Shown here: in pieces, positions 1 to 64,000 of the stretch
How positions within the stretch are numbered: position 1 is the first letter of the stretch
How the letters are laid out: every line of letters begins with the position of its first letter
Source: Deferribacterales bacterium
Lineage (GTDB): Bacteria; Chrysiogenota; Deferribacteres; Deferribacterales; Geovibrionaceae
DNA length: 64,000 bases
NCBI GenBank assembly: GCA_050251945.1
Contig: JBFWLW010000008.1
Span: 32,001 to 96,000 of the forward strand
Direction of reading: 5' to 3'
Notes under the pieces: generated by a model
The model's input: only the letters and a program-made list of their open reading frames with translations
What the model was told of the DNA's origin: nothing
Database searches by the model: none
Made by a program: the position numbers and the translations under genes

Positions 1-32
1 TAAAATATCAGAGTGAAAAAAATTATTGATTA

Positions 33-1418
33 TCAGTTAGATTTTAGACGCTTGTGCAGAGCCTGACGTGTTATTCCCAATAGTTTTGCCGCCGAACTGA
101 TGTTACCATCCGATTCTTTCAGTGCCGAGTCGACAACGTAATGTTCAATTTCCTTTAAAGTAGGGAAGTCACCAAAATATGAAAATGTCTTAACATTCGT
201 GTTCAACGAACCGTTCACTTTCAGTCCGTGCCTGCTGAAAAAAGACGCCGCTTCATATTCGGAAGGCTTCCTGTCGCCGAAAACCATAGCCATATCAGAC
301 ATAATTGCCTGTAGCTGGCGCACGTTTCCGGGGAAATCATAGCTTTTGATCATCCTTATTATATATGCCGGAATGCCGCTGACGGCAGCAAGACCGACCT
401 CCGTTAACGCTCTGTTGTAGAACATGAGCGCAAGATGCTCGACATCGCAGATCCTTTCGCGCAGAGGCGGAATTGAAAGTTTATGAGTAGAAAGCCTGTA
501 AAAAAGATCCTGACGAAATTTTCCGGAACGCACGCTTTCTTCAAGATCGGCATTTGTTGCGGCAACTATTCTGACGCTCGCGTTCATGTATCTGTCAGAA
601 CCCAGAGGTGAATAAACCTTCTCCTGCAAGAGTCTGAGAAGTTTGACCTGCGCACTCTCCGCCATGTCCCCTATCTCGTCCAGAAAAAGCGTTCCTCTTT
701 CCGCCGCGGCGACAAGCCCCTGCCTTGGCTTATCTGCGCCCGTGAAAGCACCTTTGACGTGACCGAAAAGGGTATCGGAAAACATAGTGTCGTCCAGCCC
801 GGCAACGTTGACGGGAACGAACTGCCCTTTCCGCCCGCTGCATTCGTGTACTGCACGGGCAAAAAGTTCTTTGCCGACACCTGTTTCCCCTGTAATAAGC
901 ACAGGAAAACTGCTTTTTGAGACCGATTCAATATATCTGAAAACTTCTTTCATCCTGCCGTCGGCAGTCATAATTCCGTGAAAGTCAACCAGATCGCTGT
1001 TTTCGTCCGTACGCAGGGCATTTCTGAGAGCCTCTATCTCCATATGCATCTGAAAAGCGTTCACTGCCGCATGATATGCCGCGGCAAATCTGTCGCTGTC
1101 CAGAGGTTTTACAAGGAAGTTCAGCGCCCCGTTCTGTATGCACCGGACAGCCGTACTGATGTCGTTGTTTCCGGTTACTATTATAACAGATGCCGCCGGA
1201 TGCCTCTTCTTTATCATATCAAGAAGTTCCTCTCCTGTATGATAAGGCATCTGCAGGTCAACAAAAACCGCCATGGGGTTTATTGAGTCTATAGTCTCAA
1301 CAAACTCTCTGGGGTCGTTATGGATGACATAATCAGCTATGCCGTTTCTTTTCATAAAGATGGCATAGGAATCGGTTATCATTTTTTCATCATCAATGAT
1401 GACGACCTTTGATGTCAT
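33..1418 (-). CDS. Sigma54-dependent response regulator (NtrC family: REC, AAA+, Fis-type HTH)
   Basis: REC (IIDDE, VDLQMP, KP), Walker A GETGVGKE, GAFTGA motif, LFLDEIGD, C-terminal GNISSAAKLLGITRQAL HTH. Confidence 0.95.
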   Translation of the reverse strand: MTSKVVIIDDEKMITDSYAIFMKRNGIADYVIHNDPREFVETIDSINPMAVFVDLQMPYHTGEELLDMIKKRHPAASVIIVTGNNDISTAVRCIQNGALNFLVKPLDSDRFAAAYHAAVNAFQMHMEIEALRNALRTDENSDLVDFHGIMTADGRMKEVFRYIESVSKSSFPVLITGETGVGKELFARAVHECSGRKGQFVPVNVAGLDDTMFSDTLFGHVKGAFTGADKPRQGLVAAAERGTLFLDEIGDMAESAQVKLLRLLQEKVYSPLGSDRYMNASVRIVAATNADLEESVRSGKFRQDLFYRLSTHKLSIPPLRERICDVEHLALMFYNRALTEVGLAAVSGIPAYIIRMIKSYDFPGNVRQLQAIMSDMAMVFGDRKPSEYEAASFFSRHGLKVNGSLNTNVKTFSYFGDFPTLKEIEHYVVDSALKESDGNISSAAKLLGITRQALHKRLKSN

Positions 1419-3256
1419 ACACCCGTACCCGCAGGTATGCTTATAGTGACGACGGTACCTTTATTCTTTTCTGATGCAACATGAAATCCGCCGTTATGAT
1501 CCAGCACAATGGTATATGCAATGGAAAGCCCGAGCCCTGTTCCGCCCTCTGCCTGTTTGGTTGTAAAGAACGGCTCTGTGATGCGCTGTATATCCTCTCC
1601 ACGGATGCCTACACCGCAGTCCTTCACCTCTGTAACGACATGTCCGTCCTTGACAAAGCACCTGACCGACACAGGCAGATGCCTGCCCGGCGTTGCCTCC
1701 AGAGCGTTCATGATTATGTTGATAAAAACCTGTTCAAGTTTCTGACTGTTGCCCATGACAGGCGGCAGATCAGTCTCTATATCCTCCGCAAAACAGTCGG
1801 TGCTTTTATTAATTTTATGGGCGAGAATGTGTATCGCCGCCTTCAGCGGAACCTCAACCGAAAGAAGCTGGTGCACCGCAACAGTGTCCTGACGTGCGAA
1901 ACTTTTCAGATCGAGGACGATGTCTCTTATCCTTTCAGAGCCTTTGTATATGCCTTCAAGAAGCTGGATCATGTCGCCTTTCGCCTCGGTATAAGGCGTA
2001 TTGCCGATCATAAGCTCTCCCCTCTCCTGTTCCATCTCATCCAGCAGGTTCATAAAATCGCTGATATATTCTTTGATTATGGAGCTGTTGAACATTATGA
2101 AGTTGTTGGGGTTGTTAAGCTCGTGAGCGACACCGGAAACAAGCGTCCCCAGCGCAGCCATTTTATTGGTCTGTATCATGCGCATCTTAAGTTCTTTCTC
2201 TATGGTCTCAAGACGGACTTTCTCGGAAACGTCTTCAATATCTATCATGACAAATTCAGTGCTGCCTTCAGAGATCACGTTCCCCCTGAAATCCGCAATG
2301 AAGTTTCTGCCCGAACGGCTTACCTGTTCCACTCTCGGAAGTTCAAAATATGGCTGCTCCCGCGCGAGATCCTGAACTTTAAGCGCGACAGCTTCCCCGA
2401 CCAGTGACAGCAAAGGAACTCCTTCAGAATCGGATGCCAGCGAATAAAGCCGCATCAGAGCTTCATTACAGTCTTTAATATAAAGACCGTCCATTGACAC
2501 TATCAGCCCCGGAATGAATCTTTTCTGGAAAATGCTGACAAACTTTTTCTCCGCAATATTCAGCTCGGTCTTAAAAAGTTCGGTCTGCGTTATATCGGTG
2601 AGGGTAACGATGCTCCCGTTGTTAAAGCGCCCAACGCCCATAACGGCGGTTTTCTTCTCTTTGCCGTTGTCCAGACAGATGACGGAAGAGTATGTACCGT
2701 GGGTATATCCGCCGAGAATATCTCTTATATTCCTGCCTGTTTCGCAGTTTGACAGACCTGTAATGCCGCAGAATGTTTCATTAAGAAGACTTACAGTGTA
2801 GTCCTCGTCAATGACGGCAATACCGTCGGAAGTGTGCTCAAGCACGCTCTGAACAAGCTTGCTCTTCTCTATGGTCGTGCGTTCAAGCTCAATTCTTGTA
2901 AAAGACAAAGATACAGTGGCAAGAAGCGACTGCGATGTGAAAGGCTTTATTATATATCCATACGGGGACGTCGCCATAGACCTGCCGATAGTGGCGGGGT
3001 CTGAATAGCTTGTAATGTACACGACAGGAATCTTTTCGGTTTTGTGTATCTGCGTGACAAGTTCAATGCCGTCAACAGATGACTTCAGACTGATATCCAT
3101 CAACATGAGATCAGGTTTCTCTTTATTGATGGCAGCCAGAGCCTCTTCGTCGTCAACGGCAAGCCCGACAACCGTATAGCCGTTGCGTTCAAGTCTGGAA
3201 GCTATGTCCAGTCCGATTACTGCTTCATCTTCAACAATTAGTATTCTCTTCGCCAT
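1415..3256 (-). CDS. Hybrid sensor histidine kinase (REC, PAS-like, HisKA, HATPase)
   Basis: N-terminal REC (ILIVEDE), H-box GVAHELNNP, N/G boxes (QVFINIIMNA, GTGLGLS). Start moved to MAKRIL at 3256, which has a GAGG SD; 4-nt overlap with the downstream RR. Confidence 0.92.
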   Translation of the reverse strand: MAKRILIVEDEAVIGLDIASRLERNGYTVVGLAVDDEEALAAINKEKPDLMLMDISLKSSVDGIELVTQIHKTEKIPVVYITSYSDPATIGRSMATSPYGYIIKPFTSQSLLATVSLSFTRIELERTTIEKSKLVQSVLEHTSDGIAVIDEDYTVSLLNETFCGITGLSNCETGRNIRDILGGYTHGTYSSVICLDNGKEKKTAVMGVGRFNNGSIVTLTDITQTELFKTELNIAEKKFVSIFQKRFIPGLIVSMDGLYIKDCNEALMRLYSLASDSEGVPLLSLVGEAVALKVQDLAREQPYFELPRVEQVSRSGRNFIADFRGNVISEGSTEFVMIDIEDVSEKVRLETIEKELKMRMIQTNKMAALGTLVSGVAHELNNPNNFIMFNSSIIKEYISDFMNLLDEMEQERGELMIGNTPYTEAKGDMIQLLEGIYKGSERIRDIVLDLKSFARQDTVAVHQLLSVEVPLKAAIHILAHKINKSTDCFAEDIETDLPPVMGNSQKLEQVFINIIMNALEATPGRHLPVSVRCFVKDGHVVTEVKDCGVGIRGEDIQRITEPFFTTKQAEGGTGLGLSIAYTIVLDHNGGFHVASEKNKGTVVTISIPAGTGV

Positions 3257-3315
3257 ATCAGCCTCGAGCGTAATAAACACGGTGCATGTATAATTTTTCA
3301 TTACAAAAACGAAAG

Positions 3316-3399
3316 TGTCAACTTTATTTTACACAACAAAATCTTTTTATATAGGCAAGTTAGCCATATTTAAACAGGGATGTCAACTTTGATTAACAC
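3316..3399. promoter_or_regulatory. Two copies of an imperfect palindrome (TGTCAACTTTnnTTnACAC), putative enhancer sites for the NtrC-family activator
   Basis: TGTCAACTTTATTTTACAC at 3316-3334 and TGTCAACTTTGATTAACAC at 3381-3399, 65 bp apart, upstream of a sigma54 promoter. Confidence 0.6.
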
Positions 3400-3450
3400 T
3401 TTCCCTTTAGCCTCTAATCACCAACATATTGGTATATAAGAACTTCTATT

Positions 3451-3467
3451 TTGGCATGAACGTTGCG
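3451..3467 (+). promoter_or_regulatory. Sigma54 (-24/-12) promoter of the chemosensory operon
   Basis: TTGGCATGAACGTTGCG has exact GG-N10-GC spacing and matches TGGCA-N6-TTGC. Confidence 0.8.
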
Positions 3468-3478
3468 TATAATTCACC

Positions 3479-3901
3479 ATGAGAAAAAAAGTACTTCTTA
3501 TAGACGATGAGGAACATTTCAGAAACAGCGTGAAAATCGCCCTGAAAAGAGAGGGTATTCAGGTCACGGACGAGCAGGACGGCTCCGACGGACTCAGAAA
3601 CATCATCCTCAGCATGGCGACAGGGAGTCTGTATGACCTCATAATACTGGACATAATGATGCCCGGACTGACAGGGATAGACATCCTTGAGTTCTTTATA
3701 CAGAACGAGCTCAGTATCCCCGTGATTGTTGTGACCGGGTACATGGACTATGATCTCAGATTTTTCTGCTCAAACATAAAAAAAATAAAGGTTATGGAGA
3801 AGCCTTTTAGCCACGACAAACTGGTCAGTCAGGTTCTTGAGATGTTAAAGACTGAAGGCACAGCTACAAACTCCGGAGGACGGGATGGATTATATCAATA
3901 A
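3479..3901 (+). CDS. Single-domain response regulator (REC)
   Basis: [24 protein letters not shown] motifs. Confidence 0.9.
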
Positions 3902-5099
3902 GAATAAGGCTGCAGTGGTCGTAGTCATCACACTTATACAGGCTGGCGTACTCTATCTTGATTCAGCGGCGCTGAGATACGTTCTCAGCGCCATACTGCT
4001 CTCCGCCACATTCATTGTGCTGAAGCTGATGACAAACGACATAAAAAAAAGAGCGGAATACGAGGTCAGAAAAAGCTGCGACAGCCTCGCAGGTTCGATA
4101 AATAAAAAGTTCACCCCCGTAAGCAAGGTTCTGGACGACTACGCCACTCTTCTGACAGTCTTTCAGGAACAGCTCAGGAGCGTGAATTCAGACAGCGAAG
4201 ACGCTACAAATATAATAAGCGGCAATTTTACAGGTATTGTCGATAAAGCTATAGGTCAGTCCAGGATGGCAGGCGACGCACTGTCCAGCTTCACAGGCGA
4301 CACAGGTGAAGAGGGTCAGGGATTTGTGCAGAACAGCCGCCACACTCTGGTGAGCGTCATTACCGAAATGCAGAAAATGGGCGAATATGCCACAAAATCC
4401 AATGACAGTCTGAACGAAGTAATGACCGAGGTGGAGAATATCCGCACAATAGTCGCCAACGTGGGCTATATAGCAGACCAGACAAACCTGCTGGCTCTCA
4501 ACGCCGCAATTGAGGCGGCAAGAGCGGGAGAACACGGCAGAGGATTTGCCGTTGTTGCCGACGAGATACGCAAACTCTCCGAAAAATCAAACGAGTTTGC
4601 AACAGAGATAAAAAAGGCAGTGGACAGCATTTCAGGCAAGGTGAAAACAATCCACGGTCAGTCTGCGAAAGAGGTTGCCAACATCACAAAAGTGACATCA
4701 GACGCACATGCCGACGTGGACAGCACGCTCAACAGACTGGACGAAGCCCTTGAACGCTCCCACAGCATAATAAGCGAAATCCAGCAAAGCTCCATGCAGC
4801 TTGCAGAAGACATAAACGCAATGGTTGTCTCAATGCAGTATCAGGACATAAACAGACAGAGAATAGAACACGTCATAGATCCCCTCGGTATAATGAAATG
4901 TGACATAGACACCATCTCCGGCGGTCTGAAAGACATATCAGAGGTTGGCAAAGGGCTTAACGTACGCGAGCTTACAGACCACCTCAACAGCATATATACG
5001 ATGGAATCCGAACGCGACCTTATAAAGAACGTATCCATCGACGGGAAAAACAGGAAATCGGGCAAACATAAACCAAACGACAACGTCGAACTTTTTTAA
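3885..5099 (+). CDS. Methyl-accepting chemotaxis protein with short N-terminal TM hairpin and no obvious sensor domain
   Basis: [36 protein letters not shown] signalling tip; ends NVELF. Confidence 0.92.
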
Positions 5100-5115
5100 G
5101 GAAATGAGGTGCTTT

Positions 5116-5460
5116 ATGAACATACATATCGAAAAAACAGAAGACAAACTGAACGCTGTACTCACACTGTCAGGCGACATAAAAGTTCAGCACGCATCCG
5201 AACTGTGCTCTGTGCTGAATGAAGCCGCCAACGAAGAGATTGACACTGCAGTCAATGTCAGCGGCATCGAGAGTGTTGATATGACGTTCTTCCAGCTTAT
5301 GTGCAGCGCACACAGAACATTCAGTGCAAAAGACAGACAGTTCATACTGACAGACGGAAAAAACAGTCTGCTGAAAAAAGGCGCGGCGGCAGGTTTTGTC
5401 CGCCACAAAGGATGTTCAAGAGACAAATACGGCACATGTGCAATGGTTATGGAGAATTAA
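5116..5460 (+). CDS. STAS-domain protein
   Basis: LTLSGDI...VNVSGIESVDMTFFQLM STAS pattern; typical position before cheY; start at MNIHIE after GAGGTG. Confidence 0.8.
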   Translation: MNIHIEKTEDKLNAVLTLSGDIKVQHASELCSVLNEAANEEIDTAVNVSGIESVDMTFFQLMCSAHRTFSAKDRQFILTDGKNSLLKKGAAAGFVRHKGCSRDKYGTCAMVMEN

Positions 5461-5463
5461 ATA

Positions 5464-5829
5464 ATGGCAAAAACAATACTTACGGTGGACGATTCCGCCA
5501 GCATCAGACAGATGGTGAAATTTACACTTACGAAAGAAGGATATAACATAATCGAGGCATCAGACGGCAAGGATGCGCTCGCTAAGACGGGCGGCTCGAA
5601 GATCGACATGGTGGTAACCGACCTCAACATGCCCAACATGGACGGCATCACCCTGATAAAAGAGCTTCGGGCCAAGCCCGAATTCCGCTTCACTCCTATC
5701 ATAATGCTTACCACAGAGTCGCAGGACTCTAAAAAAATGGAGGGCAAGGCTGCAGGAGCAACAGGCTGGATAGTTAAACCTTTTCAGCCGGAACAGCTTG
5801 TTACGGTTACTAAAAAAGTTCTGGGGTGA
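5464..5829 (+). CDS. cheY: Chemotaxis response regulator CheY
   Basis: TVDDSASIRQMV, DLNMPNMDG, LTTES, GWIVKPF. Confidence 0.95.
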   Translation: MAKTILTVDDSASIRQMVKFTLTKEGYNIIEASDGKDALAKTGGSKIDMVVTDLNMPNMDGITLIKELRAKPEFRFTPIIMLTTESQDSKKMEGKAAGATGWIVKPFQPEQLVTVTKKVLG

Positions 5830-5832
5830 CAT

Positions 5833-7902
5833 ATGTCAACGGACGTGCATCAGGATGTATTCATTCAGGAGGCGACCGAGCTTTTGCAGGAGCTTGAACA
5901 GTCACTTCTGGAGCTTGAGGACAACTGCGAAGATATGGAGCTGGTGGCGCGGGTTTTCCGTGCCATGCACACCATAAAAGGCTCTGGCGCGATGTTCGGT
6001 TTCGAGAATATCGCCGCGCTGGTACACAGCATTGAAACGTCGTACGATCTGGTGCGCAACGGCAAACTCAACATCACAAAACCGATGCTCGATTACTCGC
6101 TGAAGGCGTGCGACATCATAAAAGAGATGCTGACGGATCCGTCGATGAAAGCGGATTCTCCACTTGCGCTCAAAATATCTGCATTTTTCACGGAAACCGG
6201 CGGTCAGGTTCCTGCTAAAAAACAACACGAACCCGTAAAAAAAGAAGAACTGCTCACCAGACAGAACCTGACAACTTTCCGCATAACTTTCAAGCCTTCG
6301 CCAGACATCCTTCTTTTCGGTTCAAATCCGGAACTTCTGGTTGGTGAACTGGCGGCACTTGGAGAAGCGAGCGTATCCGCGCTGACGACCAACATGCCGC
6401 TTCTTGACGGGATGGAACCGGAAAAATGTTATACATACTGGGAGATAATACTAACAACCGACAAAACTGAAAACGACATACGCGACATCTTTATCTTTGT
6501 TCAGGACGAAAGCGAAATCAATATCAGCGTCATAGACGATTTCACCGGAGGAAGCGAAAGCCTTAAAAAAATAGGCGAAATACTCCTTGAAAAAGGAGAC
6601 ATATCACAGGACGAGCTGAAAGCTCTGATGGATAACCGCAAACTCATAGGCGAGGTCATGGTTGAAAAGGGTATTGTTTCGCAGGACGCTCTGGATGCCG
6701 CCCTGAAAGAACAGCAGCACGTCCGCAACGTGCGCGAGCAGAAAACGGCGGCGGAGAACATCTCATCCGTACGCGTCCCCTCGGAAAGACTGGATTTCCT
6801 CGTCGATCTCGTGGGCGAGCTGGTAACGGTACAGGCAAGACTCAGCCAGATAGCCGTTAAAGAGAACAATCAGGAGATGCTGAAAGTCGCCGAAGAGGTG
6901 GAAAGGCTCGTGTGGGAACTCCGCGACAACACGATGAGCATCCGCATGCTTGAAATAGGCTCCACGTTCAGCAAGTTTAAAAGACTGGTGCGCGATCTGT
7001 CTGCGGAACTCGGTAAAGAAATCGAACTGGTCACACACGGCGGCGAAACGGAAATAGACAAGACTGTCATAGAAAAACTCGGCGATCCGCTGGTGCATCT
7101 CATCCGCAACAGCATAGACCACGGCATTGAAACGCCGCAGGAGCGCGTCGCCGCAGGCAAAGACCCTAAGGGTTATATAAGCCTCTCCGCAACACATTCC
7201 GGCGGGAGCGTGCTTATTGAAATAGCTGACGACGGCAATGGTATCAACAAAGATGCAGTGCTGAAAAAGGCAAAATCAAAAGGACTGATACCTGAAAACG
7301 CCGAACTTTCCGACAAAGAGGTTTTCGATCTCATATTTGCGTCGGGCTTCTCCACCGCAGAAAAGGTTTCCAGCGTCTCCGGCAGGGGTGTCGGTATGGA
7401 TGTGGTGCGCAGAAACATCGAATCCCTGCGCGGCACAATAGACATATCAAGCGTTCAGGGCAAAGGTACCACCATAACACTGAAACTGCCGCTGACGCTC
7501 GCAATAATCGACGGACTGCTGGTGGTCATCGGCGGACAGTTCTTCATCATCCCTCTTTCAATCGTCAACGAATGTATAGAGTTCAACGAAGCCGCACATA
7601 AAAGCAGCTCCGGACGCAGAATCATCATGGTTCGCAACGAACTCATTCCTTACGTCCATCTGCGCAGTTTTTTTAACATTTACGAAGAGGCGCCGGAGAT
7701 TCAGCAGATAGTAATAATAGAGATAGAGAACAGGCGCGTCGGTTTCGTCGTTGATAATGTGGTGGGTGACCATCAGACTGTCATAAAATCACTTGGCAAG
7801 GCTTTCAGAGACATAGAGTGCATTTCCGGCGCGTCGGTACTCGGCGACGGGTCAGTGGCGCTCATTGTTGATGTTCAAAAAATATACACAGGAATCGAGT
7901 AA
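5833..7902 (+). CDS. cheA: Chemotaxis histidine kinase CheA
   Basis: HPt (FRAMHTIKG), dimerization domain, HLIRNSIDHGIE, SGRGVGMDVV, C-terminal CheW domain. Confidence 0.97.
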   Translation: MSTDVHQDVFIQEATELLQELEQSLLELEDNCEDMELVARVFRAMHTIKGSGAMFGFENIAALVHSIETSYDLVRNGKLNITKPMLDYSLKACDIIKEMLTDPSMKADSPLALKISAFFTETGGQVPAKKQHEPVKKEELLTRQNLTTFRITFKPSPDILLFGSNPELLVGELAALGEASVSALTTNMPLLDGMEPEKCYTYWEIILTTDKTENDIRDIFIFVQDESEINISVIDDFTGGSESLKKIGEILLEKGDISQDELKALMDNRKLIGEVMVEKGIVSQDALDAALKEQQHVRNVREQKTAAENISSVRVPSERLDFLVDLVGELVTVQARLSQIAVKENNQEMLKVAEEVERLVWELRDNTMSIRMLEIGSTFSKFKRLVRDLSAELGKEIELVTHGGETEIDKTVIEKLGDPLVHLIRNSIDHGIETPQERVAAGKDPKGYISLSATHSGGSVLIEIADDGNGINKDAVLKKAKSKGLIPENAELSDKEVFDLIFASGFSTAEKVSSVSGRGVGMDVVRRNIESLRGTIDISSVQGKGTTITLKLPLTLAIIDGLLVVIGGQFFIIPLSIVNECIEFNEAAHKSSSGRRIIMVRNELIPYVHLRSFFNIYEEAPEIQQIVIIEIENRRVGFVVDNVVGDHQTVIKSLGKAFRDIECISGASVLGDGSVALIVDVQKIYTGIE

Positions 7903-7923
7903 TTTTTTTAATCGGGGGCTATT

Positions 7924-9858
7924 ATGCTTAAGAATCTTAAACTTGGATTGAAGCTTTTCGTAGGCTTCGGACTTCTTATCATCCTGATTATCCTTTCAGG
8001 ATACATGGGTTTCAGCGGTCTTCATAAGGTTGAGGACCGTGCGGAAAAGAACAATGATCTGGCTCAGGTAGTCAGACTGTTTCTGGAAAGCAGACAGCAG
8101 GAGAAGAACTTCATCATGCGTAAGGACTTCGCCACTGCAGAGCTTGTGGACAAAAAAGCTCAGGAGATAATGGAAACTGCCACAAAACTTAAAAACGCTT
8201 TTACCGATCCGGTGAATAAGAAGCAGATGGACGACATAATGTCAAATGCTGACGCATATATCAAATCATTTGACAATTATGTAATTATAGAAAAAGAAAA
8301 AATTGCTCTCATGGAAGGCGTGAACGTCAACTCGAACGATCTGGTAAAGTCTTCCGACAGAGCCATGACAACCTTCAATTCCATTGACGCACAAAAATTC
8401 GTCAGCCAGTTTCTGAAAGTAAGACTCGCCGGAAAAGAGTATATAATCTCACACGACGAGCAGTATCTTCAACAGTATAACGAAAACTACGAGATCGCCG
8501 CAGAAGTCGCCCGCGCACTTTCAGCGGAACATCCGGGCGAACTGACGTCCAACATTGTTAAAGAACTGGGAGAATACAAGACCTCCATAGATGCTTACTT
8601 CGCAAAGATAAAAGAACAGATAACAATAGAAAAAACTCTTGTCGAAAACGCGCGGCTTGCAATGGATGTGGTATCCATGACTGCGGAAGACCAGAAAGGG
8701 AAGATGATGAGCGAAATTGCAGGCGCAATCACCATGATAGTCATATTCGCAGTGGCAGGCATTGCACTCGGACTTTTCATAGGCTTCCTGCTCACCAGAT
8801 CAATCACCGGTCCGCTGTTCAAAGGCGTTAACTTCGCCCAGCAGCTTGCCGAAGGAAACCTCGACGCGCAGCTTGACGTTGATCAGAAAGATGAGGTCGG
8901 TCAGCTTGCCATAGCACTTAAAAATATGGTCAGCAAACTCAGAAGCATCATAACCGACGTGCGGACATCCGCCGACAACGTTGCCGCAGGCTCCAGAGAG
9001 CTCTCAAGCGCTGCACAGGACATGTCCCAAGGCGCAACCGAACAGGCGGCAAGTGCGGAAGAAGCATCCGCGTCCATGGAAGAGATGGCATCCAACATCA
9101 GCCAGAACGCCGACAACGCCCTTCAGACAGAAAAGATAGCGCTGAAAGCGGCAGGCGACGCGAAAGAGGGCGGTCAGGCTGTTCAGCAGACAGTGAAAGC
9201 GATGAAAGAGATAGCCGACAAGATATCCATCATAGAAGAAATAGCACGCCAGACAAACCTGCTGGCTCTCAACGCGGCGATAGAGGCGGCAAGAGCGGGC
9301 GAACACGGAAAAGGTTTCGCGGTTGTTGCGGCGGAGGTTCGCAAGCTTGCAGAGCGCAGTCAGGAAGCGGCGCGTGAGATAAGCGACCTTTCATCATCCA
9401 GCGTTGACATCGCTGAAAAGGCAGGCGGACTGCTCATGCAGATTCTTCCAGACATCCAGAAAACTGCGGAACTTGTTCAGGAGATAACCGCAGGAAGCAG
9501 CGAGATGCGCACAGGCGGCGAACAGATCAACACCGCAATTCAGCAGCTTGATCAGGTGATACAGCGCAACGCGGGAGCATCCGAAGAGATGGCGGCGACT
9601 GCGGAAGAACTCTCCAGCCAATCGGAATCACTTCAGCACGCAGTATCGTTCTTTAAGATGAAAGGGGACGGAAGCTTCAGCGCAAAATACGCATCGCTGA
9701 CAAAAAAAGCCACAAAGACGGCGCTCACAAACAAACATATTGAAAAACCCACAATGGCGGCAAACAAGCCTTCCGCTAAAAAAGACGGCGAAGGTGTACA
9801 CCTTGATCTTTCAGAGGGCAAGAAAGACAACATCGACCTCGATTTTGAAAGCTTCTGA
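7924..9858 (+). CDS. Methyl-accepting chemotaxis protein (TM, periplasmic helical sensor, TM, HAMP, signalling domain)
   Basis: Two TM segments, HAMP (DEVGQLA), [21 protein letters not shown]-terminal DFESF pentapeptide like the NWETF tether. Confidence 0.95.
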
Positions 9859-9870
9859 AAGGAGTGAGAC

Positions 9871-10386
9871 ATGGAACAAAACACAGCCGTAAAGAACGGC
9901 ACCGATTGTCAGGTTCTGACATTCAGACTGGAGGAAGAGGTTTACGGGGTGGATATAATGTCCGTTCGCGAGGTGCTTGACTTCTCCAGTGTTACAAAGG
10001 TTCCGCATACCCCCGATTTCATGGTCGGGGTAATAAACCTGCGGGGAAACGTCGTACCTGTCGTTGACCTGAAAAAGAAATTCCGCATGGGTGTAACGGA
10101 GCGCAGTGTCAACACATGCATCATAATCGTTGAGGTGCAGATAGACGGTGAATCCACAATTCTGGGCGCACTGGCTGACTCAGTGCAGGAGGTTGTGGAG
10201 TTTGAGAACAACGTCATCGAAGATGCGCCGAGAATCGGCACACAACTCAACACCGCCTTCATAGCGGGCATGGCAAAGCGCGAGACGGGGTTTGTGATAA
10301 TTCTTAACGTGAACGCGGTGTTTTCAATGGGCGAGCTGTCGTCAATAACACAAACACAGCAGCCCGCAGAAGAACATTCGGAATAA
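9871..10386 (+). CDS. cheW: Chemotaxis coupling protein CheW
   Basis: YGVDIMSVREV, GVINLRGNVVPVVDL. Confidence 0.95.
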   Translation: MEQNTAVKNGTDCQVLTFRLEEEVYGVDIMSVREVLDFSSVTKVPHTPDFMVGVINLRGNVVPVVDLKKKFRMGVTERSVNTCIIIVEVQIDGESTILGALADSVQEVVEFENNVIEDAPRIGTQLNTAFIAGMAKRETGFVIILNVNAVFSMGELSSITQTQQPAEEHSE

Positions 10387-10397
10387 GGAAGGAAACT

Positions 10398-11258
10398 ATG
10401 GATGCGGAACTGATGAACGACCTTTACAATCAGAAACTGACATCCGACGAATTCGGCATCATCCAGACATATATACAAGAAAAATGCGGAATCAGACTGC
10501 CTTTGACCAAAAAAGACATGGTCGAAGGCAGAATCCGCAAACGACTCAAGGCTCTTAGCCTTTCGACATACGGGGACTACATTGCGCTGGTTTTTGACAG
10601 CGCAAACCCCGTGTCCGAAAGAGAACAGCTAAACCTCATCGACACCATCACAACAAATAAGACAGACTTTTTCCGCGAACCGAATCACTTTGAATTTCTT
10701 GCGCAGAAGGTGCTGCCTGAACTGGAAAAACAGGGATACGGCACTGAACGCACTCTGAACGTGTGGAGTTCCGCCTGTTCCACAGGCGAGGAACCATACA
10801 CTCTCGCCATGGTGCTGGCGGAATATTTCGGAATCAAAGGTAACTTTCGGGTATATGCCAGCGACATAAGCTACTCCGTTCTTGAACGTGCAACGAAAGC
10901 AGTTTATACAGAGGAAAAGGCGCTCGGTGTTCCGCATGACCTGAAAAAGAAATATATGCTCCGCTCCAAAGATCAGACCTCCGGTCTGGTGCGTGTCAAA
11001 CCGGAGCTGCGGCAAAAGGTCTCCTTCGGAAGACTGAACCTTATGAACGATAACTATAACCTTCCTGTGGAAATGAACGTAGTTTTCTGCCGGAATGTGA
11101 TAATTTACTTTAATCATCAGACCCAGTATGAGATAATTGGAAAAATATGCCATTATATGCTTAAAGGAGCCTGCCTGTTTCTCGGGCATTCGGAATCCAT
11201 CCACGGGATGGATCTTCCGTTAAGCACGATGGCACCAACTGTCTTTTACAGGATCTGA
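10398..11258 (+). CDS. cheR: Chemotaxis methyltransferase CheR
   Basis: TTNKTDFFRE, WSSACSTGEEPYTLAM, FCRNVIIYF, LGHSES. Confidence 0.96.
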   Translation: MDAELMNDLYNQKLTSDEFGIIQTYIQEKCGIRLPLTKKDMVEGRIRKRLKALSLSTYGDYIALVFDSANPVSEREQLNLIDTITTNKTDFFREPNHFEFLAQKVLPELEKQGYGTERTLNVWSSACSTGEEPYTLAMVLAEYFGIKGNFRVYASDISYSVLERATKAVYTEEKALGVPHDLKKKYMLRSKDQTSGLVRVKPELRQKVSFGRLNLMNDNYNLPVEMNVVFCRNVIIYFNHQTQYEIIGKICHYMLKGACLFLGHSESIHGMDLPLSTMAPTVFYRI

Positions 11259-11260
11259 GA

Positions 11261-11746
11261 ATGATAAACCATGCCGAAAGTCTTTATCTGAAACCGGGAG
11301 AAATATTTTATGCCGATACGCCTATGGTGGTGAACACTGTCCTTGGCTCATGTGTCAGCATAACAATGTATGCCCACAGACTGGGCATAGGCATGATGAG
11401 CCACTGTATGCTCCCCTCCTCCACCGAATCCATAAAGCGGGGCGAGGACATAATGAAATACGTTGACTGCGCTGTATTGTATATGAACAAAACTATGCTT
11501 AACGCAGGTGCAAATAAAAAAGAGATAGAAGTGAAGCTGTTCGGCGGCAGCAATATGTTCTCGGTCTCGGATGAAGATTCGGGCGTGGGCAACAGAAATA
11601 TCACAGCTTCCGTCAGCATATTGAAAAGTTTGGGCTATACTATCATATCCAGCGACACGGGCGGGCAGTTTACCAGAAAGCTTTACTTCTCACTTGATAC
11701 AGGAACTGTTTACCTGAGAAAGATATCAAAAATACAGGGGTTGTAA
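11261..11746 (+). CDS. cheD: Chemoreceptor glutamine deamidase CheD
   Basis: TVLGSCVS, HCMLP, KLFGGSNMF, DTGG. Confidence 0.93.
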   Translation: MINHAESLYLKPGEIFYADTPMVVNTVLGSCVSITMYAHRLGIGMMSHCMLPSSTESIKRGEDIMKYVDCAVLYMNKTMLNAGANKKEIEVKLFGGSNMFSVSDEDSGVGNRNITASVSILKSLGYTIISSDTGGQFTRKLYFSLDTGTVYLRKISKIQGL

Positions 11747-11749
11747 CAT

Positions 11750-12832
11750 ATGCCGGGCGAAAACGGAAAACTCAAAGTTCTGGTTATCGACGATTCAGCG
11801 GTCGTACGGCAGGTTTTAACGGAGATACTGCTGTCCGATCCGTCCATAGAAACTGTTGTTGCATGCAGCGACCCTTTCGCCGCAGCGGAGAGGATGAAAA
11901 CGTTCATTCCGAATGTGATCACACTCGACGTTGAAATGCCGAAGATGGACGGCATCACATTTCTTAAAAAACTTATGTGTCAGCACCCCATTCCCGTGGT
12001 GATGTGTTCCAGCCTTACAGAAGAAAACTCCGCAACTGCGCTGAAAGCTATCGAATGCGGTGCAGTTGATATAATACAAAAGCCGAGATCCGGCACGAAA
12101 GCGTTTCTTGAAGAATCCCGGATAATGGTCTGCGACGCGGTTAAGGCGGCGTCAAAGGTTAAAGTGACGCAGATGTGCAACGTTTTCCACGAGATACCGC
12201 CGAAACTCACCGCTGATGCAGTTCTTGAGGCGCCGAGGGGCAACTCCATGATAAAGACCACCGAAAAAGTGATCCTTGTCGGAGCCTCCACAGGCGGAAC
12301 TGAAGCTCTCAGCGTATTCCTGCAGGGACTTCCGGCAGACAGCCCGGGCGTTGTCATTGTTCAGCATATGCCGGAAAACTTCACCGCATCATTTGCAAAC
12401 AGACTGAACGGTCTCTGCCGGGTCACCGTTAAACAGGCGGACGACAGCGACACCGTTATTCCCGGCAGGGTTCTCATAGCGCCCGGCAACAAGCATTTGC
12501 TTATCAAAAGAAGCGGCGCAAGATATTACGTTGAAGTGAAGGACGGTCCTCTCGTCAGCAGACACAGACCGTCGGTGGACGTGCTTTTCCGAAGCGGTGC
12601 CAGATACGTCGGAAAGAACGCGATAGGTGTCATACTCACCGGCATGGGGGACGACGGCGCGAAGGGCATGAAGGAAATGAAAGATGCGGGGGCATTTAAC
12701 ATAGCACAGGATGAAAGAACCAGCGTCGTTTTCGGCATGCCTAAAATGGCGATAGAGGCGGGAGCAGCCGACATTGTTCTGCCGCTGGAAACCATCTCAT
12801 CCGCCGTAATGAAACACTGCATAACAGGATAA
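11750..12832 (+). CDS. cheB: Chemotaxis methylesterase CheB (REC plus esterase)
   Basis: [29 protein letters not shown]. Confidence 0.97.
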
Positions 12833-12836
12833 TAAC

Positions 12837-15191
12837 ATGTTCCATCTGCTCAACGACTCGGTGACAGTGATAATAGCGGCGATAACGCTTTCGTTCACTT
12901 TTCTGTTCATCTATTATTCCGAGGGCAAACACTATCTGCTGCTTTGGAGCATAGGGTGGGGCGTCAACTCCATATCGGTGCTTTTCCGCGCACTCCCCAT
13001 GATAGCCCCCGGTATAGATGACTTCATATTAATATCAATGGTGCTGAACTATATAAGCAGTATATTCATCGGGCTTGGCGTATATCATTTCGTCTACGGA
13101 AAAGGACCGTCGGTAAAACTCGTGTCCATGCTGATACCTCTCACCCTATTCCCCGGTCTGGCACGTCTTGATAATCCTGAAAACGCTTTTGTGGCTATAG
13201 TCTACACCTTCGCAGGCTCCGTATTCCTCCTTTCGGGACTGGTTCTCATCAGAAAAATAAAAGGCATAGGAAGCCGCGTGGCAGGCATGTCGTTCATCGC
13301 GTGGAGCATCATGATGTTCACTGTCATAATAACCCACAGGAATGTTGAAACGGCATACGAAAATATGCAGATTACTGTATTTCTCACACTGGTTTCCGCT
13401 CTCGGCATAGTCATGATGCACTTTGAAAAGATGCGGTCGGAACTTGACAGTACAAATATGATACTGAAACAGCTCACGGAAACCAATAAAGACATGGTAT
13501 TTTCAATAAAACTGAAACCGAAGCCTTTTGTTGAATACATAAGCATGTCATGCATAAAGCTGACCGGTTATTCTCCGGAAGAGATCATAGGCAGTCCGGC
13601 TTTTCTTGAAAAGATAATGGACAGCGAAAGGATAAGCATTTTAAACAAACTGGCAAACGGTCAGGATGTCAAAAAATACATACACGACGCCTCCACTATC
13701 AAGGCTAAGAACGGTGCCGTGCTTACGTTCGACCTGAACCAGACGATAATCTACGGACTGGACGGAAAACCGGAAAGCGTTATAGGCATTGCACGGGACG
13801 TCACTGAAAAAGCCATGGAAATGGACAGGCTCGCATCGGAAAAAACATGGTACGAACTTATTTTCAAACGATCCAACATCATGACGATGCTTGTGGACAG
13901 CGGCACCATGACCGTAATTGACACCAATTATGCGATGACAAGCTTCTACTGTTACCCGCAGGACGGTATGCAGGGGATGCATATAAGAAAAATGTTCTTT
14001 AACGAAGAGGATTATCTCGATTTCCTGAACAGTGCCGACGAAGGCGCACCCTTCCACTGCGAAAACGTTCTGGCAGACGGAACCAGAATACACGTCACGA
14101 TGCATGCGTCTTTCCTGAAATTCGACAATAAAAACTACATTTTCGTAACCATTCTGGACAAGACCAGCGAAAACTTCCTCGCATACGAACTTTCCAACAT
14201 ACGCGACCTTCACAGGTCTATTCTGGAATCTTTGAACGAAGGGGTCATAGGAATTAATCAGGACGGAACTATTTTCTTCATAAACAACTCGGCAGCGGAA
14301 AAGCTCGGATACCAACCGGACGAACTTATATACAAGGATCATCACAGCACCATACATTACAAAAACACTGACGGCGTACTGACCGATTCCAACTGCGAAA
14401 TACTCTCCTGCCTCCGTAAAGGCGGTTCCGTGAGGAACAAACGGGAGCATTTAGTACATAAGAGCGGGCATGTCATTCCGGTGGTTTTCAATTTCAGTAC
14501 TCTGAAGAATGAGGGCAACATAAACATGGGTGTGCTCATCTTCCGCGATATCACGGAGGAACTGAACGCAGAGGAGCTGATACTTAGCTCTCTGGAAGAG
14601 AACAAAGTGCTGCTGAAAGAACTCCACCACAGGGTCAAGAACAACTTCCAGATGATATGCAGTCTGCTCTCGCTACATGCTGAGGAGCTGGGAGATTCAC
14701 CGGAAAAAGACTTCATAAACGAATGTGTACTCAAGATACTCTCTATGTCGCTCACCCACGAGCTTCTTTTCGAGACAAACAGCTTCTCGAAGCTGGGCGC
14801 AAAACTGTACTTTGAAAAAATGCTCGACAACCTTCTGCGCGCCAGCAACAATACCGGTGAAATATCCCTGATAACCGACATTCAGGATATAAGTCTTATA
14901 CTTGACGAGGCTGTACCCTGCGCACTGATAATAAATGAGCTGTTCACAAATTCAGTCAAATACGCAAAGACCGACCACAAAAAACTGGAGCTGTTCATAC
15001 GGTTTTATGAAGAAAAAGGCGAAAAAATACTGATATTCTGCGACAACGGAACCGGTATCGACGGTATTGAGGATTTCGGCAAAGAAACTTCATACGGTCT
15101 TATGATAATCAAGTCGCTCACACGTCAGGTGAAAGGTTCGATTATGTTTGAAAACAGGGGAGGTCTTCAAGTCACCCTCCGGTATAAATAA
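12837..15191 (+). CDS. Membrane sensor histidine kinase (multi-TM, PAS repeats, HisKA_2 type)
   Basis: About 7 N-terminal TM segments, PAS repeats, ELHHRVKNNFQ H-box, INELFTNSVKYA, DNGTG. Confidence 0.9.
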   Translation: MFHLLNDSVTVIIAAITLSFTFLFIYYSEGKHYLLLWSIGWGVNSISVLFRALPMIAPGIDDFILISMVLNYISSIFIGLGVYHFVYGKGPSVKLVSMLIPLTLFPGLARLDNPENAFVAIVYTFAGSVFLLSGLVLIRKIKGIGSRVAGMSFIAWSIMMFTVIITHRNVETAYENMQITVFLTLVSALGIVMMHFEKMRSELDSTNMILKQLTETNKDMVFSIKLKPKPFVEYISMSCIKLTGYSPEEIIGSPAFLEKIMDSERISILNKLANGQDVKKYIHDASTIKAKNGAVLTFDLNQTIIYGLDGKPESVIGIARDVTEKAMEMDRLASEKTWYELIFKRSNIMTMLVDSGTMTVIDTNYAMTSFYCYPQDGMQGMHIRKMFFNEEDYLDFLNSADEGAPFHCENVLADGTRIHVTMHASFLKFDNKNYIFVTILDKTSENFLAYELSNIRDLHRSILESLNEGVIGINQDGTIFFINNSAAEKLGYQPDELIYKDHHSTIHYKNTDGVLTDSNCEILSCLRKGGSVRNKREHLVHKSGHVIPVVFNFSTLKNEGNINMGVLIFRDITEELNAEELILSSLEENKVLLKELHHRVKNNFQMICSLLSLHAEELGDSPEKDFINECVLKILSMSLTHELLFETNSFSKLGAKLYFEKMLDNLLRASNNTGEISLITDIQDISLILDEAVPCALIINELFTNSVKYAKTDHKKLELFIRFYEEKGEKILIFCDNGTGIDGIEDFGKETSYGLMIIKSLTRQVKGSIMFENRGGLQVTLRYK

Positions 15192-15200
15192 GAAAAGGTC

Positions 15201-15273
15201 AGATCGCCGCGCTCCTCGCGAAGACGCAAATTGCTGTCTCTGCGAGGAAGCTTTCAGGCTGACGCGGCAGTCT
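15201..15273. repeat. Paired REP-like palindromic element, copy A
   Basis: Inverted arms agatcgc...cgaagac / gtctctgcg...gcagtct between convergent genes; family seen 6 times in the window. Confidence 0.85.
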
Positions 15274-15310
15274 CATTATATTTTAATAAGTTTATCAACA
15301 ACCAAAGCTT

Positions 15311-16552
15311 TTAAGAAACCTTTTCCTGCCTGTATCCGAAAAGATCCTCAAGCTGATTTAAAAATCTTGTACATTGAAAATAATCGCCCGCTTTGATACC
15401 GGTGGGGTATTCTTTGTCGGCTTTGACCTTTATGTCGCTTGTGACACAAACCCTGCCGCCCCTTGCATATGAACAGTCCCCTTTGCCGCAAAGCATACGC
15501 ACGGATGCCGCGCTTCCCTGCGCTCCCCATATAACAGGCTTAAATCTGCATATCTGTCTGAGTCTGCGCGCCATCTCAAGCCCTTTGAATCTGCTTTCCG
15601 CCAGAAACAGTCTGCCAAGGCGTGAAACTGCCGCATCGTCGGCATATCCGGCATCTGCCAGATAATTCATGGATATATGCGCGTCGCCGGACGAAAGGGT
15701 CTTTCCGCCTTTTTCGAGAAGTTTTATAAAAATATGGGCAGTTACAATACTTTTAACGACAGTGTTCTCTGTGTTTGCGGAACCGAAAACAGGCAGAGGA
15801 ATCGGGTTTGAACATATCTCAAGCGCCCTTTTCAATTCATCATCCTTTGCACACACGGAAAGATGTCCCCTGCCGTGTTTCAGCAGTGAATGAAAAATAA
15901 GCGATGCGTTCATAAGTTTTTGTATAGGAGCGGAGTCAGATTTGAGAACAGATACGGACCTCTGCATATTCAGTATCATACTTCCCGTAACTACCGCCAT
16001 TGCCGCCGCATCCTCAAGCAGAGAAGGACTGTTCTGAAGGTCAAGAAGTATCCTCATCCCGTCGCGGACACCCGCAGTTGATGAAAAAAGTTTGAGGAAA
16101 GATGTGTTCACAAGCCCTTCAAAGCGCCTGTCCTTCTGCATCAGCTTTGACGCGAAGATTCCGAAAACCGGATGTTTCTGCGCGGCACCCACCACTACGT
16201 CAGAGACCCTTTTGGCTATATAGTGTCTCGAACCTGTGATTGCCGTGTCCTTGATCTCGATCACGATGGGAGATGTAGCAAAATTTTCATCCGCTCTGTG
16301 CAGACCCAGCAAAAGAGAAATATGCTTAAAAAGCGGGCGGGAACTGTCCAGTATCTTTATCTTTCCCCGCGCATCGGTGAGCGTTTCAGCGAGAACTGTA
16401 TCAGTGGAATACATCTCTCTCCCGAATGAACGAAGAAGTGATGAAACAGATTCAACTCCTTCGCTGCGAAGCTTCTCACGAATAACAGATTCCCTTATAC
16501 CGGTTGTGGCAGAAAAATAATCGAAAATGTTTGAATATGTCAGCGTTTCCAT
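15311..16552 (-). CDS. Hypothetical protein (~413 aa) with Cys-containing C-terminus
   Basis: Long ORF; start METLTY preceded by GGAG; no family recognised. Confidence 0.7.
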   Translation of the reverse strand: METLTYSNIFDYFSATTGIRESVIREKLRSEGVESVSSLLRSFGREMYSTDTVLAETLTDARGKIKILDSSRPLFKHISLLLGLHRADENFATSPIVIEIKDTAITGSRHYIAKRVSDVVVGAAQKHPVFGIFASKLMQKDRRFEGLVNTSFLKLFSSTAGVRDGMRILLDLQNSPSLLEDAAAMAVVTGSMILNMQRSVSVLKSDSAPIQKLMNASLIFHSLLKHGRGHLSVCAKDDELKRALEICSNPIPLPVFGSANTENTVVKSIVTAHIFIKLLEKGGKTLSSGDAHISMNYLADAGYADDAAVSRLGRLFLAESRFKGLEMARRLRQICRFKPVIWGAQGSAASVRMLCGKGDCSYARGGRVCVTSDIKVKADKEYPTGIKAGDYFQCTRFLNQLEDLFGYRQEKVS

Positions 16553-16867
16553 AATAATACTCCGTCTCTCTTGTGTATACGTCATAATATGTGAAATACC
16601 TGAAAAAAAGCCAGATAAATTATGTAAATTTTTGTTGCAAAAGAATTAAGACATAATTAATCTTATAAATAATGTATCGGTTAACAGAATGATATTTCAG
16701 AAAAATACACATTAAGCATATGTTTAACTTGGCAAACTTTTTACATAAAAAAAATTTAAAATCCACCGTCAAAGGAACCTGTCTGCGGCATATTTCGGTA
16801 GATTTTAAACTTTGTAAAGTGTAAAATCATCCATATATTATCTTCAAAACTGAAGGGGAGCTTCAAT

Positions 16868-19771
16868 ATGCTCAGATTATTATTTTCGACACTATTGGCT
16901 GCCGCTTCAATCTTTTCATCTCTGCCCGACGCATGGGCAAAACCGATGTTTACTCAGCAGGAACAGGAATATATAGAAAAAAATAAAGCTGTAATCGTCG
17001 GCGTTGTGAACGACAACGAACCCTACTCCTTTTTCCGTGACGGCGCCGAAAAGGGCTTTTCGGTTGATTTTCTGCACATGATGGAGAAGGAATCGGGACT
17101 GAAATTCAAAATACGCATGGGCAACTGGACGGACATATACAACGCATTCCTCGCCGGACAGATAGATGTCATAGACGAGATATCATACACGAAAGAACGC
17201 GCGGAAAAGATACTCTTCACGGAGCCGTATCACTACAGAAGGACGGTTTTTTTCAAACGTGCTGACGACAGCCGCTTCACGGCACTCTCCCCGCAGGATC
17301 TCAAAGGCAGAAAAATAGGTGTTATCAAAGATATATTTTATCTTCCGGTACTCCGCGAAGCAGGTCTGCATATAGTCGAATATACGAGCTATGCCGACCA
17401 GATGAAGGCTCTCGCCTTCGGCTGGGTGGACGCTGTTGTATTGAGCGATCTTTCAGGCAGATTTATCGCGAGGGAAGTCGGGCTGCCGAACGTTCAGGCG
17501 GTGGGCAATGCCGGCATTAACAAGCTTAAGGACGAGGATTTCAGACTGGGTGTACAAAAAGGAAACCCCGTACTTTTCTCTGTAATTGACAAGACGCTGA
17601 ATTCCATTCCCAAATCCGGGATATCCGATCTGGAAAAGTGCTGGGCAACTTTCAGCGGCAGAGAGATAACAAAGCCGGACAAAATAAAGCTCACGCATGA
17701 AGAGGAAAGCTTCATAAGGTCACATCCCGCTTTTTCTGTGGGTATTATGCCCGACTATTCACCGTTCAGCTTCGTTTCAAACGGCGAGGTCACGGGATAC
17801 ACCCGCTCCCTTCTGGATATCATCAGCAGACAGACAGGCATAACCTTCCTCTATTCCGTAAACAACTGGTCGGCTCTTCTGCATAATTTCGGCAACGGGA
17901 AACTGGACGTTATCGCCGACATAACATACACAAAAGAAAGAACAAAATACACGCTTTTCACCGATGAGTATTTCAGGGTTCCCAACGTTATCTTCGTTCG
18001 GGACGATTTCGGCAGATACGAAGGAATAAATTCACTGAAAAACAAGCGCGTAGGGATAATGTCGGATATTTTCTATGAAAAAAACCTGAACGAGCTGCTT
18101 GAAAAACCTGCAAAGAAATATCTTTCTCAGGACGAGATGATGCGGGATCTCGCATTCGGAAATCTGGATGCGGTGATAACCGCCATCAACGCAGGAAACA
18201 ACGTCATAAAAAAATATACGCTGGTAAATCTGAAAATAGCCGAAGCTTTCAGAACTCAGGAAATAAACATGGAAGATCTGCGCTTCGGAGTAAACCCGAA
18301 GTATCCGCTTCTGTACTCCGTAATGAAAAAAGCAATGTTAAGCATCGAACCCGAAGAGAAATTACAGCTTGAAAACCAGTGGCTGACCGCCAAAGCACCG
18401 GAAACGGAAAACCCGCGCAATCTTTTCACCGAAGACGAGATACGTTATCTGAAAGATAAAAAAGTGATCCGCATGTGTGTCGATCCCGACTGGATGCCTT
18501 TTGAACAGCTTAAGAACGGGAAGAAGCATATGGGTATAGCTGCGGACTTCTTCGCACTGATACGCCCGAAGCTCCCTGCAAAACTGGTTATAGTTCCCAC
18601 TGCATCGTGGGAAGAAACACTGCTGGCGGTTAAAAGCCGTAAGTGCGACATCCTCTCCCTCGCCATGCAAACCGAAGAGCGAAGCAAGTATCTCAATTTC
18701 ACAAAACCTTATCTCATAGTACCCAACGTAATAGCCACGTCGGTTAACGAACCCTTCATAGACGGATTAGAAAGCGTGATGGACAGGAAATTCGGGTCTG
18801 TCAAAGGTTATGCGATAACTGAACTGCTGAAACAGCAGTACCCTGAGCTTAAGCTTGTGGAGGTCAGCAACGACGAAGAGGGCATCCGCATGCTCCAGCA
18901 GGGCAGAATATACGGCTATATCGGCACAATGCCATCCATAGGCTACCAGCTGGGTCAGCAGAAGATAACAGATATAAAGATATCGGCAAGGCTGCCACGC
19001 GACTGGGAGATGGGCGTTGCCGCCAGGAACGACGAACCCCGGCTTGCCGTCATATTCCAGAAGCTGATAAACACAGTCAGCGAAGCGGAAAAGAATAAAA
19101 TACTCGGCAACTGGCTCAGCATCCGTTACGATCAGCGTATAAATTATGCCCTTCTTACCCGTATCGCGCTGATCGCGGCACTGTTCATTGCCGTCATGCT
19201 CTATTGGAGCACAAAGCTTAAGCGCGTTAACACAAAGCTCACCGAGGCAAACATAAAATTACAGGAATTAAGCGAAAAAGACAGTCTGACGGGACTTTAC
19301 AACCGCAGATACTTTTCGTCGAACGCCGTTCAGGTGTTCGGCACCTGCCGCAGAGAGGGCGTGCGGTTCTCTATGGCAATACTTGACCTCGACCACTTCA
19401 AAAGAATCAACGATACATACGGACACGTCGCAGGGGATATATGTCTCCAGCGCGCGGCGGACGTTATAAAGAGCCATTTCCAGCGGGATAACGATACGGC
19501 TGCAAGATACGGCGGAGAGGAATTTGCCATGTACACTACGGGCGGTGAAGAAACGTCACTCACAACACATATGGAAACTCTCAGAAAGGACATTGAAACC
19601 ATCCGTGTGAATGTTGAAGGAAAAAGCATCAGCATGACCGTCAGCATAGGTGTTTTCAGCCTGATGCCGGACAGCGGCGACACTCTCGACGACGTTGTGA
19701 GAAAGGCGGACGATGCACTCTACAAAGCCAAAGAGAACGGCAGAAACCGCGTTGAAACCTATTCCGGCTGA
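16868..19771 (+). CDS. Diguanylate cyclase with three periplasmic solute-binding (family 3-like) domains
   Basis: Signal peptide, three PBP repeats (PYSF, PFSF, WMPF), TM, DSLTGLYNRR, DLDHFKRIND, RYGGEEF. Confidence 0.93.
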   Translation: MLRLLFSTLLAAASIFSSLPDAWAKPMFTQQEQEYIEKNKAVIVGVVNDNEPYSFFRDGAEKGFSVDFLHMMEKESGLKFKIRMGNWTDIYNAFLAGQIDVIDEISYTKERAEKILFTEPYHYRRTVFFKRADDSRFTALSPQDLKGRKIGVIKDIFYLPVLREAGLHIVEYTSYADQMKALAFGWVDAVVLSDLSGRFIAREVGLPNVQAVGNAGINKLKDEDFRLGVQKGNPVLFSVIDKTLNSIPKSGISDLEKCWATFSGREITKPDKIKLTHEEESFIRSHPAFSVGIMPDYSPFSFVSNGEVTGYTRSLLDIISRQTGITFLYSVNNWSALLHNFGNGKLDVIADITYTKERTKYTLFTDEYFRVPNVIFVRDDFGRYEGINSLKNKRVGIMSDIFYEKNLNELLEKPAKKYLSQDEMMRDLAFGNLDAVITAINAGNNVIKKYTLVNLKIAEAFRTQEINMEDLRFGVNPKYPLLYSVMKKAMLSIEPEEKLQLENQWLTAKAPETENPRNLFTEDEIRYLKDKKVIRMCVDPDWMPFEQLKNGKKHMGIAADFFALIRPKLPAKLVIVPTASWEETLLAVKSRKCDILSLAMQTEERSKYLNFTKPYLIVPNVIATSVNEPFIDGLESVMDRKFGSVKGYAITELLKQQYPELKLVEVSNDEEGIRMLQQGRIYGYIGTMPSIGYQLGQQKITDIKISARLPRDWEMGVAARNDEPRLAVIFQKLINTVSEAEKNKILGNWLSIRYDQRINYALLTRIALIAALFIAVMLYWSTKLKRVNTKLTEANIKLQELSEKDSLTGLYNRRYFSSNAVQVFGTCRREGVRFSMAILDLDHFKRINDTYGHVAGDICLQRAADVIKSHFQRDNDTAARYGGEEFAMYTTGGEETSLTTHMETLRKDIETIRVNVEGKSISMTVSIGVFSLMPDSGDTLDDVVRKADDALYKAKENGRNRVETYSG

Positions 19772-21120
19772 TCTGCGGATATCACCCTGTTGCGGCCGCT
19801 TCCTTTCGCAGCGTACAATCTGTCGTCAGCTTTTCTTAAAAGCCCGTCAAGGTTTGTTATGCCTTCGCCGACACCGGTGACACCGATACTCACAGTACAG
19901 CTTATCCTTTCCCCATGGTGTTCCGTAACCGCGAATTCTATACTCCGCCTTATCCTTTCGGAAATATCCACGGCATCCTTCAGACTTGCGTTCGGCAGAA
20001 GGATAACGAATTCCTCACCGCCGATGCGTGCGAAGATATCGTCTTTGCGAAGATGTTTCGCGACAGTGGCTGCGACCATTACAAGGACTTTGTCACCCAC
20101 GGAGTGACCGTATCTGTCGTTTATCTTTTTGAAAAAATCTATATCAAACATGGCTGCGGCAAGCTCCGAACCGTCTTTTCTGCTTTTGGCTATCAGCTGA
20201 GCCCCCTTGTCCTCGAAATAGCGTCTGTTGTAAAGACCTGTCAGCGGATCGGTGGTGGCTAGCATTTTAAGCACTTTGTTGGCGTTCTTAAGCTGAACCT
20301 CAATCTCGTGCTTGGATGTCATGTCGCAAAAGGCTATGACAACACCGCTGACCTTTTCACCATCCTTTATGGGGGTTGCAATGGCACGCACGGGGAATTT
20401 TTCACCGTTCTTTTTAAACAGCCATGTTATCTCATCCGCGCGGGTATTTTTTGACAGCGAGCGGTGGATTATGCAGTCACTCTTTTCATAGATGCTTCCG
20501 TCCTCATGGTGGTGGTGAAACAGAGCGTGGGTCTCTTTGCCTATGACCTCGTGCTCTTCATAGCCGAGGATATGCAGTGCCTCATGGTTTATAAATGTGC
20601 AGTTGCCGTTAAGATCCACACCGTAAAGCCCTTCGCCGATGCTGTTAAAAATAAGCTCCCGCTCTTTCAGACGCTCCATCTCATATATTTCCCTGCGCAG
20701 GTCCTCCTCCGCCTGAACAAGCCGCGTAACGTCTATAACAAGAACCGTCACACCGATTATGTTCCCGTCCTTATAAACAGGCTGATATCTGTCTTCCCAG
20801 AACCTCCCGCCGTAAACCTCTCTTTCGGTGAAACATCCGCCGGAAAGCGCTCTTTCAAAATTACTCTTTGCCCGCTCCTTTTCGTTTGGTACCGAAATAT
20901 AATCCAGTATGCAGGTGCCAAGTTCGATATCGCAGTTCCAAATGGCTTTCATGGCATTCTTGTGACTGAGGGAAAAGGACGTGTACCTGTAATCCCTGTC
21001 CAGCGCGAAGATTATAACCCCGTCGGGATCGGTCATCAGCGAGCGGAACAACAGAATATCGTTGTCTGATACTGTAAAGCCGGTATTGTTTTTTGGTGTG
21101 GCTCCGCCGCTGGTTTTCAT
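19759..21120 (-). CDS. PAS-PAS diguanylate cyclase
   Basis: PAS domains, DPLTGLYNRR, DIDFFKKIND, RKDD I-site, RIGGEEF; start MKTSGG after GAGGTG; 3' end overlaps the opposing DGC by 13 nt. Confidence 0.93.
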   Translation of the reverse strand: MKTSGGATPKNNTGFTVSDNDILLFRSLMTDPDGVIIFALDRDYRYTSFSLSHKNAMKAIWNCDIELGTCILDYISVPNEKERAKSNFERALSGGCFTEREVYGGRFWEDRYQPVYKDGNIIGVTVLVIDVTRLVQAEEDLRREIYEMERLKERELIFNSIGEGLYGVDLNGNCTFINHEALHILGYEEHEVIGKETHALFHHHHEDGSIYEKSDCIIHRSLSKNTRADEITWLFKKNGEKFPVRAIATPIKDGEKVSGVVIAFCDMTSKHEIEVQLKNANKVLKMLATTDPLTGLYNRRYFEDKGAQLIAKSRKDGSELAAAMFDIDFFKKINDRYGHSVGDKVLVMVAATVAKHLRKDDIFARIGGEEFVILLPNASLKDAVDISERIRRSIEFAVTEHHGERISCTVSIGVTGVGEGITNLDGLLRKADDRLYAAKGSGRNRVISADQPE

Positions 21121-21330
21121 AACACACCTCAATGAGATAAAAATAGTCTGCTTGTTAATTAATATTATACTTGCACAAAAATTAATCAAGCTGTCATGAG
21201 TTTAAAATTTAACAAAGAGGTATTTTTCACATTATGCTTTCACAGGATCGTGCAAAGAATTTGCATAAACCGCACTTACAATATTTAAGTCTTTGACTAT
21301 ATTCTCTATTCAGATAACACGGAGGGATGC

Positions 21331-22482
21331 ATGACTACATTCGACAATTTTAACTATTACAACCCCACGAGGATAGTTTTCGGTAAGGATACCATCGGTT
21401 CGCTGGCAACTCTTATACCCAAAGACAAAAGAGTTCTTTTCATATACGGCGGCGGCTCAATCAAAACCAACGGGGTCTACGCGCAGGTGGCGGATGCCCT
21501 GAAAGAATATACCGTTTTTGAGTTTTCAGGCGTTGAGGCAAACCCTCACTATGAAACACTGAACAAAGCCGTTCAGCTTGTGCGTGAGAACAATATAGAC
21601 TTCATTCTTGCCGTTGGCGGCGGCTCTGTTATAGACGGCGCTAAATACGTTGCGGCGGCGGCGCTTTATGAAAGCGAAGGATGGGACATACTGGAATGGA
21701 AACATATTGTAACTGAAGCACTGCCTATCGGTGCCGTGCTGACGCTTCCGGCAACAGGTTCCGAATCCAACGGCGGTTCTGTCATAACAAAAGCTGAAAC
21801 TCATGAAAAACGTTTCTTCAAGTCCGAAGCGGTATACCCTGTGTTCGCCGTTATGGACTATACCGTCATGACAACACTGAGCGACAGACAGCTTGCAAAC
21901 GGCATGGTGGACACTTTTGTCCACACCACGGAGCAATACCTCACTTGCCCCGTCGACGGCATGGTGCAGGACGGATATGCGGAAGTGCTGCTTCGCAACG
22001 TTGCGGCGCTGGCGAAGGACTGGGGCAACAGACGCACGGAAAGCTGGCAGAAGAACCTTATGTGGACTTCAAATCAGGCACTCAACGGACTCATCGGTCT
22101 CGGCGTTCCGCAGGACTGGGCAACCCACATGATAGGACACGAACTCACCGCCATCTACGGGCTTGACCACGGACAGACACTGGCAATAATCCTTCCCGCG
22201 GTTCTGCGCCAGATGAGACTGCAAAAATCGAAAAAACTTCTGAAAATGGGCAGAAACGTGTTCGGGCTGGAAGGCGCCGCACTCTCTGAAGAACACACTA
22301 TTGATAAAATAGAGGAACTTTTCCGCAGTATCGACGTTAAGCTGACGCTGAGCGAATACGGCATAAAAGCGGATGTCGAGGCTGTTGTGAACGCACTGAA
22401 GAGCCACGGCATGACAGCGCTTGGCGAAACGGGAGCCATCACCCCCGATATTTCGGCATGCATACTGCAAAGAGCGCTTTAA
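21331..22482 (+). CDS. Iron-containing NAD(P)H-dependent alcohol dehydrogenase (YqhD/BdhA-like)
   Basis: GGGSIK, AVGGGSVIDG, TLPATGSESN, DWATHMIGHE. Confidence 0.93.
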   Translation: MTTFDNFNYYNPTRIVFGKDTIGSLATLIPKDKRVLFIYGGGSIKTNGVYAQVADALKEYTVFEFSGVEANPHYETLNKAVQLVRENNIDFILAVGGGSVIDGAKYVAAAALYESEGWDILEWKHIVTEALPIGAVLTLPATGSESNGGSVITKAETHEKRFFKSEAVYPVFAVMDYTVMTTLSDRQLANGMVDTFVHTTEQYLTCPVDGMVQDGYAEVLLRNVAALAKDWGNRRTESWQKNLMWTSNQALNGLIGLGVPQDWATHMIGHELTAIYGLDHGQTLAIILPAVLRQMRLQKSKKLLKMGRNVFGLEGAALSEEHTIDKIEELFRSIDVKLTLSEYGIKADVEAVVNALKSHGMTALGETGAITPDISACILQRAL

Positions 22483-22492
22483 AAACCAATAT

Positions 22493-22567
22493 AGACTGCT
22501 TCGTCGCAAAACTCCTCGCAGAGACAGCTATACGTCTTCGCGAGGAGCGCCAGCGACGCGGCGATCT
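22493..22567. repeat. Paired REP-like palindromic element, copy B
   Basis: agactgc...gcagagac / gtcttcgcg...gcgatct just after the ADH stop codon. Confidence 0.85.
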
Positions 22568-22618
22568 GACTTATTCTTTTCGCTTTACTGATCATACTTC
22601 AATCTGTATTATACCCCC

Positions 22619-22846
22619 ATGAACAACAACGATATACTCCGCCGCATACGCTACGCGATGAACCTTAACGACAACAAAATCCTGAAAATACTGGACATGG
22701 GCGGAAGTCCCATGAAACGTGAGGATATCCCCGCGCTTATGTCAAAAGAAGAAGACGAGAACTATCAGGAAACGTCCGACGAACTTCTGAACGCCTTTCT
22801 TGACGGCTTCATCACATTCAAAAGGGGCGCCAAAGATGATAAATAA
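22619..22846 (+). CDS. DUF1456 (YehS-like) protein, first copy
   Basis: MNNNDILRRIRYA...FLDGFITFKRG matches the YehS repeat pattern. Confidence 0.8.
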   Translation: MNNNDILRRIRYAMNLNDNKILKILDMGGSPMKREDIPALMSKEEDENYQETSDELLNAFLDGFITFKRGAKDDK

Positions 22847-23048
22847 CGATATAGTTAAAAAACTGCGCGTTGCGCTTGAGCTTAAAGACACCGACATCAT
22901 AGAAATATTTGAAATGGGCGGAGCGAAAGTTACAAAATCAGAAGTATCCGCATACTTCCGCAGACCCGACCACCGCAATTTTCAGTCTCTGGGTGATCAG
23001 CATATGCGGAAATTTCTCAACGGTCTCACAAAAAAATATCGCGAGTAA
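22836..23048 (+). CDS. DUF1456 (YehS-like) protein, second copy
   Basis: MINNDIVKKLRVAL...SEVSAYFRRPDHRNF...FLNGL; ATG at 22836 overlaps the upstream gene by 11 nt. Confidence 0.8.
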   Translation: MINNDIVKKLRVALELKDTDIIEIFEMGGAKVTKSEVSAYFRRPDHRNFQSLGDQHMRKFLNGLTKKYRE

Positions 23049-23286
23049 AACTGCTTTCCGGAAAATAATCAAACAACGTTTTGCATGACTATCAAAAAAA
23101 ACCTTTTTCAAGCCTACAACTATTTACAAATATCTGTTTTGAGCCATATTAAAAAATAGCATATTCTATATTCATAAATTAAAACACTATTAGGCGGAAC
23201 ACACCTGCGCAGCGTTCATAAACATCTTGCATTTAAAGAAAAATTGCATGAAATTAGCTCTTTCCGACTAACAGACGAGGTAAGCA

Positions 23287-24141
23287 ATGAGCAAAGTATT
23301 AAAGAAAACTCAGCTTTCGCGCGACGTATTTCAGCTTGTGCTTGAAGCACCTGAAATAGCGAGAGAGAGACGTGCCGGACAGTTCGTCATTTTGCAGGCG
23401 GACAGTGATTACAGCGAGAGGATTCCCCTCACCATTGCCGACGCCGACGAAACGGCCGGCAGCATTACCGTTATCTTTCAGGTTGTGGGCAAATCCACAC
23501 TGAAACTGGCGCAGCTTAATGCGGGAGATGTTGTGGAGAATGTTCTGGGACCTTTGGGGATGCCCACACACATTGAAAAATTCGGCACGGTTGTATGTGT
23601 CGGCGGCGGTATCGGCGTCGCACCGATGCACCCCATCGCACAGGCGATGAAAAAGGCGGGAAACAAAGTCATCATCATCATGGGAGCAAGGACAAAAGGA
23701 CTTCTCATCCTTGAGGACGAGATGCGAGCCATAGCGGACGAGTTCATAGTCTGCACAGACGACGGTTCATACGGACGCAAGGATCTTGTCACAGCACCCC
23801 TGAAAGAGATATGCGAAAAGGGCGGCGTTGACCTTGCGGTTGCCATAGGTCCCGCGATAATGATGAAATTCTGTGCGGAAACCACACGCCCGTTCGGAGT
23901 GAAAACTTTCGCATCGCTTAACACCATAATGGTGGACGGCACAGGAATGTGCGGCGGATGCCGTGTCACCGTGGGCGGCAAAACAAAGTTCGTCTGTGTT
24001 GACGGACCCGAATTTGACGCGCACGAGGTGGATTTTGACAACATGATGCTCCGCCAGCGCTCATATAAGCCGCAGGAACAGGATGCAAACCATAAATGCC
24101 GTCTTCAGGAGGCGGTGGAACAACTTCAGGAGCAGAAATAA
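23287..24141 (+). CDS. Ferredoxin:NADP oxidoreductase small subunit (NfnA/SudB-like, FAD and 2Fe-2S)
   Basis: GQFVIL, ERIPLTIAD, GGGIGVAP, MVDGTGMCGGCRV, CVDGPEFD. Confidence 0.9.
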   Translation: MSKVLKKTQLSRDVFQLVLEAPEIARERRAGQFVILQADSDYSERIPLTIADADETAGSITVIFQVVGKSTLKLAQLNAGDVVENVLGPLGMPTHIEKFGTVVCVGGGIGVAPMHPIAQAMKKAGNKVIIIMGARTKGLLILEDEMRAIADEFIVCTDDGSYGRKDLVTAPLKEICEKGGVDLAVAIGPAIMMKFCAETTRPFGVKTFASLNTIMVDGTGMCGGCRVTVGGKTKFVCVDGPEFDAHEVDFDNMMLRQRSYKPQEQDANHKCRLQEAVEQLQEQK

Positions 24142-25625
24142 TGTCATACATACCCGCAGAAGAACTGCGCAAAGAGGCGCAGGAACTCGTTAATAAGATA
24201 GATTTCTCTGCGCTGAAACCAAAAGACAGGCTTGCCATCCCTATGCAGGAGATGCCCGCACAGGAACCGGAAGTCCGCGCGAAGAATATTCAGGAAGTAT
24301 CCATAGGCTACTTTGAGGAACAGGTCAAACTTGAGGCGGAAAGATGCCTCCAGTGCAAAAACGCGCCCTGCATAAAGGGATGTCCGGTGGCAATTGATAT
24401 CCCCGGTTTCATCAAAGCGGCGGCAGAAGGCGATTATCAGAAGTCAGTGAATATAATCAAAAAGAACAGTATGCTTCCGGCAATATGCGGACGTGTCTGC
24501 CCTCAGGAGACACAGTGCATGGCGGAATGTACCGTGGGCAAATCGCTTAAAGATATGGATAAATCAGTGGCAATCGGACGCATCGAGCGTTTCGTTGCAG
24601 ACTGGGAACGCGAACAGGGCAGGATGTCTCTGCCTGAGATAGCACCCGCCACGGGCAAAAAAGTAGCTGTCATAGGTTCAGGTCCCGCAGGGCTCACGGC
24701 GGCGGCGGACGTGCGCAAGGCAGGACACGAGGTCGTGCTTTTCGAGGCGTTCCACAAGCTCGGCGGCGTTATGATCTACGGTATTCCGGAGTTCCGTCTC
24801 CCGAAGATCATCCTAGACAAAGAAATAGAAAACCTCCTTTCAATGGGAGTGACCATTAAAAAGAACTTTCTTGTGGGACGTACCAGAAAGCTTTCCGACC
24901 TGCTTGAAAAAGACGGATTTGACGCTGTGTTCGTCGGAACAGGCGCAGGGCTTCCCAACTTTATGAACATCGAGGGCGAAGGGCTGGTGGGCGTTTCATC
25001 TGCAAACGAATTCCTCACCCGCGCAAACCTCATGAAAGCCTATACACCAGACAAGGCGGACACTCCTATATTTACAGGTAAAAAGACTGCTGTGGTGGGC
25101 GGCGGGAACGTTGCCATGGACGCGGCGCGTATGGCTCTGCGTGTTGGCGCGGAAGAGGTTTACGTTATCTACCGCAGAACGGAAAAAGAGATGCCCGCAA
25201 GGCGCGAGGAGATAGCCCACGCCAAAGAGGAAGGCATAACTTTCCTTTTCCTCACAAATCCGAAACGCATCATAGGCGACAAGGACGGAAAAGTTACGGG
25301 TATCGAATGTCTGAAATACGAGCTGGGCGAACCGGACGATTCAGGCAGGCGCAAACCTGTAGAGATAAAAGGCAGTGAGTTCGTTCTTGATATGGACAGC
25401 GTTATCATGGCGCTGGGCAACTCATCCAACCCGCTCATAAGCCAGACAACGCCTGAGATAAACGTCAACAAATGGGGCAATATCCTTGCAAACGACGACC
25501 AGAAAACTTCAATGGAAAGGGTTTATGCCGGAGGAGACATAGTTCTCGGCGCGGCGACGGTGATTCTTGCCATGGGCGAGGGGCGCAAGGCGGCAGAATC
25601 CATAAACAAACTTTTAGCTGAATAG
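24141..25625 (+). CDS. NfnB/SudA-like large subunit (GltD-homologous NADPH oxidoreductase)
   Basis: RCLQCKNAPCIKGCPV, CGRVCPQETQC, two Rossmann motifs; start MSYIP at 24141 via TAATG coupling. Confidence 0.9.
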   Translation: MSYIPAEELRKEAQELVNKIDFSALKPKDRLAIPMQEMPAQEPEVRAKNIQEVSIGYFEEQVKLEAERCLQCKNAPCIKGCPVAIDIPGFIKAAAEGDYQKSVNIIKKNSMLPAICGRVCPQETQCMAECTVGKSLKDMDKSVAIGRIERFVADWEREQGRMSLPEIAPATGKKVAVIGSGPAGLTAAADVRKAGHEVVLFEAFHKLGGVMIYGIPEFRLPKIILDKEIENLLSMGVTIKKNFLVGRTRKLSDLLEKDGFDAVFVGTGAGLPNFMNIEGEGLVGVSSANEFLTRANLMKAYTPDKADTPIFTGKKTAVVGGGNVAMDAARMALRVGAEEVYVIYRRTEKEMPARREEIAHAKEEGITFLFLTNPKRIIGDKDGKVTGIECLKYELGEPDDSGRRKPVEIKGSEFVLDMDSVIMALGNSSNPLISQTTPEINVNKWGNILANDDQKTSMERVYAGGDIVLGAATVILAMGEGRKAAESINKLLAE

Positions 25626-25638
25626 CAAAAAATATATG

Positions 25639-25705
25639 ATGAGATTGCTTCGCCTGCGGCTCGCAAAGACGTCTCTGCGAGGACGCAAGGACGAAGCAGT
25701 CTCAT
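25639..25705. repeat. Paired REP-like palindromic element, copy C
   Basis: atgagattgcttcg...caaagac gtctctgcg...cgaagcagtctcat between convergent genes; no spacer between the arms. Confidence 0.85.
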
Positions 25706-25709
25706 TGTT

Positions 25710-26870
25710 TTATGCTTTATGCAGTGTCAGAAGGGTTATCTCCGAAGGAACTCCGGCGCGCATGGGCGGTCCCCAGTATCCAGTTCCGGTGTTCACATAC
25801 ACCCACATATCTTTATGTCGGTTAAGTCCCTTATAATACTTCTGAAAAAATGGGATCAGCAGGCTGAACGGAAAATACTGCCCCGCATGGGTATGCCCGG
25901 AAAGCTGTAAGTCCACACCCGCTTTATAAGCCTCTTCATAGCTGTTGGGCTGGTGGGCAAGCAGTATCTTGGTCATGCTTTCAGGCACTCCGTCGAAAGC
26001 TTTTTTCGGGCTTGATGCATGCAGTGCGCCGTAATTCCTTGTTGAATAATCGCTCACCCCGCCAAGCGCTATCTCGGCACCGCCGACGTTTAGCTTTTCA
26101 TGTTTGTTTATCAGCGGTTTCGCGCCCATCTTCTCAAATTCCTCAACCCAGCCGACGGCATCCCAGTAATATTCGTGGTTGCCTGTGACATAGTAAACGC
26201 CGTATTTCGATTTAAGTTCGGCTATGGGAGCTATGTCGTTTTTGAGGTCTTTGACATGTCCGTCCGTAAAATCTCCGGTCAGAGCCACTATGTCGGCATC
26301 CAGCAAGTTCACACGGTTGACCACAGTCTGCGCGAACCTGCGCCCTATGGTGGGTCCGACGTGCAGATCCGAAATCTGCGCTATGCGGAACCCCTCGAAC
26401 TGCTCCGGAAGGTCTTTGATAGGCACCTTCACCTCTTTAACGTTCGGTTCAGCGTGCGCCTGCCCTATTCCAAGCACCGTGGAGCCGACGGTCAGCACGC
26501 CCAGCGTGAGAAGTACGCGCCGCTCCATATCCACAGCATCCGTAGGCGGTGCTATGAAACGCCACACCATAGCACCGACATCAGTTATAATGCCGTATGC
26601 CGCCAGAAGCGTAACCATGCCGAAAACAGTGTATGAAACCCAGTTTACGGCTATGAACAGCCATGCCATACCCAGCTCGCTCTTAAGACGCGGCAGAAAC
26701 ATTCTGTCGCCAAGAGGTGCGAGCAGTTCCAGCATAAATATCAGCACTACAACCGACCATGCAACCGCATAATGCTCTTTTGCCCATTGCCATCTGGTTA
26801 TTATTCTTGAAAACGCGTAAACGTTCATTATTGCAAAAATACTGATGAATATAATAAATCTAAGATTCAT
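25710..26870 (-). CDS. Membrane-anchored metallophosphoesterase (YkuE/YaeI-like)
   Basis: N-terminal TMs, SDLHVG, LTGDF, GNHEYY, LAHQP, SGHTHAGQ. Confidence 0.92.
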   Translation of the reverse strand: MNLRFIIFISIFAIMNVYAFSRIITRWQWAKEHYAVAWSVVVLIFMLELLAPLGDRMFLPRLKSELGMAWLFIAVNWVSYTVFGMVTLLAAYGIITDVGAMVWRFIAPPTDAVDMERRVLLTLGVLTVGSTVLGIGQAHAEPNVKEVKVPIKDLPEQFEGFRIAQISDLHVGPTIGRRFAQTVVNRVNLLDADIVALTGDFTDGHVKDLKNDIAPIAELKSKYGVYYVTGNHEYYWDAVGWVEEFEKMGAKPLINKHEKLNVGGAEIALGGVSDYSTRNYGALHASSPKKAFDGVPESMTKILLAHQPNSYEEAYKAGVDLQLSGHTHAGQYFPFSLLIPFFQKYYKGLNRHKDMWVYVNTGTGYWGPPMRAGVPSEITLLTLHKA

Positions 26871-26959
26871 CTCTCCCTCTCGTTAATCAATCGTTTATTT
26901 AAACCTGTGTCGTTTCTGTTCTTATTGCAAGAACATATTTAAGTTGTATACAATAACAG

Positions 26960-27163
26960 ATGGGAAACGTTAAAGTTCATGTAATAACAGAAAAATGCAA
27001 AGGCTGCGGCGCATGTGTCACCCACTGCCCCACAGGTGCAATTCTGCTTTACACTGACAAAACGAACAGAAAAGTTATAGTCATCAGAACAGAAACGTGC
27101 ACCGGATGCGGAGAATGCATACCGTTCTGCCGATACGGCGCGCTTATTTTTAAGGGGGAATAA
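26960..27163 (+). CDS. 2x[4Fe-4S] ferredoxin
   Basis: CKGCGACVTHCP and CTGCGECIPFC. Confidence 0.9.
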   Translation: MGNVKVHVITEKCKGCGACVTHCPTGAILLYTDKTNRKVIVIRTETCTGCGECIPFCRYGALIFKGE

Positions 27164-27922
27164 ATGGAACATCTCGGACACGGCGAACAGAAAGAATTCT
27201 GGAACAAAAAGGCGCAGGAGTTTCCCAGATACGAAAACAGAGAGGGAAACTATGAGCTTGGCATCCTTGACCGCATACGGAAAATGGGTGTGGATTTCAA
27301 AGGCAAAACAGTCATCGACGCAGGATGCGGAACGGGCATGTATTCTCTGCACATAGCGCAGGAGGCGAAATCCGTTCTCGGAGTTGACATCTCCGACGAT
27401 ATGCTTCGGTTTCTGAACGAGGATGCCGCCGCAAACGGCATTAAAAACATTACAACAGTGCGTTCTGACTGGAACGAATATAAACCGGACAAAACGTTCG
27501 ATATCGCATTCTGCACCATGTCTCCTGCACTTCGCGCAAGTGAGGCGAGGAAAAAACTTAACGACTGTGCTACAGAGTGTGTCGTTTACATGGGGTTTGA
27601 CGGACTGCGTTCCTCCGACGTGCTTGAACACCTCTGCCCTATCTTCGGCATAACCCCTAAAAACTTCTGCGACGCACACAAAATGCGCGCATGGCTTGAG
27701 GAGAACGGCATAGCGTACAAATGTGAAAACGTTGAAGGAGAGTGGAAGCACACAAAATCTCTGGAAGACCTCACCGAAAGCTCAATGAACATGCTCATGG
27801 CATACGACGTACCCATTGACAGGGAAAAGGTTAAAGCAAATCTCGAAAAATTCGGAAACGCTGACGGAACTTACACCGAAACGGTAAGATACAGAAGCGT
27901 GATAATAGTTTGGAATAAATGA
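27164..27922 (+). CDS. Class I SAM-dependent methyltransferase
   Basis: VIDAGCGTG motif I, GVDISDDML. Confidence 0.88.
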   Translation: MEHLGHGEQKEFWNKKAQEFPRYENREGNYELGILDRIRKMGVDFKGKTVIDAGCGTGMYSLHIAQEAKSVLGVDISDDMLRFLNEDAAANGIKNITTVRSDWNEYKPDKTFDIAFCTMSPALRASEARKKLNDCATECVVYMGFDGLRSSDVLEHLCPIFGITPKNFCDAHKMRAWLEENGIAYKCENVEGEWKHTKSLEDLTESSMNMLMAYDVPIDREKVKANLEKFGNADGTYTETVRYRSVIIVWNK

Positions 27923-28165
27923 TCATCCCACTTTAAACAGTTTGGCGACGCACTGCTCCACGTCCCTTGTACTGGAAAAAAGATTCCCGCAGCCGACGTC
28001 GCCGAACGGTTCGTAATTTTCCAGATGATCTATCAGTTCGCGGATAAGTTCCGGATCGGAATTTTTCCCTTCACAGATGAACCTGATGCTGGCAAACAGC
28101 GTGTCAGGAAGATCCTGTTCGTTTGAAGCCTTAAGAGCCGCCTGAAAAAGTTTTTCATATATCAT
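27923..28165 (-). CDS. Small hypothetical protein
   Basis: 80-aa ORF with GAGGTG SD, fills the gap; no family recognised. Confidence 0.65.
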   Translation of the reverse strand: MIYEKLFQAALKASNEQDLPDTLFASIRFICEGKNSDPELIRELIDHLENYEPFGDVGCGNLFSSTRDVEQCVAKLFKVG

Positions 28166-28244
28166 TTCAGCACCTCGTCTGCACTTTTGTTTATAACATT
28201 ACGAAGCAGTGCCGCGCAATGCCAAAAAAACCACTTGAGAATTA

Positions 28245-28257
28245 TACCTGACAGGTA
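28245..28257. promoter_or_regulatory. Palindromic operator-like site in the OYE-MFS promoter
   Basis: TACCTG-A-CAGGTA just downstream of TTGAGA (-35-like, 28235-28240). Confidence 0.5.
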
Positions 28258-28295
28258 CTATTGTTAGTATATTATTTTATTATTGGAGGATGCTT

Positions 28296-29348
28296 ATGTC
28301 AGAATTATTTAAACCAGTCTCGCTGAACGGCGTCACTCTCCGCAACCGCGTGGTTATCCCGCCCATGTGTCAATACAGCGCAAATGAAGGACTCCCTAAC
28401 GACTGGCACCTTGTCCATTACGGATCAATGGCAGCGGGGGGAGCAGGCGCAGTCATTATAGAAGCTACCGCAATCACTCCTGAAGGGCGCATAAGCCCCT
28501 ACGACCTTGGTCTGTGGAACGATACACAGGCGGACAGGTTCGCGCGCATCTTTTCCTTTATCGAGTCACAGGGCGCAATTCCCGCCGTTCAGATAGCTCA
28601 TGCGGGCAGAAAAGCCTGCACCGACAAACCATGGCTCGGCGGCAAGCCCCTTAAAGACTGGACAAACCTTTTTGCACCCAGCGCCATACCTTTCGACGAA
28701 AACTCGCAGACGCCCGCGGCTCTGACCGTTTCGCATATACACGAACTCACTGAAAAATTTGCCGAATCAGCAATTCGCGCCGTCCGTGCCGGAGCGCAGA
28801 TAGTTGAACTGCACGCCGCCCACGGCTATCTCCTGAGCGAGTTCATCTCACCCGTCTCCAATAAACGCGAGGACAAATACGGCGGCAATCTTGAAAACAG
28901 GGCGCGCTTCCTTATAGAGACTGTTAAAGCGGTGCAGTCTGCCATTGGTGCCAGCGTACCTATATCCGTTCGCATAAGCGCCACGGACTGGCTTCCCGAC
29001 GGACAGCAGCCGGAAGATTCCGTTAAACTTGTTAATATGCTGAAACCTATGGGCGTGGCTCTGATAAACGTTTCCACGGCAGGTGTGGCACCGGCAAAAA
29101 TCCCAGCAGGACCCGGATTTCAGGTGCCTTTCGCAGAAAAAATAAAAAAAGAGACCGGAATGACCACTTCGGCGGTCGGACTCATCACCGAACCACAGCA
29201 AGCCGAAAACATCATTGCCGAAGGTAAAGCCGACATAGTTATGATAGGCAGAGGACATCTGCAAAACCATCAGTGGGCTATACACGCCGCAAGAGCGCTT
29301 GGAGCGGAAGCACCCATTCCGCCGCAATACCTGCGAAGTTATAGATGA
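28296..29348 (+). CDS. NADH:flavin oxidoreductase (Old Yellow Enzyme, NamA/YqjM-like)
   Basis: PPMCQYSA, QIAHAGRKA, HAAHGYLL, RISATDW. Confidence 0.93.
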   Translation: MSELFKPVSLNGVTLRNRVVIPPMCQYSANEGLPNDWHLVHYGSMAAGGAGAVIIEATAITPEGRISPYDLGLWNDTQADRFARIFSFIESQGAIPAVQIAHAGRKACTDKPWLGGKPLKDWTNLFAPSAIPFDENSQTPAALTVSHIHELTEKFAESAIRAVRAGAQIVELHAAHGYLLSEFISPVSNKREDKYGGNLENRARFLIETVKAVQSAIGASVPISVRISATDWLPDGQQPEDSVKLVNMLKPMGVALINVSTAGVAPAKIPAGPGFQVPFAEKIKKETGMTTSAVGLITEPQQAENIIAEGKADIVMIGRGHLQNHQWAIHAARALGAEAPIPPQYLRSYR

Positions 29349-30499
29349 AACAGAGCAGAGAATTTCTTATCCTGCTGTTCGCAACGGTGATGACCATCTC
29401 GTCACTGTATGCCCCGCAGCCCGTTCAACCGATTATCGCGGAGGAATTCAGTCTGACCATGTCGCAGGCGTCACTTCTGACCACAGCCACAATGGTTCCC
29501 CTTGCAGTCGCACCCGTATTTTACGGCTACATACTGGAATCAGTGTCCGCCGGACGCGTTCTGCTGTTTTCGCTGGCGTTTCTGTCAGTCTGCCAGTTCA
29601 TGTTCTTTTTCTCAAACACGTTCTATCTGCTGGTGGCTGTCCGCTTTTTGCAGGGATGCGCAATCCCCGCGGTTCTGACAGGCATCATGACCTATATTGC
29701 CGACACTTCTGAAAAAAGCAATATTCAGAAAAACATGGCGCTTTACATATCCGCAACCATTTTCGGAGGCTTTGCCGGACGTTTCTTCTCCGGCATGATA
29801 GCGCACTACGCCGGATGGCGCGTTATGTTCCTGATTTTGGGCATAAGTCTCGCTTTTGCAGTTTATCTAATCAGAACTCTGCCGGAAAACAAAACCACAC
29901 TGGCAAAAATGAACCCCAGAGCTGCTGCGGATATATTATCACAACGTCTCTTCACGATGATTTATATAATGATTTTCTTCATGTTCTTCATGTTCGCCGC
30001 TGTACTCAATTTCGTGCCTTTCCGTCTGCGCCAGATCGACCCGAACTCAGGTGAACTGGTTATCGGCATCATGTACACAGGCTATATAATGGGCATTATA
30101 ATGTCGGTTAACGTCATGAAGATAATCAAATATCTCGGTTCGGAACTGCGTACCGTTTTTGCGGGGCTGACAAGCTTCGTGCTTTCGCTGGTACTGTTCG
30201 TGTCCGGCGACACGCGGCTAATGTTCCTCGGAATGTTCGTCTTCTGCGCGAGCATGTTTCTGGCACACACTGCCGCGGCTGGCTATGTGAACAAGATAGC
30301 GGACAAACACAAAGGTGTGACCAACGGGCTTTATGTTGCGTTTTACTATGCAGGCGGTGCACTGGGCTCAGTTCTGCCCGGGCTTATCTATGAAGATTTC
30401 GGCTGGCGCAGTTTTATCCTGCTTCTGGGTGTGCTTATGACATCAGCAATACTTATGGGGCGATTTGTTCTCAGGGGTTATATGATAAAACACACATAA
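29345..30499 (+). CDS. MFS transporter (YnfM-like)
   Basis: About 12 TM segments, LYAPQP, GLYVAFYYAGGALG. Confidence 0.88.
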   Translation: MKQSREFLILLFATVMTISSLYAPQPVQPIIAEEFSLTMSQASLLTTATMVPLAVAPVFYGYILESVSAGRVLLFSLAFLSVCQFMFFFSNTFYLLVAVRFLQGCAIPAVLTGIMTYIADTSEKSNIQKNMALYISATIFGGFAGRFFSGMIAHYAGWRVMFLILGISLAFAVYLIRTLPENKTTLAKMNPRAAADILSQRLFTMIYIMIFFMFFMFAAVLNFVPFRLRQIDPNSGELVIGIMYTGYIMGIIMSVNVMKIIKYLGSELRTVFAGLTSFVLSLVLFVSGDTRLMFLGMFVFCASMFLAHTAAAGYVNKIADKHKGVTNGLYVAFYYAGGALGSVLPGLIYEDFGWRSFILLLGVLMTSAILMGRFVLRGYMIKHT

Positions 30500-30511
30500 T
30501 ACGCCTTGAAT

Positions 30512-30531
30512 TTACACAGCATAATGTGTAA
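30512..30531. promoter_or_regulatory. Putative autoregulatory operator of vapBC
   Basis: Perfect inverted repeat TTACACA-N6-TGTGTAA between TTGAAT (30506) and TAACTT (30529), spaced 17 bp. Confidence 0.65.
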
Positions 30532-30551
30532 CTTAGTTTATGGAGGCTGTT

Positions 30552-30752
30552 ATGGCTACAAATCTTGCGATAGACGACGAACTCCTTAAAGAAGCACAGC
30601 AGATAAGCGGTTTAAAAACTAAAAAGGATACTGTTAATACTGCGCTGAAAGAGTTCATAACTAAAAGAAAACAGGAAGAGATCATTGATCTTTTCGGAAC
30701 AGTGGATTACGACGACGATTATGATTACAAAAAGCTGAGAAATCGCGGATGA
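30552..30752 (+). CDS. vapB: Type II antitoxin, VapB family
   Basis: MATNLAIDDELLKEA...TKKDTVNTALKEF; 4-nt overlap with the PIN gene; GGAGG SD. Confidence 0.88.
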   Translation: MATNLAIDDELLKEAQQISGLKTKKDTVNTALKEFITKRKQEEIIDLFGTVDYDDDYDYKKLRNRG

Positions 30753-31150
30753 AAGTTCTGATAGATACTTCCGTCTGGTCACTCGCCCTGCGCAAACACG
30801 CAAATACGGAAAGTGATATTAAAACCGTATCCCGTCTCACCGATCTGGTCAGGGATTCCCGTGCCGCAATCATCGGAGCGGTACGTCAGGAGCTTCTCTC
30901 CGGTATATCTTCAGGTGGAAAATTTAAACTTTTAAAAGAAAAGATGCGTGCCTTTGAAGACCTTTCCATAAACACTGATATCTATGAACTCGCCGCTGAA
31001 TTTTCCAATAAATGCCGAACAGGCGGTATTCAGGGTTCACACACCGACTTTCTGATATGTGCTGTTGCCGCACATTACGACATTCCGGTCTTCACACTGG
31101 ACAAAGATTTTGAAAACTACAAAAGCTGCATAGATTTGAAATTGTATTGA
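30749..31150 (+). CDS. vapC: PIN-domain ribonuclease toxin, VapC family
   Basis: VLIDTSVW, QELLSG, DFLICA, TLDKDF acidic PIN residues. Confidence 0.9.
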   Translation: MKVLIDTSVWSLALRKHANTESDIKTVSRLTDLVRDSRAAIIGAVRQELLSGISSGGKFKLLKEKMRAFEDLSINTDIYELAAEFSNKCRTGGIQGSHTDFLICAVAAHYDIPVFTLDKDFENYKSCIDLKLY

Positions 31151-31157
31151 AATGAGA

Positions 31158-31177
31158 CTGCCCCCGAAAGGAGGCAG
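31158..31177. terminator. Hairpin between convergent vapC and ccmD, likely bidirectional terminator
   Basis: CTGCCCCC-GAAA-GGAGGCAG. Confidence 0.6.
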
Positions 31178-31190
31178 CCGTATTAATAAG

Positions 31191-31319
31191 TTATTTGTTC
31201 TCCAGAGATTCAACCCTTGTTTCAAGGTTGTTCAGACGTGAACCGAGGCTGAAAAAATATGCCCCGAGAAGCACGAAGATAACTGTATAACCTGCGAAAA
31301 GATATCCGAAATTAGCCAT
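31191..31319 (-). CDS. ccmD: CcmD-like heme exporter small subunit (42 aa, absent from the ORF track)
   Basis: Manual translation MANFGYLFAGYTVIFVLLGAYFFSLGSRLNNLETRVESLENK: one TM plus charged tail, overlapping the ccmC stop. Confidence 0.85.
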   Translation of the reverse strand: MANFGYLFAGYTVIFVLLGAYFFSLGSRLNNLETRVESLENK

Positions 31320-31980
31320 TGTTCTCTCCTAAAGCATCAATTTTTCTTGAGAGTGACGCAATGCGCACTCTTTTCAGCATCATAGCGACATAAAGCACGG
31401 AAAATGCGAGGATAGCGAAAAGCATCGCTTTCAGCATGTCCGGATGCAGACCGCCGCCGCCCTTCTGTACCACGTTGGGGTGGATTGTTCTCCACCAGCG
31501 GATTGAAAAGAAGACTATCGGTACGTCGATGAAACCGATAATACCTATCGCCGCCGCAAACTTGGCGCGTTTGTCCGCCTCTTCGATGAACTTGCGAAGC
31601 ATAATGTAACCCGCATAAATGAACCACAGTATGGTCGTTGTCGTAAGACGCGGATCCCATGTCCACCACACTCCCCAGATGGGTCTTGCCCAGATGGGTC
31701 CTGTGATAAGCACTATCGTACAGAACATAATGCCTATCTCTGCGGAGCTTTCAGCTATGTCGTCAAACAGGAAATTCTGTTTGGCAAGAAACAGGATGCT
31801 GAAAACGAACGTCACAAAGAAAGCGAAAAAAGCTATCCATGCGGACGCAACGTGGAAATAGAAAATCTTCTGCACGGCGCCCATCACCCTCTCAAGGGGT
31901 GCAAACATGAATGCCATGTAAAGCGCCGCTATGATAAACAGTATCGCGGCGATATCCAGAAACTTTTGTAACTTCTTCAT
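31312..31980 (-). CDS. ccmC: Heme exporter/chaperone CcmC
   Basis: IFYFHV, WARPIWGVWWTWDPRLT (WWD motif), RWWRTIHP. Confidence 0.95.
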   Translation of the reverse strand: MKKLQKFLDIAAILFIIAALYMAFMFAPLERVMGAVQKIFYFHVASAWIAFFAFFVTFVFSILFLAKQNFLFDDIAESSAEIGIMFCTIVLITGPIWARPIWGVWWTWDPRLTTTTILWFIYAGYIMLRKFIEEADKRAKFAAAIGIIGFIDVPIVFFSIRWWRTIHPNVVQKGGGGLHPDMLKAMLFAILAFSVLYVAMMLKRVRIASLSRKIDALGENNG

Positions 31981-31981
31981 A

Positions 31982-32659
31982 TCAATCCTCTACAATGAAA
32001 TCGAAAACAGCAAAGACCACTACCGTAAAGATAGCATCAAAAGCCGCAAGAAGCTGCAGCCATTTTGACGCATCCGCCGGATCGTGTCCCAGAATATATA
32101 TATTCAGCGCCTGAACGGACGACAGAATTATCGGAACGATAACAGGCAGAAGCAGAAGAGGAAGCATGACCTCCCTTGTTCTGGTGTTTACGGAAATGAT
32201 GGAAAACAATGTGCCGAGTATGGCAAAACCATAGGTGCCTAAAAAGAAAATCACAACCGGCATAGCGCCGTATGCGAAGATGTTTACGTTATAAAGAACC
32301 ATGAACAGCGGAATGGTGAATATTTCCACCATCGCTATAAAGATGAAATTGCTGACAGCCTTGCCGAAAAATATGGCACTGCGGTCAACGGGAGCCAGAA
32401 GCAGAGCGGAAAAGTTGCCGCCTGTAACTTCGCTCATCATTGATTTGTTAAGTCCCAGAATCCCCGCGAAGACGAAAGACATCCAGAGGATGCCGCCGAC
32501 GACTTCGTTTTTGAACTGGGAGCCGGGTTCAAAGATAAAACTGAAAACAACCACCGTAAGCACGGAGAAAAGGAGCATGGAAACCACTATTTCTCTGGAT
32601 TTCAGCTCGTGCAGAACGTCTTTGCGGACGATGGCGGATATTGTATTGAGATACTTCAT
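31982..32659 (-). CDS. ccmB: Heme ABC exporter permease CcmB
   Basis: Six-TM protein, REVMLPLLLLP, position between ccmA and ccmC. Confidence 0.92.
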   Translation of the reverse strand: MKYLNTISAIVRKDVLHELKSREIVVSMLLFSVLTVVVFSFIFEPGSQFKNEVVGGILWMSFVFAGILGLNKSMMSEVTGGNFSALLLAPVDRSAIFFGKAVSNFIFIAMVEIFTIPLFMVLYNVNIFAYGAMPVVIFFLGTYGFAILGTLFSIISVNTRTREVMLPLLLLPVIVPIILSSVQALNIYILGHDPADASKWLQLLAAFDAIFTVVVFAVFDFIVED

Positions 32660-33366
32660 CTGCTCACCGCCTCTATGTAGCGCTCATCGAATTCCTGAAC
32701 GCTTATTCTCGCCTTTTCCTCGTTGAAAACAAGCCGACCGCCCTTGATTATGGCAAGTCTGGAAGCCGCGTCATAGCCCTGTTTCATGTTGTGGGTCACC
32801 ATGACGATGGTCTTCTGTTCGCCGAAAAGCTCCATGAGGATACGTGTGAGGATATCGGAGGCGTGTGTATCAAGTCCGGTGTACGGCTCGTCAAGAACCA
32901 CTATCTCCGGATCGTGCAGGAGCGCTCTTGTTATTGAAAGGCGCTGGAGCATGCCGCGGGAATAACCGCGAACCTTGTCGTTTCTGCGTTTATAAAGCTC
33001 AACCTTGTCCAGAAGCAGCTTTATGCGTTCATCTATGTTCTGTACGTCGTACATTCTTGCATAGAAACGCAGATTTTCAAGCGCCGTCAGTTCGCTGTAA
33101 AGGAACGGAAGGTGCGAGATAACGCCGAAACGGCTGCGGAAGCTGTCCTGTAATTTGTTGAGGGGTGTATTCTCGTATAGAATCTGTCCGCTTGTGGGCG
33201 GAGTCATGGTGCAGAGGAGTTTCAGAAAGGTGGATTTACCCGCGCCGTTGGGTCCGAAAACGCTGACAAATTCGCCTTTATTAAGGGAAACGGACACATC
33301 CCGCAGTGCGTGGATGTGTCCGTATTTTTTATTTACTTTCTTAAACTCTACGAGAGTTTCAGACAT
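32656..33366 (-). CDS. ccmA: Heme ABC exporter ATPase CcmA
   Basis: GPNGAGKS, YSRGMLQR, LDEPYTGLD. Confidence 0.9.
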   Translation of the reverse strand: MSETLVEFKKVNKKYGHIHALRDVSVSLNKGEFVSVFGPNGAGKSTFLKLLCTMTPPTSGQILYENTPLNKLQDSFRSRFGVISHLPFLYSELTALENLRFYARMYDVQNIDERIKLLLDKVELYKRRNDKVRGYSRGMLQRLSITRALLHDPEIVVLDEPYTGLDTHASDILTRILMELFGEQKTIVMVTHNMKQGYDAASRLAIIKGGRLVFNEEKARISVQEFDERYIEAVSR

Positions 33367-35275
33367 TCTTCTTTTTCCTGCCCGAAATGCTGTAAAGTCC
33401 GCCGAGAACCATCACAACACAGCCTATCCATATCCATGTGATAAACGGCTGGAAAACTGCCTGAATTCCGACGTAGTTTTCAACCTTTGAATAGCTGGCG
33501 AGTATCAGATAAAGGTCACCGTGAAGTTTTGAGCTGATGGCAACCTCTGCGAAAGCCTGCTCGTTCTTCTCATAAAAGCGTCTTTCAGGTGCAAGCGTCA
33601 TAAGCTCTTTACCGTTTTTGTAAACGGTCACGGGTGCATACACGGAAACGTAGTTCTGCATCTCGTTGGCGTTGAGCTGACCCACCTGAAGGGTGTATCC
33701 GCTGAACTCGAATTTTTCACCGGGTGCAACGGTAACGTCTTTCTTATCGTTATAGAAGGATGAAGCCACGATGCCGTATGCCATCATTACCACGCCTATG
33801 TGGACGATAAGACCGCCGTAATACCTTCTGTTTGAAAGTAGAACCTTTGCTCCGCCTTTCTTGACAGTAGTGAACACTGACACGAGGATGGAAACCAGTG
33901 AAAACGTGGTGAATCCCAGCAGAAGCACCGGAAGCACCTGTTTATGTCCTGTGGCAACAAGAGCCGCCATAGCCGCTATCATAGCGACTGTTGAGGGCGC
34001 GAGCTTTTTGAGAAGCTCTTTTCTGTCCATCTTTCCGTAGTGCAGAAGCGGAGCAATACCGCCGGCAAGCAGGATAAGAACAAAGAAAGGTGCGGAAACC
34101 CTGTTGAAATAAGGGATACCAACAGTGATCTTATCGGGCATAACCAGACCGGAGATGATGGGCATCATGGTTCCGACTGCGATGACTATGGTGAGTCCGA
34201 GGAACAGCCAGTTCGCAAGGAAGAACATTCCGTCTCTTGAAAAGAAGGTGAAATGATGCTCCTCTTTGTCTGAAAGTTCTTTCAGCATCGGAAACAGATA
34301 TTTAAGGAATATAGCCGTTGTTATTGTTATAAACGCAAGGAAGAAATATCCCAGCGAAGATTTAGCAAATGAGTGTACGGAATCCAGAACACCGCTTCTT
34401 GTGATGAACGTTCCGAACAGGCAGAGCTGGAAAGAGATGAGCGCAAGCATATGCGTCCATATTTTCAGTTTGCCGCGTCTTTCGTATACCATAGCAGAGT
34501 GAAGCAGAGCCGTTGATGTTATCCACGGGAGCAGAGATGCGTTTTCAACCGGATCCCATGCCCAATAGCCGCCCCAGCCAAGCTCAACGTATGCCCATTC
34601 GCCGCCGAGGATGATACCGATGGTAAGGAATATCCATGTGATAACTGTCCATTTGCGTGTATCAATAGCCCAGTTTGCAGACGAGTCTTTATTAACAAGC
34701 GCCGCAAAAGCGTGTCCGACGGTTATTGTGTAACCCACATAACCGAGGAAAAGGGTGGGCGGGTGATACAGCATGCCCGGGTTTTGCAGCAGAGGGTTCA
34801 TACCCATACCGTCGGCTGGGAAGAAATCCAGTTCCGCAAAGGGGTTTGTAACAAAAATGGTGAGTATCAGGAAAAAGGTGGATGTCAGAGCTGAAACCGC
34901 AAGAACTGCCGCTCTGTATTTTGTGTCATAGTTTCTCGTACGGAATATTTCTATGACAGCAAAAACAGCAACAAGCCAGCCCCAGAAGAGGAGCGAACCC
35001 GCCTGTCCTGCCCACCAGCCGCTTATTTTGTAAACAAAAGGAAGTTTCGAGTCCGTGTACTGCGCGACGTATTCCATTTTGAAATAGCCTGTCGCCAGCG
35101 CATAGACCAGAACGCAGGATGCCAGTGAAAAGGCAACCAGCTGACCGATCATTATTGTGTCCGCAAGCTTTGCCGTGGACTTGTTTTGGGTCTGCATGGC
35201 GTAAACATACATTACGAAGGCAGCAAAGCCTGAAAGCAGACCGAGAATCTGAAATAAATTACCTAACTGTCCCAT
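33359..35275 (-). CDS. ccmF: Heme lyase CcmF
   Basis: HPPTLFLGY, WAYVELGWGGYWAWDPVENAS, SVHSF. Confidence 0.96.
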   Translation of the reverse strand: MGQLGNLFQILGLLSGFAAFVMYVYAMQTQNKSTAKLADTIMIGQLVAFSLASCVLVYALATGYFKMEYVAQYTDSKLPFVYKISGWWAGQAGSLLFWGWLVAVFAVIEIFRTRNYDTKYRAAVLAVSALTSTFFLILTIFVTNPFAELDFFPADGMGMNPLLQNPGMLYHPPTLFLGYVGYTITVGHAFAALVNKDSSANWAIDTRKWTVITWIFLTIGIILGGEWAYVELGWGGYWAWDPVENASLLPWITSTALLHSAMVYERRGKLKIWTHMLALISFQLCLFGTFITRSGVLDSVHSFAKSSLGYFFLAFITITTAIFLKYLFPMLKELSDKEEHHFTFFSRDGMFFLANWLFLGLTIVIAVGTMMPIISGLVMPDKITVGIPYFNRVSAPFFVLILLAGGIAPLLHYGKMDRKELLKKLAPSTVAMIAAMAALVATGHKQVLPVLLLGFTTFSLVSILVSVFTTVKKGGAKVLLSNRRYYGGLIVHIGVVMMAYGIVASSFYNDKKDVTVAPGEKFEFSGYTLQVGQLNANEMQNYVSVYAPVTVYKNGKELMTLAPERRFYEKNEQAFAEVAISSKLHGDLYLILASYSKVENYVGIQAVFQPFITWIWIGCVVMVLGGLYSISGRKKKNV

Positions 35276-35381
35276 AATTCTCCCTTATAAATTTGAATAA
35301 AGCACGCCCTTATCTTTCAAACGGGCATATGCAAACAATAAAAATTATCGCCCGCATAGCAGTCTAAACAGAGACAGGTGA

Positions 35382-35795
35382 TTATGATTTTTGTTCAACA
35401 TCCGCTTCATATTTTGACGGACATTTTGTCAAAACTGTGGCGGCGTTGAAAACCTGTTTTTCAGGGTCATATTTTCCTTCAACAATAACGTGGATGTCCT
35501 CTTTAAAGGTGTCGGGGATGATCCCGTGGTATTCCACTTTCATTGTGTCAGGTTTTCCTTGTATATCCTGAATTGTGAAAAGAAGATACTGATTTTTATA
35601 ATCCTGTGTTATGGTACCGGGCAAAACGTTTCCTGTAATTCTCATTCCCTTTGTGTTATATTTCTCAGGGTTATGAGTGACTTCGTGAACTTCAAGATAG
35701 TAAACGCTCTCCTGCTTAAAACTGGACATGAACAGCCAGCCGACAACACCGACGAACACGACCCCGGCAAGAATAAACTTATACGATTTCTTCAT
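35382..35795 (-). CDS. ccmE: Heme chaperone CcmE, CxxxY (System I*) variant
   Basis: N-terminal TM, PDTFKED, VLTKCPSKY. Confidence 0.92.
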   Translation of the reverse strand: MKKSYKFILAGVVFVGVVGWLFMSSFKQESVYYLEVHEVTHNPEKYNTKGMRITGNVLPGTITQDYKNQYLLFTIQDIQGKPDTMKVEYHGIIPDTFKEDIHVIVEGKYDPEKQVFNAATVLTKCPSKYEADVEQKS

Positions 35796-35881
35796 TATGA
35801 CCTCTTTCTGCTTTTATAAAGCTTAGACTATGATGTTAAAAAAAAGTTGCATAATCAAGTAGAAATTTGTAAATATTGTAT

Positions 35882-36622
35882 ATGGACAATGTTTCTTTTT
35901 ATACTGCGTTCCTTGCGGGCGTACTTTCCTTTTTGTCACCATGCGTTTTGCCTCTTCTCCCCGGATATCTCTCTTTTATGTCCGGCGAATCCATAGAGAC
36001 CCTCACATCCGGCGATAAAAAGACGGCAAGACTAAAAGTCTTTCTTGGCGCTGTGTTTTTTGGTTTGGGTTTCATGCTGGTGTTCATACTTCTCGGCGCG
36101 GGCGCGACCAAAATAGGCATGTTTTTAAAAGAGTATAAGCTCATAATCGGAAGAGTTGCGGGTGTGGTTATCATCATACTCGGTCTGCACATGACAGGTA
36201 TCTTCCGTATTAATAAACTCATGATGCACAAAAAATGGCACTACAGTTCAAAAAAGGGCGCGCCTTTTTTTGTTAACGCGTTTCTTCTGGGCGTGGCGTT
36301 CGTTTTCGGCTGGACACCCTGCATAGGTCCCATCCTTGCGGGCATCCTGTCACTCGCTGCGGCGAAAGAGACCGTTTCCAGCGGCATCATGCTTCTCGCT
36401 GTGTTCGGGTTCGGGCTTTGGATACCATTTCTGCTTTCGGCTATGGCTGTGGGCTTTGTCTTCTCCACCGTGAGAAAGGCTGGTAAACTTGTCATGGCTG
36501 TGGAAAAGATATCCGGCGCACTGCTTATCATCATCGGCGTTCTGATGGTGACTGACAGCATGCAGACTGTAAGCATCTTCCTTTTCAGGGTATTCCCTGC
36601 GCTGGGCAATATAAACTACTGA
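35882..36622 (+). CDS. ccdA: Cytochrome c biogenesis protein CcdA
   Basis: FLSPCVLPLLP and GWTPCIGPIL Cys pair. Confidence 0.93.
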   Translation: MDNVSFYTAFLAGVLSFLSPCVLPLLPGYLSFMSGESIETLTSGDKKTARLKVFLGAVFFGLGFMLVFILLGAGATKIGMFLKEYKLIIGRVAGVVIIILGLHMTGIFRINKLMMHKKWHYSSKKGAPFFVNAFLLGVAFVFGWTPCIGPILAGILSLAAAKETVSSGIMLLAVFGFGLWIPFLLSAMAVGFVFSTVRKAGKLVMAVEKISGALLIIIGVLMVTDSMQTVSIFLFRVFPALGNINY

Positions 36623-37435
36623 TCAGCGGACGATGGTGTAAGTAACCGTATTGTCCGCCCAGTCCGACGGGTCGAGCCTGTTCAGCCTGCGGACGAGATC
36701 ACTTATCATGCCCGTTGATGACGCGCTGTAGGTTATGAACATCCCCTCCTGAAAACCGAGGGTCAGAAGGTCGTCCTTCTTTTTCGTGGCGATTATTTTA
36801 ATCTTTTCCTCGGCGGACTTACCCTTAAACCCCGGCAGAAACTGCGCCGTCAGCACAATTCTGCACTCGTTGTCCGGATAGACGTAAGTCTTTCCCTTCT
36901 GCGCAAAATTATTTCTCTGAACGCTGTTCGGCAGAAGAAGCGTAACAGAACCGTCCGTAGCTATTGAAAACAGATAGACGTAGGCATCCTCTGTCACTCT
37001 GTAGCTTATGCTGACAATTTCCCCCTGTTTGACCTGCGACCTCGACATGGCAAGGTCAACTGCAAAACCATCGGTTTTCTCCGGCTGATACGGTTCCACA
37101 ACAGCCTTTATCCTCACCGTATACTCGCTGTTGCTCCCATGGGCAAACCCCTGCGAAATAATGTCGTATTTCAGTATGCGCCCCTTCACCGACGCATAGA
37201 TGAGGTCTTCGGCAAGCTGACTGTTCTGCACAAGGGTTCTGGACTTTATAAATATCCCGCACGCCGTTTCAAGTGCGTTTCTGCGGGCATCGTTCAGGGC
37301 GCGCATGGCTGTCTCCTTCATGGTGTCGGAATCTCCCATGACAGAAACACCGTCCGCCTCAACGGTTATAGTGTTTTCCGCACTGTGAGCTGCAAATGCG
37401 GCAAAAAGCAGCATGAGAAAGAGAAATCTTTTCAT
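36623..37435 (-). CDS. Exported protein with FlgT/LPP20-like N-terminal region and DUF4384-like C-terminal domain
   Basis: Signal peptide (AAHSA), ALNDARRNALETACG, DAYVYLFSIATDGSVTLLLPN. Confidence 0.75.
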   Translation of the reverse strand: MKRFLFLMLLFAAFAAHSAENTITVEADGVSVMGDSDTMKETAMRALNDARRNALETACGIFIKSRTLVQNSQLAEDLIYASVKGRILKYDIISQGFAHGSNSEYTVRIKAVVEPYQPEKTDGFAVDLAMSRSQVKQGEIVSISYRVTEDAYVYLFSIATDGSVTLLLPNSVQRNNFAQKGKTYVYPDNECRIVLTAQFLPGFKGKSAEEKIKIIATKKKDDLLTLGFQEGMFITYSASSTGMISDLVRRLNRLDPSDWADNTVTYTIVR

Positions 37436-39483
37436 CAGTACAGTTCCCCGAAACTCTTGTCGTCAATCTTTCCTTTAAGAAAAGCATCCATAAGTTTGGA
37501 TTTCACTGGCTTTTTCAGCTCATCCATGCCTTTGGAAAGCTGAGCGGAGTTAATAAGCCCCTTTTCAAAGAGCGCTTTCAGTTTATTTTTCCCTGTCTCT
37601 TCGTCCATCAGTCTGGATTTTTCCCAGTTGCGGCTGACAGTGAAATCACCGTTGCCTATCACCTGCGGATCCTGCTGCTGCCCTTTAAGCCGGAAAGCAG
37701 CCTTCGCAACGTTATTCTTTATGTATTCCGATATGTCGTTTATGGTCACCCATACGCCGCTTCCGCCTTTCCCTGTGAGTCCTTCCTTAAAGAAATGGCT
37801 GAACAGACCGGATTTATACTCGCTGTCGTCCTCCCACGACTGCTGGTTTGCAGCCGAAGAGGTTATTATCACTCTGCCGGAACCCACTGTCTTTATTATG
37901 TCAGGTGCCGCCATCATACCCACAATTGGCTTGCCGCCCTTTGCCACGATGGATTTTCCGCTGCCTGTGAAACATGCATCGAGCGCAACAAGAACTCCCT
38001 TCGCGTTGGAGTTATCCACCATATCCTCAATATAGCTGACCCTGACCGCAGTGTCCGACAGCGAATCGGGATCGGAAAGAACGCTGTCATAGGGTACGAT
38101 GAGCGCATCCGTTACTTTTTCGCCGGATGTGACAGGCGCTCCGTGACCGGAAAAATAGACATACATGTATCCGTCCCATGTCCTTATTTTGCGCAATGCC
38201 GCAACTATGTTGTTGCGGGTGGCGTTTTCGTTGAGCAGAAGAACCGCGTTCTCTTTGGGGATGCCGCCGTATCTTCTGTCCGTCAGTATGTTATATACGT
38301 CCTGCGCATCCGCAGAGGCGTATTTCAGTGTCGGTATATCGCTGCGACCTTTATAGTCTATACCTATCACCACCGCATAAGCGTCTGTTCTGTAAGGCGG
38401 CAGTTCGCTCTCTGCCGTCTGTGGTTCAGCAGCCGGAACTGGAACTGCGGCATAGGTCTGCTGAGCGGGCTTGCCTGCGTCCGCAGTTGAGCCGAGCACC
38501 ACGTCAAAATATGAAGGGCGGGTTCCGCGGATAACGTACAGAGTTATCTTTGCGGACGGAGCCTGAGAACCTATGAATGAAACGAAATTTTCAGCGGAGG
38601 TCACAGGCGTTCCGTTGACATCGGCGATGATGTCGCCCGTGTGTATTCCGGCAGTTTCCGCAGGACTATTCGGCATTACACCGACGACCTCAACGCCGGA
38701 CAGACCTGCCCTGAACCGCGTATTCGACGTGACCAGCCTTGTTATCATAAGCTGTTTTTCCGCGCTTAGAGCCTGAATATTCACACCGAGATATCCGCCG
38801 TTCTGCTGCACTGTCTGCGCGGTCTGCACAGGAGCGGCATAGGTCGGGAGTGCGGACGCAACCACAACCGTCGGCTGTTTTTTGAGATTGGAGGCATACG
38901 CCCTAAGCTCGCCGGAGAGCGCTATCTCCTCGTTCAGTTTTTTAAAGCAGGCGTCCATGGCAGCAGAGAGTGCCTCCGCCATAAGTGTTTTATACGGAAT
39001 GACCGGAGATACCACCGACCTGCTCTCTTTCACGCTTCTGGCTGTGGTCTCCCAGATGGTCATACGGTTTTTATCGGTTACGGTGGCTTTTACACCGAGG
39101 TTAACGCGGTATTTCATTCCGAATCCTGCGGCAACCTGTACTCCTTCGAATGAAAAGTCCTGAACGTCAGCAGATATCAGCGCATCCACGTTATCAGGAA
39201 AACTGCCCGGCGCAGCCGCTACAGCCGATGTGAACGCAACCGGGAAATACTTTTTCTCCATGATCCTAAGATGTTTTCCGGAGGGAATATTCTCTGTGGC
39301 GCTGCCTATGACATAGGACTTAACCAGATTCTCATCGGGCAGCACGATACCCACCCGCATATTCACCGTGTTCACCCTGTCGGGCACAGAACCTGCGTTC
39401 TCCACCATGGGGACGTCTATGACACTTGCGCAGCCTGACAGCATAACCATTGATAATATAAAAAAATATCTGAGCGTTTTCAT
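37435..39483 (-). CDS. Lipoprotein with PDZ domain and caspase-family (peptidase C14) domain
   Basis: Lipobox LSGC; PDZ (YLGVNI...SPAETAGIHTGDII); C14 motifs AVVIGIDY, YFSGHG, LDACFTG, GLFSHFF. Confidence 0.88.
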   Translation of the reverse strand: MKTLRYFFILSMVMLSGCASVIDVPMVENAGSVPDRVNTVNMRVGIVLPDENLVKSYVIGSATENIPSGKHLRIMEKKYFPVAFTSAVAAAPGSFPDNVDALISADVQDFSFEGVQVAAGFGMKYRVNLGVKATVTDKNRMTIWETTARSVKESRSVVSPVIPYKTLMAEALSAAMDACFKKLNEEIALSGELRAYASNLKKQPTVVVASALPTYAAPVQTAQTVQQNGGYLGVNIQALSAEKQLMITRLVTSNTRFRAGLSGVEVVGVMPNSPAETAGIHTGDIIADVNGTPVTSAENFVSFIGSQAPSAKITLYVIRGTRPSYFDVVLGSTADAGKPAQQTYAAVPVPAAEPQTAESELPPYRTDAYAVVIGIDYKGRSDIPTLKYASADAQDVYNILTDRRYGGIPKENAVLLLNENATRNNIVAALRKIRTWDGYMYVYFSGHGAPVTSGEKVTDALIVPYDSVLSDPDSLSDTAVRVSYIEDMVDNSNAKGVLVALDACFTGSGKSIVAKGGKPIVGMMAAPDIIKTVGSGRVIITSSAANQQSWEDDSEYKSGLFSHFFKEGLTGKGGSGVWVTINDISEYIKNNVAKAAFRLKGQQQDPQVIGNGDFTVSRNWEKSRLMDEETGKNKLKALFEKGLINSAQLSKGMDELKKPVKSKLMDAFLKGKIDDKSFGELY

Positions 39484-40304
39484 CAGTAGAGTTCTCCGAA
39501 TTTTTTAGCGTCAATCTTATCGCTAAGGAACGATTCCAGAAGTTTTGACCTATCGCCGCCAAGCTCGCCGATGGCTTTGGTGAGCTGTGCGGAATCTATA
39601 TATCCGTGTTCAAAGGCGGCGCGCAGTCTGTCTTTTTCCGTTGCGCCGTCCGGAACGTAGGGTTCCGGTTCAGGGACTTTCTCACCGGACTGCCCCCTGA
39701 GATAATTGCTGACGGCGTAGGAATTGAGCATACTATCCAGCGCTTTCATGAAAGCATCACCGGCGGCGGCATACAATCCGGTGTTCCAGACCTCCTGCGC
39801 CTTTTTTGTGTCGGTACAGCTGTATTCGACGTTGGATATGGACGAAACCGTGTCGGAGCGGTAAAGTTCGCGTCCGCTATTATCCATGAAGTGGGTGCGG
39901 AGGTTCAGTCTGGGTGTTACGCCGCAGGTGTTGAAACCTCTGACTGTCGTATTGAAATCGAAATCGTGAAGCTCAACGGAGATTATTAGCCCTTTGTCCG
40001 AATTTGGTGACTGTAAAACCTCCGTTTCGGTGAAATACTGCGGCAAAATATCTTTCGCAGCCTTATTTATCTGTTTAGCTATAGGCATGACCATAAGCTG
40101 CTTAACACCGGAACCGTTGTCTTCCAGCTTCTGCGAAGGGTTGTTCTCATCCATCGGCAGATACGCAGCCTTAACGTACATCTTCTGCATAGCGTGCGCG
40201 GCAGGAAGTTTGGATGCGGACACATCCTGATAGGGCACTTCGTATCTGAAAGTACATGCGGAAATGACAAATGATACTAATAGAAAAGCGAAAATACGGA
40301 ACAT
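39483..40304 (-). CDS. Lipoprotein paralogous to the non-catalytic ends of the adjacent caspase
   Basis: Lipobox ISAC; C-terminal ~50 aa alignable with the caspase C-terminus (both end FGELY). Confidence 0.8.
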   Translation of the reverse strand: MFRIFAFLLVSFVISACTFRYEVPYQDVSASKLPAAHAMQKMYVKAAYLPMDENNPSQKLEDNGSGVKQLMVMPIAKQINKAAKDILPQYFTETEVLQSPNSDKGLIISVELHDFDFNTTVRGFNTCGVTPRLNLRTHFMDNSGRELYRSDTVSSISNVEYSCTDTKKAQEVWNTGLYAAAGDAFMKALDSMLNSYAVSNYLRGQSGEKVPEPEPYVPDGATEKDRLRAAFEHGYIDSAQLTKAIGELGGDRSKLLESFLSDKIDAKKFGELY

Positions 40305-40409
40305 TTCCCACCTATGTTTGTTTATTTATCTGATTGTACCGCTGACTGTTTAAGAAATAAAGGGGTAGTTTTTATTAATGAGGTGGCTTCGAAAGAACTT
40401 AAATCTTCC

Positions 40410-40531
40410 GTCTTCGCAAGGGCTGTTCGCCTGACGCAACCTGAACCTTTCAGATTGCTTCGTCATTTCATTCCTCGCAAAGACGGAATAAAAATCACGT
40501 CTCTGCGAACCCCATAGGGGTGAAGCAGTCT
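40410..40531. repeat. Paired REP-like element, copy D, plus a degenerate third arm
   Basis: Arms at 40452-40484 and 40499-40531; decayed arm at 40410-40442. Confidence 0.8.
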
Positions 40532-40570
40532 CGTCTTTTTTCCATACGACATAACATATGAAAAATGCTC

Positions 40571-40813
40571 TAGAACCAAGTAGTTCAGGGAAGATTTTGT
40601 GTTGCGAGCGAACAAAAGCTGACGACGAAATACGACGGTTATAAAAACCGATATTGTGTCGGCGATCAGATGCAAGCAGTACTGAGTGACCTGTCGGTTT
40701 TTAGAACCGAGCAGTTCGAGAAAGATTTTGCGAGGCGAGCAAAAGCGTACGTACTCTGTACGTGTTGCGAACGAACAAAAGCTGACGAAGAAATACGAAG
40801 GTTATAAAAAGCG
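40571..40813. repeat. Two copies of a second palindromic MITE-like element with terminal inverted repeats
   Basis: Copy 1 at 40571-40650, copy 2 at 40695-40813; ends cggtttttagaacc / ggttataaaaa(c/g)cg. Confidence 0.7.
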
Positions 40814-40814
40814 G

Positions 40815-42023
40815 CTAAGTGGGCATGCTGGAGATTAGGGTGAAAATGGGCCCCATCAGCCCTATCATTATGACCAGCATGAACAACCCCACAACCCCTA
40901 TGACTATAGGCTCTATCATCTTGGAAATGTTCTGCGCTATGGTATCGACTTTATAGTAATAGTATTCAGCTACGTTGCCCAGCTGATTGTCAAGGTTTCC
41001 GGTCTGCTCCCCTATCCCCACCATTCTGGTGATTATCTTCGGATACATCTTCTGTTCCGCCAGAGCGGATGAAAACGACCGTCCGCCTGCTATCATATCC
41101 CTCGCCGCGGCTATCGAACGCTTGTAAACAAGGTTTGGAAGGCTCTCTTCCATTATGTTCAGCGCGGAATAAAGCGGCAGTCCGGCGGATATCATAAGTC
41201 TGATATATTCGGCAATAAAGGCATAGTTATAATTTTTGACTATCATCCCGAAGACCGGCAGACGCGTGATTATCCTGTCGGTGACAAACCTGTATTCCTC
41301 AACCTTTCTGCGCAGGATGCCGTTCAGGGTGATAACCCCGAAAACAACCAGCGCCACCAGAATTATGTAGTTTTCCAGAAATCCGGAAAGACCCATTATG
41401 AATCTGGTGGTGGGCGGAAGCTCTATGTTGAACGATTTGAACGCCTCTATCATTTTCGGCATGACAACCACAAGCCAGAAAACCATCACGCCTATCATGG
41501 CGACGAAAGCGAACGAAGGGTAGATAAGTGCCGATTTTGTTTTTGTTTTAAGGTCTGATATTTTTTTAAGGTGCTCGGCGGCATTCTTAAGGGTGTTGTC
41601 CAGCTGTCCCGTCTCCTCGCCGATACGCACAAGGTTCACCACCATTCCGGTAAAGACCTTTTCATATTTTGACATGGCGCGGGAAAATGTCATTCCAGTC
41701 TGTATGCGGTAGCTCATATCATTCAGCATATCTGCCACGGCTGGGTTTTCGCTGTCCGCAGCAAGATCCATCAGACCGGAGTTAACAGGCAGACCGGATT
41801 TCACAATCATATGGAGGTTGTCGATTACCTCCACTATTTCGGATGTCTGTATCTTCTTCTTTCTGTTCAGAAATCTTGCGTACGAAGGGAGTTTGGCAAC
41901 CCCGATGACGTTTGAGCCGAAACTTAAGACATAGCCGTTTATGTCGGCATCGCTTTCGACCTCAATTATTTTTGACGTAATCCTGCCTGTATGGTCAAGC
42001 AGTCTTATCCTGTAGACCTGCAT
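40815..42023 (-). CDS. Type II secretion/type IV pilus platform protein (GspF/PilC/MshG family)
   Basis: GEETGQLD, ALIYP, GEQTGNLD, IEPIVI duplicated T2SSF domains. Confidence 0.93.
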   Translation of the reverse strand: MQVYRIRLLDHTGRITSKIIEVESDADINGYVLSFGSNVIGVAKLPSYARFLNRKKKIQTSEIVEVIDNLHMIVKSGLPVNSGLMDLAADSENPAVADMLNDMSYRIQTGMTFSRAMSKYEKVFTGMVVNLVRIGEETGQLDNTLKNAAEHLKKISDLKTKTKSALIYPSFAFVAMIGVMVFWLVVVMPKMIEAFKSFNIELPPTTRFIMGLSGFLENYIILVALVVFGVITLNGILRRKVEEYRFVTDRIITRLPVFGMIVKNYNYAFIAEYIRLMISAGLPLYSALNIMEESLPNLVYKRSIAAARDMIAGGRSFSSALAEQKMYPKIITRMVGIGEQTGNLDNQLGNVAEYYYYKVDTIAQNISKMIEPIVIGVVGLFMLVIMIGLMGPIFTLISSMPT

Positions 42024-43693
42024 TAAAGTGCGACCCTCAGAATCTCTTCGGGAGTAGTGATGCCTTTCATCATCTTAAGCAGCCCCGCTTCAAGTATAGG
42101 TATCATACCGGATTCAACAGCCTTGGTGTATATCTTAAGTGGTGAAGCGCCGGATACTATAAGGTCTCCCACTTCGTCGGTTATCTCCAGCAGTTCGCTT
42201 ATGACCCCCCTGCCGGAATATCCAGTACCTTTGCACATCTCACATCCGTCTCCGCGCATATATTTAACGTCGTAATCAGGGGAGATGCCGTTTCGTGCCA
42301 GCATCTCTTCGGGGATCCCCATCTTGATAAGCTCGGAACCCTTTATCACAGCCTCTTTGCGGCAGAAGATGCAGACCTTGCGAACCAGTCTCTGGGCAAG
42401 TATCCCGCCCACGCCTGACGCTATCATGTAATCTTTTATATTCATCTCAAGCAGTCTAGGGATAGCAGTTACCGCATCGTTTGTGTGCAGTGTTGAAAGC
42501 ACAAGGTGACCTGTTATAGCGGCGCGCATAGCCATTTCGGCTGTCTCTTCGTCGCGCATCTCGCCCAGGAGGATAACGTCGGGATCCTGACGCAGAAACG
42601 CACGCATGGCGCGGGCGAACGTATAGCCCGCCTTTTCGTTTACCTGCGTCTGCTTGATGAAAGGGAATTTGTATTCTATTGGGTCTTCCGCCGTGAGCAC
42701 TTTTCTTTGCAGGGAATTTATCTTACGCAGTGATGCGTACAGCGTGGTAGTCTTACCGGAACCTGTGGGTCCTGTGACCAGCAGGATGCCGTGGGGACGG
42801 GCAAGCTGTTTTTCAAGTCTTATCTGAGTGGACTTTTCAAAGCCGAGGCTGTCGAGGTTGAACAGCGAAACGTTCTTGCTGAGAATCCTCATAACAATGC
42901 CCTCGCCGTGTATGGTCGGGATGGAGGACACCCTTATATCGAAGTTCTCATCGAAAAAAGTATGGCTCATGGAGCCGTCCTGCGGAAGTCGCTGTTCGGC
43001 AATATCCATGTTCGACAATATCTTTATCCGCGAAGAGAGAGCCATGTGCATTTCGCTCTGGAAAACGTAAAAATGGCGGAGTATGCCGTCCACCCTGAAA
43101 AAAACATGTGTCGCCATGCTCTCCGGAGATATGTGGACGTCGGTTGCGCGGGTTATGATGGCGCTGTTAAGAATATGCTCCAGAAGCTGCGGAATCTCCG
43201 CAGACGAGCCTGACGAGGAATAGCGTTTCACTATTCTGTCAATCTCTTCATCTATGGGTTTTTCCAGAAGGAAATAATTAATCTCTATATTTTTAAGAAT
43301 TGAATCCCTGTCGCAGACGTATATATCGACCTCTTTTCCCGCCTTTCTTTTAAGGATGTCGATGGTATTGATATTGAACGGGTCGGCGACTGCGACAACA
43401 AGTTTTTCGGGTCTGTTCTCAAGTGGTATTATCTCAAGCTGTTTTGCCACGCTTTTGTCGAAGAGGCGCAGCGCGTCCTTTGACGGCGGGTGTTCGCTGA
43501 TGTCCATGTAGGGTTTGCCGGACTGTTTCGCAACGACGAGAGCTATCTCTCTGGGCGAAACGAAGGAAAGTTCTATGAGTATCTCGCCGAGCAGCCTGTC
43601 TCTGATCTTTTTAACATCCAGTGCGACCTGAATCTGCTCTTCCGTAACATATCCCAGCTCTTTAAGGAGCTGCCCCACTGTTTTTTTAGACAT
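42023..43693 (-). CDS. GspE/PilB/MshE-family assembly ATPase with N-terminal MshEN-like motif
   Basis: GPTGSGKTTTLY, EDPIEY, LRQDPDVILLGEMRD, TGHLVLSTLHTND, Zn-binding CxxC pairs. Confidence 0.95.
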   Translation of the reverse strand: MSKKTVGQLLKELGYVTEEQIQVALDVKKIRDRLLGEILIELSFVSPREIALVVAKQSGKPYMDISEHPPSKDALRLFDKSVAKQLEIIPLENRPEKLVVAVADPFNINTIDILKRKAGKEVDIYVCDRDSILKNIEINYFLLEKPIDEEIDRIVKRYSSSGSSAEIPQLLEHILNSAIITRATDVHISPESMATHVFFRVDGILRHFYVFQSEMHMALSSRIKILSNMDIAEQRLPQDGSMSHTFFDENFDIRVSSIPTIHGEGIVMRILSKNVSLFNLDSLGFEKSTQIRLEKQLARPHGILLVTGPTGSGKTTTLYASLRKINSLQRKVLTAEDPIEYKFPFIKQTQVNEKAGYTFARAMRAFLRQDPDVILLGEMRDEETAEMAMRAAITGHLVLSTLHTNDAVTAIPRLLEMNIKDYMIASGVGGILAQRLVRKVCIFCRKEAVIKGSELIKMGIPEEMLARNGISPDYDVKYMRGDGCEMCKGTGYSGRGVISELLEITDEVGDLIVSGASPLKIYTKAVESGMIPILEAGLLKMMKGITTPEEILRVAL

Positions 43694-43823
43694 GTTCAAC
43701 CCTCGGATAATAGGTCATAAAAATTTATTTCTTCACACGCGCATCGATATAGAATATGATTAGCGCTGGTATCCACAGCCGGATTATGTTATAGATTTTT
43801 CTTTTTATCAAGGAGAGATAAAA

Positions 43824-45539
43824 ATGAGATACAGCAGATTTTTCATCCCCACCCTGCGCGAGGTTCCCGCAGAGGCGGAGGTTGTAAGCCATAAACTGAT
43901 GCTCAGGGCGGGCATGATAAAAAAGCTGGCGTCGGGGGTTTATAACTATCTGCCGCTCGGGCTTATCGTCATCCGCAAGGTTGAGGACATAGTACGCAGA
44001 TGCATGAACGAAGCTGGAGCAATTGAGCTTTTGATGCCCTCCGTTCAGCCCGCAGAACTCTGGAAAGAATCAGGACGATGGAACTATTACGGCAAAGAGC
44101 TTCTGCGCATCAAAGACCGCCACGACAGAGAATTCTGTTACGGTCCCACCCACGAAGAGGTAATCACCGACGTGGTGCGCAGCTTCATCAGCTCATACAA
44201 AAACCTGCCTATCAATCTTTATCAGATACAGACAAAATTCCGCGACGAGGTTCGACCCCGTTTCGGTCTCATGCGCGGACGCGAATTCGTTATGAAGGAT
44301 GCATACTCGTTCGATATGGACGATGCGGGCGCGAACACCAGCTATGAAAACATGCGTCAGGCATACTGCCGCATTTTCGAGGCGTGCGGACTTAAATATA
44401 AAGTCGTCGATGCTGACACAGGCTCCATCGGCGGTTCATTCTCACACGAATTCATGGTTCTTGCCGACACAGGCGAGGACTTCGTTATAAGCTGTGATTC
44501 ATGCGACTATTCGGCAAACCTTGAAAAAGCCGTATGCGTCGATGAATATACAAAACCTTCGGACGAGCTTAAGCCGTCCGAAGACGTCGACACCCCAAAG
44601 GCAAAAACAGTCGAAGAGGTTGCGGCGTTCCTTAACCTCCCCTCGTCTTCCATAGCCAAAACAATGATCGTCCGCGTTGACGATAAGCTCGTCGGCATCA
44701 TGGTGCGCGGCGACCACGAAATGAACATGGCGAAGGTGAAAAACTATTTCAGCGCAACCACGGTTGAGCTTGCAAGCCACGAAGAGATAGAAGAAGCCAC
44801 CGGCGGTCCAATGGGCTTTTCCGGCCCCGTCGGCATGAAGGTTCCCGTTTACGGCGATTTTGCCGTTGCCTCAATGGTTAACTACTGCGTGGGTGCAAAC
44901 CTGAAAGAGAAGCACACACTGAATGTCAACCACGGCAGAGATTTTGACTTTGCAGACATTGACGACTTCCGCAACGCAAACCCAGGCGACAGATGCTGTA
45001 AATGCGGCGGAAAATACGTTATTACAAAAGGTATCGAGGTCGGGCACATCTTCAAACTCGGTACAAAATACTCCGCATCAATGAACGCCACTTTCCTTGA
45101 CAAAGAAGGCAAAAGACAGCCTTTCATCATGGGATGCTACGGAATAGGCGTAACCCGCGTAGCCGCATCGGCCATTGAACAGAACCACGACGAGAAAGGC
45201 ATCGTATGGCCCGTTCAGCTGGCACCCTTTAAGGTCTGCGTGGTTCCTCTCGCTGTCAAAGACGAAGAGGTTATGAAAAATGCGGAAGCAATATACAATA
45301 TTCTGAACCGGATGGGGCTTGAACCCATCATAGATGACAGGGACGAACGCGCAGGCGTTAAATTCAACGACGCTGAGCTTATCGGCATTCCGGTGCGCAT
45401 CACAATTGGAAAGAAAACTCTGGAAAAGGGATGCGTTGAGATCACTGTCAGAAAGACCGGAATAACGGAAGAAATATCCGTTGAGAATTGCACGGAACGT
45501 GCAGCGGCAATAATACAGGAATTGTCACAAAACTGTTAA
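43824..45539 (+). CDS. proS: Proline--tRNA ligase (bacterial type with editing domain)
   Basis: SHKLMLRAG, GPTHEE, FRDEVRPRFGLMRGREF, GIEVGHIFKLG, MGCYGIG. Confidence 0.98.
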   Translation: MRYSRFFIPTLREVPAEAEVVSHKLMLRAGMIKKLASGVYNYLPLGLIVIRKVEDIVRRCMNEAGAIELLMPSVQPAELWKESGRWNYYGKELLRIKDRHDREFCYGPTHEEVITDVVRSFISSYKNLPINLYQIQTKFRDEVRPRFGLMRGREFVMKDAYSFDMDDAGANTSYENMRQAYCRIFEACGLKYKVVDADTGSIGGSFSHEFMVLADTGEDFVISCDSCDYSANLEKAVCVDEYTKPSDELKPSEDVDTPKAKTVEEVAAFLNLPSSSIAKTMIVRVDDKLVGIMVRGDHEMNMAKVKNYFSATTVELASHEEIEEATGGPMGFSGPVGMKVPVYGDFAVASMVNYCVGANLKEKHTLNVNHGRDFDFADIDDFRNANPGDRCCKCGGKYVITKGIEVGHIFKLGTKYSASMNATFLDKEGKRQPFIMGCYGIGVTRVAASAIEQNHDEKGIVWPVQLAPFKVCVVPLAVKDEEVMKNAEAIYNILNRMGLEPIIDDRDERAGVKFNDAELIGIPVRITIGKKTLEKGCVEITVRKTGITEEISVENCTERAAAIIQELSQNC

Positions 45540-45646
45540 TAAAAGCACAGCAATGATTTACGCCTGAACAGCCTATGTCGGATAATATCTTGATATAATC
45601 GGCAGTTTCGGGTAAAATTGATAATTAAATTTTTAACGGAGGCGGA

Positions 45647-46567
45647 ATGAAGAAGAAATATACGGTCATGATTTTCGATGAGTCACGACTCGGCGAAGTA
45701 AAGACCCGTAAGTTCAGCGGACGCGTTGTTGCCGGTGTTCTTGCCTTCAGCGCCGTTTTTGCCGCTGTATCGTGTGTCGGATTTTACAAACTCAGCCAGC
45801 TCCACAAAGAAAAAGCAGTTCTCCTCACATATAAATCAGAAAATGAAAAACTCAAAAATCAGATTGCCGGCTACGAAAACCAGATGGTCGTTATCAACGA
45901 CAAGCTGGCTTCCGTTGTCGAGCTTGAGGAGAAGGTCAGAGGTCTTGCATCTTTCGGGGGCAAAGCTCTCGGCGAAAAGAAACAGCTCGCAATGGGCGGT
46001 AAAGAGCTTGACCCGGTTACTGACATAACAAAAGCAAACGAGCAGAAGGATAAGGACTATTTCAAAGACCTTTCCAACACCCTTTCAAGCCTCGGTTCAG
46101 ACCTTGAAAAAAGAGCGATGAGCCTCACAGAGCTTGCCGACATGCTCGAAAAGCAGAAACTCGTTTTAAGTTCAACACCTTCCATCTGGCCGACAAGCGG
46201 CTGGATATCAAGCCGTTTCGGCTACAGAATATCTCCCTTTACAGGAAGACGCGTATTCCACGAAGGTCTTGACATAGCTGCAAAATACGGCGCACCTGTC
46301 CGCGCAGCGGCAAAAGGCACCGTTATTTTCTCCGGACGCAAGAACGGATACGGCAAGATCGTCATAATAGACCACGGATTCGGCTATATGACAAAATATG
46401 CTCACAACAGCAATATACTTGTTAAGGCGGGACAGAGAGTTTCCAAAGGTGACAGGATAGCTCAGGTGGGCAACACAGGACGAAGCACAGGACCCCACGT
46501 CCACTACGAAGTGCTTGTTAACGGAGTTCCGGTGAATCCGGCGCGCTTCATTGTCGGAGCGAAATAA
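45647..46567 (+). CDS. M23-family peptidase with TM and coiled coil
   Basis: HEGLDIA, YAHNS, STGPHVHYEV. Confidence 0.93.
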   Translation: MKKKYTVMIFDESRLGEVKTRKFSGRVVAGVLAFSAVFAAVSCVGFYKLSQLHKEKAVLLTYKSENEKLKNQIAGYENQMVVINDKLASVVELEEKVRGLASFGGKALGEKKQLAMGGKELDPVTDITKANEQKDKDYFKDLSNTLSSLGSDLEKRAMSLTELADMLEKQKLVLSSTPSIWPTSGWISSRFGYRISPFTGRRVFHEGLDIAAKYGAPVRAAAKGTVIFSGRKNGYGKIVIIDHGFGYMTKYAHNSNILVKAGQRVSKGDRIAQVGNTGRSTGPHVHYEVLVNGVPVNPARFIVGAK

Positions 46568-46580
46568 GACACATCATCAC

Positions 46581-46607
46581 AGCCCGCTTTCAAGCGGGCT
46601 TTTTTTA
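46581..46607 (+). terminator. Rho-independent terminator
   Basis: AGCCCGCTT-TC-AAGCGGGCT followed by a T-run. Confidence 0.85.
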
Positions 46608-46681
46608 TCACATATTTACAGTTCAGGTTTGAAGTGAAATCCCTAGAGCACTTAACGCAGGTTATGTCGTATACCGAAAGA

Positions 46682-46764
46682 CGGGATTGCTTCACCCTAA
46701 AGGGGTTCGCAAAGACGAATAGAAAGCCCGTCTTCGCGAGGAGCACAGCGACGACGCGATCCCG
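46682..46764. repeat. Paired REP-like element, copy E
   Basis: cgggattgc...caaagac / gtcttcgcg...gcgatcccg between convergent genes. Confidence 0.85.
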
Positions 46765-46816
46765 CATTTATCTTTTTGCTCGGCATATGACATCTATTTC
46801 GTTAAATGCTCTAAAT

Positions 46817-47467
46817 TTATATTCCGCTGAATATATATGCAACATTGGTCGTGTTGCTGCCCGTTACTTTTCCGCCGGAAACACAGTCACCGTTTGAAGC
46901 GGTCCAACTTGCTCCTGCAAAGGCGTTTCCGCTCAAGCGCCTTATCTTCCCCGTTGATGCACCGTTATCGGAAGCGGGCGTATCTGAATCGACACTTATC
47001 TCCAGAGCAAAAGCGGCGGCACATTCCACATTGCGAAGAACAACCATATTCATCGGCACACTGTTTCCAGCGCTGTCGGTGATCGTTGTTCCTGCGAAAT
47101 ACATATACCCGCCCCGCTGTGTCGATGAAAGCTGGCTGTTCGGAGTGCCGGAGGGTAAAAACCCGAGATTTTTGAGTTCGTCAAAGGCAAAATCCGCATC
47201 GCCTGAGTTTCCTGACGTATTATCGGGAATTGCGGAATTAAGGGTCTGAAAATCTATGATACCGTCGTCATCGCTGTCTCCGGCGTATCTTCCTGTTCTT
47301 TCAATGAATTTATTCTGCGCATCTACAAACACAGTAACATCTGCGGCAACCTTTTTTCCTCTGGAATTTTCTATCAGTCCCAGTCCCCTGATAGCCATCG
47401 TTATGATAATACCGATTATAACCAGCACAATGGCAAGCTCTACCAGAGTGAAGCCCTTCGCAGACAT
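46817..47467 (-). CDS. Prepilin-type (pilin/pseudopilin) protein
   Basis: MSAKG/FTLVELAIVLVIIG class III signal with E5; C-terminal Cys pair; GAGGTG SD. Confidence 0.9.
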   Translation of the reverse strand: MSAKGFTLVELAIVLVIIGIIITMAIRGLGLIENSRGKKVAADVTVFVDAQNKFIERTGRYAGDSDDDGIIDFQTLNSAIPDNTSGNSGDADFAFDELKNLGFLPSGTPNSQLSSTQRGGYMYFAGTTITDSAGNSVPMNMVVLRNVECAAAFALEISVDSDTPASDNGASTGKIRRLSGNAFAGASWTASNGDCVSGGKVTGSNTTNVAYIFSGI

Positions 47468-47475
47468 TGAACACC

Positions 47476-48531
47476 TCATCTGTTTATAACAAGCATAAAT
47501 ACAGGACCCTCGCCGGTATTTTCAGCGGTAAGCTTTCCGCCCATGCCTGCCGCGACGTTTCGGCAGTGAAAAAGCCCTATGCCCAGTCCGTTCACCTTGC
47601 CGGAGAAGAATGGTTCAAATATCTTTTCGCAGTCGGCAATTGGCGAGCCTGTGTCTCTGAACTTCATCACATAACCGGAATCATTCTCCGAAACATCAAC
47701 GAAAAGGCTGATCCCGCGTTCCGATATGCTCTTATCATAGAAGTTCTTTATGATATTTTCAATAATAACGGTAAGACCTCTTTTGCGCGCAGTTATGACC
47801 ATATCAGCAGGCGTGGCGGAATGGATGCTCACCCCGTATATCCCCGCCGCGTCGGATACTATTGTCATAGGCGTAAGCTTTTCCGGCAGACTGTCCATCT
47901 CCGGCTGTGTACTGTTGAGAGCTGACAGTATCTTGTCCGCACGCACCTTAAGACCCGGCAGGCTCTTCTGCATATATCGCACAAGTCTGCGGTATCCGGC
48001 GTCGTCTTCCACCTGTTTCAGATTGAATTCAAGCACGTTGACAAACTGGATGAGATTTTTAACATCATGATTGATAAAGGTCTGAAGCTCAACTGATTTA
48101 CGAAACGCTTTCTGTGCCGCCGTGGTCTGTATGTTAACATCCGCTTTCAGCAGGAGGAATATGACCTCCACAAGCACCTTGGTTATAAAATCCGACTCTA
48201 TGAACCTGAATCCCGGAACGATATCAATATATACCGTGTATTCCGCGGTATGAACGAACTTTGTCATGGATTTTTTCTGCGAAACGTTTCTGCGAACATA
48301 TTCAACATTATGATAGAAAAGATAATATCCGAAATCTATGATACCCGCCTTTTTAAGGAACGGTTCAAGGTGGCGCAGAAGCATAACGGGATCGAATCCG
48401 TCCACCTCGTTCATTTTAATAAGCTGGGAAATTATACCTAAATATCTGTTGGTGACGTACTTTACTGAAAGATGGCTTAATATGATTATCAAACCGGCAG
48501 TGACAAGGGCAATGACGAGATAATCAAGCAT
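47476..48531 (-). CDS. Sensor histidine kinase (PrsK-like H-box)
   Basis: N-terminal TM, FINHDVKNL, DTGS, FEPFFSGK, GLGIGL. Confidence 0.85.
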   Translation of the reverse strand: MLDYLVIALVTAGLIIILSHLSVKYVTNRYLGIISQLIKMNEVDGFDPVMLLRHLEPFLKKAGIIDFGYYLFYHNVEYVRRNVSQKKSMTKFVHTAEYTVYIDIVPGFRFIESDFITKVLVEVIFLLLKADVNIQTTAAQKAFRKSVELQTFINHDVKNLIQFVNVLEFNLKQVEDDAGYRRLVRYMQKSLPGLKVRADKILSALNSTQPEMDSLPEKLTPMTIVSDAAGIYGVSIHSATPADMVITARKRGLTVIIENIIKNFYDKSISERGISLFVDVSENDSGYVMKFRDTGSPIADCEKIFEPFFSGKVNGLGIGLFHCRNVAAGMGGKLTAENTGEGPVFMLVINR

Positions 48532-49123
48532 CTGGCTTTCTGGAGAGGTTGAATTTTTTTATGAAATAATAAAGGCTCTCCCGTTTAACGCCGAGTATCT
48601 TTGCAGACTGGTAAACGTTGAACCCCGTGTCGTTAAGAACTTTGAGAATAATATTTTTCTCTGCAAGCTCTCTCAGCTTTTGCAGACCGTCGCCTATCTT
48701 AACCTGAAACTCTATCTTTTCGACGCCCTGTTTCTGGAGTTCCTTTTCAGTGGAGATAAAAAGTTCCGCCCGCTCTATGGAATAAAAGAGCTGTTCCATC
48801 TTTACAGGTTTCAGCAGGAAATCAAACACTCCGCGCTCCAGAGCGCTCATTGCGCACTCTTTCGTGGACTGTCCTGTCAGCACTATTATCTTGCATTGGG
48901 ATATGGAAAGAAGGTTTTCTATGACCTTAAGACCTTCAATGGGGCTTTGCTCGTTAGGCGGCAGACCGAGATCCACAACAGCCACGTCAAAAGTCGTCTT
49001 TTCAGCTTCCGCAATGGCATCGGGAGCATTTGAAGCCTCTGTCACATCATATTTTTTTTCCATGGCGAAACAAAGCTGGCTTCTTATCGCCTCGTCGTCT
49101 TCGACTACTAATATTCGCAGCAT
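48524..49123 (-). CDS. Response regulator, REC plus Fis-type HTH, no AAA+ domain
   Basis: VVEDD, DLGLPP, LTGQ, KP; C-terminal NVYQSAKILGVKRESLY. Confidence 0.88.
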   Translation of the reverse strand: MLRILVVEDDEAIRSQLCFAMEKKYDVTEASNAPDAIAEAEKTTFDVAVVDLGLPPNEQSPIEGLKVIENLLSISQCKIIVLTGQSTKECAMSALERGVFDFLLKPVKMEQLFYSIERAELFISTEKELQKQGVEKIEFQVKIGDGLQKLRELAEKNIILKVLNDTGFNVYQSAKILGVKRESLYYFIKKFNLSRKPDA

Positions 49124-49173
49124 TTTAACATCAATTCTCTTGAAATAGTTTGATTGCCATAGTATTGTTGCTT

Positions 49174-50553
49174 ATGAAATTATTCAGTGCCGAACTGTCG
49201 GGTTCCGGCGGGACAACAACTGCTAAAGCCGTGGTAATGCAGAAAAAAGGCAGAGCCTTTTCCATGCTTAAATATTATACCACGGATGTTGATAATATCC
49301 AGCATCTTTCCAAAGGAATGCCCTTAAACATTGGAATAAATTATTTCGATACCATAGAGGAAACGGTCACACTCCCTCCTGTAAAGGATTCCGAAACGTT
49401 CAGAATAATTTCGATGAACAAGCTGAAAGAGAACATGGATCCGTCTGTGGAATACCTTATGGCTTACAAAGCGAACGCGTCCGCTCTGCCGGATTCATCG
49501 GGCAGTCTGACATATAAAGTCCTGCTGGTTCCCTCCTCAATGCTTTACGAAGATTCCGGATTGCCGGAAGAGACCATGGGACAGCTCAATATGTTTACTG
49601 TTTCCGACTTTGCACTGTGCGCGCTGGTAAACAAATATTTCCCTGACAGGACAGTGTTCCACGCATTTGCAGACGAAACAAGGATATGCGTGACTATCTG
49701 CGTCAACGACTACATTCTGTACACAAGAAACAACCCCACCGAAAAAGGATCGAACCTTTTAAGTGCATATTACGAATATCTTAACCTGACATACATGTAC
49801 GCGACAAAAAACCTGAGGCTGAAAATTGACAATATCGTATTTTCCGGCAAACTTGCCGATATGAGCGAGCTTGTCACCATGTTTTATGAGTTCTCCGGAG
49901 TCGCGCAATCCACCCTTATCCCTGCCGGAGTGGTGGAAAACTGCCCCAACGACATCTTTCAGGAATACATGATACCCATCTCGCTGTGTTATCTGGACAG
50001 CGCATACGACATGACCCCAGCACCAATCATAAAAAAACAGGCGACGTCCTATGCGACAGGCATAATGAACGTCGCGGCACTGCTCTGCATCATGCTGCTT
50101 CTGTTTATGAATATGTCCGCACTGGCAAATCTTTACGAAAACAGAGAAACTATGACACTGCAGGCGCAGGCGCTTAGCGGAAGGATAAAAAACTATCTCA
50201 CGGAAGTGTCAACGGGACACGGAAAGCATTTCGACCTGCACTATTACCGCACGCTGGAAAAGAGACAGCAGAGCGTCCCGAGGGAATTCGGCATGTTCGC
50301 CCCTCTTCTGGCTCTCGGGAACTTTGACATAGTCACCTTCGACGCGTCAAAAGACGGCGAAAAAACCGTTGAGATAGGCGGCACTCTCCATTTCGGAAAA
50401 CTGGCGCAGATGGAGAATTTCAAAGAATCGCTCGAAAGCAAACTTGCCGGAATAACAAACGGAAGCGGCTATTCACTGGATAACGGAACCGTTTTCAAAA
50501 CAAACGAAATGTCTGTCACCGTAAAACTCCTCTTTAAGAAAGGGGGCGAGTGA
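49174..50553 (+). CDS. Putative pilus/T2SS inner-membrane alignment protein (PilM/PilN-like by position)
   Basis: Large cytoplasmic N-domain, one TM, first gene of the secretin operon; family assigned by context only. Confidence 0.55.
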   Translation: MKLFSAELSGSGGTTTAKAVVMQKKGRAFSMLKYYTTDVDNIQHLSKGMPLNIGINYFDTIEETVTLPPVKDSETFRIISMNKLKENMDPSVEYLMAYKANASALPDSSGSLTYKVLLVPSSMLYEDSGLPEETMGQLNMFTVSDFALCALVNKYFPDRTVFHAFADETRICVTICVNDYILYTRNNPTEKGSNLLSAYYEYLNLTYMYATKNLRLKIDNIVFSGKLADMSELVTMFYEFSGVAQSTLIPAGVVENCPNDIFQEYMIPISLCYLDSAYDMTPAPIIKKQATSYATGIMNVAALLCIMLLLFMNMSALANLYENRETMTLQAQALSGRIKNYLTEVSTGHGKHFDLHYYRTLEKRQQSVPREFGMFAPLLALGNFDIVTFDASKDGEKTVEIGGTLHFGKLAQMENFKESLESKLAGITNGSGYSLDNGTVFKTNEMSVTVKLLFKKGGE

Positions 50554-51080
50554 TGCACCGCATCAGGCAGGCGTTTCAAAGTTATAAGCTTCTGATAGCG
50601 TTCAGCAGTATGATATTTACCCTTTCCGTTCTGCTGATATGCATTGAGACAGTCAACAGCTCCATGGAAGATAACATTACAGACCTGCGCAGAACCGCCG
50701 CGCAATACAAGCCCGATAAAACCCGTGAAAAGCTCACTGAGCTTGAAAATGCGCTTGATGCCGCAAATCCGCCGTATCCCGCGCAAATTGAGGCGAAAAG
50801 GCTTCTGCTTGAAACACTGGAAAATTTCCGCACTCTTTACGGCGGAAAGATTCTCAACGATATAACGGATCAAGGCGGCTCTTTCAGCGCCGATCTGGAA
50901 TTTGAGATACAGCCCACAGACCCCTCGCAGATAACCGGTATAATCAACTATCTCGAAAACAGCATAGCTCCGGTTATAACAGTAAAAAAACTCTCTTTTT
51001 CAAGGTCTAACGACAAAAATACCGTACGTTTTCTCATAAGCGCAAACCAACCGTATTACGGCGGGGTCTATGAATATTAA
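50550..51080 (+). CDS. Putative PilO/GspM-like single-TM protein
   Basis: N-terminal TM, coiled segment, operon position. Confidence 0.5.
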   Translation: MMHRIRQAFQSYKLLIAFSSMIFTLSVLLICIETVNSSMEDNITDLRRTAAQYKPDKTREKLTELENALDAANPPYPAQIEAKRLLLETLENFRTLYGGKILNDITDQGGSFSADLEFEIQPTDPSQITGIINYLENSIAPVITVKKLSFSRSNDKNTVRFLISANQPYYGGVYEY

Positions 51081-51612
51081 AAAACTTAAAAAGCTGACCA
51101 CTGCCTCATATATCAAACTGTCGCTCCCCCTGGCAGTGCTTTTCTGTGTCTTTTTCCTCAGGTCTGTGCTAGAGTCTTCCATTGGCAACATGGCTTCTGA
51201 GAGGTTCGACAGGATGCTTCAGGTGTTTAATATCTCCATTCCGGAAGATGACGCAAAATTCACCAAAGCACTGACAACAGGAAAAGATCCACAGGTCATG
51301 AAGCCTTTCAACATGTCGGTTTATCTTACAAATCCGTTTATCAGCAGTTTTTTCAACAGAGTCTGGCAGCAGCCCGTTCAGGAAACACCGCAAGGCGCTC
51401 CTTCGGGTCTTCAGGCTGTACAGCCGCCCGCTCCGGCATACAAAATATCCGCCGTTATGAACGGCAGAAATAAGAAATGCGCAGTTATCAACGGCAGGCT
51501 TGTTAATCTCGGCGGAAATGTCGACGGCACAGTCCGCCTGACAGCGGTCGGCGATTCAAAGGTTTTGCTGGAAGGGGATTGGGGGAAAAAATGGTATTAC
51601 GTTCAGTATTGA
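51070..51612 (+). CDS. Putative MshK/PilP-like protein
   Basis: TM, Pro-rich linker, YKISAV...AVINGRLVNLG beta domain immediately before the secretin. Confidence 0.5.
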   Translation: MNIKKLKKLTTASYIKLSLPLAVLFCVFFLRSVLESSIGNMASERFDRMLQVFNISIPEDDAKFTKALTTGKDPQVMKPFNMSVYLTNPFISSFFNRVWQQPVQETPQGAPSGLQAVQPPAPAYKISAVMNGRNKKCAVINGRLVNLGGNVDGTVRLTAVGDSKVLLEGDWGKKWYYVQY

Positions 51613-53201
51613 TCTTTCTTCTGGCACTCTCGCTCGTTTCATGCGCAACAACAGAGGAAAAGAGACAGACAGCAGTAATGATGCCCGATTTTTCAAAGGC
51701 ACAGCCCGTTAAACAGCTTGCGCCGCCTCCTCCGCCTGTGATAGCAAAACCCGTGATAGAGAACGATCCGCTTGAAAACGTCTACGTTTCCGTTGACGCA
51801 GTTGAGCAGAATCTCTCCGCCGTGCTTTACATGATAGCCGCGGAATCCGGTCTGAACCTCATCATCGGACCCGAAGTCAACGTCAGCAAACCTTTCACCC
51901 TGACAGTCAAGAACATGCCCGCCAGAGACGCTCTGGACAGCGTATGTGAAAATGCAGGCGTCGCATATACGATAACAGGCAGTACGTTAAAAATTTCAGC
52001 TTATGTGGCAAAAACATACAAGATACCGTACACAACTGTGACCGCTGACCAGACCTCCACCATAGGCGGTAACATATTCGGTTCGGATTCGACCTCCACC
52101 GAGCTTAGCGGCGATTATAAGATAACCTATTCAAAATCCGGGATACTGGCAAACATGCAGGCAAACGTACTTGCAGCGGTATACGGGATGATCTTCCCTG
52201 ACACAGCCGACGAAAACGGACAGCCGCAATCGGATTCAGGCGGCTCTGCACAGCAGAGCGGAGACACACAGCCGGCTTCCGGCAGTTCCGGCAAGTCCGG
52301 TTCAAAATCAAAAACTGACAGTTCCGCATCATCATCATCAGGCACCATGCAGACAAAACTTTCATATTACAGAGGTCTGCGCGGATACTCCTTCAATACT
52401 CTTACAGGGCTTTTAAGGGTTTATGCGCCGCCCCACGTTGTACATATGATCGACGAATATATCGAGCAGACCGTTAAGGACGCTTCCAAGCAGGTTCTCA
52501 TAGAGGCGAAGATAATGGAAGTGGTGCTTACCGATTCCAGCGCTTACGGCATCAACTGGACAAGCGAAAACGGAAGGTACGGAGTTAACCTCATCGGCGA
52601 CATCATCGGCTCTCAGACACCAGTGGGCGTTGTGCAGTCATATGACAACCTGTTCGAGTTCATAGCCACACAGGGGAGGATAGAATCACTCGGCAACCCC
52701 CGCATAAGAGTGCTGAACGGACAGAGCGCAATGATAACCTCCGGTCAGCTCAATCCCTTCTGGGAAAAGAAGGTTGACAACGACACGGAAGAGGACACCC
52801 AGACTATAACATACGAGCGCTCCACGGTGCTTGACGGAATAACACTGGGCGTCACCGCAAACGTTATGGACGACAACAGGATAACCCTCCACGTTGTTCC
52901 GATACTCTCAAGCATCGAAGACGTTGAATATCAGTACGAACTGGATGAGCAGGGCAACTCATACTCGGTCGCCAGCTACCCAAAAGTAAACATGAAAGAG
53001 GCGGGAACCGTCCTTACCGTCCAGAACGGCACAACAATAGTCATGGGCGGTCTCATAACCAATAAAGATGTTGTAAGCGAGCGCAGGATTCCCATTCTTG
53101 GAGACATACCCGGTCTGGGGATGCTTTTCAAAGCGCGCTCAACGGAAAAAGAAAGACGTGAACTCGTGATATTTATTACAACGACGCTGATAGACGGGTA
53201 A
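51591..53201 (+). CDS. Lipoprotein secretin (MshL/GspD/PilQ family)
   Basis: Lipobox LVSC, QVLIEAKIMEV, NPRIRVLNGQ, IPILGDIPGLGMLFK, ELVIFIT; Ser/Gly-rich insert. Confidence 0.93.
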   Translation: MVLRSVLIFLLALSLVSCATTEEKRQTAVMMPDFSKAQPVKQLAPPPPPVIAKPVIENDPLENVYVSVDAVEQNLSAVLYMIAAESGLNLIIGPEVNVSKPFTLTVKNMPARDALDSVCENAGVAYTITGSTLKISAYVAKTYKIPYTTVTADQTSTIGGNIFGSDSTSTELSGDYKITYSKSGILANMQANVLAAVYGMIFPDTADENGQPQSDSGGSAQQSGDTQPASGSSGKSGSKSKTDSSASSSSGTMQTKLSYYRGLRGYSFNTLTGLLRVYAPPHVVHMIDEYIEQTVKDASKQVLIEAKIMEVVLTDSSAYGINWTSENGRYGVNLIGDIIGSQTPVGVVQSYDNLFEFIATQGRIESLGNPRIRVLNGQSAMITSGQLNPFWEKKVDNDTEEDTQTITYERSTVLDGITLGVTANVMDDNRITLHVVPILSSIEDVEYQYELDEQGNSYSVASYPKVNMKEAGTVLTVQNGTTIVMGGLITNKDVVSERRIPILGDIPGLGMLFKARSTEKERRELVIFITTTLIDG

Positions 53202-53203
53202 AC

Positions 53204-54331
53204 ATGAGCCTTATACTTGACAGCCTTAAAAAAGTGAACAGCACGAAAAAGGCAGGAAACGCGGTACCCCCAAGCCTGCTCAACCTGAAACCTTCAGGCG
53301 GCAGAGGCAAAGGACCGAGAAAATCACTTCTGGTTCTGCTCGCCGTTACCGTTATCGGCTTTCTCGCTGTGCTCTTCATACCCACGGGCGACAGCAGATA
53401 TAAGGTGAACGCCGCAGACGATATTAAAAAAGATATCCCGCAGGCGGCGCAGCCGGTTGCTGTCAAAACACCCGCCACGGACATTCAGCCGAAAGAAGCT
53501 CCCGCACCCGAATACGACCCCACTGCTGTCAACAGACAGAGACTTGCCGCGATGAACAGTCTTCCGGAGATAAATAAACCCGGGCCTGCCGCCGCTGCGG
53601 TTCCTATTCCCGAACCACAGCAGACTGCACCCGCACCGATACCGGAACCCCAACCGGCAGCACCAGCAGCAGTGCCGGCACAGACGGTTCAGCAGAGCAA
53701 CCCTTCGTTTGTTCTGACAGGGCGCGCAAAAAAAGAATACGACCGTATGATAGACTACAATACAATGACAGCGCAGGCGGCATCCGCCCTTCGTTCCGGC
53801 AACAGCAGAAAAGCAGAGGAGTTTTATGCGAAAGCACTGACTGAAAAGGTGACAAAACCCTCTGTAACAGGACTTCTCACCGCAAAAATACGGCAGGGCA
53901 AGGTGAACGAGGTGCAAAACGTCCTCAATAACTACTCATACACTGCCGATTCGTCTGTCATAAGCGCCGCGGCTCTTGAAATGTCGGATATGGGATACAC
54001 GGAACAGGCGCTGAACCTGCTTTCTGCGAATTCATCTAAAGCGGGCAGCGGACAGATATACTACACGGCGGGGATAATTCAGGAAAACTCCGGCGACTAC
54101 GCCAAAGCGGAAACCGCATATAAAAAGGCTGTACAAAACGTACCCGGCGACAGTTATTTTCTTTATGCCTATGCGCGCATACTGGACGTTCAGAAAAAAT
54201 ATGAAGATGCACTGATAAGCTATGCAAGACTTGCCGAAATGCCTTCCGCTGAAAGCGGACTGAGAAACAGCGCACAGCAGCGCGCGGCGGCGATTCAGAC
54301 ATATCTGGATTCTATAAGAAAGGATAAATGA
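53204..54331 (+). CDS. TPR protein with MshN/GspB-like N-terminus
   Basis: MSLILDSLKK start, TM, Pro/Ala linker, C-terminal TPR repeats. Confidence 0.75.
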   Translation: MSLILDSLKKVNSTKKAGNAVPPSLLNLKPSGGRGKGPRKSLLVLLAVTVIGFLAVLFIPTGDSRYKVNAADDIKKDIPQAAQPVAVKTPATDIQPKEAPAPEYDPTAVNRQRLAAMNSLPEINKPGPAAAAVPIPEPQQTAPAPIPEPQPAAPAAVPAQTVQQSNPSFVLTGRAKKEYDRMIDYNTMTAQAASALRSGNSRKAEEFYAKALTEKVTKPSVTGLLTAKIRQGKVNEVQNVLNNYSYTADSSVISAAALEMSDMGYTEQALNLLSANSSKAGSGQIYYTAGIIQENSGDYAKAETAYKKAVQNVPGDSYFLYAYARILDVQKKYEDALISYARLAEMPSAESGLRNSAQQRAAAIQTYLDSIRKDK

Positions 54332-54745
54332 TCAGGAACAGAACCCGCCCTCTTTCATAAACCGAGCAAGCTTTTTGTCATAACCCATTATGTGTTCCAC
54401 AAGCCATTCCTGCAAAAGCACTCTGAGCCTTTCCACCACCTCTTCGCTATGCCCTTCCGCGATAAGTACCTTGTAGCAGGTCATAAGCTCGTCCACAAGT
54501 CTTCTGTGGTCGTTCAGGTGTTCGTTAAAATCGGGGTATCCGTATCTCTTCATCAGGTCTTCTTCCGTTCCGAAATGGAAGCGGACATATTTCAGAAGAT
54601 AGTTAAGGGTTTTGATGGTAACTTCATGACCGTACAGTCTTTCGAGACTTTCAAAGTATGAATTTATGTGCTTGAACAGATCCTTGTGCTGGGAGTCTAT
54701 GGTCTCGTTTCCGCTGACAAGGCTTTCACTCCATTCAGCTTTCAT
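54332..54745 (-). CDS. Single-domain bacteriohemerythrin
   Basis: IDSQHK, HFGTEE, HLNDH, WLVEHIMGYD; start MKAEW after GGAGG. Confidence 0.93.
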   Translation of the reverse strand: MKAEWSESLVSGNETIDSQHKDLFKHINSYFESLERLYGHEVTIKTLNYLLKYVRFHFGTEEDLMKRYGYPDFNEHLNDHRRLVDELMTCYKVLIAEGHSEEVVERLRVLLQEWLVEHIMGYDKKLARFMKEGGFCS

Positions 54746-54805
54746 AATTCCTCCGATATTAAGTAATAAAAACTGATTATAGCGGATATTTATCAAAATG
54801 CGAAA

Positions 54806-55141
54806 TTATTTTTTGTATTTTTTATGGCAGCTTTCACATTTAAGCATGGGTGCGTGGTTTCCGTCCTTCGGCCATTGTTTGTGGCAATCGAAGCAGTTAT
54901 CACCGCATCCTTCGGAGCTTGAGCCGAACTCAAAAAGCTTTTTATTAGTCGGAGTGTGGCATTTAATGCAGGTTGTAAGCGCAACGTGGTCTTTGCTCCC
55001 TTTCAGTTTCGGGTGGCATGTCATGCAGTCCCCTGCGCATCCGGCGTAAACCGTCAGGGCAAACAATCCCACAAATATTCCTGCACAGAATCCAAAAGCA
55101 GTTCTCCCTTTTCCGTAAGTTTTAATCTGTCCTTTTGCCAT
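54806..55141 (-). CDS. Small tetraheme c-type cytochrome
   Basis: Four CXXCH motifs (CMTCH, CIKCH, CFDCH, CESCH) after a hydrophobic signal; start uncertain, overlaps hemW. Confidence 0.85.
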   Translation of the reverse strand: MAKGQIKTYGKGRTAFGFCAGIFVGLFALTVYAGCAGDCMTCHPKLKGSKDHVALTTCIKCHTPTNKKLFEFGSSSEGCGDNCFDCHKQWPKDGNHAPMLKCESCHKKYKK

Positions 55142-56145
55142 GTCAGCATCCCTTCCGCGACAAGCGTTTCAATGCGCCCGTCAAATATATTCATCATATC
55201 GCCGTATCTGTATTTTAACGAAGAAACATCAACTCCGTCAAGCATCCTGAGACCGAAAACAAGTTCCTGCCCCATCGCCTCCGCACCTTCTGCCCTGTCT
55301 GTTTCTGTATACACCTCAGGCTCTGCAATATATGAGCCTATGTCGCTTACCTTGCCGTAAAGAACCCGCCCGCCGCTGAAATTTTCCAGTGACCATGCCG
55401 CACAGCCAAGCCCGTCGTAATCCTCAAGCTTCCAGTATCCTATGTTGTGCCTGCTCTCATGCCCCGCCTTTGCAAAGTTGGATATCTCATATTTTCCGTA
55501 GCCCGAAGCCGCAAGCGTCCTCTTAACATCTATGAAAGCGCTTTCACCGCAAGGTTCGGCATCTTTCAAAAATTCCGTGTCAAAACTGTAAGAATAAGCG
55601 GAAACGTGTTCTGGTGAGAGTGAAATAATATCCGCAAGCGTCCGCATCTGCACAGAATTTTCAACTGCTGGAATGTCGAATATCATGTCCAGATTGAGCG
55701 CAGTGTCAGGACATATTTTTCGGACAAGCTCAGCCGCTTTAAAAATATCATCACGACCGTGTATCCTGCCAAGCAGTTTCAGAAGGCTTTCGTCCGTACT
55801 CTGGCACCCTACGCTCAGACGTGAAAAGCCGAAATCTTTCACAACCGACAGAAAATCTTCCGAAATACTTTCGGGATTCGCCTCTATGGTGGATTCGGCA
55901 AAGTCAGAACCGGCGGCTGAAAACAACCTTTCCAGAAAAGCGGATAAAAGAACAGGGGACACCGACGATGGCGTTCCCCCTCCGATATATAAAGTGTCGT
56001 ATTTTTTCTTTTTGCGTGCCGAAAGATCCTTTAAAACAGCATCAAAGTACCTTCCGGTCAGATGGTATGCGTCCGGCGCGGAATAGAACCCGCAGTAGCC
56101 GCATTTGCTTTTGCAGAACGGGACGTGGATGTATAATCCGGTCAC
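55054..56145 (-). CDS. hemW: Radical SAM heme chaperone HemW (HemN-like)
   Basis: LYIHVPFCKSKCGYCGF, GGGTPS, EANP, YEISNFA, HNIGYW. Confidence 0.88.
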   Translation of the reverse strand: MTGLYIHVPFCKSKCGYCGFYSAPDAYHLTGRYFDAVLKDLSARKKKKYDTLYIGGGTPSSVSPVLLSAFLERLFSAAGSDFAESTIEANPESISEDFLSVVKDFGFSRLSVGCQSTDESLLKLLGRIHGRDDIFKAAELVRKICPDTALNLDMIFDIPAVENSVQMRTLADIISLSPEHVSAYSYSFDTEFLKDAEPCGESAFIDVKRTLAASGYGKYEISNFAKAGHESRHNIGYWKLEDYDGLGCAAWSLENFSGGRVLYGKVSDIGSYIAEPEVYTETDRAEGAEAMGQELVFGLRMLDGVDVSSLKYRYGDMMNIFDGRIETLVAEGMLTWQKDRLKLTEKGELLLDSVQEYLWDCLP

Positions 56146-56945
56146 TTTCCGATCGCCGCCCTTATGTCTATGACAGTTTTGAGGATTTCTTTAAGCTTAT
56201 CGGGTGTCACCATGTTGGGGCCGTCTGAAAGCGCTTTTTCAGGGTCTTCGTGTGTCTCGAAGAAGAAACCGTCAACGCCCACAGCAGCAGCCGCTTTCGC
56301 GAGATAAGGAACATAGCCTCTGTCTCCGCCGCTTTTACCGCCCAGTCCGCCGGGTTTCTGAACAGAGTGGGTAACGTCCATCACAACCGGAAACCCGAAC
56401 TGCGCCATGTCCACAAGGTTTCTGTAGTCAACCACAAGATTGCCGTAACCCAGCATTGTGCCGCGTTCCGTAAGCATTACCTTGTCGTTGCCGCTGTCAG
56501 TCACCTTTTTGCAGGGGTGTCCCATATCGTTTCCAGGAAGAAACTGCGCCTTTTTTATGTTCACTATCTTATCTGTCTTCGCCGCCGCAACCAGCAGGTC
56601 TGTCTGGCGGCAGAGGAACGCGGGGATCTGTAAAATATCCGCAACTTCCGCCACAGGTGCCGCCTGATACGCCTCATGGATGTCGGTGAGGATGGGAAGC
56701 CCCGTCTCCGCCTTCACCTTCGCCAGCATCTTAAGTCCCTCTTCCATCCCGGGACCGCGGAAACTTGTGACCGAGGTTCTGTTAGCCTTGTCAAAAGATG
56801 CCTTGAATATATATTTTATTCCTAGTTCATCCGTTATCTTCTGCACCTTGCCCGCTATGCGAAGCAGCATATCCTGATCTTCTATCACACAGGGACCCGA
56901 TATCAGAAACAATCCGTTCTTTATTTCACTGTAAAGGTTTTTCAT
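56142..56945 (-). CDS. kdsA: KDO 8-phosphate synthase
   Basis: GPCVIE, KASFDKANRTS, QIPAFLCRQTDL, DVTHSVQ, ALSDGPN. Confidence 0.97.
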   Translation of the reverse strand: MKNLYSEIKNGLFLISGPCVIEDQDMLLRIAGKVQKITDELGIKYIFKASFDKANRTSVTSFRGPGMEEGLKMLAKVKAETGLPILTDIHEAYQAAPVAEVADILQIPAFLCRQTDLLVAAAKTDKIVNIKKAQFLPGNDMGHPCKKVTDSGNDKVMLTERGTMLGYGNLVVDYRNLVDMAQFGFPVVMDVTHSVQKPGGLGGKSGGDRGYVPYLAKAAAAVGVDGFFFETHEDPEKALSDGPNMVTPDKLKEILKTVIDIRAAIGK

Positions 56946-57102
56946 CTTTATCCTGTTCTTTCTCTTTTTCTTTCTTAATTTTTTTGTATCGATCCTCGAT
57001 ACTGCAGCTTCCGCCGATGGAGCCTCAGCCCGCGCCCGGTTTCAGTCTGGCAACAAATATCACCAGAACTATGAAGACTATAAGTCCTATGAAATCTTCC
57101 AT
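56926..57102 (-). CDS. Candidate 58-aa membrane selenoprotein (in-frame UGA at codon 26; absent from the ORF track)
   Basis: MEDFIGLIVFIVLVIFVARLKPGAG-TGA-GSIGGSCSIEDRYKKIKKEKEKEQDKDEKPLQ; AGGAG SD; perfect hairpin GTATCGA-GGA-TCGATAC 23-39 nt after the UGA. Confidence 0.65.
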
Positions 57103-57110
57103 TCCGTCTC

Positions 57111-59171
57111 CTATTCCACAAACCCTTCGTAAGGTGTGCCGTCAATAGTATATCTGTAAGTTATCCTTTCGTTCTTTTCCGGTTTATAGTTTCCGTTTAC
57201 GCAAAGGCTGAACTGCTCTTTCGGTTTTGTGAGCATGATGTTCAGACTTCCGTCCTTTCTGTTCAGCAGTGTGTTATCCCTTACAATACCGATGAGCGGA
57301 TAAATGTCAACGGGATTGGTGTTGAACACCCGCTTGATAGAGCCGCTTATCTCCAGCTCGAAAGATGTAAGCCGTCCGCCCGGATATGCGAAGACACCGC
57401 TGTAGCAAATGTCCTCAACTCCGTCCTGCTGAGGTTTATTCCTGTCGCCGGCATAGTCGCCGCCCTTTACTGCATTCGGTATAAAGGTAAACTGTTTTTC
57501 AGTGCGCGCTTTGCCCTTGTCGGAATACTCGGTTATCAGAAAATAGGGTTTCAGCGTGTCATACTGCTCTGACGAACCGGAAAACACATGAAAACCTGCG
57601 GTCTTCGCTTCCTGAACGGTTCCCAATGCAAACGGTTTTCCGTCTTTTATCATGTCATAAACCTCAAATTCAGCTTTATAAGGCTCTTCCGAAGTTACGA
57701 CCTGACCGGAATAGGTTCCTCTGCCCGTTCTGACCTTCTTATCGGAGGCTTCGGCATCCATGAGGAAAACAGAGAGACTGCCCGCCTGATTTTTCGGAAC
57801 GTGGGTCAGCACCAGCTTAACACCCGCCGTTGTTACCTCGTCCAGTCCGAGTTTTTTAACATCCGGCACCGCATATATGATGGCGTTGTTGTTCGCATTT
57901 GAAGAGACCACCAGCGAAGGGGTGTCTGCCTGAGTATATATTCCGTTGTTGTTGGATATCATAGTTCTGATGTCAGCAACATCTTTTGTTATCATGACTT
58001 TACGACTAACAGTAGAATACTTTGAAAGGTCTGATTCAAAAGTTCCGCCGCCGCCTGTTCCGCTCCATTTACCCTGCAGTTTTCCCGATTTTATCTGTCC
58101 GGTGAAAACCTGCTGACATTTGAAATCTATCCCCGTGTTGGAACAGTCAAGGGTCAGATTCAGCTGACCGTTCTTCATTATTTTGCCCGTTATGGGGTAT
58201 CCGTTCGTTCCTTTCGATGTCTTAATGTATGCCGTGCCGAAATAGGTGTCCGTAACACTGTCCATTTTCCACAGCTGGGTGCGTTCCGAGCCGTCCGCAT
58301 CTTTAAGAACGGTTTCCACCAGCCCGCTGGCAAATCTGCCTGACCTCGACGCCGCGTCCATATCCATGTAAAAATTCGCTGAAAGTTCTATATCTTTTAT
58401 GCCGTCCAGAAGCAGAGTCTTTGAGAAACTGCCGTCCGCGGCGGTCAGAACGGAATCTCCCGTTTCAAGCACGGTGACTCTTACGTTCTGCATGGGAATT
58501 GTCCTGTTATTGAACACCTTGCCCGAAAGCTTAATGCTGGCGGGAAAATCCGTAGTGAATTCAATCCTTTTGGTCTGTGTTTCATACCCGCTGCCGGACG
58601 CCTGAAGGTGAATAGCCTTCGTCATGTACAGCTTAGGGTTGTCGGCTATGAATTTTCTGATAGCGTCGTTAACGGGGTTTGCAATGTCCATAATGGCAAA
58701 TCCGTCGTCCGCCTGAATCCATACCACGAAAGTTCTGTTTATGAATACCAGATAGAAATCGGCGTCGTTTATGTTGGATGATTTCGGAAAGATGAAGAAC
58801 AGCCCGCGCTCGCCGAAACGAACCATCTGCGAACGGTTTTTGGGCGCGTCGTTTGTGAGCTGTTTGAAAAGCTTTTCGGCATCGACAAAATTGTTGAAAG
58901 AGTATATTGCCACATTTGTCTTATACTGATCACGGCGGACTATATTCATGAGTTTTTCGGATTTGCCCGAATAATACGAATATGTTGCGCTGTAGGCAGT
59001 GTTATTTTTGCCCGGGGTTGAACGCACTCCGGTGCCAAGCCAAAGTTCCGAACCGCCCGGCAGATCATCCGCCTTCGGAAAAAACCCGCGGATATCGTTG
59101 TCTGTGATTCCCGCGGCAAATCCGGCCGCAGAGATAAGAAGAACTGCAAGCAGCAGCAAAAGTCGTTTCAC
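57111..59171 (-). CDS. Large exported hypothetical protein (~686 aa, beta-rich, multidomain)
   Basis: GTG start with GGGGA SD, signal peptide (AAGFA), carboxypeptidase-regulatory-like segment (GKVFNN...VRVTVLE...TAADGSF). Confidence 0.75.
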   Translation of the reverse strand: MKRLLLLLAVLLISAAGFAAGITDNDIRGFFPKADDLPGGSELWLGTGVRSTPGKNNTAYSATYSYYSGKSEKLMNIVRRDQYKTNVAIYSFNNFVDAEKLFKQLTNDAPKNRSQMVRFGERGLFFIFPKSSNINDADFYLVFINRTFVVWIQADDGFAIMDIANPVNDAIRKFIADNPKLYMTKAIHLQASGSGYETQTKRIEFTTDFPASIKLSGKVFNNRTIPMQNVRVTVLETGDSVLTAADGSFSKTLLLDGIKDIELSANFYMDMDAASRSGRFASGLVETVLKDADGSERTQLWKMDSVTDTYFGTAYIKTSKGTNGYPITGKIMKNGQLNLTLDCSNTGIDFKCQQVFTGQIKSGKLQGKWSGTGGGGTFESDLSKYSTVSRKVMITKDVADIRTMISNNNGIYTQADTPSLVVSSNANNNAIIYAVPDVKKLGLDEVTTAGVKLVLTHVPKNQAGSLSVFLMDAEASDKKVRTGRGTYSGQVVTSEEPYKAEFEVYDMIKDGKPFALGTVQEAKTAGFHVFSGSSEQYDTLKPYFLITEYSDKGKARTEKQFTFIPNAVKGGDYAGDRNKPQQDGVEDICYSGVFAYPGGRLTSFELEISGSIKRVFNTNPVDIYPLIGIVRDNTLLNRKDGSLNIMLTKPKEQFSLCVNGNYKPEKNERITYRYTIDGTPYEGFVE

Positions 59172-59211
59172 ACAATCCCCCGTAAAATTAAAAAAACTGT
59201 TCAATTTTAAA

Positions 59212-59289
59212 AGATCGCGTCGTCGCAAAACCCCTCGCGAAGACGCTCTTTGTCTCTGCGAGGAAGCCCTAAGGCTGACGCGGCAGTCT
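59212..59289. repeat. Paired REP-like element, copy F
   Basis: agatcgcg...cgaagac / gtctctgcgaggaagccctaaggctgacgcggcagtct; right arm nearly identical to that of copy A. Confidence 0.85.
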
Positions 59290-59299
59290 AAAAAATTTA

Positions 59300-59335
59300 A
59301 AAAACAGAGGGTTCCCCGAATGAAACAGGGAACCC
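59300..59335 (-). terminator. Rho-independent terminator after the aldehyde dehydrogenase
   Basis: GGGTTCCC...GGGAACCC stem followed on the minus strand by a T-rich tract. Confidence 0.7.
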
Positions 59336-59341
59336 GTCATA

Positions 59342-60760
59342 TTAATTCAGATTGAACATCACTGTCTTAAGTTCAGTCATTTCCTCAACCGCAAATCTGG
59401 GACCCTCTCTGCCCGTACCGGAAAGCTTCACACCTCCGTAAGGCATCTGATCCACCCTGAACGTGGGCATATCGTTTATCATAACGCCGCCCACCTCAAG
59501 CCTGTCTATGGCTTTGAAGGCGTTTTGTATATTGTCCGTAAAGATACCCGCCTGAAGTCCGAACTGGGAATCGTTCACCCGTTCGATAACCTCGTCCAGC
59601 GTCTTATATTTCATAATGCACACGACGGGTCCGAAGACCTCCTCGCGCACAATGGTCATTTTTTCATCTGTGTTCTCAAGGACTGTCGCCTCAAGGAGAG
59701 TTCCCTTGCGGTGTCCGCCAACTGCAACAACAGCTCCCTGCGAAACCGCTTCTTTTATCCATCCTTCCGCCCGTACCGCCTCTCTCTCCTCGATCATGGG
59801 ACCAACGAGGGTCTTCTCGTCCTTCGGGTCACCATTGCGGCTGGCTTTAACAGCATCAACAAACATATTGCGGAACTCGTCGTATCTGCTTTCATGGATG
59901 TATATCCTCTGAATGGAGATGCATACCTGACCGCTGTTTGCAAAAGCGCCTATGACGCATTTCGGCACGGCGTAGCGGATATCCGCATCCTCGTGAACTA
60001 TCGCCGCAGAGTTTGAACCAAGCTCCAGAGTAACCTTTTTTATGCCCGCTTTCGCTTTTATGTCCAGTCCCACGGAGGGCGAACCCGTGAACGTTATCAT
60101 GGCTATCTTATCGGATTCAACCATAGTGTTTCCGACAACCGAACCTGAGCCGGCCACAAGGTTTATCCCGCAGGAGGGAAGTCCCGCTTCAAGCAGCAGT
60201 TCCGTGACCTTATGGGCTGTCAGCGGTGTTGTGGACGCAGGTTTCAGCACAATGGGGCATCCTGCCGCTATGGCAGGTCCCACTTTATGCGCAACCAGAT
60301 TCAGAGGAAAATTAAAAGGTGTGATGGCGCCGATAACGCCTATGGGATATCTTTTGAAATATCCGAAACGGTTGGTTCCGGATTCGGAAGCGTCATAGGG
60401 AACAAGCTCCCCGCTCAGTCTGCGCGCCTCGTCTGCGGCAAATTTGAAGTTTTCACCCGTTCTGCCCGCCTCGCCTCTGGCAAACATTATGCCTTTGCCC
60501 GCCTCTGCACAGAGCAGGGCGGCTATCTCTTCCTTATCGCGTTCAATGAGAGCCGCCATGTTGTCCAAAATCTTCCCGCGTCTTGCCGCCGAAAGATGCT
60601 TCATGGTGTCTCTTGCCTCAAATGCCGCGTCTATCGCCTCTTTGGTGAGTTCTGACGATGCCGTGCAGATGGTATCCACAAGGGAACCGTCGTATGGGTT
60701 AAGAACTTCCATATATGTTCCGGTGTCAACCCACTGACCGCCGATGAAAAGTTTTTTCAT
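59342..60760 (-). CDS. NAD(P)-dependent aldehyde dehydrogenase
   Basis: ITPFNFP, FTGS, LELGSN, GQVCIS, EEVFGP, PYGGVKLSG. Confidence 0.95.
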   Translation of the reverse strand: MKKLFIGGQWVDTGTYMEVLNPYDGSLVDTICTASSELTKEAIDAAFEARDTMKHLSAARRGKILDNMAALIERDKEEIAALLCAEAGKGIMFARGEAGRTGENFKFAADEARRLSGELVPYDASESGTNRFGYFKRYPIGVIGAITPFNFPLNLVAHKVGPAIAAGCPIVLKPASTTPLTAHKVTELLLEAGLPSCGINLVAGSGSVVGNTMVESDKIAMITFTGSPSVGLDIKAKAGIKKVTLELGSNSAAIVHEDADIRYAVPKCVIGAFANSGQVCISIQRIYIHESRYDEFRNMFVDAVKASRNGDPKDEKTLVGPMIEEREAVRAEGWIKEAVSQGAVVAVGGHRKGTLLEATVLENTDEKMTIVREEVFGPVVCIMKYKTLDEVIERVNDSQFGLQAGIFTDNIQNAFKAIDRLEVGGVMINDMPTFRVDQMPYGGVKLSGTGREGPRFAVEEMTELKTVMFNLN

Positions 60761-60834
60761 ATGAGCCTCCGTGAACCTATGTTTTATATATAATATTCAA
60801 TATACCGCCATTAACCCACGGAGGCAAACATAAT

Positions 60835-62049
60835 CTATTCGTGTCTGAGCGCGTCTATGGGGTCGAGCCTCGCCGCCTTAAGCGCGGGGAAATATCCGAA
60901 AATAATACCCACCGCAACAGAAAACAGGAACGAAAGCATCACAACCCCGCCGTCAAAAACATACGGCACACTTATCACCGATGAAATTGTATACGACGCA
61001 ACAATGGCTATTATGATACCTATTATACCGCCCATTGATGAAAGAACCACCGCTTCCACAAGAAACTGAAGCAGAACCTCCCTCTCCATCGCGCCGATGG
61101 CAAGCCTGATACCTATCTCGCGCGTGCGCTCCGTAACGGAAACCAGCATAATGTTCATGATACCTATGCCGCCCACAAGAAGGCTCACCGCGGCAACCGC
61201 ACCCAACAGAGCCGTCAGCACCTTTGTAGTGCTGGTGAGCATCTGGGTGATCTCTTTCATGTCCATAACGTTGAAGTCGTTATCCTCGTTGAACGAAAGG
61301 TGCCTGCGTTCGCGCATCACGCTTTCAATATCTGTGGTCGCCCTATCGGTGGACTCGCCGTCCTTCACCGATATCTGTATCATATTTACGTCTTTGCTTC
61401 CCGTCAGCCTGCGCTGTACGGTTTTAAGGGGCATAACGATGACATCGTCCTGATCAGTTCCCATACTGGACTGACCTTTAACGTCAATAAGCCCTATCAC
61501 TTTGCAGGAGAAGGTATTTATTCTTATGGAAAGTCCCAGTGGATCCTGCGCGCCGAACAGTTCTTTGCGCACCGTCTCCCCTATTATGCAGACAGAGCGT
61601 CCGCCGGAAGTCTCAGCTTCCTCAAACATCCGCCCGCTGGTTATCGCCCTGTTCCTTATAGGAAAAAATTCGTTATCGGTTCCGGTGACAGTGGTCTGCC
61701 AGTTGGCGTTGCCATTAACGGCAGTAACTGACGATGACGCTGTCGGGGTTACAGCGGCGACAGAGTTCACCTCGCGTTTGATGGCAATGCTGTCTTCCAT
61801 GGAAAAAGCGGGAGCGGTCGATCTGTCCGGTCCGCCCATCCTTTTTCCCGTGGTAAGAATCAGCATGTTGTTTCCCATGCTGGCTATCTGCTGTGTAACC
61901 TGTTCCGTTGTTCCGTTGCCCACTGTAACAAGTGTTATTACGGCGGCAACACCTATAACTATGCCCAGAACCGTCAGGAATGAACGCAGAACGTTTCTGC
62001 GTATCTCCCGCAGCGCGAGCAGAATTGTATTGAAAAGCATTATTCTCAT
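60835..62049 (-). CDS. MacB/FtsX-family ABC permease
   Basis: RSFLTVLGIVIG, GGIGIMNIMLVSVTERTREIGIR, LDPIDALR. Confidence 0.94.
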   Translation of the reverse strand: MRIMLFNTILLALREIRRNVLRSFLTVLGIVIGVAAVITLVTVGNGTTEQVTQQIASMGNNMLILTTGKRMGGPDRSTAPAFSMEDSIAIKREVNSVAAVTPTASSSVTAVNGNANWQTTVTGTDNEFFPIRNRAITSGRMFEEAETSGGRSVCIIGETVRKELFGAQDPLGLSIRINTFSCKVIGLIDVKGQSSMGTDQDDVIVMPLKTVQRRLTGSKDVNMIQISVKDGESTDRATTDIESVMRERRHLSFNEDNDFNVMDMKEITQMLTSTTKVLTALLGAVAAVSLLVGGIGIMNIMLVSVTERTREIGIRLAIGAMEREVLLQFLVEAVVLSSMGGIIGIIIAIVASYTISSVISVPYVFDGGVVMLSFLFSVAVGIIFGYFPALKAARLDPIDALRHE

Positions 62050-62732
62050 GACACCACCAGCCCGTCTTTGAAATGTACGGAACGCTTTGCGTATCCAGCC
62101 ATTTCAGGTTCGTGGGTGACCATTACAACTGTTATCCCTTTTTTCTGATTAAGCTGTGTCAGAAGCTCCATAATCTCGATGCTTCGGGCTGAATCAAGGT
62201 TTCCGGTTGGTTCATCGGCAAAAAGCACCGAGGGGTCTGTTACGATAGCTCTTGCTATCGCCACCCTTTGCTGCTGACCGCCGGAAAGCTCGTTCGGGTT
62301 GTGCTTCTCCCAGCCTGTCAGCCCCACAAGGTTAAGCGCTCTTTTCGCCGCCTCTTTTCTGTTGGCGGATGAAACGCCTCTGTAAAGGAGCGGAAGCTCA
62401 ACGTTTTCCAGAGCATTGGTTCGGTTTAAAAGGTTAAACCCCTGAAACACGAACCCTATGTAGTTTCTGCGCAGTCTGGCAAGCTGATCGCGCTCCAGTC
62501 CGCACACTTCCAGCCCTCCGAATTTATAAGAACCAGCCGTCGGAGTATCCAGACAGCCGAGGATGTTCATGCAGGTGGATTTTCCTGAACCGCTGGGTCC
62601 CATAACGGCAACGAAATCTCCGCTTTCTATGGTCAGGTCGATGCCGCGCAGTGCGTGCATCTCCGACTGTCCCATTCCGTAGACCTTCGTCACACCCTTA
62701 AGCTGTATCAGCGGTGTGTCTGAATTTCCCAT
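62046..62732 (-). CDS. ABC ATPase (MacB/LolD family)
   Basis: GPSGSGKS, LSGGQQQR, DEPTGNLD. Confidence 0.95.
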   Translation of the reverse strand: MGNSDTPLIQLKGVTKVYGMGQSEMHALRGIDLTIESGDFVAVMGPSGSGKSTCMNILGCLDTPTAGSYKFGGLEVCGLERDQLARLRRNYIGFVFQGFNLLNRTNALENVELPLLYRGVSSANRKEAAKRALNLVGLTGWEKHNPNELSGGQQQRVAIARAIVTDPSVLFADEPTGNLDSARSIEIMELLTQLNQKKGITVVMVTHEPEMAGYAKRSVHFKDGLVVS

Positions 62733-62734
62733 CA

Positions 62735-63997
62735 CTATTCCTTCGCTGTTACAGTGCCGACAACAAGCATATCGCCGGCTTTTATATCGCCCTCTAAAAG
62801 CTCTCTGCTGCTTCCGTTAGATTCGCCTGTCTTAACCTGAACAGGCTCAGGCACACCGTTCACAAGTTTGTAAATAGTCTGCATGCCTTCCTGTTTGACA
62901 ACCTTGGTCTGCTGACCTCTTCTCGGAGGTCTGGGCATCAGCTTGCTTATGAAAGATTCTTTATTTTCGTCCATGGCAGGCGGTGCATAGCGGAACGCTT
63001 CGTTGGGAATCATTACAGCGTCCTTCTGTTCTTTGACGATTATGTCAGCCGTTGCCGTCATCCCCGGGCGCAAAAGTAATTCTTTATTTTCAACTTGGAT
63101 AACAGTGGTGTATGTGACGACGTTGTCTGTTGTCTCTGAACCGTATCTCGCCTGTATTATGTCGCCTTTGAAAACCCTGTCGGGGTACGCGTCAACAGTG
63201 AACTCCGCGCGCATACCGTCGCGCACCTGTCCTATGTCCGCCTCATCCACATCGACGTTAAGCTCCATTTCACGCAGATCCTCTGCCAGTGTAAAAAGTT
63301 CCGGCGCAGAATAGGATGCGGCGATGGTCTGACCAGCCTCGACACTTTTTGTAAGTACTATGCCGTTGACAGGAGAAACAATCTTCGCTTTTACCAGATC
63401 GGTCTGCGCTGATTTAACGTTTGCCCTTGCCTTATCGGCCTGCGCAAATGCTGACGCTGTGTCTGCAACTGCTCTGTCATATTCCGCCTGAGCGGCTTCC
63501 ATGTCGGTTTTTGAAGGTGATTTGCCGCCTGTTATATCATAAAGATTTTTAAGCCTGTTAAGCTTCGCCAGAGTTTCTTTTTCTGTCGCCTGCGACTGAA
63601 GAATGGTCGCTTCCTCAACTTTCAGCGCCGCCAGATACTGAGTAAGCGTACTTTCCAGCTTTGTTGTGTCAAGTTCTGCAAGGAGCTGACCCTTTTGAAC
63701 CACGCTGTTGTAATCCACGTACACGGCTTTTATTGTTCCCGAAAGCTCACTGCTCACTTCAACTTCGTTGGTAGGTTCAATTGTTCCCGTGGCGGATATT
63801 TTAACCGTAAAATTGCCTTTTTCCGCTTTAACAGTCTTAAACTGCGGCATTTCTCCGCGTCCGCCGCCGAAAAACCTCAGCAGCAGTAAAACGACCACAA
63901 CGGCAATGACGCCTGTCCAGATGAGTTTTTTACGACTTTTGCCTTTTTTCCCGCTGCCCACGTTGGCGGCTATATCTGAAGGATTTATATTGCTCAT
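62735..63997 (-). CDS. Periplasmic adaptor/membrane fusion protein (MacA family)
   Basis: N-terminal TM, SELSG...V.KGQLLA lipoyl half, helical hairpin, VDEADIG, LRPGMTA; start at the window edge. Confidence 0.92.
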   Translation of the reverse strand: MSNINPSDIAANVGSGKKGKSRKKLIWTGVIAVVVVLLLLRFFGGGRGEMPQFKTVKAEKGNFTVKISATGTIEPTNEVEVSSELSGTIKAVYVDYNSVVQKGQLLAELDTTKLESTLTQYLAALKVEEATILQSQATEKETLAKLNRLKNLYDITGGKSPSKTDMEAAQAEYDRAVADTASAFAQADKARANVKSAQTDLVKAKIVSPVNGIVLTKSVEAGQTIAASYSAPELFTLAEDLREMELNVDVDEADIGQVRDGMRAEFTVDAYPDRVFKGDIIQARYGSETTDNVVTYTTVIQVENKELLLRPGMTATADIIVKEQKDAVMIPNEAFRYAPPAMDENKESFISKLMPRPPRRGQQTKVVKQEGMQTIYKLVNGVPEPVQVKTGESNGSSRELLEGDIKAGDMLVVGTVTAKE

Positions 63998-64000
63998 TTA

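What the first reader, a model, noticed from the sequence alone, without database searches (positions are those of the whole stretch)
36623..40304. Exported caspase system: lipoprotein PDZ-caspase, protease-less paralog with the same tail, and DUF4384 partner
Seen in sequence: three genes coupled by identical TGATG overlaps, all with export signals (two lipoboxes, one signal peptide). The middle gene has PDZ plus an intact peptidase C14 His-Cys dyad (SGHG, DAC). The upstream 273-aa lipoprotein ends EKDRLRAAFEHGYIDSAQLTKAIGELGGDRSKLLESFLSDKIDAKKFGELY. The caspase ends GKNKLKALFEKGLINSAQLSKGMDELKKPVKSKLMDAFLKGKIDDKSFGELY, clearly the same module. Their N-domains also align loosely by eye (LIISVELHDFDF vs LISADVQDFSF; AAAGDAFMKAL vs SAAMDACFKKL). 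The small protein therefore looks like the caspase with PDZ and protease removed. Established: caspases are activated by dimerisation, and PDZ domains gate envelope proteases such as DegS/HtrA. Inference: the tail is a SHOCT-like oligomerisation tag, and the paralog acts as a decoy or scaffold tuning a periplasmic or surface caspase, with the DUF4384 protein as adaptor, inhibitor or substrate. I know of no description of this arrangement.
Basis: partly seen in the sequence, partly recalled or inferred. Interest (0 to 1): 0.82.

Follow-up and report, generated by a model that had tools for sequence, protein, structure and literature searches.

The report
Exported caspase with reusable docking tail
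Three adjacent genes encode a caspase-like protease, a sister protein that lacks the protease but keeps the same 56-residue tail, and a conserved partner, all predicted to be exported; related bacteria have dropped the protease but kept the tail several times, so the tail likely lets a protease-free subunit plug into and steer the protease in the cell envelope.

Summary
Observation confirmed. A (273 aa) and B (682 aa: PDZ + C14, intact His447/Cys504) share a 56-aa tail (54% identity) and a CsgG/LptE/PqiC-fold N-domain; C is FlgT_N-like + DUF4384. The trio is in 5 of 68 genomes of the phylum, under purifying selection.

The tail is rare: 67 hits in 1.84 billion representatives (33 on C14 proteases, 15 on protease-less proteins, 10 fragments, 9 partial). 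It marks a subfamily of C14 proteases, most with export-like N-termini, with swappable front ends, in Nitrospirota, Syntrophales, Nitrospinota and Deferribacterota.

Correction: A is not B minus PDZ/protease. It is the orthologue of a neighbouring second caspase that lost its protease; such loss or gain recurs at least 5 times. C follows tail-less caspases too, so it is a general caspase partner.

Best reading (0.45, inferred): the tail assembles subunits in trans, so A is an adaptor giving B's protease a second recognition domain. Rivals: localisation tag, decoy, shared scaffold. Binding is untested (complex tool unavailable). The tail is SHOCT-like but below cut-off, and published SHOCT tests did not support oligomerisation. 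No description found in nine paper searches; this scan noted the operon before in another genome (e1-4223909).

The parts
39483..40304 (-). Gene A: 273-aa predicted lipoprotein (Cys17), CsgG/LptE/PqiC-fold N-domain + linker + tail, no protease
   Evidence: purifying selection
39690..40256 (-). A N-domain (aa 17-205); nearest to the N-domain of caspase-bearing first genes of tandem operons (L093_2964, P0030, L130, P0032)
   Evidence: fold Z 11.1 to 2iqi, rmsd 3.8, 157 aligned
39486..39650 (-). A tail (aa 219-273): four predicted helices, two SHOCT-like hairpins, ends FGELY
   Evidence: dN/dS 0.03-0.14
37435..39483 (-). Gene B: 682-aa predicted lipoprotein (Cys18): N-domain, PDZ, C14 protease, tail
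38878..39432 (-). B N-domain (aa 18-202), CsgG/LptE/PqiC/PelC fold
   Evidence: 2iqi Z 11.9, PelC Z 10.4, curli complex 6lqh Z 10.2
38479..38805 (-). B PDZ domain (aa 227-335), HtrA-type, GYLGV loop
37630..38403 (-). B C14 protease domain (aa 361-618); His447 (38143-38145), Cys504 (37972-37974); invariant Asp392 and Asp502
37438..37605 (-). B tail (aa 627-682), continuing from the helix that follows the last protease strand
36623..37435 (-). Gene C: 270-aa predicted secreted protein, FlgT_N-like domain (about aa 19-118) + DUF4384 (aa 135-219); stop abuts convergent ccdA-like gene

Best explanation
B is a PDZ-caspase-like (C14) protein with an intact His-Cys dyad, predicted to be a lipid-anchored envelope protease, and A is a protease-free sister protein that likely joins it through the shared four-helix tail and so acts as an adaptor. 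Shown: family members are built as [swappable front end]-[conserved C14]-[tail]; tandem copies keep near-identical protease+tail but unlike front ends; and the protease was dropped while front end and tail were kept, repeatedly, next to an intact tail-bearing caspase wherever the context was seen. Inferred steps: (1) A and B are exported and outer-membrane anchored, facing the periplasm; (2) tails bind tails, so one protease serves two recognition domains and the second protease copy is dispensable; (3) clustering, and PDZ binding of exposed C-termini, brings protease domains together for self-processing at conserved lysines after Cys504; (4) cleavage is after Arg/Lys; (5) C is a general partner of exported caspase-type proteases (inhibitor, substrate or scaffold) that binds the protease domain, not the tail. 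The physiological substrate is not identified; envelope protein surveillance is the likeliest role.
For: Tail confined: 67 hits in 1.84 billion representatives = 33 with C14, 15 protease-less (10 with the A/B-type N-domain), 10 fragments under 110 aa, 9 partial matches. Front ends vary: lipoprotein domain, PDZ, TPR, ankyrin, WD40, S41+PDZ, PEGA. Four tandem pairs (L093, L042, L044, L112) are 95-97% identical over protease+tail and 19-31% over N-domains. L093 has the same gene order as the window with the first gene still carrying C14; A and B group with its first and second genes (support 96/96 and 99/94). The protease-less state needs 3 changes on 38 rows, one origin rejected (p-AU 0.0007), and 6 changes (5 forced) on 32 rows with wider sampling. 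One protease-less group contains a dead-dyad intermediate (P0046: SGYG, DAG). 13 of 13 protease-less tail ORFs in loci L021-L166 (redundant; three lineages) lie beside a tail-bearing C14 gene. A's tail is more conserved than its N-domain (49/52, 49/52, 38/52 versus 162, 133, 105 of 186). Top fold match is MALT1 (Z 21.6), tied within 1 with metacaspase 4 (Z 20.8). Asp392, Asp502, Lys510, Lys515, Lys518 conserved.
Against: No binding, activity, localisation or expression was shown. Published experiments on one SHOCT domain did not support oligomerisation (PMC3581485 abstract). A's tail has drifted to 54-62% identity from its neighbour's tail in all pairs checked, so it is not held identical. The tail also occurs on unlike domains (LamG P0268, DUF4410+SHOCT P0246) whose context was not seen. 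Many tail-bearing caspases have no protease-less neighbour. The tail-only tree does not reject one origin of protease-less tails (p-AU 0.18), so front-end swapping could mimic some independent losses. Dimer activation is not stated for bacterial orthocaspases.
Confidence: 0.45

Rival explanations
1. The tail is an address label: a SHOCT-like amphipathic module that binds a membrane surface or an envelope machine. A and B share a location but do not bind each other, and A works on its own as a binding lipoprotein.
For: SHOCT is the top Pfam family by members matched, 6 of 32 tails, best E 0.0054. An Atlas neighbour cluster of A is 33% SHOCT. PMC11237479 predicts that SHOCT-like domains anchor disparate domains to membranes, and PMC3581485 found no oligomerisation. 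The tail sits on LamG, PEGA-like and DUF4410 proteins.
Against: An address label should be spread over many envelope proteins, yet each of the 5 positive genomes of 68 has only A and B, and 43 of 48 non-fragment carriers are C14 proteins or share their N-domain. Net charge is near zero.
Confidence: 0.25
2. A is a decoy (c-FLIP-like, recalled analogy): it pairs with B through the tail and blocks productive protease dimers, setting an activation threshold.
For: Same co-occurrence and selection data as the best reading; dead-dyad P0046 exists; the tail follows the last protease strand, near where caspases dimerise (interface position recalled).
Against: A's own, distinct N-domain is strongly conserved (dN/dS 0.06-0.10), and ancestral-type operons carry two active proteases with these two N-domains. 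That fits supply of a second specificity better than inhibition. Decoy and adaptor roles are not exclusive.
Confidence: 0.17
3. Both tails dock on a third protein, most simply C, which would build a ring-like scaffold through its FlgT_N-like domain.
For: 14 of 15 tail-bearing genomes tested hold a close C orthologue; C is directly downstream of 20 of 41 dereplicated tail-caspases; larger clusters hold CsgG, FlgO, FlgT_N, SLH and GNA1162-like genes.
Against: C occurs without the tail in 10 of 14 C-positive genomes of one order and directly follows tail-less caspases; in G042 and G166 it lies on another contig than the caspase/protease-less pair.
Confidence: 0.1

Closest known systems
Bacterial C14 caspase homologues (orthocaspases / metacaspase-like proteases; PMC3501461, PMC5756287)
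   Same: C14 fold, His-Cys dyad, accessory interaction domains; signal-peptide-like N-termini and high abundance in Nitrospirae and Deferribacteres were noted in passages read.
   Different: Lipoprotein anchor with a CsgG/LptE-fold domain, a C-terminal tandem SHOCT-like tail, protease-less tail paralogues and a FlgT_N-DUF4384 partner were not in the passages read.
MALT1 paracaspase and c-FLIP/caspase-8 pairs
   Same: Best fold match (Z 21.6, rmsd 4.0, 216 aligned); metazoan C14 members are activated by dimerisation; protease-dead partners (c-FLIP mechanism recalled).
   Different: Cytoplasmic and eukaryotic; c-FLIP keeps a pseudo-protease, whereas A has none; 21% identity; dimer activation untested here.
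Csx29-Csx30 (Craspase) and DdvA-DdvS
   Same: Caspase-type proteases; one group of Csx30 C-terminal domains is DUF4384; DdvA has a periplasmic CHAT domain (abstract).
   Different: CHAT rather than C14; tied to CRISPR and sigma/anti-sigma genes, none seen next to this trio; C has no anti-sigma part.
SHOCT domain PF09851
   Same: Short C-terminal two-helix unit with Gly-Ile turn; tail halves are repeats (E 9e-5); sub-threshold matches.
   Different: Two hairpins, 56 aa, invariant Gln/Ser/Phe/terminal Tyr; below Pfam cut-off.
CsgG / LptE / PqiC / PelC / FlgT envelope lipoprotein fold and FlgT_N
   Same: A and B N-domains match this fold; C's N-domain matches FlgT_N-type domains (PF16548 on 2 of 120 listed homologues; 9hmf_C E 0.0033).
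   Different: Fused to a protease or tail; no pore or partner barrel gene in the trio; ring formation untested.
DegS/HtrA PDZ proteases
   Same: HtrA-type PDZ next to an envelope protease.
   Different: Serine versus cysteine protease; PDZ precedes the protease and is absent from many family members.

Membership tests
Peptidase C14 (caspase-like) | Pfam PF00656 above cut-off | tested here: met
   44.4 bits vs 21.4
Peptidase C14 (caspase-like) | His-Cys dyad and caspase fold | tested here: met
   H447, C504, each in at least 90% of 35 rows; fold Z 19-22 to MALT1, metacaspases, caspases
Peptidase C14 (caspase-like) | Proteolytic activity, Arg/Lys P1 | not testable with these tools
   Asp392 aligns with the Asp of metacaspase-4 GCVND; its S1 role is recalled
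Paracaspase/caspase-type activation | Activation by dimerisation | not tested
SHOCT (PF09851) | Score above curated cut-off (27 bits) | tested here: not met
   0 hits for the window tails at E<=10; 6 of 32 tails weak, best E 0.0054
SHOCT (PF09851) | About 30-aa C-terminal two-helix unit with conserved Gly | tested here: met
   predicted helices 620-640/646-657 and 663-669/675-681; internal repeat
DUF4384 (PF14326) | Score above cut-off | tested here: met
   68.2 bits vs 27
FlgT_N (PF16548) | Profile match of C's N-domain | tested here: inconclusive
   no hit for C itself; annotated on 2 of 120 listed homologues; tblastn E 4e-6 to a FlgT_N protein of this genome
CsgG/LptE/PqiC/PelC lipoprotein fold | Structural match of N-domain | tested here: met
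   Z 9-12 over 120-168 residues in both models; no Pfam family hit
Lipoprotein | Signal peptidase II lipobox and lipidation | tested here: inconclusive
   motifs by eye and by pattern in 25 of 35 family rows; no predictor run
Known defence systems (PADLOC; EACC1-caspase; type III-E) | System-specific partner genes and model above cut-off | tested here: not met
   only a generic caspase model on B; NF047832 81 vs 140 bits; flanks are ccm/ccdA-like, pilin-assembly and proS-like genes read from their translations

The most novel reading that the evidence does not exclude
A bacterial envelope caspase platform: arrays of exported C14 proteases with exchangeable sensor domains are wired together by a dedicated tail, tuned by repeatedly evolved protease-dead or protease-free subunits, and controlled by a FlgT_N-DUF4384 protein that is a general inhibitor or substrate of caspase-type proteases. 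It would be an extracytoplasmic counterpart of the adaptor/decoy logic of animal caspase signalling.
Probability: 0.3. Interest if true: 0.85.

Novelty: new variant of a known kind. Interest (0 to 1): 0.6.

Why it matters
What bacterial caspase homologues do outside cell death, and how they are switched on, is largely open; the 2017 review read names only one characterised orthocaspase. This three-gene unit is the smallest form seen here of a cluster type that reaches six exported caspases in a row, so it is a tractable test case. It offers two concrete handles: a 56-aa module whose job in trans can be tested with short constructs, and a conserved DUF4384 protein that may be a caspase inhibitor or substrate. 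That would also bear on why DUF4384 recurs beside C14 and CHAT proteases.

Tried and rejected
Complex prediction of B(361-682) with A's tail: tool not available, so there is no result on binding. Expression: no RNA holder listed; two runs are only guessed as RNA and hold mostly relatives at 85-95%; no evidence either way. Promoter/terminator scan: 8 and 9 sites versus 3.8 and 5.0 in shuffles, no promoter-like site between A and the upstream gene; uninformative. Tail in viral contigs: none of 55 candidates confirmed. Fold of the tail alone was not searched; whole-model searches were filled by other domains, so nothing is claimed about a new fold. Tail tree has too few columns. Rejected: recent A/B gene conversion in this genome (tail dS 1.4); A as a decaying pseudogene; PDZ binding the terminal ELY as the tail's main job (many tail-caspases, including those paired with protease-less genes in L037 and L038, lack PDZ); tail needed for C linkage. 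Weak tail hits near E 1e-4 in genome searches (G208, G298, G836, G1014, G1048, G1159) were not counted; only G208 and G298 were inspected and showed no tail ORF. Paper searches that found no description of this system: (open-access library only). Word search of earlier scan findings: none.
Full report
1. Observation. The three ORFs, the 1-nt TGATG overlaps, the PDZ and C14 domains with His447/Cys504, DUF4384 in C and the shared tail are all present. The tail match is far beyond chance (0 of 2000 shuffles). The N-domain match is weak pairwise (9 of 2000) but clear between family profiles (96.9%, E 1.7e-10). Export signals are read by eye. An 85%-identical homologue of A is named Seleniivibrio woodruffii, so the host is inferred to be a close Deferribacterota relative. 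GC of the trio (0.49-0.51) is near that of its flanks (0.47-0.48).

2. Conservation. Of 68 genomes in the phylum, 5 carry the tail, each twice, and 6 carry a close C orthologue. The trio is intact in G004, G005 and G006 at the same site and in G009 at another site. All domains are under purifying selection. A's tail (dN/dS 0.03-0.14) is more conserved than A's N-domain, though it has no protease in cis. It therefore does something in trans (inference).

3. The tail. A 31-row profile against 1.84 billion representatives gave 67 hits: 33 with C14; 15 without C14 (10 with the A/B-type N-domain; others with LamG, DUF4410+SHOCT, a PEGA-like domain akin to caspase P0234, or no family); 10 fragments under 110 aa; 9 partial matches. 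In genome samples it was found at E<=0.001 in 5 of 121 (order of G041), 9 of 251 (order of G042), 4 of 401, 5 of 120 and 9 of 351; these counts include a few weak hits that I set aside, and many genomes are incomplete. Both models fold it as four helices with pLDDT about 82-96; its halves are repeats. It is SHOCT-like but below cut-off. PMC3581485 (part 1 of 4 read) reports that its experiments did not support oligomerisation; PMC11237479 (passages) predicts membrane anchoring.

4. The family. Tail-bearing C14 proteins form a tight group from Nitrospirota, Syntrophales, Nitrospinota and Deferribacterota records. Front ends are exchanged: two kinds of lipoprotein domain, PDZ, TPR, ankyrin, WD40, S41+PDZ. 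They often sit in arrays: six caspases in L030 and five in L028, with CsgG, FlgO, FlgT_N, SLH, GNA1162-like and transglutaminase genes in the L033/L035/L039/L096 clusters. Four tandem pairs are 95-97% identical over protease+tail but 19-31% over N-domains; six other pairs from arrays are 73-82% and 12-19%.

5. Origin of A. L093 has the window's gene order with C14 still in the first gene. On an N-domain tree of 38 rows, A groups with that first gene and B with the second (long branches flagged). An A+B clade and a single protease-less clade are both rejected. With representatives added (32 rows, near-duplicates left out) the protease-less state needs 6 changes, 5 forced by well-supported branches. 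One such group includes the dead-dyad P0046. Direction (loss rather than gain) is inferred, and front-end swapping could inflate the count, since the short tail tree does not reject one origin. All 13 protease-less tail ORFs with this N-domain in L021-L166 (redundant) adjoin a tail-bearing caspase; a partial one at a contig end (L279) has no visible partner.

6. Gene C. It has 677 homologue clusters, the 117 aligned at 49-74% identity. It lies directly downstream of 20 of 41 dereplicated tail-caspases, versus 5 of 77 tail-less caspase ORFs; that control set is mostly from other phyla and includes some truncated genes. In one order 14 of 121 genomes have a close orthologue but only 4 of them have the tail. 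12 of those 14 have a caspase gene or fragment within 1.5 kb, as do 9 of 15 distant paralogues. 14 of 15 tail-bearing genomes tested have C. C is thus a partner of exported caspases in general. DUF4384 is also one of the Csx30 C-terminal groups and is often fused to proteases (bioRxiv 10.1101/2022.08.17.504292, passages), and accompanies cyanobacterial orthocaspases (PMC7475262, passages). Its N-domain resembles FlgT_N-type lipoprotein domains (that 9hmf chain C is FlgP is recalled).

7. Structure. B's model has four confident, mutually unplaced domains (pLDDT 84.8, pTM 0.48). The protease matches MALT1 and metacaspases about equally. The N-domains match the PqiC/LptE/PelC/CsgG/FlgT fold; the nearest named Atlas cluster of A is 34% Lipoprotein_16. 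Invariant Asp392 and Asp502 suggest Arg/Lys specificity (pocket assignment recalled; PMC5756287 passages say only caspases cut after acidic residues). The +2 residues (Thr, Ala) fit outer-membrane sorting by the E. coli rule (recalled).

8. Mechanism. Ancestral-type operons supply two recognition domains on near-identical proteases. Losing one protease while keeping its recognition domain and tail is easiest to explain if tails assemble the subunits, so that A serves as an adaptor in trans (0.45). Rivals: address label (0.25), decoy (0.17), common scaffold (0.10).

9. Novelty. C14 proteases, including ones with signal-like N-termini, are known (PMC3501461, passages), and a periplasmic CHAT domain is known in DdvA (PMC11506125, abstract). 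Nine searches of the open library found no account of this tail, its protease-less carriers or the C partner; PMC4452313 (passages) was irrelevant. Verdict: real, conserved, an undescribed variant of bacterial caspase systems with a testable assembly hypothesis. Interest 0.6.

Noticed in passing
window:40450-40575: Palindromic intergenic repeat with up to about 60 genome matches per position; REP-like by appearance (label recalled).
   Followed up: partly
window:40599-40813: Second element with 52-bp inverted arms (92% alike) and a few copies elsewhere in the genome; MITE-like by appearance.
   Followed up: partly
L289:4706-6028 (G000:C10): A second C14 protein with a signal-like N-terminus and no tail, directly after flagellar fliP/fliQ-like genes of this genome.
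   Followed up: partly
L288:4357-9143 (G000:C1): CsgG/FlgT_M-like lipoprotein, FlgT_N protein and CHASE2 adenylate cyclase in a row; possible scaffold relatives of the system.
   Followed up: partly
L292:719-13366 (G016): Tail-less cluster of three caspase-like genes with a C orthologue and an exported serpin (PF00079, E 4e-125), suggesting a protease/inhibitor network.
   Followed up: partly
L217:2-1480: A distant C paralogue follows a gene ending in a CHAT-like motif (by eye, not scanned).
   Followed up: no
L033, L028, L027, L095: PIN-, MNT/HEPN- and MazF-like small genes (by eye) are interspersed in the caspase arrays.
   Followed up: no
L201:1267-2022: C orthologue whose N-domain is replaced by a short caspase fragment, apparently a deletion fusion.
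   Followed up: no
P0270, P0271, P0274, P0281: 2000-2650-aa multi-WD40 proteins ending in C14 plus a divergent tail.
   Followed up: partly
window:30749-31150: PIN-like gene (by eye) between an MFS transporter and the ccm genes, kept in G004-G006.
   Followed up: no
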